Positions 1 to 64,000 of a stretch of DNA of 64,000 nt are shown one piece after another; within the stretch, counting starts at the first letter, position 1; each line of letters begins with the position of its first letter. Origin of the DNA: Rhynchobatus australiae (lineage: Eukaryota); contig JAUZTB010000064.1 in the NCBI GenBank assembly GCA_034780895.1, positions 114,903,116 to 114,967,115 on the forward strand. Reading direction: 5' to 3'. A model generated the notes under the pieces. That model worked only from the letters and a program-made list of their open reading frames with translations. It searched no databases and was not told the origin of the DNA. A program made the position numbers and the translations under genes.

Positions 1-155
1 ACACTCCTGATGCAGGGTCTCGACCGTAAATGTGGACATCTCCACCCCCGCCTACCCCCCCCCCAACACCCACACAGATGCTACTCAAACCACTGAGTTC
101 CTCCAGCAGTTTGCTTTTAGCTCCAGATTCCAGCATCTGCAGTTTCCTCTGTCTC
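1..155 (+). mobile_element. Penelope-like element terminal repeat (pseudo-LTR) fragment with degenerate hammerhead motif
   Basis: ctgatgcagggtctcgacc...cacagatgct...gagttcctccagc...ctccagattccagcatctgcag; the same terminus is attached to GIY-YIG remnants elsewhere in the window. Confidence 0.75.
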
Positions 156-511
156 TAGAAAACAATCTATGTAATGGAATGTATAAAAAGAAAAAGTCTA
201 AGAAATTTTACATCTGTTCACAGAAGAAGTGGTTTGTCAGCATGAATTTCTAACTATCCATGATGGCAACAGCCACATTTTCCCTGAATGCTAGTCGCCT
301 GTTAAATGCAATTCTCATAGAAGCATTTCTTCACAATGACTGCATTGTTTATGTTTGAAAATAATATTTGTAAATGATGGTCATTTTCTGACATCTTGGC
401 TGTTGTCATTAAATTTGGTATAGGCTCTGTATTGTTTTGATCAAATAGACCATGAATTTATATTGTGAGGGGATTTGGTGTCAGGTATGAAGAGAGAAGC
501 ATTGAACCAAA

Positions 512-634
512 AACTTCAGATGGTGGAAAAATGAAACAAAAACAGGAAGTGCCAGAAATACTCAATAGGTAAGGCAGCCTCATTGTAGAGAAAACCAGAG
601 TTAAAGTTTGAGACCAGGGGCCCTTCAGCAGAAC
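512..634 (-). mobile_element. Diverged Penelope-like terminal repeat
   Basis: Reverse complement gttctgctgaagggcccc...ttttctctac...gctgccttacctattgagtatttctggc aligns to the other PLE termini. Confidence 0.55.
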
Positions 635-774
635 ATATGGGAGGAGCGTAGGATTGGATATGGTTTAATGCATAACTGCTAACATTAGGTTTCAGGCCTA
701 GTCATTGAACTGCCAAAGTACAGTCCAGAGCTGTCAACTCACAGTGGAACATTGAGTGGCTTCAGTGAAACAAT

Positions 775-1014
775 AATCCTTCTGTACCGTTGTTATCAGA
801 CTCTTGAACGGACTTCTCATTTGCTAAAAGATGAACTCTTAAACTACCAATCTCCCAGTACACCTCATTGTGGCCCTTGCACTTCATTTATCTACCTGCA
901 TTGCACTTTCTCTGTAACTGCAACACTATTCTGCATTTTTTTTTCTTTTTTCTGCCTCAATGTTATTATGTATAGCATTATCTACCTAGATGGCACGCAA
1001 AATAAAAGCTTTTC
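775..1014 (+). mobile_element. 3' end of a Rex1/L2-group LINE
   Basis: gttatcagactcttgaacggac...tgcactttctctgtaactg...gcacgcaaaataaaagcttttc, a typical fish LINE 3' UTR; runs into a gap. Confidence 0.55.
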
Positions 1015-1109
1015 NNNNNNNNNNNNNNNNNNNNNNNNNNNNNNNNNNNNNNNNNNNNNNNNNNNNNNNNNNNNNNNNNNNNNNNNNNNNNNNNNNNNNN
1101 NNNNNNNNT

Positions 1110-1480
1110 ATAAGGTCAGCACAACATTGTGGGCTGAAGGGCCCATAATGTGCTGTACTGTTCCGTGTTCTATGTAAGAAGTTTTCCTCATTTCAGTCCT
1201 AAAGTCCCCTTATATTGAGATTGTGACTTCTAGTTCTAGATTCCTCAGCCAAGGGAAGTATCCTTCCCACGTGATCCTTGTTGAGCCCACTGAGAATTTT
1301 TGACATTTCAGAGGTCACCTCTCCTTCTAAGCTCTAAAGAATAGAGCCCTAGCCTACTCAATCGCTCCTAATATGCCACCTCAGGAAACAGTCCCATGCA
1401 TCATTGCTGTGGTACCTCTAAAGCAACAATTTTTTTTTATATATGGTAACAAAATACATGTCATCTTTGGTGCATAGAAA
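1110..1480 (-). mobile_element. Degenerate CR1 LINE 3' fragments
   Basis: ctagttctagattcc...ggtcacctctccttctaagctctaaagaatagagcc resembles the CR1 end at 53800-54100. A CR1/SINE tail (tgggctgaagggcc...tgtgctgtactgttc) lies at 1110-1175 on the + strand. Confidence 0.5.
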
Positions 1481-2561
1481 CAAGCCTGTTTGACTATAAT
1501 TGATCAGTGTCTCAAGCATGTTTATCCACCTTTTTATCTTAAACAATACTACTACAGCAAAATTATACCCCAACCAGCTGGAACTGGGATATTTGCGTGA
1601 TAAAAATGCCCACATTATTTTTGCACCTGTTTATGCCATGCCTGATTTGCACTTGCTCATATTAATACTAAAATGGGAAATAATTCTGAGCAACATTTAC
1701 ATAGTTGAGCACAAAAAAGCATCTAAAGGAAACCATATTGACCAGTAAACTGTAATGTGCCAAAAGATTGTGTTAAAATGTCCCTGTATGATGAGCCTGT
1801 GAATATCAGGTGAGGCCAGTGGCATTGAAAGACTATTGCAGAGTCCCAAGACATCCTGCAAGGTAGGACAAGACTAACATACACAAAAGTTCAAGCTTTT
1901 CTAACCTCCTACTTTTGAAAAGAATGAAGATCCTGGAGGAAGTGTGTATGTGGGAGAGTGGTTTGGGTTCAGGTGGTATAAGGTGATCAGGGGATGTGGT
2001 AGAGAGAAAATCACACATGTGGGCAATTGGAGCAGAAGACAATACTGAGAAAGGGATATGATGTAATGGATGGAAATGGTCAGGATTGAGTGAGGTGCTG
2101 GTAGCATTGGAGAAACAAGTCAGGGATTGTCACTTAGCTGTGTGCCCTGGGTTAGGAGAGATGATCAGGTGGGACCCTGGGCACATCATCAGGGCTGGGG
2201 CTGAAGGACAATGTAATAATTAAAGAAGAATCTTCCAGAATGTATCTATGGTTTGGGTGTGCATGTAGTGATCAGAAAAGTAGACAGGGCGGGCAGGAGT
2301 TGGATGGCAGTTAGCTGTGGGCTGTGATTAATGACAGATGAAAATTTTGGACTCCCTGCTAATGGCCTGGAATTCTTGGACCTTTTTGCTAATTCTGAAG
2401 CAGGCAACTGCACTCAGGTTTATTGTCTGTTTTAGTGCCCAAGGCCAGCAATGTTTGCAGGATACAGTTTTGCGCAAGTAGAGTTAAATCATGTATCTTT
2501 TGACATCACTTCTTATGTTTGGCAGTCTCAGACTTATGCATTGGAGTAGCAAAATGGAGAC

Positions 2562-2632
2562 ATTATATGGATTCATGAAAATTGAACTATCCAAATGCCT
2601 GAGGGAGCTACCCAGTGGTAAGACATTTCCTA
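2562..2632 (+). repeat. 71-bp direct repeat, copy 1 (copy 2 at 3672-3742)
   Basis: attatatggattcatgaaaattgaactatcca...cccagtggtaagacatttccta occurs twice, 1110 bp apart, with 3 mismatches. Confidence 0.9.
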
Positions 2633-2646
2633 TGGAGACACAGTTG

Positions 2647-2880
2647 GAGACACAAGAGACTGCAAGTGCTGGAATCTGCAGCAACACGCAAAATGCTAGA
2701 GGAACTCAGAGGGTCAGGCAGTGTCTATGGAAGGAAATGGATAGTTGATGTTTCAGCTTGAGACCCTTCATCTAGACTGCAGTCCAGATGAAGAGTCTCG
2801 ACGTGAAATGTCAACTGTCCATTTTCCTCCATAGATGCTACCTGACCTGCTGTGTTCCTCCAGCGTTATGTGTGTTGCTC
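2647..2880. mobile_element. Palindromic (inverted-dimer) PLE-terminus element
   Basis: 2680-2779 is the indel-free reverse complement (with substitutions) of 2780-2879, centred on gactg|cagtc; each arm is a PLE terminal repeat. Confidence 0.85.
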
Positions 2881-3089
2881 AAAGTTATGCACATAATACA
2901 CCCATGATCAGAGTTGAAAATCCAGGTGCACTAGTGTAGATTACACCCAATCATATCTTATCAGCTTAAGTTCCATCATATAGTACATAAAATGTGACAC
3001 TACTTGATAGAGTTTCTCAGCACATCTCTGAAATAGATTCTTAGAGACATGATAAGAAACACTATCAAGTAGTCTCAATTGATGAGTAA

Positions 3090-3243
3090 TTGGTCATTCA
3101 TCTCATTGGTACTGTGAGTTCCTCCACTTGCAAAATATCTACCTTTTTACCCATGTAACAAACATGGTACATCAAAGCAGTTTGTTGTATTTAAGATACT
3201 ATTGGTATTTATGAAAGGTATGAAAGGGTACTACATTAATGAA
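3090..3243 (+). mobile_element. Old Deu-SINE/L2-type 3' tail
   Basis: ggtcattcatctcattgg...tgaaagggtactacattaatgaa is homologous to the minus-strand tail at 19670-19800. Confidence 0.4.
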
Positions 3244-3249
3244 CCAAAG

Positions 3250-3440
3250 AACCATTAACCTTGCACTCCGCCTTGGAGTTTGTCCTTCCAAAGTGTACTA
3301 CCTCACACTTCTCCGGATTGAACTCCATCAGCCACTTCTCAGCCCAGCTCTGCATCCCATCAGTATCCCTCTGCAAGTTTCAACAGTCCTCCACACTATC
3401 CACAACACCACCGACCTTTGTGTCATCTGCAAACTTGCTA
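3250..3440 (-). mobile_element. CR1 LINE RT fragment
   Basis: cctcacacttctccggattgaactccatc...acctttgtgtcatctgcaaactt; the minus strand encodes SKFADDTKVGGVVD, the CR1 RT active-site region. Confidence 0.75.
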
Positions 3441-3671
3441 TGATATTGTCTTTGACCTTATTTATAGTACAATTCATCAAAGATGTGGTCAAAACTTAAT
3501 CAAATCATAGCAAGGGCAATTTNNNNNNNNNNNNNNNNNNNNNNNNNNNNNNNNNNNNNNNNNNNNNNNNNNNNNNNNNNNNNNNNNNNNNNNNNNNNNN
3601 NNNNNNNNNNNNNNNNNNNNNNAGGGCAATTTATAATATATGCTGTTGTGTCACCCACCCATTTAGTTCCT

Positions 3672-3742
3672 ATTATATGGATTCATGAAAATTGAACTAT
3701 CCATATGCCAAAGGGAGCTACCCAGTGGTAAGACATTTCCTA
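3672..3742 (+). repeat. 71-bp direct repeat, copy 2
   Basis: Matches 2562-2632. Confidence 0.9.
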
Positions 3743-6489
3743 AAGCATTGAATCAAACAGTGAGTGATATCTGCAATTTCTCACTAATCCAAACTATGAC
3801 CACATCCAAAAGGAATGATTTGACAATCGGCTGGCTGGCTCATCATCTTTTCATCGCCATAATGTCTGATGTTTTGTCAAAAGAAGACAAAGTTTGTTCA
3901 GTTTTACCATAGTTGAACAACTTTCCCAGTTGTGTAACCTTTCAAAATTTATAAATATTTACCAGGTTCACTTCATATTAAAAATGCAGCAATCAGCTCT
4001 CCTATGGTTTCCAAGTTCACTGTTTGTTTGGCTTTTGGGCTGAACCGATTTAAATTTGACTTGGCTGGGAAAACTTAAGTTGTAAAACACGTAAGATTTA
4101 TAATACATTAAGTGGAATATTTAGAAATAGCATAACTAAATCAATCTGGCAAACTTCTGATCTCAATTTTATTAGCAGTTAGATGAATGCTCGTCTTATG
4201 CATGGTTATAAAAGTGCATTTTATTCCTGCTTGGTGGTCTTTGATGTTGGAACATTTCTTAACCTCATGGGAAAAGCTTTGTGTCAAAGTATTGTCAAGA
4301 TGGAAAGAAGACAGCTGCTGTCCCTGTGATAATCATGAAGAATGGAATTTGCTTTGTTTTGAAGAACTAGAGGAGCTCATTGAAGACTAGGTTTCCATGA
4401 GTTTGACAGATTTGCTGTGATATATGAAAGTAGAAAAACTAGCTAATGCCAATCATCTTTGTTTAGGTTTTGGCTTTGCTGTGTCCATTTATCTTCCAAT
4501 GTCTGTAAATAAAAAGGCGTCAGAAAAAAATGGCTGTTTAGATTCTAAGATTGGGTTTGGCATTGTATGGGAATTTATTAAAACCATTTTTGTAGAACAG
4601 TAAAAATGTTCAAACAGTAAAGAACTTCAAAAGGACACAGAAATTGGAGTAAATAATAAAGGATATTATCTGGCAAATTCCAAGGTAATCCCATGTCAGT
4701 GTATTTAGGTATCGTGAAATTTCAGAGTGAAAGGCTTTACAATATTTTCTGAAGTACTCTATTAGAAGCTGGAATCTTGGATTTACTTTGATATTAGATC
4801 ATTAGTTTAAGTTCAAGTTAAAACTGGGCACAGTACATTAAACTTAGTCAATGCAACATTTGGTTTCAAATTAACATTTAGTCATCCTGCATTTTTAATG
4901 CTGCCTTACAGCTTATGATCCACCCAGTAGCAATTGGCATTTTACAGCAATGTAACTTCTGGGTGATTGGATGACACAATATATTGAATGTTTCCCTTCA
5001 GTGTTTTGGATAAAAAGTGAAATGACTCTCTGTTTTCTAACAGCTGCTGGGATTACAACTGGATGTGAAATGAGCCAGGGCAGGCTGAGTCTAGCTTCCA
5101 ATAGGTGTGAGATCACATCTCTCAATTGTCCTCAAATTCAGCACTAATCTAACAAGCTTTCACAGATTAGAATACTCTAAGAAATTCAGAACATGAGTAG
5201 TCCATTCAGTCCACACAGCTGTCATAAAAATCCATTCTTAGGATCCCACAGAGCACAATTTCATCTCCCTTCTGCCATTTAAGCATGAAGATCACCTGGG
5301 AGAAAAATGTGTAGTTAGAGGGAACAGACTTTTGTCTAAACTGTGGAGTCAAAGGTCATATTCAGGATACTGTGAAGGAGCTAAATATTCCATCTGCTTC
5401 ATGCCATACTTGACCCAGCTTGTCTGCTGCGCTGAAAGTAAAATTGCAACAGTTGCCCTGACAGCTCAAAGTTCAGTCATGGTCTAATCCAGAGCTCTAA
5501 TGACTGGCCCCATTATTGGCCTGAAAGAGGAAGGCAACCACGCCACTTTATTACTCCATATACAAAAATGAGCAGCAAAAGTTGTATCCATCCTCTTCCA
5601 CCAATCTAGTGAAGCTATACTGTGGAAAACTGGGGAAAATCAAGTTAGTGTATTATGATAAGGACTCACCATGCTGGATACTATACCCACTGGAGTTTAC
5701 ACCCATTTACACAGTGATGAGGACATAGATGGAATTTCTCTCCCATTCCACTATTTCATAGCCAAATTGTGTCTGAATGAGAGACTTCTCTGCATTATTA
5801 CTGCCCAAAGCTAATTGACTTCAATTTCACATTGAGGGCAATGACAGAGCACCCAATGAAAATGGGCAAAATCCTCCCTAAAGGATTGGGCACCAACCTT
5901 AATGATGCCACATTTGGTAATCTTAGTGAGAAAGCAGCGAATGTTGACAGTACTGTCAAACCAAACCTATTAGCAATGGAAGAGACCCAGCACAGTGAGA
6001 ATTTCCATTTTGGTTTAGATTTCTGAAGGGCCAGGAAACCCATGAGTACTCCTCTAAGCCTCCACACAAGTAAATCTTGCACTCCCCATTCTGACCAAGA
6101 TTTCTCTCTGAGGGGCTTACTTGTGCTGAGAACCACNNNNNNNNNNTGAAGTTCTCCAACAACTGTTTCTGAGCTGCACAATGCCAGCAGTCAGCAGCAA
6201 CATATTGCCAGCTACCAGCCCTTGGGTTGAGAAGTTGGGAAGCTGTCTGCTGCTGAGGTCAGACCACTCCCTCATCTCTGCATTTCACGGTCTTCTTCCA
6301 GGTAAATCGTTGAGGTTTACATCCTAGTCCTTCCATCATCAATTCCTTGTGCAAAAATTAGATAATTTGCACAATCAGTTTAGCCTCTCGGCTTCAAATT
6401 CCCCATCTACTCAGAAATTTCTGTCATCACCGCCTCTTCCAATAAAGGACATCTGGCTCTTCAACTATCAGAGTGTCTTGTCGATCTGG

Positions 6490-6700
6490 AATGAAGGGCC
6501 ATTCAGCTGGTCTTGCCTATCACCTGAACTCACCTATCACCTGCCTGCATGTGTTCCTCCCCTCCCCCCACTTCTTTATTCTGGCTTCTGCCCTCTTCCT
6601 TTCCAATCCTGATGAAGGGTCTTGGCCCGACACATCAACTGTTTATTTCCCTCCTTGGATGCTGCCTGACCTGTTGAGTTCCTCCAGCACTTTTTGTGTG
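6490..6700 (+). mobile_element. Penelope-like element 3' region with terminal repeat and hammerhead-like motif (6604-6641)
   Basis: C/T-rich cacctatcacc tract, then caatc-ctgatga-agggtcttggccc-gacac-atc-aactg, then ggatgctgcctgacctgttgagttcctccagca. Confidence 0.8.
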
Positions 6701-8061
6701 AAACCCTCAAGTATCATGCAGTATTCAGTGTGACAGCTTATTTCACAACTGTCAGCTTACCTATTAATTTCTATCAATTATCTGTTGTAACATACCCTTC
6801 CCGTCTTGGATTTGAAAGAGTTTTTAAATCAAATGCATTTCAANNNNNNNNNNNNNNNNNNNNNNNNNNNNNNNNNNNNNNNNNNNNNNNNNNNNNNNNN
6901 NNNNNNNNNNNNNNNNNNNNNNNNNNNNNNNNNNNNNNNNNNNCCTTTTTACTATTTTTTGCATTTTTTTATATGTATAACTTATTTAAATCTATTTGAA
7001 TGAAGACCAGAGGCATTTAAATACATCTTTAAAGGCCTCTGATAATGGTGAGCTGTCAAAAGACCAGCAGGGCAGTCTAACCTCTGATGCTCAGTTGCAA
7101 CTCGTGGCCCGCTTCACCTCATGGGATAGCTATATCAACTAGAGCTCCCGGACAACTGGGCCTGAAGGGCTACAAGGAGTAACTTCAAACACAGAAAAAG
7201 GGTGGATGACAAGCGCAGGTGATGGGCCAGGTCAAGCATGATCTGACCCAGTGGTTCTTCAAACTGTCAGCAACATAGACATCTGCTCATTTGGAGTGGA
7301 GAGCAAGTCAGCAACATGTACACAAAATAAAAAAAACATTGTTTCATAAGTTCACATTACTTCAATATGGTCTACTTATTTTGTTGACACAATGCAGTTG
7401 TTTGGAGCACTACCTCTCTACCTTTGGATCCTAAATGAAATTCTATGCAAAAAAAAAATACCATTCTCATTGAGATTGTGTTATGAGTTTTGCTGTTCTG
7501 GCCCAGCTCCTCTATAATTAAGAGATAAGGTCGACAATTCACAGAGAAGTCACCATGAGTGATAAAAAATACTGTGGGGAGCATTCTTCTGAGGCAGTGG
7601 TTTAAGAACAAAAGAAGAAAGGAGAGGGTATAATGGTTTAGGGAGAAAATTATTGAGATAGTTCCCAATAAACACATTTTAGTCAATACCTTGTCCACAT
7701 ATTCCATCTATTTTTTTTAACCAAGCATTTGGTCAGGCCAACTACTATTTCCTTCTCTAGCTTACTAACCATTTTTATTGATTGTGCCCCTCTGAAAGAG
7801 TTTTTAAATCAAATGCATTTCAAACAATACTGTGGTTTTTGATGTTCCATTCTCCATCATTACTAGTTTTTTTTTATAAATTTCAATTTCTTCTTATTTT
7901 TAGTAATGATATACTCCATTATACTGTGGTCTGTAGATGAATTTATTTGTCTGATCTGGATGTAGAAATGACATGGTTTGAGAGTTGTGCAGTATTGAAT
8001 AGATGTTAATATGCCATCATCTCCACCAACAATGTGTTAATGGGTCCATTTTGCTTTTCAG

Positions 8062-8193
8062 GTGGAAATAACTTTGCAGGATATCAATGACAACCCCCCT
8101 CTGTTTCCAAGTGACGCACTGGATCTCATCATTGAAGAAAACATTGGGGATGGATTTAGAATATTACAGCTGTCAGCCACAGATGCGGATGAG
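8062..8193 (+). CDS. FAT4: Protocadherin Fat 4, internal coding exon (132 bp, phase 0-0)
   Basis: Acceptor ttgcttttcAG|GTG and donor GAG|GTAAGT. Translates VEITLQDINDNPPLFPSDALDLIIEENIGDGFRILQLSATDADE with cadherin DxNDN and DxD motifs; closely matches vertebrate FAT4 as I recall it. Confidence 0.93.
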
Positions 8194-8639
8194 GTAAGTC
8201 CTATAACTCCTGATTTAGTATCTGTTTTCCATAAAGTATTATAATTCCATGTTTTTCATCCCATTTCCTCAACTTCCACCTTTTTCAATGAATTTCTCGT
8301 AAGTGTTTGGTGAAGGGTTGAAGACCAGTCTTTGTTTAACGGTGAAAAGAATCTCTTCAACCACACAGATTTCCTTGGTAACTTTACGATGGGTCAGTTT
8401 CAGCTGCCCACAGCCAATTGAAGGCATAGTCAGAGTTAACCGTGTTGCCTAAGAGACCATAGTGGGAGGTTATATGATGCCTTTGTAAGGGAGAATCATA
8501 GAGAGATACTGCACACCTCTCAGGAGACTGAGCAAACAATGGCAAAGTGATTTGCTGGCCATCAGTTTGTGCAATCTAAGCAGGACTCTGCTCAAGATAA
8601 ATTGAAGGGTGAGTGAGGGGAGGAAGAGAGACAAAGGTC

Positions 8640-9560
8640 ATCTCTGCCAACGCTCACTCCCCATCATGTGATACTTTCCCAAGCACGGGATAAAAAAGCT
8701 GCCCTTTTACCTTTTCCCTTCTCACCAAGAAGAGAACCAAACAATCCTTCCAGGTGAAACAGTGATTCACTTGTACTTCTTCCAGTTTTGTGTAATGATG
8801 CTGACAATGTGATCTCCTCTACTTGGGAGAAGCAGATGCAGGTTGGGTGACCACTTTGTGGAACACTTCCATTCCACTCTCACTCCCACTCTGATCCATC
8901 TGTATTTCATCTCTTACACCATTCCATTGAAGTCCAAGGTAGGCTTGAGGCACAGCACCTTTACCTTCAGTGTAGACATGTTGCAGCCCTCAGAATTCAA
9001 CATTGAAATTATTAATTTCAGATAACTAACCTTTTCTGTTTTTTTTAAACAGGGCAGTTCCGATGAAAGTTCATCAGCCTATAACGTTAGCTTGGTTTTT
9101 CACTGTCCTCAGTTACTGCCTGACCTGTTGGGTATTTCCGGTATTCTCTTTTATTTCCAGCAAGTGCAGTGTTCTGTATCTCACACTTCCAGTATTGTTT
9201 ATTTTCTGTCTCTTTTGCCCCCATTTGTTTCCTTTTATTTGGATCTCTTCCAAACAATCATTTGCAATTACTAAGCCTTCATCCACCGTAGAGCCAGCAC
9301 CAATATCATTTGTAACATTTGTATCTTATTCTCCACCATGTCACAGCATTGCCTTTTCTCTCTTCACCCTGCCCCTCCCACTCCAACAGACAACATAAAA
9401 CATACCCCACTTCTCCACAACTTAAACCATACTTGTTTTCTGACTACTTAGTTCCCATGAACGGTTTTTGACCTGAAACAATAATTCAGTTTTTCTCTCC
9501 AGATTTTGGCAGCATTTTCTTTTATTATTTCAGACTTCAAGTAACTAGGTTTTTTTTGCT
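8640..9560 (+). mobile_element. Decayed Penelope-like element: GIY-YIG endonuclease remnant followed by two tandem terminal repeats
   Basis: Broken frames give FQVKQ*FTCTSS..CDLLYLG..LGDHFVEHFHS; terminal repeat copies lie at about 9055-9180 and 9450-9560. Confidence 0.75.
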
Positions 9561-11379
9561 TTTAAAATCATTGTTTATTTGTTTTTCAAACTGCTTCAAT
9601 TTACCTTTTTTGTTTTGTAAATGAGAATACATAACTGGCTAACATTACAGAAATGAGCTCATAATTGTAAATGTAAAACATAAATGGGTGGTCTTTGCAA
9701 TGAAGACCACCCATTTCTTATCCTAAAAGACTTGTGCAGCGAGTGTGGGAATTTAAGTTGCTTTATCATNNNNNNNNNNNNNNNNNNNNNNNNNNNNNNN
9801 NNNNNNNNNNNNNNNNNNNNNNNNNNNNNNNNNNNNNNNNNNNNNNNNNNNNNNNNNNNNNNNNNNNNNAGCGAGTGTGGGAATTTAAGTTGCTTTATCA
9901 TTGAAGAAGATGTTGCTGTGGTGCACATAGTAATGATTCTCTTTCTGCTTCAATAGCAGAAACTTCAGAATATCCCAAGTTTTCTATGAAGGTTAAATGA
10001 TAGGATTGGAACTATTTATTTTGGAAGATGCTGTCAGAGACAAAGCAGACTAAACCAATGTGCCATTTGGTGCAATAATTTGGTATAGCAGATCACATAT
10101 CAAAATTAACAGTATCATACCTGCTTTATATTGATAAAAATGACAGTCATGAGGTGATCATTTCCCTGAAAGATAATAGTTTAGGAATTGATGTGTCTTG
10201 CTCTTCTTTAGGTGTAGCTCGTGCAAAGCCTCCAGTTTTATTCATGGGACTGTTTGTGCTCAATCTGTGTTTGCATTGATTCCACTACTGTTGTCAAGAG
10301 GCCACCCTTTTGCCCTCCTGGGCAGATGTTAGCAAGTGCTGGCATGCTCTATTCAGGATTCTTCTGGAGGCCTCACTGCAATTTTCCTGAAATAAATAAC
10401 AGGGTTTAGATTTAATTTAACCAACTTCCCCTATTTGCTATTCAGTTTGGTCAAATAAATTGGTTCAGTTCTGTGAAAACAATCAAACTTGCAAGTCCAG
10501 AAAGAATGTCAATTGTTAAGGAATATGGCTTTGTTCATACAGTGCTCTATGTGCCTTCTATAGAAGAGAAAGGAGATTTCAGATATCTTGGAAAAGTCAG
10601 AGAGGACAGAAGGCAAATGTTGCCCTCTGTTCTTGAATTCCTTAAAGTCTTGTTTCTCTCCCCTCTTTGGATTGGAGAGCTTGAAAGCCCCAGGCAGCAA
10701 GATAAAAAAGGCCTTATGAGGTAATTGTCCTTACTTTCCAAAGCTGCTTATGCGGCTGGTGTTCATTATGAAACGGATGAAACAACGAAGTCTAAGCTGA
10801 AGCATTAAAGTGTGCAGTAAATGCAACTGCACAGAAATTCCTCATTCAGATTTATCACTGTCTGTACAATGACAAACAAATATTCCAAAAATCTGAGGCA
10901 CCTGTATATACAAGCCCTGGAACGTGATGCCTCTGGTCATAAACACTGAACAAGTATACAGGAAGAGTTACAACTCTTGTGAAAATATTTAGCTGCACAC
11001 ATTATTGGTTAGAAATGGCCCATTGCAGTGGTGCGCCCCTTTTATTAGGAACTGGTGTTAGGAATGTTCAAGAGAGCAGAGATATCTCAGATTATTGTTA
11101 GCATTCGTGAATTGTCCAGTAAGTGGTGTGGTAGTTAAGAAGATGTTATGATGGTATTTATAGTAGATCCTCTTCTGTTATTTCATTACCAGAAAATTTG
11201 CAATATGCCAGATTCATGCTTCCTATTCTACTGTCTTTATAAGTCAGGAATAGAACTTATTTTGAAAAATGTGCTGGAAAATTAAGAAGGTGACCAAACC
11301 AATATGCCATTGCAATTCCAGCAGCATCTGGCAGGAGACATTTAAGGAGATACGAAAGGGGGAAGATGATGGACCAATT

Positions 11380-11670
11380 AGAAATCAAGGATTGGAACCT
11401 TAAAATTAAACAGGAAACAATGTAGGTCAATGAGGATAGGAATATAGATGGTCAGAGGAATGCACAAATATGTGGTCATTAGCCTGACTCAGATTCAAAC
11501 GCCACACAAAATACATTATGGAGAGGAATGGAGTTGGTGACTGGGAAACAGAGTTTGTGGCAGGGATCAAGAACAAAGGCTGATGTCTTTCCTGTATTCA
11601 GTTGAAAGAAATCCCTGCTCATCCAGCTCTGGATGTTGGACAAGCAGTGTGACAATTTAGACAAAGTGAA
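11380..11670 (-). mobile_element. L2-clade LINE RT fragment
   Basis: ORF 11479..11664 LSHCLSNIQSWMSRDFFQLNTGKT matches the L2 RT thumb-region motif. Confidence 0.7.
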
Positions 11671-12499
11671 GGTGAAAAAGAGAATATAAGAATATTTCTT
11701 TATAATCTAGTTTGTATCAAATAAAGCTTATCAGTAACTTTCCATCCTCCCTCTTTCTCTCTGACATAAAACTAGTTTATTAATGTTTATGCAGTCTCTG
11801 TAGATCCAGCCACGTTTATCAAGTTCAGTACTCATTTCTGTCAAAGTACATGATGTCATNNNNCCTTCAAAGGAATTGGGTTAATAATTATATGTACAAT
11901 CTTTGCTAATATTTTTAACAAATGCTGTTTTTTGAGCATTTCAGAATTATTTTTAGTTTATTTCAAACTGCCAATCAAAAATGCTTAATCTTTCACCTAA
12001 CACCTTCAACCCCTTCAATAAACCACACAGTCTCATCTTGTTTTTTAACATCTCTTGAAAACAATCGTAATGGCCAGGCTTAATCTCCCTGTTTTTGACA
12101 GTATACGTTTCTAATCTATTTCCTCCTGAAATAGTGTAGGAGGTTTTCTTCTACATCAAAGATACTGTTGTTATCCTTAAAGATTAATTGGTGTTGATGA
12201 GTGACATGTTGTAAATTGACCTAAATATATCTAAATTATACTGTTGTTTGTTATTACAGCTATCAGCTGCAAGGTAACTAAATCAAATATTTTTGGACAT
12301 TCATCACATTATGCTAGTTTAAAGTATCCAATCCATTGTATTTGAGCTGCTCTTAAATTCTGCTCATTCAAAAGGTATGAAGCTAAATTTAGCCAGTGTT
12401 GTTTCCACCAATCCACTAAAGACTCATTAACCCAGAAGCCACTCCTCTATTGCCCACACTTACATGGAGTGGATCTTCCAGCAGCAAATAGGCCCATCA

Positions 12500-12660
12500 A
12501 TATATCACTTTAAATGTAGCATAAACATCCCAAAGTACTTCACGGAAGCATTATCAATAAAAAAATGCACCAAACCAAAGGAGATATGTGGTCAGATTTT
12601 TCAAAACAGTCAAAGAGGTGGATTTGAAGCATGCATTTATGGCAAAAAGAGAGGCAGTGG
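12500..12660 (-). mobile_element. L2 LINE 3' end fragment
   Basis: aaacatcccaaagtacttcac...gtcaaagaggtggatttgaag resembles the elasmobranch L2 3' end. Confidence 0.45.
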
Positions 12661-12769
12661 AATAGAGTGCATATAAAATATATATATTCGATTCATTAAT
12701 ATTAATAAATGTAAAATCATATGAGCTGCATTATGTATTGGCCAGCTGTTTCAGTACATTTACACTACT

Positions 12770-13800
12770 GTCCTTTATCTAACCATGTAGAAAATTGCCC
12801 AGTAATGTCCTGTACATAAAAACAGTACAAATCCAATTCAGCATTGTTGATGTCACCTTGCTCACAGATGATAGTCTGGTGTAGACTTCATTATGGTCTA
12901 AATGTAGATCAAAGAGTTGAATTTTGGAGGTGTGAGAGTAGCTGCCCTTGGCATCAAGTCAGAACTTGCTGGTGTGTTGCAAGAAGGAATCCTCATAAAA
13001 CCAAAATTAATGGGCATGAAGGGGAAAACACTCCAATGGCTTGGTTGGTTGTGATTGTTGGAGGTCAGTTCACTCAACCCAAGGACATCACTTCAGGAAT
13101 TCCTCAGGGTAGCGTTCTATGCTGAATCATTTTCACCTGTTTCATCAAGATCTCCCTCTATCATGTCAGGAATAAAGATATTTGCTAATGATTGTTCAAT
13201 CNNNNNNNNNNNNNNNNNNNNNNNNNNNNNNNNNNNNNNNNNNCATGGACAACTACTTAAGCCTGGGCTGATGACTGGCAATTAATATTTACACCACAAA
13301 GGTGTCAGGCAATGACTATCTCCAACAAAGGAGAGTCTGACTATCTACCTTTGACATTTAATGGCATTACCATCACCATGTCCCCCCATCAACATGTTGG
13401 GGTCACCATTGACCAGAAACACAACTGGATCAGCTAGTATTCCAGTTAGCATTCAGTTCCTCCATCAGTAGTGTACAGTAGCTGTAATGAGTACCGTTTA
13501 CAAAATTGCTCACTGTCACTCACCTAGTTGACTTTGACAGCATCTCTCTAACCTGCAGATTCTACCACCAGGAAAGACAAGGGCACCATCCAAACTCAGA
13601 AATATATCACCATTCCTTCATCACCTCTGGGTCTAAATCCTGGAATTCTGTACCTAACAGGACAATGGGGTAACATCACCAGAAAAGCTGAAGTAGTTTA
13701 GGAAGGTGACTCACCACAACCTTCTCTTGGGTAATTAGGAATGGGCAATAAATGCTGGCCATAACCAAGGTTACACCCAGTCTGAAAAATGAATAAGAGA
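12770..13800 (+). mobile_element. Decayed CR1-group non-LTR retrotransposon (RT domain plus 3' UTR)
   Basis: VVIVGGQFTQPKDITSGIPQGSVL and IKIFANDC (RT motifs GVPQGSVL and FADD); the 3' end reads taggaatgggcaataaatgctggcc. Confidence 0.8.
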
Positions 13801-13989
13801 AAAAAGTCTTCGTACTCCATTTTCCTGTAAATTCAGACCGTACACTGTCCTAGTGATATTCAATAATTAATGTAGACTGCTTCTAAAATCATTCTTCATG
13901 TTCTCCTGTGGGCAACTAAAGGAAGTATGTCCTGTGATTAAATGCAGATCAAATACTATTAATGAGGAAAGTTTACAGAAGTCCAGCTG

Positions 13990-14370
13990 CTTGTAAATTT
14001 TGGGAGGGAATTCCAGAGGTTAGGGTTAGGCAGCTGAAGTTGAAGTTCAGGCTGTGGAATATTGTAATGATTAAATTTTGGATGTCAAAGGGCCAGAATT
14101 GAAAAGACACAGGGACCTCCAAGTGTTGTGAGGCTGGAAGAGATTACAGAGGCATGACTTGGTGTGATCATGAAGGTGTTTGAAATTAAGGATGGGAATT
14201 TTAAAAATAAGGCATTGCTCAACCAGGAACCAGCACAGATCAGAAAGGTTAGAGGGGAGAAGTGAATAAGTGCAAGTTAGAACATGAGTAGCAGATTTAG
14301 AGAATAGTAGAGAGCCAAACCAGGAATACACTGGAATAGTGGTAACAAAGTCCTGTATGGACATTCCTGC
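13990..14370 (-). mobile_element. L2-clade LINE C-terminal fragment
   Basis: ORF 14071..14379 LSDLCWFLVEQCLIFKIPILNFKHLH corresponds to the L2 LHWLPV..RI.FKIL motif. Confidence 0.7.
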
Positions 14371-15048
14371 CACTTGCAAAGTGCTTGTTTCTGAAATTCA
14401 TCTAAATCTGCTGGGGCAATTAATATAATCAAAAGGGGAATAATATCGGAAACAAATCATGAATTATTCATCACAATTTTTCCCCAGCCCCATCCCCTAA
14501 TCACTTTGATGTCAACTCTAACAAATAGAACAACTTGTGCTTCTGGTAGTTCTTTGTAGATGTAGGAGAATTACATTTACTGATGCTGCAAACATAAAGA
14601 ATGCATCATTGAAACGTCTACAGTGCCTACTTGCAGTTTTTTTTATTTTCATAAAGTTGCCAATGTCTATTAATGCCACTGCATCTGAGGTGAGTTTGAG
14701 GCAAGACAGAATTTATCATACACAGCAAAGTCCATTTTCCATTTATGCAGTTGTTGCAGTACGCATTACAGAGGTTGTTTAAAAATATCCAAAAGGGCTA
14801 GAAATAACACAAATTTGTGATTATAACAACAGCATTTTCTGATAAAAGCAGGATTATTTCTTCTTTAAAAGAGGAATTAGCAGTCAATATAAGGAGTAAA
14901 TATACAAAACATTCTGTATACAATTTGGAAAACAATTTTTGTTTTTTAGCACAACAAAGACATTTGAAATATAACAAGAATGTTAAAATATATAAGATTG
15001 CAGAATGTATTGTTACTGATTTTTAATATTTGTGATTTTTCTTCTTAG

Positions 15049-15262
15049 GGTCCAAATGCTCTTGTGACATACGCCATTATTAGTGGAGCAGATAACAGTT
15101 TCCGTGTCGATCCAGAGTCTGGAGACCTTCTAGCAACTAAGCGTTTAGACCGAGAGCGCCGTTCCAAATATTCGTTATTGGTCCGAGCTGATGATGGGCT
15201 GCAGTCCTCAGATATGCGAATCAACATTGCTGTCAGTGACATAAATGACCATGCACCCAAGT
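15049..15262 (+). CDS. FAT4: Protocadherin Fat 4, internal coding exon (3' end lost in N gap 15263-15379)
   Basis: Acceptor tttttcttcttAG|GGT. Translates GPNALVTYAIISGADNSFRVDPESGDLLATKRLDRERRSKYSLLVRADDGLQSSDMRINIAVSDINDHAPK (LDRE, DxND motifs), in frame with the previous exon. The donor is not visible. Confidence 0.93.
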
Positions 15263-16879
15263 NNNNNNNNNNNNNNNNNNNNNNNNNNNNNNNNNNNNNN
15301 NNNNNNNNNNNNNNNNNNNNNNNNNNNNNNNNNNNNNNNNNNNNNNNNNNNNNNNNNNNNNNNNNNNNNNNNNNNNNNTATTAGGCCAGTTCTAGAAGCA
15401 ATTCCTATAATCCCTTTTGCTGATTACTAGTAAGAAGAAATCCTAAGTTTCTACTCTGTTGTGAGGCCATGTTAACCAATAGTTATGTAAATGGAAAAAA
15501 TGTATTGATTAGTTAGGTGAGCATCACAAAATATCTTTTGTTTTCTGGTTTCATGTACATTCTGGACCAGATAATGTATAGTGCCATGTTGAACACAACA
15601 CCAGTCATCTCAGATCATGTCCCAGGGTTAATATTTAATTGTAACTTGCTTGTCTGCAATATAAGAGGTCAAAGACAAGGAATTCCATATGTTATAAACT
15701 CTACCGAGCTGATCTGTGCTGTCTTCTCAGTCTGCAGCATGAGTTGTACTGTTAGCTGAACTTGCGGACAAATGGATAGTAAACAAATTCTGAGGTTTAT
15801 CTAGAATATCCTGTGTGTGTGTGTATCGTTGATAAATAAGTACATTGGATTGCTTTAAAATCCTGCTTTCCATAAATAATAAGCAAAAGATTTTTGATTT
15901 ACACTCATCCTAGGAGGTCACAGGGCTCAAAGTTCCCTGGAGGTTCTCCCACTCTCATTCTATAACCCTGCCAGGTGATTGCAAACAAGGGCCCCCAAAT
16001 TAAAGACTGCCCAGTTGCCAAAGGGAAACCATGCAATAAGCAGCCAAAGCTAAAGCTGAGGATAGTCCCTGGCAGTCAGAGAAGATTGTGAGAGCACTGC
16101 AGATGTACAGGGGAAAGCAGATTGCTGCAGTGGAGAGAAAATGAAAGCGGTATCGATGGCAAAGAAGAACACAGTAGGGTAAAGGTCTTAGAAAGCAGAG
16201 AGATAACAGGGAGTATGTAGGATGGAGAGATCACGGGGAGAGTGCAGAGGAAAGAAATGGCAGGGGCAAAAACAGTGGAAGAGATTACAGGGGAGATAGA
16301 GAGGGGAAGGGGCAGCTAGGGAGACGGTGAGGTAATTCGGGGACGCATGGCAGTAGGAAACCACAAGCACTGCTGGAATTGTACTTGCTGAATAGATCTG
16401 GCAGCTCCCTTCAACTGTTAACATTTAACTATTAACANNNNNNNNNNNNNNNNNNNNNNNNNNNNNNNNNNNNNNNNNNNNNNNNNNNNNNNNNNNNNNN
16501 NNNNNNNNNNNNNNNNNNNNNNNNNNNNNNNNNNNNNNNNNNNNNNNNNNNNNNNNNNNNNNNNNNNNNNNNNNNNNNNNNNNNNNNNNNNNNNNNNNNN
16601 NNNNNNNNNNNNNNNNNNNNNNNNNNNNNNNTCATCAGGTGGTTGAGACAACCAAGTTTATTCAAGATTTCTTTTACTACATTCTCAGAATAGGCATAAG
16701 AGAGACAACACGATGTTGTTTATTTACTCCAAACTTCCAATTTATTTTAAAATGAGATACATTTGTTTATGGAGTAATTTAAAAAGGTAGTAGAATTAAA
16801 TACCCAACGTGAAGAACACAGAAGGACTAGACTTTCCAAAAGTCTGCTCAGGACTGTGATATGTAAACCAAAAATGTCT

Positions 16880-17280
16880 AAGAACATGGGAAGGAGTGAA
16901 ACCATATCACTCCTCAAGCCTGTTCTACCTTTCAGTGTGGCCGATCTGTGATGAAACTTCAGTTACCAGTACTTGTCCAATATTACTTAACACCCTTGGT
17001 TAAACGAAACTGTTGTCAACTCCCGAGCTAATAACCAACCTGACATCAGTTGCTATTGGCAAAAGAGAGCTACAAATTCTTAGCAGCCTCTGCATACAGG
17101 CATGTTTCTGAAAGTCACCCTTTGCTCTTATTTTTCGATTACCTGCCCTTGTCTGCATATAGTGAAAATACTCTTTCTCTATCTGCCCTATGAGTTTCCT
17201 TTAACATCTTTTGAACTTCATCCCCTAACCTCCTAGAATTCCAAGAACCCAACCATAATTTGTGTAATATCACCTTGAAA
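16880..17280 (-). mobile_element. Old CR1 LINE 3' fragment
   Basis: aagaacatgggaaggagtgaaaccat...cctcaagcctgttct...ctctatctgccctatgagtttccttt is similar to 53620-54000. Confidence 0.5.
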
Positions 17281-19669
17281 TTGGACTGGTTCCTGGACTC
17301 TTTCCAGTATCTTTGTGAAGCACTTCTTTCTCTCCATAAGGTAGATAGCAAGCCATCTGGGACACTTGATTCCACTTTCCAATAATTCATTTAGTCCTCA
17401 TAATTATGGAATTCCCAACGGAAACAACACTCTTTCTGTTTATCCTCCGCCTCTGGATAGCCTCCTTTTCTAAGATGCCACAGTCTGGCTGTCCTATTGA
17501 TATTATTTATCCTTAGGCTCATAGATGGTAAATAATTTACTCCTGTTGGAAAGAATCAGTTTCTAAAGACTATCATTCTCTACTTCACTTGGACTTTCCC
17601 TACTCTGCACAAAACACAGTCCAATCCTGCATCCCTCCATGAGATGTATCTGAACTGATGAGATACTCCTCCCCTTACTCATGTATTAAAGGCCCCTGAT
17701 TCACAACCTAGCTTTTGACTGCATGACAGGGAGATTCATCTATTGCAGCTAAGACAATCTTGCTGTCCAAAATACTCATATTTTGTAGTCCGAACATACT
17801 CTGTTTTGCCATATCTTAACCCATGGTATTTATATTTAGTTTGTAATCCTTCTGCTCTTTTTATTTACTAACTTGCACCAAACATTGAATCACTGGGCAA
17901 AATTTTAAATAGTTATCGCTTCTACCATAAAACTACTCATTTCTATCATGGTAATAAACAGCCTCCCAATTAGTTAATTATCTTACATTAACATTTAACA
18001 TTTGTAACTGATCACCATTCATTTGAAATTTTCAGAGTTTTATTAAGTAGACCTTCTGGAATAAACAGCATGTGGCTAATAAGTATCTTCTATCACTTTT
18101 ATTATGTTGAATGCTTTAAGACAAATGATTGACAAATGCAATGTAGAAATTGAGTAAACTGCTTATTTTAATTAGGGTACACCATAATCTTGTAGATTTG
18201 GGTATTTTATTTTTAATACTTAATAAACTGTATAGATGAAAACTGTTTGAAGCAGAGCAACTACAAGAGTAATAATAGAAACAAGATGTTCCTGATGCTA
18301 TTGAAATAAAATTGCTCATTAAAGAAAAGTAGTTCCTTTCCTTTGCANNNNNNNNNNNNNNNNNNNNNNNNNNNNNNNNNNNNNNNNNNNNNNNNNNNNN
18401 NNNNNNNNNNNNNNNNNNNNNNNNNNNNNNNNNNNNNNNNNNNNNNNNNNNNNNNNNNNNNNNNNNNNNNNNNNNNNNNNNNNNNNNNNNNNNNNNNNNN
18501 NNNNNNNNNNNNNNNNNNNNNNNNNNNNNNNNNNNNNNNNNNNNNNNNNNNNNNNNNNNNNNNNNNNNNNNNNNNNNNNNNNNNNNNNNNNNNNNNNNNN
18601 NNNNNNNNNNNNNNNNNNNNNNNNNNNNNNNNNNNNNNNNNNNNNNNNNNNNNNNNNNNNNNNNNNNNNNNNNNNNNNNNNNNNNNNNNNNNNNNNNNNN
18701 NNNNNNNNNNNNNNNNNNNNNNNNNNNNNNNNNNNNNNNNNNNNNNNNNNNNNNNNNNNNNNNNNNNNNNNNNNNNNNNNNNNNNNNNNNNNNNNNNNNN
18801 NNNNNNNNNNNNNNNNNNNNNNNNNNNNNNNNNNNNNNNNNNNNNNNNNNNNNNNNNNNNNNNNNNNNNNNNNNNNNNNNNNNNNNNNNNNNNNNNNNNN
18901 NNNNNNNNNNNNNNNNNNNNNNNNNNNNNNNNNNNNNNNNNNNNNNNNNNNNNNNNNNNNAAAATTGACAGGGATTATTCCATTTTGATAATGTTCCTTC
19001 CACAATCTCTTTCAGAGGAATCAATGCCTAAAGTTTATTTAAGTTGCTGCACGAGCAGTTCAGATCTGGAATCCAGCAAAGTACAAGAACAGATTTAAAG
19101 GTTTTTTTAATCTTCTCTGCGGGTACATTCAGTTTTATTTAAATGAGCCTAATACTTAATAAAGGACTGTCAAAAGAATATTAATGAATATTTCTGCTGG
19201 ATAATTCAGAGGAAAAGTAATTTTCAAAATTTCTTATTTTTTTCATGCTGGGAAACAACTTAGTCAACAGCATGCTCACACACATTCAGATGGAAGGAGT
19301 GACTTACTGAGACCTCAAGCTGCTAGCTGCAGTGTTCATAGTTTTCTTCCTGTGGACAGGACACTGTGAATGTGCCCAAGCTGTTTACCGGTGTTTTATT
19401 CTCTTTGTGCGAAGGCCCTACCAATATTTTAGAATCTCAGAGAATTTTCTACTTGGAATGAAGTGCCATCTGTTTCTGCCCAACTGTGTGCTCTGATTCT
19501 AATTAGTTACCTTTATCATTGGTGCCTTAACCATATGGTACTCTGTCATCAGTTCCTCTTATTCGTCACTGGCGATGCAGTTTAAAGTTGGTGTTTCCTA
19601 ACTGCAAAATGTTCAATTATACTTTTTCCCTGGAGTAAAGAGTCTAGTTCTCTCTGTATCAAATGGAGA

Positions 19670-20012
19670 AAGAAAGAACTTACGTTTAACAAGCAACTAT
19701 CATGATATCAGGACATTCCTAAGCACCCCACACAAAGCCAAGTAGTTCTGAAGGATGATCACTGTTACATTATAAAAATGTGGATAAGCCAATTTGTATA
19801 CAGTTACAGTTCCTTAGAACATAGTTAGTTGGATGAACACATAATCTGTTTCAATGACCCTTAAGAGATAAATATTGGCTAGGGCTCCAGGAGAAATCCC
19901 CTTCTTTATTTTGAATAGAGCTATGGAACCTTTGCAGTTCATCTTCAGAGGTTAGATGGGGCCTTAGTTTAACATCTCAAGTTGAAAGATGACAGCTCTG
20001 ACAGCTCTGCAT
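19670..20012 (-). mobile_element. Deu-domain SINE (SacSINE1/AmnSINE1-related)
   Basis: Reverse complement gctgtcagagctgtcatctttc...gagatgttaaactaaggccccatct...ggggatttctcctggagccctagccaatatttatc matches the DeuSINE core as I recall it. Confidence 0.7.
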
Positions 20013-23000
20013 ATAATGATTTATTAATGTGTACTCTACTGAATAGATTTGCTGGTTTCAAAATTCTTTAAAAGATAAAACAAATTGAGCTAGTCACAAG
20101 GACTATATTACAGTTCCTCAGAATGTTGGACCTGAAAAATCTAAATATGGGGACAAAAAGAAATGAATGCTTCTCTATCTATTGTGGAAAACACTACAGG
20201 CCTTTTGAGGCATCGAAGGCTAGCCGGTTGAATTTGAGAAAAATGTTGGAAGTGAGTAATTTATGACAAACTGCAGACATTTGAGTAATTCTGCTTCTAC
20301 TTCCATCCATCTCCTCTGCCAAAATCTTAATAATGAATTATGCACTCACAGTTTCCATGTTAGTAGTAGACACTGCAACTGATATGTTTTTATTTATATT
20401 AGGGAACACCACTGGTTAGTCTTGCTTTGATACTTATGACAGAAATATTTTCATAATATTAAATATGAACTCTGTTCAACTCTGCAAAGATGCACACACA
20501 TCATCATATATACAGAGTAAATGACCTCTTCCAGATATTAACTGCATTTAAATAATAGCAGTCTTTTCACTTATAATCACTGGCATCTGTGTATTTAATT
20601 CTTATGATGATTAATAAAAAATAATTGATTGTTAGCACATGTAAAAAAAAGTCACACAGCTCAGTTTACTCAAATTAGTAAAGACAAGTTAGTGAATTCC
20701 ATTTATTCTTTCTCATCTTACCACACCAATTGTGATACAGCAGTCCTTCTGTTATGATCCCTTGTGATTGTGTGCGGTCAAGAGTAACTTTTAGTTTGTT
20801 TGTTCTGGAACTCGCTGAAACATTCTTCAGTCACACAGTAGTGCTGATTTTTTTGTGAGGTGGGGCAAAGAGGCAGGGTTCTCAGTTAGAGGAAGGTATT
20901 GGCAGAAGCTTCTATTTGGCTGTGAAAAAGTTGCAAGAGTGAAAGCTGTCAGGAGGCAAGATTGGCAGAAAACAAGTGGAGCAGCACATAGAAGGGAAGC
21001 TACATTTGCTGTACTAATCTCAGCTCCACGAATCAGTCACACAGTTCCAATGCTGGACAGAAGGCATGCCAAGACATGGCACAAATAAAGGAAACCACAA
21101 ACAACGCACCTCTTTCAACAATGACAAGGGCAGGAAAAGCAGCAAAGTCCTGATCAGTACCCCAGGGAACCAGGACCAGACCTTCCATGCAACATATGAA
21201 CCTTGAACTGGATATGAACTGATAAGGAAGATGTGGCCATTTTATGCACTGGTGAAAACGCAAATTAAGTTCCAGATGCAACTACAGCAACAGAAATAAA
21301 GCAATGGAACACATTGTTAAAGACCCCCTTTGATATATTCCAGGACACATAACCACATCAGATGCCTTAACCTGGGTACAAAACTTGGACATCAATGCAT
21401 ATGTTGCATCTGCTGCCATATGATAAGAGGAGTGCTATTTCTCTTCCAAAGCCAGCCAAATTGACAGCTTGGGTGATGACATCAGGGCACAGTAGAGGAC
21501 GGATAGAGGTTACAAGAGTACAAGTGTCTCAGAAGGATCAGTGATAGAGATCACAGGTTCTGGCTGTGGAAGAGCGAAGGGTAATCGGAGGCCTTCAGAG
21601 AGGAAGAGAGAAAACAAAGTGCCCATAGAGGAAACTGGAAGACTCAGAAGAGCCGTGGATAAAATCGAATGGGTCATTGGAGAAAGGGCCTTGCCTCTTA
21701 TCAGGTCAGGACTGGAAAGGTTAAAGAACTGTCTGATCACCAAGTGGTAGGTGCTAATAACAAATTGGATTTGTCTGATAAAAAGTAGGATCCTTTACCA
21801 CCCAATCCAGGAATCCTTTGATTGATGGGTTTACCAAAGCCTGAAACATTATCTAACCAGGGTTAAATTTAAAATGGAATTAAATATAAGAACAGAGGCT
21901 CTTAACAATTTTTAAGTGGGTAAGACAAAATTGATGAGTGGTGTGGAAACCACATCCCCTCCCGTTTCTGTACTGTCTCTATTTAAAAGCAGAACTAGAC
22001 AGGATGGAGGCTGTTTCAGGTCTGAATCCAGATTTTTACTTCAACCAGAGACCAACTCACCCATTTTGAGTGTTAAAATATCCCCAGGATTACTGAAAAA
22101 TCCAATCTGAATGTTTGCTAATATTCAAACCAAACTATTTCTAATTGCTAATTCATGTTGTAATGACCTAGATTCAGCAGCTCATATTTAACTCTACACC
22201 TGAAGCTTTGCATAAAGAAACAGAAATTTAGGCAAACCACTGACATGGAAATAGATCCAAGATCAGCAGAATCAGTGTCAATTACCGAGCTCTTGGTGTT
22301 CTTTGAGGAATGTTTGAATTGACATAGAATGGTGAAGTGCAGCTGGAACAGCTCTTGTGTTTCTGGCAAGAACATTAGGCGCCTGTTTAAAGCATTTGTA
22401 GTTGCAGTTGTGATGTTCTGGTCATGATCGAGTAAGTACTTTATATGAATTGCCTGTCAGTGTGGAAACCACAAAAAAATCCCATGTTGGATTAGCTGTT
22501 GCGGTATATTGCATTGCTATAGCAAACAATTCATTGCTAATAGCGTACTTTTTGTGAATATTCCATTGCCATTTGAAGCATTGTAGGATGTCAACTTGAC
22601 CAAATTCCTAATTTTCACTAATAAACTCATTGTTCTTAAATTAGTCAAATAAAAATCCAGTGTAATTTCTTCCCTCTTAACTTTAATAAATAAGTAGTTT
22701 CTTTTCCCATTCTTGGATTTTTTGAGTTTGCTTATGAAACTAAGGCAGACAGTGGTCCAGACAGATTGTGTTGAAAATTAATTTTATAAATTATAGTGCT
22801 TCCCTGATTAAGTTATCAGTTTAGAACGCTGCCTCTGAGTTATAAAATAGTTCAAAGTATATAACAAAACAAAATAAGAATCCATCTTATTATCAAAACT
22901 TCATAATTGGTAAAAAAAAAATAACTATAAATTTTCTGTATGTAGGACTAGGTGAACCAACTCAGAAGTATCTGCATATTTTAATTTTTGTCACTATTTG

Positions 23001-24627
23001 CAACCACAGTCATTTCTTTGTTCATATTAAGGTATTTCAGTGGTTCTAAAACCGTTAATAACCTGAATTTGCAGCTGGTAACAAAGGAGTAACACTCACC
23101 ACTGATCCATAAAGAAAGCTTTCCCTAAATATCAAACAATCACTGTGGAGTGGACATGCCCTTTTCCAATGTTGGCTGCTGTCAGGTAAAAGTTCAGGGT
23201 GATTCCTGGCATCAGGCAACTTCTGTATTATCCAAGTCATGGAGGAGCCAATCACAGTAAAGAATTCTCACAGAAAACTAGTAAAGATAAAGCACGTTTT
23301 TAGTTGCATTTCTAAATATTTTACAGAAAGCTAAATAAAGATCGAAACACACACACACATACAGTAGAAACTGTAATATCTTTTTGTTTAATTTTAGAAT
23401 CCATTATGTTGTGGAAAAAGATTTCCTGTGGGAATTAAAAAACACAAAACTAAAATTAGACTTTTGGGGGCATAGTTTGCTGTGAGATATAAATGACAGT
23501 GCTCCATTTAAAACTTAGATCTAATACAGAAAGTAGAAAATGTGCAGCATACATTACAGTAAGGACCATTATGTAAATTCATGTCAATACAGCTTTAGAG
23601 GATGCCTAAATCTGAGAAGCAAATTCACTAAATTGCACTTTAAGTGGTGCCTGCAGGGAAGTCCCAAAATCAGTTTCCGTTTCATGCAGATATAACAATG
23701 AACACTAATAGTTTCTTTGTTGTTACCACACAAAATCCAGGCCTTTGATTATTTAGCCCATTTTGCATCTTGACTTGGCTGAATTCCTGAACACTTCATT
23801 TATGATTTATATATGCCAATGGATAAATAAAAATCTTTAAGGTCATTAGTGCATTGCTAATTATTCATGGAAGTTGGAACTGCAATGTAAGTATAGGATG
23901 GCACACCTGCTTCAGTGATCAAGTTGCTTTAATTGGTGAGTGCTAAATGCAACATCAGAGCTAAGGAAAGACAGTTATCTATGGCAAAGTCTATCGGTGA
24001 CCCACAGAATGCAAATTTAAAAGAATTCCACTGCTGACATACATCATGCTTCTAAAATTATATCCCATTCACACAGTTAATTAAGTACTGAGGCAAATCA
24101 GGCATGTATGGAACTCCAAAGGAAGCTGGGCAAGGTGTATCTCCTCTGCTTGTGTCACTATGGAAACTCAACCTCCTTAGCCTGCCTTAAGGAGTTAATA
24201 GATATCAGTAAATGTGCCCAATCTGCAATTGGAGAGAGCTTTGATTTTTCAATCCTCTTATCACCTAGCAACAAAGAACCACATTTCCACCATTGCCTGC
24301 AGCAATGTGAATATTGAGAATATATTACCATATTGATATTGCTGTTTCCACTTGAAGTCGTTCCACAATATGTTTCAGCTCAGTTCGGAGGAATTTACAG
24401 AGAATTTATCTCATTTAACCATAGAAGAAATCAAACATCAGTACTGATAGGAAAATAACTTGCATATGCAGTTGTTGAAAAGGCACTGAGGTAAGTTTGA
24501 TGTTGCCAAGTGCCTTAGGATATTTTGCTACATTCAATGGAAAGTGGTTGATGGTGAATCTGCAGTGTGTTTTGCAACTCTCCTGATTTTTCTTCTTTGT
24601 TTCCATTGACTTGAAAGATGTCAAATA

Positions 24628-24968
24628 GGCATAGTGGCATAGCAGGTCGTGCTGCTGCCTCACAACTCCAGTAATCTGGGTTCAATCCTGACCTCTGGTG
24701 CTGTCTGTGTGAAGTTCGCATGTTCTCTCTATGAGCATGTGGGTTTCCCCCAAGTGCTCTGGTTTCCTCCCACATCCCAAAGACTTGCTGTTTGGTACAT
24801 TAATTGGCCACTGCAAGTGACCTCTAGTGTACATGAGTAATAGGAGAATAACTGAGGAGTTGATGGGCATGTGAGGGAGAATAGGTTACAGGGAAATACT
24901 TGAGAGATTGGGATTGCTATTTGAGCTGGCATGGACTTGATTGGCCAAATGGCCTTCTCTGCTGTAAG
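24628..24968 (+). mobile_element. tRNA-derived V-SINE (HE1-like) with CR1-type tail
   Basis: A-box/B-box head (agtggcatagcagg...gggttcaatcc), V-domain gtgggtttccc...gtgctctggtttcctcccacatccca, tail gattggccaaatggccttctctgctgtaa. Confidence 0.85.
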
Positions 24969-25755
24969 GAAAAAAGTGAGGCAGTTCTTCACCTATTTTC
25001 TAGAAAGTTCACATTTAAATTAATGTCATATTTGTTGACAGTCTGAAAGAACTCAAGGTAAGTTTTGTGTTGCAGAGTTTGTCATTTTAACTCTGACAAT
25101 CAGAGAAATCAAATTGAGACCAAAGACCACTTAATATTAAAGCAACCATATCTCTCAAATTACACAGAACTATGGAAATAAGATTTCACTTTCGCCACAT
25201 CAGTAATAATCAGGCAGAATGGATCACCAACCCATTATAGATATTCATTCCATTACTGTAGAATTCAATGTCCTGTGATGTCAGATTCCCACCAAATGAG
25301 GATGTATGCTTACTCTGTAGAATGTTCCTTGTGCCGCTTGAACACCTGTGTTTGTGCTTGTCGCCCTGTGCTGCACTGATATTGGTTATCAGGTTATTTA
25401 TTTTTGATCATTTATAGGAATGGGATAAAAGTCTACACCCTCATTTCCATTGGTTGATATTTTAAGATTTATACAAGATTTTATAAAAATTATATTTTAA
25501 ATAGTTAACATATTAGATTTAAATAAAGTTAGGGAATATAAAACCATCAGCATCTAATAAAAACTTTACCAGAATTAGGAAGGCTAACAGTAGCATTACT
25601 GTAATAAGATTTGAGAACAAGAGTAAATCTATCTACTGTAAATATATAGGGCCTTNNNNNNNNNNNNNNNNNNNNNNNNNNNNNNNNNNNNNNNNNNNNN
25701 NNNNNNNNNNNNNNNNNNNNNNNNNNNNNNNNNNNNNNNNNNNNNNNNNNNNNNN

Positions 25756-26310
25756 AAATCTATCTACTGTAAATATATAGGGCCTTGGTGAAACCACACA
25801 TGGAATATTATGTACAGTTCTACTCTCACTAATGTGTGCATTAGAGGGAGCAAATGAAGATTCACCAGACTGATTTCTGGAATGGGAGATTGTCCAGAGA
25901 GTAAAGATTAAACAGACAGGGACTGTACTCTTTTGCATTCAGAGGAATGAAAGTTTTGAAACATGCTAAATTCTCATGGAATTTGACAGGGTAGATGCAT
26001 CGATGATGTTTTCCTCTGGCTGGAGTGTGTATAACCTAGGGATATATTCTCAGAATAAGGGGTCATTCATTCTGGACTGAAATGAGAAGAAATGTCTTTT
26101 ACCAGAGTCTGATGAATCTTTGGAATTTTCAACCCGAGAGAATTGTGGATGTTCAGTCACTAAATACATTTGGTATATTTTTGGATATCGAGGGAAACAA
26201 GGATATGGGGTTTGTACAGCAAAGTGGCACTGAGCTAAAAAATGAGTCTTGATCTTATTGAAAGGCAGAGCAGGCACAAGTGTCCAAGTGGCCAGTGAGT
26301 GCTTCTGTTT
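25756..26310 (+). mobile_element. CR1 LINE 3' fragment
   Basis: YRALVKPHMEYYVQF (RPHLEYCVQFW motif), followed by a CR1 3' UTR. Confidence 0.75.
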
Positions 26311-26867
26311 GTTGTGAATTAGAAACTGGAGAAGGTTAATTAATCAATAATAATACAGTAAAATGAAGAGCAACATAGGTGATTCTTATTCTCTCTGGGC
26401 TTTATATCCACATAGATATGTACTTTTCAGCAATCAAAAGTGAGAATGATAGTTGATTTTTCCTTCGACAGCTCAAAGACTGTCAGATCAATTCTGGACA
26501 ACCAAAGGCTCTGTCTAAATGACATAACCTCTTTCATGTAATTTTACCTTAACCTTGAGATTATTTATCTTTGGTCAATCAAATGTCAGTTTTCATATTG
26601 AACAGAATTTGGTCAGGTGAAGGAAGTGTGCCTTCTCCTGATGATAAATATTAGAATGAAGATTCTGCCTGGTTCAGACCTGCATAACATTAGCATTGAG
26701 CAGGCAGTGTAAAATTCTAATATTTTACTGAACTTTTCATCTACTAATCATCTTATTCACATGACAGTGGTGTTCCAGTTTTCTGTTGGCCTCCTCCATC
26801 TTCCAGTAGTCCTTCTACATTCCTCACAGTGACCTGTGTTCAATCATGACTTCCCATGTTGTCATGA

Positions 26868-27139
26868 TGAAGTTTATACATTCTCTCCTGGGGTCTGAAT
26901 GTAGATTTCCTCTGGGTACTCTGGTTTACCCTCACATTCCAAAAATGTGCAGGTTGGTAGGTTAGTTACCCTCTGTAAATTGCCTCTAATATATAGAATC
27001 TAGGGGAAGGTGGGAGGAGTTGATGGGAATGTGGGAAGAATAATATAAGTAAAATGGGATTAATGCAGGATTAGTTAAAATGGCTGCTCGATGGTTGGTA
27101 TGGGCTCAGTGAGATGAAGGACCTGTTCTTGTGCTGTAA
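26868..27139 (+). mobile_element. 5'-truncated V-SINE
   Basis: V-domain atttcctctgggtactctggtttaccctcacattccaaaaatgtgcaggttggtaggtt; tail tgaaggacctgttcttgtgctgta. Confidence 0.75.
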
Positions 27140-28422
27140 GACTTGTTGACCTTTTTGCACCTTGGGTTCTTTCTGTTGTTGGGAGTAGTCATCTGCTCCT
27201 AAGCCTCTGCACAGGACTGCTCATTATTCCTTGGATTGATGCATACAGTAAGCTAGATTACTCAAGTAGTGGCCTGACTGTAATGGCTTAGCTTTCTTTA
27301 GCAATCCTTTGGCCACCTTTACCCATTCTCTGATTTTCCAGTGAGGTGATGATATATGGCGATCAAATTTCCATTCCTGTGAGAACATCACAAAGTTGCC
27401 TTCTCTGGACCGTGATCCATAATCAATGATCAACTGCTTAGGGGTGCCTATTCTGGCAAGTTGTCCTTTGATTATCAATGAGTGGACATTTCCTAAGAAG
27501 TGGCTCACAGATTTTTAAAAAATAATCAATGGTCATTTCTCCATCTTGGTGATACAGATCTAATCTGACTTTTGCCTGGTGTGCATCAAGAATTAAATGA
27601 AAATTAAATATTTTCTTTGATTGGAGATCTGCAGGTCTTGCATTTCTATACAGGCTCTCATTTATCCCAGTCAGTGGGAATTTTCCCTGTGGAAGCAAAC
27701 TTTCACTCCCAAAAGTGAGAGCAAGCATGTTTGATCGTGTTATATCTTCACAGTTTGCATGCTTCACCTCTGATCTGTTCACCTTGAGTGCCAGTTTATC
27801 TCTCTAGTGCAGGAACAGATCTGAAAACAGGTTCAACCTCATGCTGTACCCCTTTCCTTTCTTGTGTGAATCACTCGCTCCAGGGGCTTCATCATATAAT
27901 TTTGTCTGGTAGCCTCGGTATATTGGATCAGTGGCTGAGAGACTGAAATATGATTTGCAATGTTGATTGTCTCTAGCTCAGTATCCCTCACATGCTATGT
28001 GACTTTGAGAGGGGTTTAAGATTCAGACTCTCTAAAAGTGTCTGCTACATGCATATCTTTGCCCAGACAATACCAAATCTTTCATGTTGGTATATAAACG
28101 TCCTCACAAGAATTCTCTGCAACCCTAAAAGTGCACTATAGGTTTAAACTGAATGATATTGGGTAGGCTGTAATTGCTGTGCCTATATGTAGTTCACCAT
28201 ATGCTTATTGGTGAAACTTTTCCAGTCCAAAGATCACAGCAAGTCATTCCCAATTTATGTGTAATGCATTCCACATGTGAATCTCTGCTTGTGTATGCTA
28301 TTGGCTGAGCTTCCTGGAGGATCATTGCTCCAAGACCCTTCTGATGCATTTGGTTATAGCACTAGTTCCTTCTCATCATCAAAATATCACAACATGGGTG
28401 TGGTTGTGACCATCTCCCCAAT

Positions 28423-28662
28423 AATTCTGGCCACTGTCTGTAGGGAGTTTGGACGTTCTCCCTGTGTATGCATGGGTTTTCTTCAGGTGCTCCGGTTTCC
28501 TCGCACGTTCCAGAAGACGTACAGGTTAGGAAGTTGTGAGCATGCTATGTTGCCGCTGGAAGCGTGGTGACACTTGTGGGCTGCCCCCAGAATACTCTAT
28601 GCAAAAGATGCATTTCACTGTGTGTTTCGCTGTACATGTGACTAATAAAGATATCTTGTCTT
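28423..28662 (+). mobile_element. 5'-truncated V-SINE with non-CR1 tail, nested in the Gypsy remnant
   Basis: Closely similar to 62936-63226; ends catttcactgtgtgtttcgctgtacatgtgactaataaagatatctt. Confidence 0.85.
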
Positions 28663-28969
28663 TGACTATTTGCTCTTGATCCTCCATCGAGCACCATTCC
28701 ATCTCCTTTAAAGTTGACTGCCTCCCTCAAAGGGGGCAAGATCTCGCTCAGATAGTTGACAAACCTGAGTAACTGTTGCTCTCCTATAGTATCCATTAAG
28801 TGCAATATCTCCTTTGCTGTCTTGACTTTTACTGGATCTAGCTTCAGACTGTCTCTGGTGATTAAGTGACTGAAGGAGGAGTCTTCCCCCATTTTGACCT
28901 TCAGCTTCTGTATGTTCAACATCATCTATTTATCCCTGCATATGCTCATCAGGGATCTCGACTTTTGGT

Positions 28970-29128
28970 GGAAAGAAAACTGTAGATCCTGGAAATCTGA
29001 AATAACAACAAAAGTGCTGGAAACATTCAGGCAGGTCGAACAAAGAGTCTTCTACTTGAAACATTTCTCCTTTCACGGATGCTGTCTGACCTGCCTAGTG
29101 TCTCCAGCATTTTCTGTTTTGCTCTCAG
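28970..29128. mobile_element. Short palindromic PLE-terminus element nested in the Gypsy RT
   Basis: Arms aaaagtgctggaaacattcaggcaggtc and gacctgcctagtgtctccagcattttc are inverted; flanked by cttttggt at 28962-28969 and 29129-29136. Confidence 0.75.
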
Positions 29129-32100
29129 CTTTTGGTCACTGTCTAACTCTGCTTCTTCCACTGTTTCCCTTTCTCCGAAGATCACACTGTCATTTGCTTT
29201 GGTTTTGACCCCACAGAGCCTTCACTGAGATTCCCCTAGTACAGTGTTGATTTCAAAGGTGTGCTGAAACAGGATAAAGTGTGCTCTCCTCATTGAGCTC
29301 TGCATGCCAGAATCCATTTTAACATCCAGTACAATAAACATTTTAGCGCCACTCAGGTCTGACAAAAAATTCTCCATAATAGTTCCTCTTCAGAGAGCTA
29401 TTAAGATTCCTGGAGTCTAGGTAAATTCTCAGCCTGCATTTGATTTTGCAGCACACACCAAGCTGAATACCCAGGGAGTAGGCATGTCAATGGTTACTAT
29501 CTCTCCCATAGTCACTGCATGAATTTTTGATGTCCTCTTTATTGTGCATATACCAATCTACATCACACATTTTTTAATATTTGCTGAACATTCATTCATA
29601 GCCATTCATGTTGATATCCACAGTATTTGCAATACCGCAGCAACCTTCACTGTATTTTCCCTCTTGTGCCTTCTGCCTCATATTTCATTGCATGTGTTTC
29701 CTGTTGTTCCCCATCAAACACTTCTATCCAGACTCCATATAGTTCTGCTGCTTTGCATGTCTATTTGCAGATTTCCAGAGTTAACTCTGTCTCACAAGCT
29801 GTGATTTTGGATTCAACAGATAATCCAATGTCAACAAAGTATATCCTTCCAATCTGCCAATTGATTTTACCTCCATTAAGAAAATATCAAAAAATTATTT
29901 CTCACTGCTCTTCATTGCATGAAAATAACAGTCAGCTCTTTCATTTCTAGGTACTTTTCAATGTGCTTGTAAAATATTGAATGCATTCTCCATTCCCTCC
30001 ACTTGAAACAATGCGATACAGCAACATCTTTATTTTCTTCTTTCTGGTGTATTTTTTCACAGCTAGTCCAATAAACACCATTAACTCTAACTTCCACTGT
30101 TTCTATTCTTTTGATAAAGTACTTGCCAGGAAATCTAGCAGCTTGGGAGTCTCTATTTGTTCCATGTGTCCAACCTCAGTTGAATCACACGGCTTCCATC
30201 TCTTGCACTTGCCCTTGTATTATCTCAATCGGGAAGGTTCACACATAGTGTTCAATATTCCTATTTACACAAGGCATCCAATAGTTTCACCAACCAATAC
30301 TTCTGACATTGTATCTCACCATCTTGATCTCCCTAAGATGCTTGAAAAGTAATTGGTTACTCAAACTAATAACAAAAGTATTAAATAGTCGGAAAAAGCT
30401 TACAGCATCAGAACAGCATTTATTATTGTGGTTTCCTCCACAAAGATAGAGAGACTGGAGCTTCCCACAACAAACAATGCTGCACAGGCCCAGACACCAG
30501 TTAGTCTCATGATGCAATCCTTAAAGTGGTACATCTTTGAAGCAGCAATGATTGTTAACAGCCAATATTATATGTGATATATGTTTCCGATTAGTCGCTT
30601 TATCTCACCAAAACTTTTGTTTTAAACCCATGTGGTTGTGTGGTACAGAAGGAAAATAAATATTAAAATCAGCAGCAATGCAATGACGGTTATGACCCCA
30701 AATAGCCAAAGCACATAAGCATTTCTCCTGGTTACAAAATAAACAGCNNNNNNNNNNNNNNNNNNNNNNNNNNNNNNNNNNNNNNNNNNNNNNNNNNNNN
30801 NNNNNNNNNNNNNNNNNNNNNNNNNNNNNNNNNNNNNNNNNNNNNNNNNNNNNNNNNNNNNNNNNNNNNNNNNNNNNNNNNNNNNNNNNNNNNNNNNGAA
30901 GGACAAAAAACTGTACAGCATCACATCTCAGAGTGATGAGATTTTTGCTCTACCATATACAGTGTGCTTGTTATACCAATATTATAGAGTTTGCCCACTT
31001 TGGACCCACTTAAAGAAGATGTGTAATTGTCAAATACGAAAACCGAGGATTTTCAAGTTGCATCCATTACTGCTGGAGCATTTGATTTTTAAAAGATCAA
31101 ATTGCAACACATGGAGATAAGGTCAAGGAGAGATCAGCTGAACTTTGCAAGGCAGTTTCATGCCATTTTAATTGTTTAACTTGTCAGCCCACCAATGGAG
31201 CAGAAAGTGAGAAAAAGATAACTTATGGAGACGCCAGATCTTTTGTTTTTATAATATCTATGTCATAGCTTAAATCTGATTTCGGTTTGTCAACTTTTTT
31301 CAAGAAATTTTGGTAATAATTTTTTCCCTTTTTTTGCACTCTTTGTGCAGTTGAAGAAGGCTGATAATATACAAACCCAGAAAGGGTTGATCTACCACTT
31401 TCCCTGCATTTGTCATAATTCTTCAAGGTCTTTGGAAGCTGTGCAGTGTTGCTGAGAGTGATAATTATTCCTGAGTCAAATAAGGCAGTTGCATAATAAG
31501 GAAAAACCACTTTCAGGATTTGAGAGAATTCTGGCGGATTACATTTCAAATGTGCTGTTTAGGGAGTTTGCAGCACAGCCTGATGAGAGAAAAAAAAACT
31601 TCAATTACAATTTGGCTTTTGAAGCAAAGTTAATTACAGGGTTTTATATGCCAGTGTCAGTTTTCTAGATTTGCAGCATACTGTATGTCATGTTATTTAA
31701 TGTGGTTCAACCACTTGCCTGTCAAATGGCAATCATCTTTGTTTCTGAAATAAATGTTAGTGATGGGTAATATATGACAAATGTGTTTTAAGTACACACC
31801 AGTTAAGTATATAACCTGATACCTGTTACTGTTATAATCAGCTTAAAATACATTTCATTTTAGTTTAGCCAAGTGCTTGCACTGAGGAACAATTTATGAT
31901 ACATCTAAGTATCTTAGTGTTTCTCCAGTTTTGTCGGACATGCAGTAAAACCGGATAAAGTAAAAGTGCTTCAGCTTGTGTTAACCATCATTGCACTTGC
32001 ATCCTAAAGGAAAAGCTACATTTTAGAATACCATTAGTCATCAAGAAACAGATTCCACTCACAGCCTGTTTGTGTTTAAACAAAGGCAACAGAATTGGTG

Positions 32101-32867
32101 TGGTATGGCATAACATTCCCAGAAAATCCAGTGATTTGTACCACATCCACATGAACCTCAATCTACTGAATGTGTGCTACAAGCTTACATACAAACAATG
32201 GAAGTGGATCTGGATGTGAGCAAATCATTTGCAACAATAAAACACTTGTTCCACTTAAAACTATTGACAGTATTAGTACCAATGGTCTTGTAACTAAAGC
32301 TGCATCCTTAATGCAGAGTGATAGTTGCATTCAAATCAAATTGCGCTGTTCGTTAAAATAGATGACCAATGATTCTGATATAATAGCACAGCATAATTTC
32401 TAGATTTATATCAGTAACAGCTGACTAACAAAGAAATATCCAAAGTATCTTGCTTTAATATATTCAGACCAACATTGACACCAAACCAGAGGTTATTAGG
32501 ATTAAAGGTTATTAAGGTTTGGTTAAGGATGTAGTTATAAGGGCTGTATAGAAAGGGACAAAGATTTATGAGATGCAATTCCAGAAATTGATCTTCAAGA
32601 GATAGTACTGGGTTCTTACTATAGCTGGTAACAGTTGTGGTGTAGATCAAGTACTCTAATATTTGTGTAGTTACAACTGTCCATTCTGGATATGCATTTA
32701 CTTTAGCATTGTGTAATTAATTAATCAATGGAAAATTAATGTTGCTTCAGACCCAAAAAGGGAATATTTTAAAAAGTAGTTTCATCACTAAAATTACTTT
32801 CTTGACATGTTCTGTATCAATACAGTTCAACAAACTACTTGAACAAAACTAGTTTAGCAGAGTAATT

Positions 32868-33090
32868 CTAGAGAAACAAAGGACTGCAGATGCTGGAATC
32901 TAGATGAAAAACAACAACATGCTGGAGGAACCCAACAAGCCAGGCAGTATCCATGGAGGAAAGCAGATGGTCAATGTTTTAGGTCAAGACTTCCTGAAGA
33001 AGGGTTCAGATTTAAAATGTTGACCGTCTGCTTTTCTCCACAGATGCTGCCTGGTCTGCTGAGTTCCTCCAACATCTTGTTGTTATTTTA
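32868..33090. mobile_element. Palindromic PLE-terminus element with 14-bp target-site duplication
   Basis: TSD ttagcagagtaatt at 32854-32867 and 33091-33104; inverted arms atgctggaggaac...aagcagatggtcaatgtttta and taaaatgttgaccgtctgcttt...gttcctccaacat. Confidence 0.88.
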
Positions 33091-33469
33091 TTAGCAGAGT
33101 AATTAGTTTTAAGGAAAAAATATTCCAGCTTTACATATAAAATTTTACATTTTCCTTTAACCTTGTAGCTTTTCTCCTGCAGTGCTTCTGAGCCATTATC
33201 CAGTTGAATGAGACATCACTCATCTGGTTCCATTCTTTTCTATTCAGTCAGATCCAAAAAAAAGCAAAGACTTCTTTGCTGCAGTCAGTGATCTATCCAT
33301 AGACCACCACCTGTTTCTCATCTATGTGCTACCACTTAGCAACAGCATCCAAAAACAAAGTGTCATTTTCCCCATGTAAGTTACTTTACCTCAACACCAT
33401 TTCTCTTAATTCCTTCATTATTTATTTCTAAATCATCAGACCAATTATCCAGCATACAGTGCTAGATGA

Positions 33470-33900
33470 GGAGAAATTCTTTTCAATAAATATGGGGAGG
33501 ACTGAAAGCATCTTCTTTGGTTTCCACCACAAACTCCATTCCTCAGACACTGACTCTATCTCTCTCCCTGCCAACTGTCTAAAATAGACTTAGACAGTTC
33601 GTAACTCCAGCATGAGAATCAGACATCATATCCATGTCATCTTTCAGACTATTTCTTCTTCCAGACCGTTGCTTGATTGCATCCTTGGCTTAGCTGCTCT
33701 GCTGAGATTATCCAAAACTCTGCTGCCCATGATTTTTCATTCATCCATTAGCTTTATGCTTGTTGACATATATGGGCTGTGGGCTATTCATGTCTTGATT
33801 ATAAAATTGCCATCCTTGTTCTTCCCCGTGATCTCACCTTTTTCAATCTCTGTAATCTCCTCTAGCCCCAATCAACTTCCCAATGTAAGTAGTTCTTCCT
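33470..33900 (+). mobile_element. L2-clade LINE fragment
   Basis: tttcaataaatatggggaggactgaaagcatc...caccacaaactccattcc is homologous to the L2 piece at 11500-11660. Confidence 0.6.
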
Positions 33901-33957
33901 AGTTGTGTGGTACTTGTAGTGGTCCTTTTATTAAACAGGGTTAAGGAATAAATATGG

Positions 33958-35880
33958 AAAACAAATAAAACTGCATTTGCTTGAATCTGAAACAATAAAC
34001 AGAAATTTTGGAAGAATTCAACCAATCAAGCAGAATCTGTGGAAAGAGAAGCCAGTCCACGTTTTGGGTCATCAACCCTTCCTCAGAACTAGAGAAAGAG
34101 TGGAGAGTTCACAGTTTTCAAAGAAGAGCTTGGGGGAGGACGAAGGTATACGGAGATAAATTATGATAGATCAGGTGATGAGCATGAGTACTGACCATTG
34201 AAAAGTGGTGGGAAAGGGACATGGGCATAATAATGGGAAACGATGAGAGAGCAATTTGCCTGAAGTTGGAGAATGTAACATTCATTCCAGANNNNNNNNN
34301 NNNNNNNNNNNNNNNNNNNNNNNNNNNNNNNNNNNNNNNNNNNNNNNNNNNNNNNNNNNNNNNNNNNNNNNNNNNNNNNNNNNNNNNNNNNNNNNNNNNN
34401 NNNNNNNNNNNNNNNNNNNNNNNNNNNNNNNNNNNNNNNNNNCCCTGCGGACTGAGCACAGGTTCTCTGCGAAGTGATGAACCAAACAGCATTTGGTTTC
34501 TCCAGTGTAGAAGAGGCTACGTTGTGAACACCAAATGCAGTAGACCAGATTGGAAGAAGTGTAAATGAATCACTGCTCCACTTAGAGTGATTGTTTGGGC
34601 TCCTGGATGGTGGGAATGGATAGGTGTTACATCTCCTTTGGTTGCATGGGGAGATGCTGTGGAAGGGGGTGCTGAGTGGGGACAGAGACGTGGACCAGGG
34701 AGTCGTGAAATGAGCAGTTCCTGGAAGGAGAGGAGAGGGGAGGAGGTGGTGGAATCATGTTGGAGCTGGTGAACGTTTGCAAAGGATAATACATTGAATG
34801 CAAAGCCTGGTGGGGTGGAAGGTGAGTGCCGAGGAACTTTATCTTTGTGCTGTCCCAGCGGAGGGGAGGGGGCGGGGTGAGAGCAGAAGTGCAATAAGTA
34901 GAAGAAATGCAGTTGAAAGCTCCATCCACTATGGTAAAGAGGAAGCTATGTTGTAGGAAGAAGGAGAACGTCTCAGAGGTACCAGAGCAAAAGGCCTCAT
35001 CATTGGAACTAATGTAACAGAGACAAAGAAATAGCAACAAAGGAATGGGATCTTTACAGAAGGCAGGGTGGGAGGATGTATAGTCAAGGTAGCTGTGAGA
35101 GTATGTGGGCTTGTAAAATACATTAATGGCTTGTAAAGATGTTCATGGTTAACCTATCTCTTGGGATGCAGACAAAGAAATCCATAAAGAGGAGGGAAGT
35201 GTCAGGGATGGGTCACATAAATGTGAGAGCAGGGTGGAAATTGCCAGCAAAAGTGATGAAATTTTTGAATTCTGTGTGGAATGTGGCACCCATGCAGTTG
35301 TTAATATATTGTAAAAAAACTGAGGAAATGGTCCCAAATTACTCTGGGACAAGGACTGTTCCAGGGTATCCAACAAAAAGACAGGCATAGCTCAGGCTCA
35401 TGCGAGTTCCCATAGCTACACCTTTAATCTGGAGAAAGTGGAATCNNNNNNNNNNNNNNNNNNNNNNNNNNNNNNNNNNNNNNNNNNNNNNNNNNNNNNN
35501 NNNNNNNNNNNNNNNNNNNNNNNNNNNNNNNNNNNNNNNNNNNNNGTGGAATCAAAGGAGAAGTTGTTTAGTATAAGGACAAGTTCCACTGATCAAATGA
35601 ACATGTTATTGGAGAGGAAATGGTTGGGCTTCAATTTGAGAAAGAAAGGGAGGGCACTCAGACCTTCCTGATATGCCATGGAGGTATAAAGGGATTGAAC
35701 ATCCATGGTGAAGATGAGCAGTTGGGAGCAGGGAAATGGAAATGGTCAAAATAGCAGAGGACATCAGAGATGTCATGGATGTATGTGGGAAGGGATTGTA
35801 TGGGAGGGTAAGATAGAGTCAAGCTAGGAAAAATGTTTGGTAGGGCAAGAGCAGGCTGGAACAATAGGTCTACCAGGAAT
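33958..35880 (-). mobile_element. Decayed Penelope-like retroelement (RT + GIY-YIG region + terminal repeat)
   Basis: Minus frames give PIVPACSCPT, IQSLPTYIHD, FTMDVQSLYTS (RT motif A) and FLQIKGVAMGTRMSLSYACLFVGY (motif B'); terminal repeat with hammerhead-like motif at about 34053-34090. Confidence 0.85.
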
Positions 35881-36551
35881 ATATAAATGATCTGAATAAG
35901 TAGCATTAAAGTATGAAGCAATTCCTCAGTTTTCTCCAGCAAGGTTTCTGTATTTGCTGTTTCCCATAACAATACAAATATTATGCAGGTTGCCACACAC
36001 AGAATCTTCATGTGCGTGAGAAGTAGGTGTAATACCTGCAGGTAAGATCCTAACAGTTGGAAAAGATGGAGAGGCTTGGACAGCCTTTTTATTAACTTGC
36101 ATTTTTCTACTGCCCTTAATGTGTTACATCATTCCAAAACAATTTTGCAGTTAAATTATGGACTTTCAGTGGAAGAGTACAACTGGGGAAGATGGAATTG
36201 CAGGGTCAACATTTAATTGGTATTTCCATGAATGTACAGGTGCCCCAAGAGAAGGGGAAGCTTACAAAAGATCTATATTGAAAGACTGTGATCAAGAATA
36301 TAGTGTTCTAAAGGAAGTGATTAAGTACAGGGATGGATGGAGCCAAGAGTATTTGAAATTGAGGCACCACAGGAAGATAGATAAAGTCACTGCAGGGATG
36401 ATAGGTGAATTGAACTTTGAAATAGATGGGACACAAGTGTTAGATTTCAGATTGAGGTGGAGTTCATGCAGGTCAGTGCTTTCAGGCCACCAAGGACACA
36501 GGAAAAAGCCACAGAAGTGACAGTAAGGATGAGAGTTTTAGGGATCTAAAA

Positions 36552-36730
36552 GTAAAAAGCAACAGATACTGGAAACCTGAAATGAAAGCAGAAAATCCTG
36601 AAAGTATTCAACAGGTCAGGCAATATTTGTGGAGAAATAGAATCATTGATCATGATTAAATTTTGTCGCCCTGAAGTGTTGATCCAGATGTTCCCCCATC
36701 TGAATGTTTCTGGTGTTTTTTTTTGTTTCC
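36552..36730 (-). mobile_element. Diverged PLE terminal repeat, possibly palindromic
   Basis: cagatactggaaacctgaaat...caacaggtcaggcaatatttgtggag, followed by a weak inverted arm. Confidence 0.55.
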
Positions 36731-36834
36731 ATGTGAGTTTCAGAAAGAGGAGAGCAAGATTCTCAGAGATGGGTTGAATCAACTAGTCTTAACATATGGA
36801 CTTGGCTATACGTTTCTTAAGGCTATTTGAGTGA

Positions 36835-37022
36835 TGTTGCAAATAGAGCTGCTGCCTCACAGCTCCAGTGATCTGGTTCAATCCTGACTTCCAGCACTGA
36901 GTATGTGGAGCTTGCATGTTTTCCTTGTGACCACATAGGTTTCCCCAGGTGCTCTGGTCTGCTCCCACATCCAAAAAGCATGCTAGTTGGGAGCTTAATT
37001 GGCTACTGTAAATTGTCCCTGT
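36835..37022 (+). mobile_element. V-SINE (3'-truncated)
   Basis: gctgctgcctcacagctccagtgatctggttcaatcctgac head and V-domain ggtttccccaggtgctctgg; same family as 24628-24968. Confidence 0.8.
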
Positions 37023-37302
37023 AAATTGTGCTGAATTGCATGTTATGCACTATTTACAAATTAAACAATGGAGAAAATGGATTTTCTCATATTTTTGGGT
37101 TCAAGTCTTTTTGTAACTCTACATAGTAATCGATCATGCAGAAAATATACAGAATGACAATCAGCATCTGAACGTGGATTTTTTTTCCCTTTGCTTTATT
37201 CCACTGATTAAATGTCATCTGATTTTAATTGAATTACATTGTACAAAGCCATCTTTTAAACACTTGATGAGCTAATTATGGTTTCTCTCTTTCTTTTTCC
37301 AG

Positions 37303-38225
37303 GACTGAATTCTCAGTTGGAATACAGCATTGCATCTGGAGATTCATTGCAGTATTTTAATATTGACAATAATGGTGTTTTGAGTGCCAGGCGAGAGCTA
37401 GATCGGGAAAGTCAGTCATTCTACAACCTGCTAATTATGGCTCATGATTTATCATTGCTGCCTGCAAGTAGGCTTACAAGCACAGCACAAGTCTCTGTTA
37501 TTCTTCTGGATGTCAATGACAACCCACCAAGATTTATTTCCTCAAAAATGGCATACATGCAAGAAAACTCTCCCATGAACACTATTGTCTATAAAGCACA
37601 AGCCACTGATCCTGACAGTGGACCAAACAGTTATGTTGAGTACACGTTACTGAGTCACTCAGCAAACAAGTTCAGTATTGGAACAATAGATGGCACACTA
37701 CGTCTAACTGGTGAACTTGACAGGGAAGAAGTCTCCAATTATACATTGACAGTGATTGCTACAGACAAGGGTGAGCCTCCACTCTCTTCATCAATGGACA
37801 TTACTGTTATTGTACTTGATGTGAATGATAACCCTCCTGTCTTTAAGCAACTTCTCTATGAAGTTGAAATTAGTGAAAACACACTTAGCGGCATTGATCT
37901 CATCCAGGTCANNNNNNNNNNNNNAGATGAAGGAACTAATGGTCAGGTCCGGTACCATATCGCCAGCGGAAATCTGAACAACGATTTTCGACTTGATTCT
38001 GTCACTGGTGTAGTATCAGTGGCCAAGCAACTTGATCGTGAAACACGACCCTCGTATTCTCTGACTGTCCAGGCAACTGATCGCGGAAGCAGCCCACAAA
38101 CTGCCACAGCTGTAGTGAACATAAATCTCACCGACATGAACGACTTTATTCCTATCTTTGAACTGTCACCCTATACGATGCATGTGCAGGAAAATGCACA
38201 GAATCTGCCAGTGTCCATTTTGCAG
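37303..38225 (+). CDS. FAT4: Protocadherin Fat 4, internal coding exon (923 bp, about three cadherin repeats)
   Basis: Acceptor ttctttttccAG|GA (phase 1) and donor TTGCAG|GTTGGT (phase 0). ORF 37278..38261 has repeated LDRE / DVNDNPP / ATDPDSG motifs. A 13-N gap at 37912-37924 preserves the frame. Confidence 0.95.
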
Positions 38226-38389
38226 GTTGGTGCTATAAATCTTCTACTTGATCTGCAATAATTCTTCCATTTTTAAGTAAAATTAATGTTGTGATGAAAT
38301 CTGAAGTGTATGTGGTGTAGGTGCTGGTCAGCTCCTTGTATTTATCATAAAAGCAAAATATACAGTAAATCATACTGGTTTATGAGTTG

Positions 38390-39185
38390 CAAAAATAACA
38401 AATTGCTGGAAGAACTTAGCAGGTCAAACAGCATCTGTGCAAGCAAAGGGATATTCTACATTTCAAGTTAAGACTCTGCATCAGCACTAGGAGTGTAAAG
38501 GGAAGGTAGCCAATATATAAAAGTGAGAGGAGGGGTGAGACAGATGCTTGTAGGTGCCATGTGGAGCATGATGAGGGGAGGATGATAGGCAGGTGGAGCC
38601 AGGTAGATGAGACTGAGGCTGATAGGTGGAAACAGATAATGGAGGGATGATGGGCAGATGGAACCAGATGGGGAAGGAGATAAGAAAGGTAAACCAAAGG
38701 AAAAGAAACCCAGGCAGATAGGTATGTGGTGATGGGGAGATGGATCCAGGTGGAAGAAGGTGACATGTCTTGGTAAGAGGAAGGGGAGGCTTAGAAAAGA
38801 TAAAGAGACCCTGGATGGACTGGTGAGAGTGGGAAAATGATACAGAGAGTGTGGGTTACCTGAAACTAGAAAAATCAATGTTTGTACCTTGGGCTGTAGG
38901 CTAATCAAGCTAGTTAGTGGAGAAGGCTGAGGATAGACAGATTGGTGTGGAAATGGGAAGGGGAATTGAAATAACATACAGCCAGAAGCTCAAGATGGCT
39001 GTTGTGAACAGAGTACAGGTGCTTTGCAAAACGGTCACCTCGTCTCCGCTTGGTCTCACCAATGTAGAGTGGGCCACATCACGAACACCGAATGCAATAG
39101 ACCAGATTGAAGGAGGTGCACGTAAATCTGCACCTCACCTAGAGGGTTGCTTAGGCCACTAGATGGTGGTGAGGGAGGAGGTGTT
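38390..39185 (-). mobile_element. Penelope-like element 3' part (GIY-YIG remnant + UTR + terminal repeat)
   Basis: Minus frame VRCRFTCTSFNLVYCIRCS*CGPLYIGETKRRRGDRFAKHL is the Penelope GIY-YIG signature; terminal repeat at 38390-38490. Confidence 0.88.
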
Positions 39186-39949
39186 ATATGAGTTGCAAGC
39201 TTTTACTGAGAATTTTAAACAAGCATGAAGTGCAGCACACACAGCAGAATTTTACAACAATGGTGGAAAGCTTGATTTAATTAACATCAAACTCATTCAG
39301 GAAATAAATTAATTTCAATGCACACAATGGGGAAATTATTGCAACTCTGTTTCTAATTACATAAATGAAAAAATTGAATTGAAAAAGTCTTTTGCTTCTT
39401 CAGCAGAAGAAATAGGAGTAGGTGTGTTCCATTTGTTTCCTCAACTATGCTCTGCCATTCAGTAAGATCATGCTGATCTGACTTTGGCTTCTGCTCAATT
39501 TTCCTGTCTGTTGCTTATAACCTTTAACTCCCCTGGAGCTCAAAACTCTGCTTCAAACTTGGATATATTCAATGGTTCAGCCATTTCTTCAACAGGTTCA
39601 TACAAGTTACTGTATCAGAGACCCAAAGCTTAACCCTCTAAAGAAATGCCTTGAAAAGATTCTCNNNTGCTCCCCTAACTGACAAATACCTGTCCAGCCT
39701 TCAATCTATATTGTTACTGTTAGATTTAGCCAAATTGTTCAAAGGTGTGGAATTAGTTATCAGAACCTGCAATTGACACAAATCTACCAGTAATAAATAA
39801 CATCTGAATGAGCAGACTTGTCCACAGTGAAATAGCAAAGAGCAATGGCTAGAAATTATTTGTGTCTTTATAGTCACTCTGAAAGATTGATGCACAGCTC
39901 ACCTTCAGCTGTTTCAGTCATGAGCCTGGCACAGCAAAATGTAGTAATG

Positions 39950-40506
39950 CCCGAGGCGCAAATGTGGCAAAGTATGGACAACACCAAAGCTTGCGCTAAA
40001 AAGTGGCAAATAATTGTTAATGCCATACAATTGTCAGGATCTGATCATGTCGAAGAGAGAATCAGACCACTGTTCCTTGCCATTATCATAAACAGATCTT
40101 CAACCATCATTATTGATCAGAGCCACTGATCACTACGTACTGAGGCTGCATGCAGATCTCTGGCCGGGGCTTCCTGGAGCAAGTGACTCACCACCTGACT
40201 CCACAAATCCATTCCACCATCCACGTGACAATATCTGGAGCATAATGGAATATTTTTCATTTGCTTGCATAAATTTAGCACCAGCTGCATATCAGAAGAT
40301 TGATACTATTTGCAACAATGCCTGAACATTCACTGCTGGCACACCACAGCTGCAGTGCATATCATCTACGAAATGTCCTGTAACATTCACCAAAATTTCT
40401 TTGACAAAACCTCCCAATCCTGCAACCTTTCAATCTCTACTACCTGGAAAGTCAAGTCCAGTAGTTACAGTACATGGGAATTATCACCACCCACAAGTTC
40501 CCCTCC
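39950..40506 (+). mobile_element. Decayed CR1-group LINE fragment (same family as 12770-13800)
   Basis: aagtggcaaataat...tcacc...attgatcag...cagctgcagtgcatatcatctacgaaatg parallels 13270-13580. Confidence 0.55.
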
Positions 40507-40758
40507 NNNNNNNNNNNNNNNNNNNNNNNNNNNNNNNNNNNNNNNNNNNNNNNNNNNNNNNNNNNNNNNNNNNNNNNNNNNNNNNNNNNNNNNNNNNNNN
40601 NNNNNNTTTATTGCTTTAATATGAACAAATCTGAATCAATTTTATTTTAGTCCAAAGGTATCAAATGGAATGAGTAAATAGATAAAAAAATATTTTTTTT
40701 GATGCAATTTGAAACCAGCAAATAGCAAAACTTGACCAATCAAATCACTCAAATAATG

Positions 40759-40816
40759 TTAATATCGATTTTAATTTTAATATTGATTTTAATTTTAATG
40801 TTGACCTTAATTTTAA
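40759..40816 (+). repeat. 18-bp AT-rich tandem repeat (about 3 copies)
   Basis: ttaatatcgattttaatt / ttaatattgattttaatt / ttaatgttgaccttaatt. Confidence 0.8.
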
Positions 40817-41213
40817 GTTTTTTGAAAATATATTAATTCAATTATCACTAATATGGGAAAACTATTCAAATATTAATGATACCAAACAACATTCTTGAGA
40901 GTTACTTGCATCATATTGCAAATCTGTGTAAAATAATTTGCAAAATGACCATTCTGACTGATAAATAGTTCCCAGTTCATTCATAGATTCATATTGGTAT
41001 CATTAATTTAATTTGATAGTAATTACGCTTCATATCCATAAATCTAGGTAATGGAATCAACTTTGATACATTTAACTGCATACTTTCCATGGCCTCTGGC
41101 AATATGCTTTGCTAAAGTTCTTTAATCAAAGTGCTTAATGTGCGATCTCACCATTGTTTTATTGAGTGTTGTTATTTCCTTAGCTTTTTATACCTTGTGG
41201 ATTTATTCTGTAG

Positions 41214-41388
41214 GTTGTAGCTCGTGATGATGACCAAGGGCTAAATGGTCAGTTGGCTTACACAATTGTTGGTGGAAATGAAGAAGGAGCTTTTACTCTG
41301 ACATCCAGTGGACAGCTGAGCCTGGTTGTGAGCCTCGATCGAGAAACAACAGCACAGTTTGTCCTGACTGTCATTGCTACTGATGCAG
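41214..41388 (+). CDS. FAT4: Protocadherin Fat 4, internal coding exon (175 bp, phase 0-1); absent from the ORF track
   Basis: Acceptor ttattctgtAG|GTT and donor GCAG|GTAAAA. Translates VVARDDDQGLNGQLAYTIVGGNEEGAFTLTSSGQLSLVVSLDRETTAQFVLTVIATDA(G), continuing in frame from ...VSILQ. Confidence 0.93.
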
Positions 41389-42192
41389 GTAAAATCACCA
41401 AACTAGTCTGCATTTCAAAGTAGTTCACTCACACACTCTGCCATGTATATGTAAAATGATTTGGAATATATTAAAACTGAAGGTAAGTTTCTACTCCTGA
41501 CAAGAGTACAGATTAAAAAATCAGGTATCAAGATCAATGAGTCCAGTTTTCAGAACTCTGGATTTTCCAGGTGTTAGTATTTAAAGACTGAGATGAAATG
41601 AAGAACTGTGGGTCAGATATACTAGCCCCACCATGCTTGATTCTCTTGTCAGTCTTTCCGGCACCCCAGAAACAGACCTTTGAGAAATTGATCTTATGTT
41701 CAGTGAGAACTTCAAAGTTATCTTCCTTCGGAACCTTTTTTTTAATGTCAAAAGCAAGCAAAAAACAAATACATGCCATTAATATTTTCAAAATAGGTGA
41801 TTTGTCATTTCAGTTAAATGACTTGATGAAATTGTTATAATACCACAATTAAGCAGTTCACGGGAAAGTGTGTTTCTTTTGTCTTGTTGACTTCCATCTG
41901 GTTTGACTCTGACAACAGCTAATCCAGTTTATTGCTGCAGTGTGATGTCTTGCCTGCTACTATTAAATTGGGAAGCACAGTTTTCTGCTTCTTCATTTAA
42001 AAGATGGAAAATGAGTGTATGTCATTATCTAGACTATGATGTTTACCACTGCTGGGTAAGACTCCCTGGTGCTAAAGTAGACCTTCTATGGGTTAGGAAC
42101 AATGGAAAACTAAACTGTTTAGTATAAATCACTGTGTTTTGTTGTGTCAAGCAATCTGGGACTGCTCAACAAAAATAATGGACGTGTGGTTA

Positions 42193-42200
<8 letters not shown>

Positions 42201-42227
<27 letters not shown>
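42201..42227. repeat. (TA)n microsatellite
   Basis: About 13 TA units, preceded by (TG)4. Confidence 0.95.
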
Positions 42228-42231
<4 letters not shown>

Positions 42232-42236
42232 CCATT

Positions 42237-42489
42237 TGTGGCAAAAGAGAGAAAGAAGACTCAAAGTCGCTGGTGCTTGGTCAGAGCACATTTTTACTCA
42301 GAGTTGAAAACTGCGCGCTCGCATAAATACTCGCAACTCCACGCCAGACGTGACGTCAAGGACCCACGCCAGACGTGACCTTAAGGGCCTACTGGGAGGC
42401 CCGCTGCGTGCGCTCGCCACAACGCGCTACCATGTGGTTGTCCACGGCCACCGATGGCGGTTCGATCCCTGTGGGCCTGGGTCGCTATA
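42237..42489 (-). mobile_element. Young CpG-rich insertion, probable solo LTR
   Basis: Termini TGTGGC...GCTATA (imperfect TG..CA inverted ends). On the minus strand: CRE palindrome TGACGTCA, TATTTA box, AGTAAA polyA-like signal, in LTR order. Internal 16-bp direct repeat ccacgccagacgtgac. Confidence 0.6.
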
Positions 42490-43249
42490 TATATATGCCA
42501 TTGTAACATTCCAAAGCACTTAACACACTGAATTAGCTCACCACAAAATGGAAATGTAAGCACACACCAATACCAGACTGAATAACCTGTTGTCTGGTAA
42601 TAGTCCAGTGCAGATGAATACATGAAGCCAGTAATCTTTCTTTGCTTCAATGGATTGCTCCCACCTGGTATGATTTATCTGCAACTCTGCCACTTTTAAT
42701 ATTTTGATGTTACACCAGACATGGTAGGAATTGCTGGACAAACAAAAGAGACAGTTCATATGTTTTACCTTTTACTTAGCTGGGAGTTATGATAATAATG
42801 TAATTATTAATAATAGTGGAAATAGAAATATTCACTACTCGAAGCAAGTATCAAAATTGATTACCTTATTACAGAGCCAGAAAACAGCTGAGGAAAACCT
42901 CAGTGATGGACAGCTTTGGGTATCATTATTCAAAATCACCCATTCCTTTCCGACAATGCTAAATTTATGCTTTAAATGTTATGTTCTAAATTGTTATTTT
43001 CTGAAACAAATCTTATCTAATTCATTCCAGGTACATCTCGGAATGCATTTGAAAAATCTTTCTCAGCCCTGTAACCACAATACCTTTCTGTGCCTCTTGT
43101 TTCCTGTATTTATCATTTATTTGGTTGCCTCTCTTTTTCCATCTATGGTGTTTAACCACACGGCATAACTTCCCTGGGCAGGACCAATGTTGACAAATCA
43201 ACTTATCACAAAAGGAACAATTCTGCCAACAAGTTGACAATTTAAAAAA

Positions 43250-43560
43250 TCATATGGGATCCTTGAGTTTGTTAATAGAGAAATAAGTTACAAAAATAAG
43301 GAAGTTCTGCCAAAACTTTATACAACATAGTTGGATCTTAGCTGAAATATTTGGTTCATTTTTATACACCATACTTTAGGAAAGACGTCCAGGTGCAGAA
43401 GAAATTTGATAGACTAGTGCAAGAGATGAAGGGCTTTGGTTATGTGTAGAGACGAGAGAGATTGGAATTGTTCTCCTTTAAACAGAGAAGGCTGAGAGAA
43501 TAGTTGATAGAGATGTTCAAAAGTATGAAAGCTGTTGATAAAGTTGGGAGAGGCATTAGT
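43250..43560 (+). mobile_element. Old CR1 LINE fragment
   Basis: caccatactttaggaaagacgtcc...ggaattgttctccttt...agaaggctgagag corresponds to SPYFRKD...LGLFSLE.RRLR. Confidence 0.65.
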
Positions 43561-45049
43561 GCTGATAACCAAATGAGCCATGTTTAAATGATCAATAGCT
43601 GGGCCAGAAGCAAGAGAGCAAAAAATACTGCATCAATGCATTGTTCAGAAATTCTATTGCTTAATATTGTTTTATTTTCATCATTGTGCTCAATTCCAGT
43701 TGTGATTCACAATTACAGCATTTTAGAGTAGCTGATTCTACTTACAGCATCATATTGCACTTTCATTTGGTGGAAGTACATAGAATCCTGGAAAATCCTT
43801 TTCTGCTTTCTAATGGTGTTAAATAGCATTGTCTGCAACTCTGCATCTGTTCTGAAAAATCCCATAAAGCCTGTGTAATGTCTTGCAATATGAGTTTCAG
43901 CATAATTATTCTATTAATTCATTGCAAAATCACACAGGTATCAACACTTAATCTCACACCTGCAACCTAGAAAGCCAATAAATTCTTCTTGCTGTTGGAG
44001 AGTGCTGCTGGTTCAAGAATTGATGTTGTAACCATGGAAGAAGGGAGAGAGAGTGCTCTCATGGGCCCAGAGGGATATGGTAAAGAATATTACACAATGG
44101 AGTTGTGAAAGGGGATGGGGTGGNNNNNNNNNNNNNNNNNNNNNNNNNNNNNNNNNNNNNNNNNNNNNNNNNNNNNNNNNNNNNNNNNNNNNNNNNNNNN
44201 NNNNNNNNNNNNNNNNNNNNNNNNNNTGGTAACAGATAACATCAGCAGGTCTCCAACCTGAAGAAATGCAAAGATCAATTGCAAGAGGTTAGATAGGCTG
44301 AAACTAGAATTTAAAAAATGGAAAAAGAAACGTGATTAGAGTTAATCTTTTCTATTGATTATTTTGAGATATTTTTGGCACCTGTTGGAATTGAGGTAAA
44401 GTATCTTTGAAGTACAAGAAAAAAACCTCAAAATTAGAATAATTAGAACAAAGACTTTTTGTGTAGGTATCCATATTAGAAAACTATTAATGAACTGTAG
44501 ATGGATGAATTCCAGTGATTTTCTTGCATCCCAATCAAATGATGAATTTTGCAATCACTTGCCATTTTAAATATTGGTTAATAGCTACATGAGCCATTGT
44601 GGTCCATCAGCCAGTATTAGTTGCTAAAGCTCGGTTGCAATCTCTCACAATCTCTTATTATCTCTGGCCAATGCTTACAGTTTCTGGCCATCTTGTCAGT
44701 TGGAATTAGTCATATATTCGACAACAGGTTTCAAGCAATTTATAATCTCTCCTTGGATTTACAGTTCTGTCACCAGATTGGTAAAACATACAGTGATAAA
44801 TGCCAGGTTATCTGCTCAATCACAGCAGACCTCTCTTGCTGTTGTCATCTTCAATAACCTTGAGTGGCTTGAAAAGAGTTGATAGTGATGCAACTGGGTA
44901 TCTCGAGTTTATGGTTTAACTTCTTACACAGCAAGATGCATTTCAATAGAAAGTTCAGTCAGATAGACTATGCTCCTATGTGACACACAACATTTGTAAT
45001 GTCTATGTATTTTCTTTATCAATTCTATCAACTATCTATTAGTTTTATT

Positions 45050-45850
45050 GAGCCACATCTTCTCTTCCCCACCCTTTCCGCCTTCCACAAGGACTACTCC
45101 TTCCATGACTCCCTGGTCCGCTCATCCCTCCCCACTCACTCCTTCCTGACCCCTGGTATTTTCCCCGCAACGTTTGCTTTTACACCTCTTCCTTCACCAC
45201 CATCCAGAGACTGAAACAGCCCTTCAGGTGAGGTAAAGATTCACGTGTACTTCCTCCAACCTTGTCTACTGCATTCAGTGCTTCTCTACATTGGCAAGAT
45301 CAAGCACAGACTAGGTGACAGATTTGCAGAGCACCTGCACTCTGTCTGCAATGGCCATCCTGAGCTCCAGTTGCATGCCATTTCAACTCCCCTTCCTACT
45401 CCCACACCGACCTGTCTATCCTCGTCCGTCTCCACTGCCAGGGTAAGGCCCAAAGCAAACTGAGGATCAACACCTCATATTCCACTGGAATATTCAACCC
45501 AATGGACTGAACATTGAATTTTCCAATTTTAAATAGTGTTCCTCCCACCCCCAACCAATCCTCCCATTTTCATTCCCTTTCCCATATATCCCTCCAGTCC
45601 CCTTCTTCATCCCTACCTGGCTTGATCTGCCCATCATCCTTCACGCCTCCTCAGTCCACCTACCACCCATTCTTCCTCTTTTTTTACTGGCTATCTCCCC
45701 TCTCCATTCCAAGTTCTGATGTAGAGTTTCAAACAGAAATGTCGACAATTCCTTTCCTCCAACAGATGCTGCTTGACCCCTTTGAGTTCCTCCAGCAGAT
45801 TGTTATTGTTTGTGCTCCGGATTCCAGCTTCTGCAGTCTCTTGTATCTCT
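45050..45850 (+). mobile_element. Penelope-like element 3' part (GIY-YIG remnant + terminal repeat)
   Basis: ORF 45245..45463 LYIGKIKHRLGDRFAEHLHSV; terminal repeat gttctgatgtagag...gaaatgtcgac...ttccagcttctgcagtc. Confidence 0.88.
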
Positions 45851-48800
45851 TCTTCAGGTAAATTCTCCAACCCAAGTGGTTATGAACAGCTATACCTTTG
45901 TGGCAACATGGACTCCATGAGACATTCAACAATAGAGCACAATCAAAGGCTTCCTTAAGAACAGCTATCCTGAAGTTTGGAACTTATAAATTTGCACATG
46001 CAAATTCAGGAATCCTGAATTTACAGGAAACTGATGACAGTTACTCACAGGACTACCCAGGATGCCTGTAAACACAGGGCCACTTTTCTCAAGTAAAACC
46101 AGCATCCACTATTCAGTCATAGCTTGCCACCTTGTACAGCCAGCCCATCACACCGCCTTAGAAACACATGAACCATCACTTCTAATGCATCCAAATCCTC
46201 TTTGAATGTGCTCCATCTCCAACACAAGCGCATATGATTCACCTCATCCTTTGAACTGTCTTCTTCACAGAATTTTTGCATTGTTTCAGAACTTACTGTC
46301 TGCATTTAAACTCCACAATTTTCAATGTCTTTTTATCTGACATATGAATAATTTCATTTCTCGCATGCTATTTAGACAGTTGTTTTAGCTGAAATAACAT
46401 GCAGATGCTTCAGGGAGAATAAATGGTCCTTGCAAGTACAGTCTGTCTTTGAGGCAGTCTGAAGGGATTGTACATAAGACATTGTGAAGTGCTAAGAAAT
46501 GTCAAGCATATGCTTCTTTGACAAAAAATTGAACACAAGCCAGAATGCTGGGATGATCATTATTTTGAGTCTAGGTATTATTTAGATGGGTTTGGAAGTT
46601 GTGCTTAGTAAAGAAGCTGCAGTGGCTAATGAAATGTGCTTCCTCATTTTACATACCAATCTGTTCAGGTAGTTGCGTCTATTTCCATTGTTAATTTAGA
46701 AGGTAATAGTTCCCTTCTCTAAGTGCAGATTAGAACAGTGGAAATTTTGTTCTGATGTTCCTGCAGATGTCAGAGCATGTGCCTGGAGAGATGAACAAGT
46801 CATAATGTTTCTGTCAGTTTCTAATCACACAGAAAAAGAGCATTTTTATTGCTTTCAGCAGAATTTCAGATCCATCTAAAAACACGCTATTATTTCCCTC
46901 CATTGGTAATGCATTAAAGAACAAATTGAGTTTCTTCAGAAGTCATGTTAATACAATATCAGCATGAAAAGAAATTTACAACATTTAAGGAGCCTAGGTG
47001 TGAACTATTTCCTTGAAAGTTGCAATAAGGACTNNNNNNNNNNNTTTGTCTTATAAATATAATTGAAAGAATGTTTTCCCTCCCCACCCTTTTTTGTTTG
47101 CAGTCTAAATAAATTGTAGGATTACATCTTCAACAGTTCTGATTTCTGTGGAGATTTGCCAATTTAAGCCTCAAAATTGAAACAGCTATTTCTTTATGGA
47201 GTTAATTCATGCATTATTTTTATCTATTTGCAATTGTTTTTTTTCCCTTTCCTATTGCATGTAATCACAGTAATTCTTTCCTGTCAAACACCAAAAACTT
47301 GTCAATTGTGACAAGTACTTTATTTGTGCACTGACAATATGGTGTCAATTTTGGCATTTAATTGACTGTGCAGTGGAAACGCTAGCCAATCATCTATCTC
47401 AGCAACAAGGCCACATCTGTGGTTATACCTTCCTAGCAACCTTATCACTAAGTGGTATTCAGCATCCTGATGTAGATTGGGGTTTGGATGTCATGGTGGC
47501 ATCAGAGGCCAACTTACTTTGGCTGCGATGTGCATCACTCCTCTTTTATTATGGATCCTGTCCATCTTCTACTCCTCCTCCTCATCCAAAGAGACTCTGT
47601 CCTCTCTGGCTTCTTGTGCAGAGTACAGAAGACCACTACTATTCTGAAGAGTCTGGCTGGTATATTTTGAAAGGTAGTAACAGATCTGTCCATTCACCTA
47701 AAGACCACCTTCAACAAGCTGATCCTTTTTTTTTCAGACAGGTTATTTTCTTAGTTGGTGGCTTTTGTTTTATTGTTTCTGAGCCCCGTTGCTTCACAAG
47801 TTGTCATCTGCCATTTTTAAGAGTTTATGCCTTTGAATAACCAGTCCTAAAGTCGGTTCAGAGATGTGAAGAAGTCAAGGAGAGTGCTCTCCACATATGA
47901 ACTTGCATCAGGTATGGCAAGCAGGGACGTGCCTCACTCATCCCCCACCATCCCCGACAATCATCTAAACTAAATGTGTATTTATGATGTATGTGCACAC
48001 ATTTGTCCTGCAACATTAAGAATGCATATGGGTACCTCTTGAAAAGATGGTAAAACTAAAGTCCTGCACACCCCTGACCACACAGGAACAACCTCACCTG
48101 CAAAAAAGTCTTCTTCTGGGTACTGACCAGGCAGGTGATCAAAATGAAAGGCTTTGTGGTTTAGGTGTGCACCTCGTCGTACTATTTCAGCCAGTGACAT
48201 ATTGCACATGTGGGAAGCCAGCCAGAGCCGATACATGAGCTTCTGTGCTTTCTAATTGGCCTCACCCATAGATTTAGTTGCCTTGGAGATCTAGGCATCA
48301 GTCAGCTGTTTGATGCCTTTGTATGTTGCCCTCTGAGAACTTGCATAAGCCTGGAAGAGTGCCGGGGCATAGGTGTTGAAGAACAGACATTTTTGACAAT
48401 GACTCGAAAGGTGTGGCTACTAAGTAAAACAGGTACAGGTCTTGTTCCAGATGCTGTCAATGCACTGACATAATGAGCCTCCTCAGACATTGCTTTTCAA
48501 ACATCTTGAAGAAACAGTGTAGCAAAATGAAAAGTAGATCACTAATCACAATACCAGCAGGATGGCTGCACAAGTATGGAAATGGAATGAATACATCAGC
48601 TTTGAAAATCATGCAAGTACAATATCAGAAAGGCCTGTTCCCAGCCCTGGAGGCAGGGCAAGTTGAGTGGAGTGGGGTGGGGTGGTGTGAAGTGACCAGG
48701 AAATTTGGGCCAGACCATTTTTTATTGCACCTAGGTAACTCCTTGATGAAGGAATTATGTGTTGATTTCTCTAAATCAAGGGGGTGTGCTTGAGTAACAG

Positions 48801-48949
48801 GAAGCTCACCCTCCAGAGTCTGGATCGGTTACTGTGAATCTCACCCTCTCGGGCCTTGTGTAGATTACTGGAAATATAGTCCTCTGGAGTCTTGGAGATA
48901 TTACTGGGAATATCGTTTTCCTCTCTCCTCTTGATTGGCCCAGGTCCTC

Positions 48950-49460
48950 TCGCACACCTCTTTCTTTCCCAACCCAGCCTCTGTTACCCAGTTTCCCCAC
49001 CCCCATCTTGATTCAATCTTCCTATTACCTGCACTCTACTCATTCAGTCTCCCATCCACTCCCCTTCCTCCACTGTTATAATCTTCCCACAGTCCCTCCC
49101 TTATCTGGTTTCACTAGTCACCTTTTCTTATCAGATTCCATGATCTGAAGTCCTTGTTGTGTCAACTATTCACCTCCCAACCTCTGTCGCTATCTAACCT
49201 CTCCCTCCCCCACTTAGTTCCATCTGCCCATCAACTCTTCCTCATCTGGATCCACCTATCGCCTGCCAGCTCCTACCTTCCCCTTCCCCCTCATCTCTTT
49301 GTGCTGGCTATTTCCTCTTTACACACTCAGTCCTGATGCAGAGTCTCAACCCAAGACATGGACTATTCCTTTGCCTCCAGATGCTACCTGACTCGCTGAG
49401 TTCCTCTAACAGTTTGTTTATTGCTGCAAATGCCAGCATTTACAATCTACTGTGTCTCCA
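48950..49460 (+). mobile_element. Penelope-like element UTR + terminal repeat
   Basis: C/T-rich tract with tggatccacctatc, then cagtcctgatgcagagtctcaaccc...agatgctacctgactcgctgagttcctc. Confidence 0.75.
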
Positions 49461-50804
49461 CCAAAATAACAAATACAGAATATTGTTGGAACAGTTATTT
49501 GTGACTTCCTTGATCCACTGAGCTATAATGTATCCTTGAAACAGATGCTGAATTTATGGAGATGGATAAACAGGAAGAATTTGTATCCAGTCAGCTAAAG
49601 GGATGAGCTTAAAATAAAAAGGAGGAAAGTGTATGGCATATAGTTGGTTTAATCCACTTAAGGGAAAAAGAAGCAGCTTTGGAAAAGTAATTCTTTCACA
49701 AAAAACTCCAGGAGAATTATTAGAGAAACTTAACAACAAATTGTAACTTCAGGTGAAATGCATGAAAGAAATCAATGAAAATTGAAGGTATTCCAACTGT
49801 GTCCAATCCTGGAAGGCTCTGGCCTCCAGAAAGAAACTGTACAATATTTTGTTAAGTATCCTTGTGAATTGAAGGGTGTGGTTGGTTGGTGTACCAAAAC
49901 TCCTTGAAATGCTCAGTAGAACATTGAAATATATCCTAATTGTTACCCATAAGTGTTTAAAGGAGAAAATTAAAGTAAACTATTGCATGAAAACACTTTC
50001 ATTTACAATGTTTACGCAAGAAAATGTTTTCATTTAGTACAAAGAATAAGCACTAACTTTATTTATACTTGCATCATGCAACAAACAGGAAGTTGTCCTT
50101 TAAGACATTATTTGACAAAGCACAGCTGTTACTGGGTTTAAAATCTAATATTAACAATTAAGTGACTAGTCATTTGCTCCATTTGCACTGAATATATTTT
50201 TCACTATCGACAGTGTACTTGGAAAATAAGTTCCACATACCTTTGAATATGTTTGACTGGACCATGTGATGAAAAAATATTACTGAATCCAGATTAAATC
50301 GGTTCTATTTTCCATTTCATGCACAGTGTCACAACAAGTTTGATACAAAATATGATGACTAAAGATCTTATTAAATGGGCGAATATATTTCCTTCACCTT
50401 GATTGCCACTGATTTCAATCATTCACGATTACTCAATTAACAAAGCCTCTTTTATTTGAAAAGAGTTATCATTATCATTCTTTTAACTGCTGATCAAAGT
50501 GGTACTGACTGACACTTACAGGTTGGATTCACAGCCTTCGCTTGGATGATGGTCCTCAACTAGGTTGGAATGCATATGCCACAACTATCCATTTGATCAT
50601 CTGGCTAATTACCCAGTGTATGGGTGAATGCAGATTGAGTATAAAATTTATTCAGTTGTCAATCTTTTGCAACGAAGCAGCTGCTGAAGCAGAAAGGTAG
50701 GCTGGTCCAAGAACTTAGAGTTATTCCATTAATATGATCAACTGGAGTAGGTTAACCGTGTTTTCATTATTCTTGTGAAGTTTTCAGCCTTGGCACAGAA
50801 GCTG

Positions 50805-50945
50805 CAATCAGTTCTCTGACTCAGAAGTTTGTGGGTTCAAATCCCACTGCAGGGATATGTTCACATAATGTATGCTGACACAGTCCATTATATGCCAAGG
50901 AAAAGGAGTATTATCTTTTGGATAAGATATTATACCTTGACCCTG
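50805..50945 (+). mobile_element. Deu-SINE tRNA-derived head fragment
   Basis: ctctgactcagaagtttgtgggttcaaatcccactgcag...atcttttggataagatatta. Confidence 0.55.
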
Positions 50946-51024
50946 ACCTAAAAGTTCATTCCTGATCAGTCTTGCCCAATGCCCTAGGTAATAGCGGCTG
51001 TGCATTGTATTCTGCTCTGAACCT

Positions 51025-51808
51025 CAGATGGCGATGAGGAGACGTATAGAAGTGAGTTAGATTGGCTGGTTGAGTGGTGTCCAACAACAACCTCACACTC
51101 AACGTCAGCAAGACCAAGGAATTGATTGTGGACTTCAGGAAGGGGTGTTTGGGGAACACACACCACTCCTCATTGATGGTGAAAAGGATGAGCAGCTTCA
51201 AGTTCCTGGGTGACAGCATCTCAGAGGATCTATCTTGGGCCCAATGCATTGATGGAATCATGAAGAAGACATGCCGGCAGCTCTGCTTCATTAGGAGTTT
51301 GAGGAGATTTGGTATATCACCAAAGCCTCTTGCAGATTTCTACAGATGTACATTGGAGAGCATTCTAACTGCTTGCATCACGTCCTGGTATGGGGGCTCC
51401 AATGCACAGGATCGCAAGAGGCTGCAGAGGCTTGTAGACTCAGTCAGCTCCATTATGGGCACAACCTCCCCCCCTCTCCCCCCGGCTGTAGAGGACATCT
51501 TCAAAAGGCAGTGCCTCAAGAAAGCGGCATTAACAACCTTCTCCATCCAGAACATGCCCTCTTCATGTTACCACCATCAGGAGGAGGTACAGGAGCCTGA
51601 AGACCCACACTCAACATTTTAGGAAAAGCTTCTTCCCCTCCGCCATCAGATTTCTGAATGGTCTATGAACCCATTAACACTACCTCAGTATCCCTCTTTT
51701 GCACTATTTATTTATTTTTAAATTATAGTAATTTTTATGTTGCACTATATGGCTGCCGCAAAACAACAAATTTCACAACATATGTCAGTGATAATAAACT
51801 TGATTCTG
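51025..51808 (+). mobile_element. 5'-truncated Rex1/Babar-type LINE (RT C-terminus + 3' UTR)
   Basis: ORF 51074..51622 NNLTLNVSKTKELIVDFRK..FKFLG..ISEDLSW..FYRCTLESILTACITSWYG; tail cagtgataataaacttgattctga. Confidence 0.88.
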
Positions 51809-54800
51809 AAATTTAGTTCCATTGAAGTCAATGAAACTGTATTTCGGAGAGAGAGGACACATGCTTTTGCTGTTGTTTAGCACTGCCATCTGGGGATGAG
51901 TCTTCCCCTCAAATTCAAATGAGCCCTAAAGAATTAGTACAGACCAAATTAGAATTAATACAAAACTTCAAAAAAAATATGTCCAGCATTTTGTGATATA
52001 GAATAATACCTGGAAAAATCTGGAGCTATGACAACTTGATAGGTGTGCAAAGTGAACCTCCCACAGCAAGTTCCAGACCACTGCTGGGAACCAACTGAAG
52101 TCTGTCCCCTTTACATTATTTAGTTACCTGGCTCTTTGAACCCCAAAACAAACCAAATGTTAATTGGTGCACTTGTTGAAGTTCAATAGCTTTGTGGGCA
52201 CAAAAGAATTCTTTTAACTGTACAAACTTTAGCTGTGGAATGGGTACTACTTAACACCTGGTTAATATAGTCTAGTCAAGGTTAGTAGTTTTGTTTTGCA
52301 TACAGGACAAAACAGGCTGAACTTTTACATTTTACTCTGCTGCTTCTAAGTTTGACAACTAATGCTTTCAATATTTTGTGGAACATCTTTTGACCATATC
52401 GTTATATTTAAGCTCAGTTGAATGTAAACCAGCATCTTTCTTTTCCATAATATTTTAGTTAAATGGCTTTTGTGGAAGCAAAACATCTTCCCTTGTTTTA
52501 AATTCAGCTGTCCAAGAAGGCTACCAAAAAGGAATGTTGAAAGCTTTTTCAAGCATGTTATTCATTAGCAAGCAGCCCAGGGATTGTGCTAGCATTTAGC
52601 CCCTTGTTTGTACAAGGATTTTAACTGCTTGTTTTGAATTCATTCAGCTGAATTTTAAATGAGCAATTGGAATGAGAAGGTGCACCAGCTTTTTGTTTCT
52701 TGCTCTCGACTGTTTAATAATATAAATCTAACACTCCAAGCTTAATTTGGCAAGAGTTGACCTTCAGTACTAAAAATAAAATCTGAAAAGAAAATCACCC
52801 AGCTAAGAATTGTTTCACATAAATTTGACCTGGTGAAAGCATTAATGAATATACTATGAAACATTTTTGCTGTATTTCAGGATAAAAGAATAAATCTTGA
52901 TTTAAAGAGACCCACGATTAGTTGTAACGTTAGACTTTGTTTGATAAACCTTTATTTTAGCTGTAAAATAAAGACTAAAAATACTGTAGGCTGTTTAGTT
53001 TTTATAATTTTTAAACTAAAAGTTTAAAAATATATTACACGGATGAGGCCATTTTATTTACACGCAAAGCATTCTGATAACATGGATAGGTCATCGGTTT
53101 GAGGCTGCNNNNNNNNNNNNNNNNNNNNNNNNNNNNNNNNNNNNNNNNNNNNNNNNNNNNNNNNNNNNNNNNNNNNNNNNNNNNNNNNNNNNNNNNNNNN
53201 NNNNNNNNNCAGACTTCATCCACAACACAGATCCATTCATTTGGTATTTGATCATGGAATCAAAACTGGCCTGGTTGCGAGGCAACTCGGTCAGATCAGT
53301 AAACAGCCCATAAGACCATCTGCTTGCTCATCATCTGAAATATAAGGCAAAATGATGTGTTTAATCTCCATGCCATTTAAAGGGAGTGTATTTTCAATAG
53401 GGACTGCTTAACTTTCACACATCAGTGGTGGTATTGCACATTAGTACAGCACAACATTGCTCGCTAACTGTTTTCAGTAAGTTGAGAGAAATGTTTCAAC
53501 ATAGTGGAACAGAGATAGACTGAGAGAGAGATTCAACTCCAATCACAGTGGAGAACTACCAAGTGGCTTTGTCATTTAAATCTATTTGATGGAATAATTC
53601 CACATCCCACAAAAACACACGAAAATAGAAGCAAGAGCAGGGCACCAGGCCCTTCAAGCCTGCCCTGTCATTCAATATGATCACGATTGATCAATACTGG
53701 GCTCAACTCCTCTTCTATGCTAATTTCCCATATCCCTCAATTCCTCAGTCTTTCAAATATTCATCAGTCTCCGTCTTAAATGATCTTACTTCCACCATCC
53801 TTAATGGCAGAGAATTCCAGAGATGCACTGCCCTCTGAGAAAAGACATTTCTAACACCTGTTTTAAATGACTGACCCCATATTTGGTCACCATGTCCCCA
53901 TGTTTATGACTCTCCCATTAGTGAGAACATCTCTACATCTACCCTGTCAAGTCCCCTTAGAATTTTATATGTTTGAATAAAATCAGTCCTCAATCTTCCA
54001 AACTCAGAATACAGACCCAAAATGTCTAGCCTCTCTTGACAGGACAACCCTCTCATCCTGGGTATTAGCCTGCTGAACCTTCTTTGGACTGCCTCTAATG
54101 CTACTATATCCTTTTTTAGGTAAGGGGACCAAAGCTGTGCACAGTATTCCAGGTGTGGCCTCATCGACACCTTGTACAGCTGTAACAAAACCTCACTACT
54201 CTTAAATTCCCTTTGCAATGAAGACTAAAATGCCATTTGCCTTTTGTTGGAGCTGCCTGCTAATTTTTTGTGATTCATGCACTAGAACACTTAGATCCCT
54301 CTGAGCATCATTCCTTGACAGTCTCTCTCCATTTAAATTATANNNNNNNNNNCCGCTTTTTAATTCCTCTTACTAAGGTGCATGACCCCACACTTCCCCT
54401 CATTAAACTCCATTTGTCAGGTTTTCACGCAGTCATTCAATCTATCTATATCCTGTTCCAGAATCACAATGTTCTCGTCACAATATGTCTTTCCACCTAT
54501 TTTCGTATCAACAGCAAACTTGGGAACCTTACATTTTGTACCTCTTCCAGGTCATTAATGTAAATAGCGAACAATTAAGAGCAAAGAACTGATCCCAGGG
54601 GTACTCCACTAACTACTTCCCTCCAGCCTGAGAAGGACCCATTTAATCTAACTTTGGTTTTCTATGTGACAGGCAGTTTTCAACCACGCTAACACACTTC
54701 CTCCAATACCTTGGGTTATTAATTTATGCATCAGTCGCATATCTGGCACCTTGTCAAATTCCTTTTGCAAATCCAAATGCAAGTCACCCCCGGAAAATGA

Positions 54801-55210
54801 ATGGGTTTCAGTTTTACAGCTGTCCTAAATCGATTTTGCCCATGTCGGAAAATACACAAGAATCACTTGATGTGGTAACCATACCTCCAGTGTATTGTAA
54901 TAAATGGCATCAGAAGCACATAAGACTGATAAGAAAGAGCAATTACTAAAAGTGGGGAGAGAGAGGAAACTAGTTCAGCTATTCATAGTAATGAAAATAT
55001 GTATGTGCAATGGATTTTTGAATTTAATAATATCATGGGAGCTCATTCGTATGTAGTGGTGTCCATAAGTCAGATGCATGTTACCCAGAAACAGCCTGTA
55101 CACTACATCTATTGATTCCACTCTATCAACTTTCTCTGTAACCCCATCAAAGGATCGAGCAAAATTGTCAAACATGATTTATCTTTCATAAAACTATGCT
55201 GACTAGGTTA

Positions 55211-55400
55211 AAACACAAACAAATTCTGGAGGAACTCAGCAGGTTAGGCAGCGTCTATGGAGTGAAATGAACAGTTGACATTTCAGGTCAAGACCCGTCA
55301 TCAGAACCTTCATAGCTGCAGCCTGACCTGTTGAGTTTGTCCATCATTTTGTGTGTGTTGCTCCAGATTCCAGCGACTGCAGAACCTTTTGTGTCCCCTT
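55211..55400. mobile_element. Palindromic PLE-terminus element with 11-bp TSD, nested in CR1
   Basis: TSD tgactaggtta at 55200-55210 and 55401-55411; inverted arms ggaactcagcaggttaggc and gcctgacctgttgagtt. Confidence 0.88.
55272..55308 (-). ncRNA. Minimal type-I hammerhead ribozyme motif (best-preserved core in the window)
   Basis: Minus strand GGUU-CUGAUGA-C-GGGUC(UU)GACCU-GAAAU-GUC-AACUG: intact CUGANGA, GAAA and GUC cleavage triplet; helix I GUU/AAC; helix II hairpin. Activity is not shown. Confidence 0.65.
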
Positions 55401-56366
55401 TGACTAGGTTATTCAGCTTTCCTAAATAATTATTTACTTCCTCTTTGGTTATTGACTCAAGTGTCTTGCCAACAATAGATGTTACACTATCTGGCCTATA
55501 CAGTAGTTATTTACCTTCTGTCTTCCCTTTTTGAAGAAGGGAGTCATATTAGCTGTTTTCTAGATTTCTGGTACCATCTCAGAATTTAGTGAGTTTTGAA
55601 AAATTTCAGCCAATGGATCCACAATCTCTGTGCCACTTCCTTCCAAACCCTTGGGTGCAACCCATCAAATTCCAGCCATTTGTCTACCTTTAGCTCTGTC
55701 TTTTTCTCTAATACTTTATTCCTTGTTAGTGGGATTTTTACAAGTTCTTCCCTGTTATTTGTAATTAACCCATCTGTTATCTTACGGATATTTGCAGAAT
55801 CTTCCATCATGATGCCTGTTGCAAAAGTGTTGATTGAATAAGTCTGCCATTCCTTTGTTTCCTGTTATTATTTCACCAGCCTCATTCCTTCGAAGTCCTA
55901 CACCAACTTTAGGTGCCTTTTTCCTATTTATATATCCATAGAAACCCTCACTGTTTGATTTGATATTACACACAAGTTTCCTCTCAAAATCAATTCTCTC
56001 CCTTTTTTATAAACATTTTAGTCTTTTGTTGCCGCATCCAATAAACTTCCCTGTTTCTCTGGCCTCCCACCAGCCCTACTTGTCAACTTAACATTATCCT
56101 TTGTTAGACCTTGAGAGGTCACATTTTGGGGGCCTATGGACTACTCCCAGGTATGTCTTCTTTCCCCTGCTATTCATGATTTCAACCCAATGCGATTCTC
56201 TATTACTATTCACTTCCTCTACATCATGACTCAACACCACTCTGATTAACTGCCTTGACTAACAACACTATCTACCTCCTTTCCCTTTGGCCTGTTCTTT
56301 TGGAACATCATATAACATGGAATATTGAGCACCCAGTCCTGGTCACCCTGCAACCATGTTCCTGTA

Positions 56367-56510
56367 GGCACGGTAGTGTAGTGGTTAGCATGACAGTATT
56401 ACAGTGCCAGTGACCCGGGTTCAATTCCGGCTGCTGTCTGTAAGGAGTTTGCACGTTCTCCCCGTGTCTGTGTGGGTTTCCTCTGGGTGCTCCAGTTTCC
56501 TCCCACATTC
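56367..56510 (+). mobile_element. V-SINE 5' half (runs into gap)
   Basis: ggcacggtagtgtagtggttagc...gggttcaattcc...gtgggtttcctctgggtgctccagtttcctcccacattc. Confidence 0.85.
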
Positions 56511-57077
56511 NNNNNNNNNNNNNNNNNNNNNNNNNNNNNNNNNNNNNNNNNNNNNNNNNNNNNNNNNNNNNNNNNNNNNNNNNNNNNNNNNNNNNNNNNN
56601 NNNNNNNNNNGCCACTGTTCATCTACTGATCTGTCTCTTACCTTATTTTCCAGTCCAACTAAGATAACTCCACATTCATACCATTCTAAAAGCCCCAATT
56701 TGAGTTGAAGACAGTGGTTTTGGTCCTGTAGTGTTCACCCTCAAACTGCATCTGGAATGGTCACAACCTTCTATGGGATCTTTAACCACAAGCTCTCTTA
56801 TTAATCCTACTTCATTAGTCATGACCAAATCTAAAATAGCCTATTGCCGGGTAGGTTCTATAACATACTGCTCCAAGAAGCAACCCCTGGCGCATTCCAC
56901 AAAATCTTCTTCCATGATACCCTTGCTGGTTTGGTTTGTCCAATCATAGATGGATACAAAACTCCCATAACAATTGCAGTTAGCTTCCAACATGCCCTTG
57001 ATATTTCCCCATTTACACTCTGCACTATCAAGAGGACACGTCTTCATTCCACTGCTGTGCATGATTTCAACCCAAAT

Positions 57078-57256
57078 CACAGGTTGTGGAGGTTGGTAAG
57101 TTAATTGGCCATTGTTAAATTCCCCCTACTGTGTAGGTGAGTGATAGAATCTGGAGGACTTGATGAAAATTTGGAGAGAATGACATGGAATTGGTGTAGG
57201 ATTAGTGTAAGTGGGTGCTTGTTGGATGATGTGGGCTTGGTGGGCCAAAGGGCTTG
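57078..57256 (+). mobile_element. V-SINE 3' half
   Basis: ggttggtaagttaattggccattg...ggtgggccaaagggcttg; homologous to 26950-27130. Confidence 0.75.
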
Positions 57257-60200
57257 TAGAGTACATGAACAGGAAAAGGTCTACCTCTGTTGATCTTGCT
57301 ATCACCTGGAATGTTGGGTAGAGGCTAACTCATTTATTAGAGAGAGAAATAACCAATAACGGATTAATAAACTGCCCAGCAGTATGCCAAAGGAGACGTG
57401 TAAACATGTTTTATTTTCTAACTGAATAGAATGAAAGTTAATGCAGCCACAGTTCACTCACATGTAGAGAAACCATGGGTAAAACCCTGCAGATGTTTCA
57501 CCTCCAATTAGTTGAATTAGCATAAATTCAGTGATCTAAATTTGATTCAGTTCAGGTATGTAAGTTAATTTGTGTGGGAGCATAAGTGAATATTGCACTG
57601 AAATCATCAGTCTGACCTTAAAGACCACATTGCATGTATTGGATGATGCTGTCAACTCGATTCCCTGCTTTATAAACATTTAGGGTAGGAGTTTCTTCTT
57701 AGCTCATTACTCCCCGTCACTGCCCAAAATGCACTGCTGGTGTATAAGCATCTTTAAACAAATTCCCATTTATTGAAGATTGTAATGCAAGCACATTGAT
57801 AATGAATTTATGATTAACTGTAAATGCTTTGTGCTGTGGAGGAAACAGACATTAATATTNNNNNNNNNNNNNNNNNNNNNNNNNNNNNNNNNNNNNNNNN
57901 NNNNNNNNNNNNNNNNNNNNNNNNNNNNNTCTAGCATTGTGAATTTTAGCCTTTTGGAGACAGGTACAGATTTTTTTGCACCCTCACTCAAATACAGTGC
58001 TTAGGCAATCCCCGGTCAATGGCTGTAATAGGGGATTGATGTTTGAAAAATACCTTTGTGTAGCTCTTGCAAGTGGTCGATCAGCAACTTGTGCTGGCAG
58101 TGGAAGATGGCTGCTTCATATAAACTGATCCTTTTTTTAAAAAAAGCCTGGACACAAATCAGAGGAGCCACATGGCTCAATCAGTAGAATTACTACCGTA
58201 CAGATTAGCTGCAAGTGGGATGTGAAGAGATGACATCTTAAATCATGTTCTAAAATTAATCTCTGTAAAGCAAAGCGGTGATCCTTGAGTTAGTTATCTT
58301 AAATTACGGAATATATTTGTAGAAATTGGACCCACTTATCCCTGTTTTATATGCATAAATTGCAGACAAAATCATTTTACTCAGGATTTGAAGCATTTGT
58401 GTTCCCATTGAGGTCATGCCCTTGGGAAATTGGACCAGGTACTTCTGAGCTCGATTCATCCTAACGAAGGAATCATTTCCCTATTGCTATTGGTGGCATG
58501 TGAAATCATCATCAACATATGTGGGGTTCATTTTTTTTTAATTTTCTGACAGAAATTGAATCAAAAGGCAGAAAATAGCAAAGCATGGAAGTGTCTGTGA
58601 ATTGAACGTTCAGTGTTGGGAAATCATTTTTATATGCATCAACTTTTTCATTTTTATTTCCTGATCTTTTCACTGCAGGCAGCAGTAAGTCAGATCATAG
58701 CATCTCTGCCCTGTGCTCCTGGGTACAAGATGCTGATCAGTGCCTCATGTAGTTGAGGTGCTCTCCATGAGAACATGCAAGTTCCCTCACCTCAGAAATT
58801 TCCCTCTAACGTTCCCTCATCTCCCTGCCAATGTGCACTTTGACCAAGCTGAACTCTTTCAGTGAGCAGCATGTGACTGATGCAGCCACTGTGATCTCAG
58901 TGAGCAGCTGCCATCTGTACACAAGCAAGTTGTGTTCTATCACTTCTAAATTGGGGAGAACCATCACTAGACCTTCTGAAAGGCAGGATGCTCTAATTTT
59001 ATGGGGGGGTTTGTCATAATCTCCAATCTGGCTTTTGCACTATGTGGGAAAACATATTCAGTGTCTAAAATAAAGGTGAAATGTAGTTTTTAAACAATGA
59101 TGTTTCTTTAGCATCCTGATTTATCAAAGTATCTCAAGCTGTCGCAGAAGGACAAAGTATTTGAAATCAACTTTATCCCACTTATAATGCACTTATGACA
59201 TAGAATGTTGGATGCTATAAATTATTCCCATTATAGAAAGTGCCAAATTTCCTTGCCAAAATTTTTATATATTTGTATGTTAATCTCAGTGCAATTGGTG
59301 GAGATACTGTTGCCATGGTCATCTACATAATAACATGCAATACTCCAAAAAATAAGTTTATGAACTGTTTTGGCAAGGTGCTAACACAGTGTATAAATAC
59401 AAGTGATTTTTTTTTNNNNNNNNNNNNNNNNNNNNNNNNNNNNNNNNNNNNNNNNNNNNNNNNNNNNNNNNNNNNNNNNNNNNNNNNNNNNNNNNNNNNN
59501 NNNNNNNNNNNNNNNNNNNNNNNNNNNNNNNNNNNNNNNNNNNNNNNNNNNNNNNNNNNNNNNNNNNNNNNNNNNNNNNNNNNNNNNNNNNNNNNNNNNN
59601 NNNNNNNNNNNNNNNNNNNNNNNNNNNNNNNNNNNNNNNNNNNNNNNNNNNNNNNNNNNNNNNNNNNNNNNNNNNNNNNNNNNNNNNNNNNNNNNNNNNN
59701 NNNNNNNNNNNNNNNNNNNNNNNNNNNNNNNNNNNNNNNNNNNNNNNNNNNNNNNNNNNNNNNNNNNNNNNNNNNNNNNNNNNNNNNNNNNNNNNNNNNN
59801 NNNNNNNNNNNNNNNNNNNNNNNNNNNNNNNNNNNNNNNNNNNNNNNNNNNNNNNNNNNNNNNNNATGATGACTGACTGTGTCAGAAATCAGGATTTCAT
59901 TCTCCACCATTAATGTTACTCACACTGATAAATAAAAATATCAAAACTAATTCAGGAAATGATGCATCAAATTGAACATGCTTCATATGATACAGATTCT
60001 ATTGAAAGACAAGTAAAGTTCCATTGAACAGATATGATGTTTTAAAATTTGTTGGATAAGGCACCTTTTTGAGGAGATCAGTGAAAAGAGTGACTCATAA
60101 AATGCAGCAAATGTGGCTATAAACCAAGGGTAACTAATTACATGAGTCTGTAATCTCCCAGACTGCCAGAAGGATACAAATTCATTTATTTTCCTCAAAG

Positions 60201-62935
60201 TTTGTGTACAGTCTCTTTTAGTTGTAGAATAATCCTTCTGCAGTGGAAAATAACTTGGATTCCTTACAGCTAGACATCAGTTAATATTATGCATTCTTTA
60301 GGTGACCTAATTGTGGAAAGAAATTGGAGATTAGTACTTGTGATTTTGGAACAGAAATATTTATAAAGTTCACTGGTTGCACAATATCCACAGAAGGAAG
60401 TTAGGCAGAGCATGTCAGTCTGAGGCCCCAACCTCTCATATTGAACAAGTAGACTACAAGTACCAAACAAGACAGGTTGCTGGATACTGGCTAGAGTGAT
60501 AGCAGGTATCTCAGGGAGCACCAAGCAAGCAGCAACATAAATCAGAAAGTGAAATAGAATTGGGGGGGGCGGGGAGGAGCGGTGGTGGTGGTGGTCATTG
60601 GTGGCAGTGTGGGATGTGGAGGTTGCTGTGATGAAGTAGAGGAAGTTCATATCCAATTCACATTCTAAAAGAGCTCTATAATGGCTGCTGAGTTGGGATC
60701 CTATGGAAGGTGCAGTGGGCCACTCAGTTGCATTCTGGGGTAGTGGGTCTATTATCTAATTTTGAGAACTGACCCTGCCTATTATGGCTGTTTTCCATGT
60801 TAAAACCAACATAATATGCACTATTTCCCTGTGATTCCTATTGAAAAACGGGCAGGATTGGGCTGAAGTTGCAAGTGTTAGTAGTTCTGGTACATTTGTA
60901 GGAACTTCTTTGAATAGAGGTAGTAACAAATAATGAAGGACATATCTACATACAAGTAGTAGTTTTTCACTCCAGCTGACATTGTGGTCTAGATATTGCT
61001 TCATGCTTTTTATGTCCAGTAAACAACATTGTGGGTTAACTTAACGCTATTTGAGAAAATCACATAAAGAATGAGAACTTCAAATGTGAAGCTCAATTGC
61101 ATCGTTGGTTTTCCCTACATAACACCTGGCTGAAGCTGACATTGCCAGCAATACCTCAAAGAAGTACCTGCATAGCAAACTGGCTAGAAGATTGAAAGCC
61201 CAAGGGACTGAAAGAAGTGATGTTGGCTCCAAATTTGGACTTCACATTCCACTGAATTTTTGAATAATTGGTGCACAAGCCAGTCATTTCCATGCTGCAC
61301 TGAAACTGATCAATGTGTCCCTGCAGGCACAGACAAATTTCAAATCCATTGTGGCATTGACTTTACATCCCATTTCCAATAATTTCCATTCATATAGGCA
61401 CTTTTTCTTCATTTGTCTAAACATAGAATTTTATACCACAGATCAAAACTTCAGAAGAGCTAGTTGAACCAATGATTGTAAATATGGGGATTAAATTACC
61501 ACCCAGTTCCTGGGTTCCACGCAGCCAAAAAAGACTAGGAAGCATGTGAAGTACTGATTGTGGTAAAGGTTCTTGTGCCTGTAAATCCATTGACTAATCA
61601 AAACATGGAGCAGCAAGATGATGGTAGGAATTAGTATACAAAGTTTATTTGAAGCAAATTTACAACTTCGCATTACATCTAGCACTTTTCTCCCATACCA
61701 GAATATATTGTAAATCAGTGTGTAGTGCTCAGACTAGCTTTGAGTAAAGCATTGTGTATCTTATCTGTTGTTGCAATTGTGTCTCCTGTAGAAATTTCAT
61801 TTACAGTAAAACTCCAATGATACGCTATCAGAGTTTTTGGAAATTACTGTGGTATTTGGATTCCTATGTATTCAGCCATTCTTCAACATGTTATGCAATA
61901 GTTTATCTACTAAAGGACTCCCATCATTTCTTGTTGCCACATGATGCCTCCCCATTAAGAGGCACAGGCTGCATATTCATGATATCATACCCCATGCTGG
62001 ACAATACAAGTAGTTGTGGCTGCGTGAATTCAACTTGCTGCCAGTATTGCATTAAGCAGATACATGNNNNNNNNTCCAAATTGTTAACATGTACTGTATA
62101 TTATATAACGATGTCCCAGCACCCATTTCCTGTTATCTCTTCATTGTCTTTTCATGGAAATCTAACTGCCCGAGCTATTTTAATTTCTTCTAGGATTATG
62201 ACAAAAGCACAGTTATGTTACTCTTTTATACCTCATGCTGCCAGGTACAAATTATGTAATAACACTGAACCATGAAGGACTGTGCAAGTTTTCATGGCGA
62301 TTAATCCCCAGGCTGGAAATCAAGCAGCTCCAGAGATATCAATTGGCAGTCTCACAATGTTTGATGACTGAGAGGAGTGGAAAATAGCAACTCATTATTG
62401 GAGAACTGCACATTTTTAAAACCTAAAGCAATTCTACTCCAATATATAAAATGGTGGGATAATGTGAAAGTACCAGAAGTTGTAAATGTCAGCATTTCTG
62501 CAGAAGTATTAAAGACAACACTGAAACATTTCTCCCCTATGTTTTAAATTAGACAAATGCCTGATTTAATTTATAAACCGCTGAGCATGTCTCTGTTTGG
62601 AATTTTGCACTGCTTTTCCTCTCTTTCAATCTCACACATGAATTTATTCCTTCAGTATTAGCAGTGGAATGCACTTTACCATTAACATATTACAATCTCT
62701 TCTTGGATCAACTATCCAAAACACTCTACCCCTTNNNAGGTGTCCACTGCTTAGCTCTGCAGCTACAAAACACACAATGAAGACTTGAGGGAATATCTTA
62801 GTGAACAACTTCATGGAGCAGCTGATAGCTCTCTGTTTGGCAAACCAAGTTACAATGCACTCATTTTGTTCTTCTTGAAAATATTCCATTTTAATTATGT
62901 CAGCAGGCTTTGCAATTAGCACAAGGTATACACTA

Positions 62936-63226
62936 GGGGCAGACATGGTAGTGTAGTGGTTAGCGTAATGCTTTAGAGTGCCAGCGACCTGGGTTCAATT
63001 CTGGCCGTCTGTATGTTCTCCCTGTGTCTGCATGGGTTTCCTCCGGGTGCTCTGGTTTCCACCAACACTCCAAAAGACGTACGGGTTAGGAAGTTGTGAG
63101 CATACTATGTTGGCGCCGGAAGTGTGACGACACTTGCGGGCTGCCCCCAGAACACTCTACACAAAAAGATGCATTTCACTATGTGTTTCGATGTGCATGT
63201 GACGAATAAAGACATCTTATCTTATC
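62936..63226 (+). mobile_element. Full-length tRNA-derived V-SINE with non-CR1 tail
   Basis: A-box tagtgtagtgg, B-box gggttcaattc, V-domain gggtttcctccgggtgctctggtttcc, tail ...catgtgacgaataaagac followed by a short atctt repeat. Confidence 0.88.
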
Positions 63227-63542
63227 TGATGTACAGTTTAAATTGCAGCATAAATATTAAATTTATAGATCTTCATTTGGTAGAATTCAATTTAATTCAT
63301 GGTTGTGCTAACTGATGAGCTTTGAATCAGAAGAACAATTTTGGGCACAATTAAAGATTAAAGGATGAAGTTGGGCTTGATACACCCCTTTCTTTGGGTG
63401 CATTGAACACCCCTGGAACTCCAAAATAGCATCTGGTCAGTGCACATTTAAAAGGCAGATGTTGCTGTATGCTGTGTTGGTGAAGAAGTAGAGTGATATT
63501 GGGACATGTTAGCTGTTGTACAGTAAATATAACCGTGAATGT

Positions 63543-64000
63543 AGAAACACAAGAAAGATTGCAGATACTGGAAATCTGGAGCGACACACAAAATGCTGGA
63601 AGAACTCAGCGGGTCAAGCAGCATCTACGGTGGGAAACGGACAGTCAATGTTTCGAGTTGAGACCCTTCTTCAGTACTGTAAAGAAAGAGGGGAAATGGC
63701 CAGTATAAAAGGGTGGGGAGAAGGGGTGGAGCGAAAGGTGGCGGGTGACAGGTGAATCCAGGTGAGGGAAGAAGATGAGCAGGTGGGGAAGGAGGGATCC
63801 AGGCTGGTGCCCCCTCCAGATCCCGCCCCGGCTGCCTTCAGGCCAAGACCTCTCATGCTGCCACTGGGTCTTACTTCTCCTCCTCTTCCACCACCACTCC
63901 CCACCTCTGGCCCCTCCAATCCTCAACCCTTCTCTCACTGCTCCAACCCTCTACACCTCCCCTGACCCAGCTACACCCCCTGCCATGTTTCCACTATCCC
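63543..64000. mobile_element. Penelope-like element end: inverted terminal repeat (minus, 63543 to about 63800) joined to + strand sequence
   Basis: Minus-strand terminal repeat plus UTR, then a switch to C-rich + strand sequence ending PCHVSTI, resembling the N-terminal part of elasmobranch PLE ORFs as I recall them. Confidence 0.7.
63642..63679 (-). ncRNA. Minimal type-I hammerhead ribozyme motif
   Basis: Minus strand CAGUA-CUGAAGA-A-GGGU(CUCA)ACUC-GAAAC-AUU-GACUG; core boxes are intact, with substitutions at the cleavage triplet and the helix I closing pair. Confidence 0.5.

What the first reader, a model, noticed from the sequence alone, without database searches (positions are those of the whole stretch)
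55272..55308. Hammerhead ribozyme motif in a repeat terminus present at least 12 times in FAT4 introns
Seen: aligning copies at about 7, 2742-2817 (both strands), 6604, 9055, 9451, 32990, 34053, 38455, 45712, 49328, 55272 and 63642 gives the consensus CAGTC-CTGATGA-A-GGGTCTCGACCC-GAAAC-GTC-GACTG. It has both hammerhead core boxes, a helix II hairpin, a GUC triplet and a closing helix I. Pairing is kept across variants: helix I CAGUC/GACUG vs GUU/AAC; helix II GGGUC-UU-GGCCC, GGGUU-GAU-GACCC, GGGUC-UU-GACCU. Helix III is reduced to a self-complementary ACGU. Known: Penelope-like retroelements carry minimal hammerheads in their pseudo-LTRs that are thought to cleave as dimers. Inference: this elasmobranch PLE family has dispersed hammerhead motifs at roughly one per 5 kb here, and the 55272 copy keeps all core boxes.
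Basis: partly seen in the sequence, partly recalled or inferred. Interest (0 to 1): 0.7.

Follow-up and report, generated by a model that had tools for sequence, protein, structure and literature searches.

The report
Decayed hammerheads at Penelope retrotransposon ends
This is a real but decayed copy of the tiny self-cutting-RNA motif known from the ends of Penelope-like jumping genes, one of an estimated few hundred thousand likely dead copies in this genome; the extras are that copies start at the motif's front edge, not its cutting site, and that two successful subfamilies carry changes predicted to cripple cutting.

Summary
The motif is real. It is the minimal type I hammerhead (min-HHR) near the 3' end of a Neptune-type Penelope-like element (PLE), typically about 300-350 nt behind an RT + GIY-YIG frame. 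Such motifs are described for fish PLEs (PMC4209133). Tail copies occur once per 5.2 kb genome-wide, so nothing is FAT4-specific. They decay neutrally, and 0 of 143 random copies pass a min-HHR descriptor. The 55272 copy keeps the core boxes but has four CpG transitions, is solitary and antisense to the cadherin exon, so it is likely inactive. Its apparent covariation is decay; true compensation exists only between subfamilies. Extras: 5' ends pile at helix I (74 of 277), not at the cleavage site (15 of 277); inverted pairs join a short-tail and a long-tail arm (25 of 29); two master subfamilies carry U4A or A9C cores.

The parts
55272..55308 (-). Minimal type I hammerhead motif, subfamily A1, decayed; predicted scissile bond between 55277 and 55276
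55212..55307 (-). HHR-bearing arm of the insertion: 5' end at motif position -3, 3' end at +94 (short-tail class)
55307..55399 (+). Inverted, 5'-truncated partner arm (motif positions about +41 to +131/136, long-tail class), no HHR
55199..55210 (.). Left copy of a 12-nt target-site duplication (one mismatch)
55400..55411 (.). Right copy of the target-site duplication
2645..2883 (.). Head-to-head pair of A2 (U4A) copies, both starting at -5 (junction 2779/2780), tails +131 and +96
6516..6701 (+). A1 copy with 3' UTR; GAAA box broken
8624..9180 (+). GIY-YIG remnant (8624-9022) followed by a B2-type HHR copy (9053-9092) and tail; end approximate
9449..9488 (+). Strongly decayed B-like HHR copy
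32870..33090 (.). Head-to-head pair (junction 32990/32992), tails +130 and +96
33960..35877 (-). Long degraded PLE copy: RT 35877-34873, GIY-YIG 34722-34447, 3' UTR, B1-type HHR 34091-34053, tail
38387..39138 (-). GIY-YIG remnant (39138-38944), 3' UTR and subfamily C (A9C) HHR 38489-38452
45068..45860 (+). GIY-YIG remnant (45068-45533), 3' UTR and subfamily C-derived HHR 45711-45748
49240..49460 (+). Copy with A9C core (49328-49365); end approximate
63543..63768 (-). Copy with 3' UTR; keeps both boxes but first pair of helix I broken (HHR 63679-63642)
3..157 (+). A9C-core copy at the window edge, GAAA box broken
37260..38261 (+). Host cadherin exon, consistent with FAT4; sets host sense as + so the 55272 HHR is antisense

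Best explanation
The 55272 motif is a decayed minimal hammerhead in a short inverted insertion derived from the 3' end of a Neptune-type Penelope-like retrotransposon, and it likely does not cleave. Mechanism. (1) Shown: the motif sits behind the RT + GIY-YIG frame, in the segment that forms the pseudo-LTR in PLEs. (2) Inferred from PMC4209133: in the parent RNA two such motifs would form a slow dimeric ribozyme through the palindromic ACGU; the monomer of an intact copy is predicted to fold into a rod that hides the cleavage triplet. (3) Shown: insertions run through the cleavage site and end at two positions, about +95 and +130. Inferred from the Anolis PLE in vitro (PMC11167929): these are the two internal RT start sites on uncleaved RNA. 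(4) Inferred: the sharp pile of 5' ends at -5/-4 is run-off at the 5' end of the RNA, which matches an initiator-like YYANWYY (motif recalled); a nick on each DNA strand primes one short-tail and one long-tail cDNA, joined head to head. (5) Shown: after insertion the copies decay neutrally.
For: PLE: HHR typically about 300-350 nt after the EN stop in EN-linked copies (range about 80-600); RT motifs upstream; long relatives carry PF00078, PF26215 and, in one, PF01541; C-x4-C-x2-C linker of the Neptune type (PMC8557442 passages). Uncleaved template: of 30 copies chosen by the upstream UTR, 28 run through the site, 2 break off earlier and 0 end at GUC; 5' ends at +24..+31 are 15 of 277, no excess over flanks (p=0.69). 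5' pile: 74 of 277 at -8..-1 vs 13 at -24..-9 (p=3e-23); 70 of 74 are true junctions. Two 3' end classes; 25 of 29 classifiable inverted pairs are short+long (14.1 expected, p=3e-5). Neutral decay in 47 copies chosen by UTR or EN: non-CpG core 23/419 vs tail 116/1828 changed (p=0.57); G12 12/46 vs loop G 17/47 (p=0.37). Focal copy folds no better than shuffles (z -0.76); an intact copy folds as the rod.
Against: No cleavage assay was run. The focal copy is the only window copy that passes a relaxed descriptor, and U.G wobbles could still allow a dimer. No intact pLTR-ORF-pLTR unit was found in my loci, so the 5' pLTR and the RNA start are inferred. Pfam gave no hit on the degraded frames themselves (0 of 9 proteins; 0 of 2 window RT frames), so the family call rests on motifs and homologues. 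The same CAG is also a good 3' splice site. A G before A(-4), expected from cap copying, is only 8 of 20 (inconclusive).
Confidence: 0.85

Rival explanations
1. The short unit (-4 to +130) is a non-autonomous, SINE-like element that is transcribed from its own promoter at many loci and copied in trans; the 5' pile is simply its full length.
For: Sharp shared 5' end in all six subfamilies. The two arms of inverted pairs share private variants 2.3 times more often than random copies (23/1322 sites, 0.0174 vs 0.0077; 0 of 500 controls reach it), which points to many source loci.
Against: Short and long (UTR- or EN-linked) copies belong to the same subfamilies. No tandem arrays were seen: 0 of 30 loci have a second same-strand core within 1.5 kb. 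Gene conversion between arms or heterogeneous autonomous sources also give shared variants.
Confidence: 0.25
2. The 5' pile reflects splicing or fold-back at helix I rather than the RNA start: a 3' splice site lies at the 5' end of helix I in D. virilis Penelope, and the nascent cDNA end can snap back on helix I.
For: Polypyrimidine tract plus CAG at this spot in all subfamilies; same placement in D. virilis (PMC4209133); single junctions such as L176 fit snap-back.
Against: The AG is mostly retained (of the 30 young loci, 8 start at about -6 to -2, most at -4 or -5). No shared first exon is evident upstream of 71 junctions (11 hit the UTR set, most or all explained by inverted partners or short chance words). 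Subfamily C, whose helix I is only 3 bp, still ends at -5/-6 in 7 of 22 copies. Partner arms start at scattered positions.
Confidence: 0.2
3. The 55272 copy is a functional, possibly domesticated intronic ribozyme acting on the host pre-mRNA.
For: It keeps both core boxes, GUC, 4-bp helix II and 4-bp helix I, alone among 16 window and 143 random copies.
Against: It is antisense to the host exon, solitary, with G.U at 10.1-11.1 and at 15.2-16.2; its changes are the CpG pattern; 12 of 222 copies in sets enriched for young copies pass the same descriptor, so one pass is expected.
Confidence: 0.04
4. The resemblance to a hammerhead is chance.
For: No Rfam hammerhead hit; only two compensated pairs, each perhaps a single event (3 pairs with double change vs 3.6 shuffled).
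Against: All 15 core positions, the extra base before 10.1, the palindromic helix III and the position behind a PLE frame match the published min-HHR.
Confidence: 0.02

Closest known systems
min-HHR in pLTRs of metazoan PLEs, incl. fish Xena, Poseidon and Neptune (Cervera and De la Pena 2014, PMC4209133; read main text parts 1-2 of 4 and part 1 of 3 of supplementary file 2; supplementary file 1 not available)
   Same: Type I topology, no helix III loop, palindromic 15.2-16.2, extra base between A9 and G10.1, mostly single dispersed motifs from truncated copies, opposite-strand pairs, several consensus families per genome.
   Different: No shark or ray in its Table S1 or in a search of file 2. 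Copy number here about 2e5 spanning the motif vs 4,000-9,000 intact motifs reported for coelacanth and frog (not the same measure). U4A and A9C master states are not in the parts I read.
Poseidon of Anolis carolinensis, PAc (Frangieh et al. 2024, PMC11167929; read parts 1-2 of 4)
   Same: Two 3' end classes about 35 nt apart downstream of the HHR; insertions from uncleaved RNA; no RNA-seq ends at the cleavage site; both DNA strands primed.
   Different: Neptune-type linker here; the frame that opens at the AUG inside the core stops after 22 codons in A1, whereas the PAc ORF starts there; the 5' pile and short+long pairing are not in the parts I read.
EN+ PLE insertion structure (Craig et al. 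2021, PMC8557442; passages only)
   Same: Strong 5' truncation, adjacent inverted truncated copy, 30-40 nt tail at one end, CX2-5CxxC linker in Neptune.
   Different: No partial tandem with an upstream pLTR found in my loci.
Non-LTR retrozymes (Li et al. 2026, bioRxiv 10.64898/2026.07.22.740005; read part 1 of 5 and passages)
   Same: Type I HHR, PLE origin, reported in one chondrichthyan.
   Different: Retrozymes are tandem repeats with an HHR in each unit; these copies are solo or inverted and linked to EN and RT remnants.

Membership tests
EN+ Penelope-like element | RT followed by C-terminal GIY-YIG endonuclease upstream of the motif | tested here: met
   no direct Pfam hit on degraded copies
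EN+ Penelope-like element | 5' truncation, inverted partner copies and optional 30-40 nt tail | tested here: met
   53 of 151 copies have an inverted partner; 3' ends at about +95 and +130
EN+ Penelope-like element | Partial tandem forming a direct pLTR upstream of the ORF | tested here: inconclusive
   Only one locus reached the N-terminal region and it ends in an N-run
Neptune clade | CX2-5CxxC zinc-finger linker between RT and EN | tested here: met
   C-x4-C-x2-C in L011, L067, L054
Neptune clade | RT phylogeny with reference Neptune elements | not tested
   No named reference PLE proteins were fetched
min-HHR (type I), subfamily masters A1, D, B1, B2 | CUGANGA and GAAA boxes, NUH triplet, helix II, helix I, palindromic 15.1-16.1 | tested here: met
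   the palindrome in D and B is inferred through CpG decay
min-HHR (type I), subfamily masters A1, D, B1, B2 | Compensatory changes in helices I and II | tested here: inconclusive
   Two double changes between subfamilies, few independent events; none within subfamilies
min-HHR (type I), subfamilies A2 and C | Canonical core | tested here: not met
   U4A in 22 of 31 A2-tail copies vs 5 of 73 A1-tail; A9C in 27 of 31 C-tail copies vs 1 of 73
min-HHR (type I), copy at 55272 | Watson-Crick palindrome for dimeric helix III and a same-strand partner motif | tested here: not met
   AUGU instead of ACGU; no second same-strand copy nearby
min-HHR (type I) | Self-cleavage as dimer or with protein help | not testable with these tools
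   Needs in vitro assay; RNA-seq shows no pile of ends at the site but is a weak test
Non-LTR retrozyme | Head-to-tail tandem units each with an HHR | tested here: not met
   0 of 30 loci with a second same-strand core within 1.5 kb; I did not search the whole genome for arrays

The most novel reading that the evidence does not exclude
In this PLE radiation the hammerhead fold works mainly as a non-cleaving structure at the very 5' end of the element RNA, for protein binding or for pairing two templates. Two lineages lost core bases independently (U4A, A9C, the latter with its own endonuclease and a 3-bp helix I) and still made tens of thousands of copies, and a dimeric enzyme uses one RT start site per DNA strand, leaving short+long inverted pairs. 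The genome would then hold a natural mutagenesis series for the open question of what PLE hammerheads do.
Probability: 0.22. Interest if true: 0.6.

Novelty: new member of a known kind. Interest (0 to 1): 0.28.

Why it matters
The motif itself is ordinary for PLEs. Its value is as a large natural data set on an unsettled point: Craig et al. 2021 call HHR function in EN+ PLEs unclear, and Frangieh et al. 2024 found cleavage dispensable for insertion in vitro. Here genomic copies show the same in vivo (templates uncleaved), point to where the RNA likely starts, show one RT start site per arm in inverted pairs, and offer two amplified core variants that can be assayed with 40-nt RNAs. If U4A and A9C are dead, cleavage is dispensable for bursts of transposition; if they cleave as dimers, they are natural core variants not found in my searches.

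Tried and rejected
Rfam scan: no hammerhead family hit. Pfam on degraded PLE frames: nothing. PDB sequence search with the thumb-EN frame: one chance hit; with the cadherin exon: generic cadherins, not diagnostic. Atlas look-ups gave no result. The two long open frames were largely N-runs. Footprint of cleavage in copy boundaries: none at either end. Copy-level covariation: none. Shared first exon upstream of the 5' pile: not evident. Cap-derived G at junctions: 8 of 20, inconclusive. A required GTYRAC palindrome across the cleavage site: weakened by subfamily D, which changes N17 alone. TSD survey: 10 of 98 short copies vs 2 of 98 controls, weak because pairs were not handled as units. Sequencing runs: no RNA holder listed for the query stretch; three raw RNA runs of one study (organism A, not shown to be the window's species) were laid instead. 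Lunse et al. on dimeric PLE hammerheads was not held, so U4A or A9C may be described there; I know it only from the review PMC6765202 (passages). Subfamily tree of six short references is too weak to order events.

Full report
Observation. The motif lies on the minus strand at 55308->55272. In the own genome the 31-nt core has 363 exact matches and a degenerate version 15,261, both with control 0. In 100 arbitrary 10-kb tiles from large contigs (828,544 readable bases) the tail occurs 159 times, once per 5.2 kb. Scaled to the readable part of 2.23 Gb this is about 3.5e5 tail copies, both arms of inverted pairs counted; 84 of 151 span the whole motif. So the window is typical and the host gene is incidental. 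A + strand cadherin exon at about 37260-38261 fits FAT4, which makes the 55272 motif antisense.

What it is. Upstream of long copies lies a GIY-YIG C-terminus with a C-x4-C-x2-C linker, and before it RT motifs. The motif typically follows about 300-350 nt after the stop. Long relatives of the frame carry PF00078, PF26215 and PF01541; the degraded frames give no Pfam hit themselves. In the window four motif copies follow EN remnants (9053, 34053, 38452, 45711), one also with RT. The linker is the Neptune mark named in PMC8557442 (passages). Minimal hammerheads in fish Neptune, Poseidon and Xena pLTRs, mostly as single dispersed motifs and some as opposite-strand pairs, are described in PMC4209133. 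The 55272 insertion is a fold-back of about 190 nt: an HHR arm (-3 to +94), an inverted tail arm (+41 to about +131) and a 12-nt target duplication. Positions are counted from C3; the cleavage site is at +27/+28.

Subfamilies and covariation. From 403 deduplicated tail copies, 381 without N were clustered and resolved into six subfamilies. Between subfamilies, pair 2.1-1.1 goes from C-G to U-A (B1, B2) and pair 10.1-11.1 from G-C to G.U to A-U. On 49 copies ranked by tail identity, 79% of cells pair and 21 cells show double changes (11.4 shuffled), but only 3 pairs do (3.6 shuffled): few independent events. Within the GUC/GAC subfamilies compensation is at chance or below.

Two master states break the core. 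With subfamilies assigned from the tail alone, U4A is in 22 of 31 A2 copies against 5 of 73 A1, and A9C in 27 of 31 C copies against 1 of 73 (33 of 216 copies unassigned). In the first 100 matches listed (one contig, counted by eye) U4A 25 exceeds the transition U4C 3, and A9C 13 exceeds A9G 2. C has its own EN (6 linked fragments, 34-52% identical to the A1 query) and only 3 bp of helix I. A9C can also be read as a C inserted after G8 with loss of the extra base. PMC3088659 (section 8 and passages) says most core changes cut activity drastically and mentions a natural U4C; I saw neither U4A nor A9C in the text, but its Figure 5 was not visible. Searches found no report of them; the most relevant paper (Lunse et al.) was not held. 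The youngest subfamilies, D and A1 (median non-CpG divergence 0.04 and 0.07, n=7 and 9), are canonical; A2 and C are older (0.10, 0.15).

Are the copies alive? In 47 A copies chosen by UTR or EN, not by motif or tail, non-CpG core positions changed at 23/419 against 116/1828 in the tail (p=0.57), and G12 at 12/46 against 17/47 for a loop G. Of 143 random copies 13 keep the core text and 0 pass a relaxed descriptor; 12 of 222 pass in sets enriched for young copies. The focal copy passes, but has four CpG transitions (loop, C11.1, C15.2, G1.1), no partner, and folds no better than shuffles. I rate it inactive at about 0.85-0.9.

How the copies arose. Of 30 copies picked by the upstream UTR, 28 run through the cleavage site and none ends there. 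Among 277 copies (score 50 or more, no N at the junction; 151 from tiles and window, 126 from tail-selected loci) 5' ends show no excess at the site (15; p=0.69) but pile at -8..-1 (74 against 13 in the 16 nt before; p=3e-23). Seventy of the 74 are real junctions, 43 with unrelated flank and 27 with an inverted partner. 3' ends are bimodal at about +95 and +130. Of 34 head-to-head pairs 29 were classifiable and 25 join one of each class (14.1 expected). Arms share private variants above control. In three RNA runs of one study from a coded organism, depth about doubles at -5 in two runs and rises about 1.6-fold in the third, loose ends pile there, both strands are present, and no pile of molecule ends is listed at the cleavage site. 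These reads likely come mostly from copies inside host transcripts, so they repeat the junction result and test cleavage only weakly.

Mechanism, committed. PMC11167929 shows for an Anolis PLE that RT starts at two internal sites downstream of the HHR, that both DNA strands are cut and extended, that uncleaved RNA is the main template, and that the HHR cleaves only with the protein. I infer the same here. Priming in the downstream pLTR gives long, variably truncated copies; priming in the 5' pLTR runs off the RNA end at -5/-4 and gives the 100-135 nt stumps; one start site per strand gives the short+long inverted pairs. The RNA start is inferred from the step and from an initiator-like match (recalled motif). 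A splice site at the same spot, as in D. virilis Penelope, and a self-copying short unit are the rivals.

Earlier findings. After forming this reading I saw eight notes of this scan on other genomes. They reach the same family and several note the 5' pile; they are unchecked notes, not support. One prompted the TSD check. A word search for the core variants found nothing.

Verdict. A new member of a known kind: real motif, known class, dead copy. Interest 0.28, carried by the boundary statistics and the two core-variant lineages, which make the open question of PLE hammerhead function testable with short RNAs.

Noticed in passing
window 51074-51622 +: 182-aa stop-to-stop frame with a weak ALKBH8_N match (E 6e-4), from recall typical of a LINE-derived fragment.
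   Followed up: no
window 9679-9719: Short near-perfect hairpin giving weak MIR319 Rfam hits on both strands; unexplained, probably a repeat remnant.
   Followed up: no
L029:1501-1569 and other A1 copies: The AUG inside the CUGAUGA box opens a frame that stops after 22 codons; a second AUG just after a pyrimidine-tract CAG in the tail opens a frame that stays open to the end of the tail, a candidate ORF start.
   Followed up: no
L024:1531 (run X23): One variant copy supplies about 2,900 reads with an unusual tail after helix I, so a single copy lies in a highly expressed transcript.
   Followed up: no
L037:3-2488 and L056:1115-8041: Long inverted PLE arrangements with RT and EN on both strands; L056 reaches furthest towards the N-terminus before an N-run.
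   Followed up: partly
   Followed up: partly
L083:400-700 -: A copy appears twice on either side of an N-run, likely an assembly duplication.
   Followed up: no
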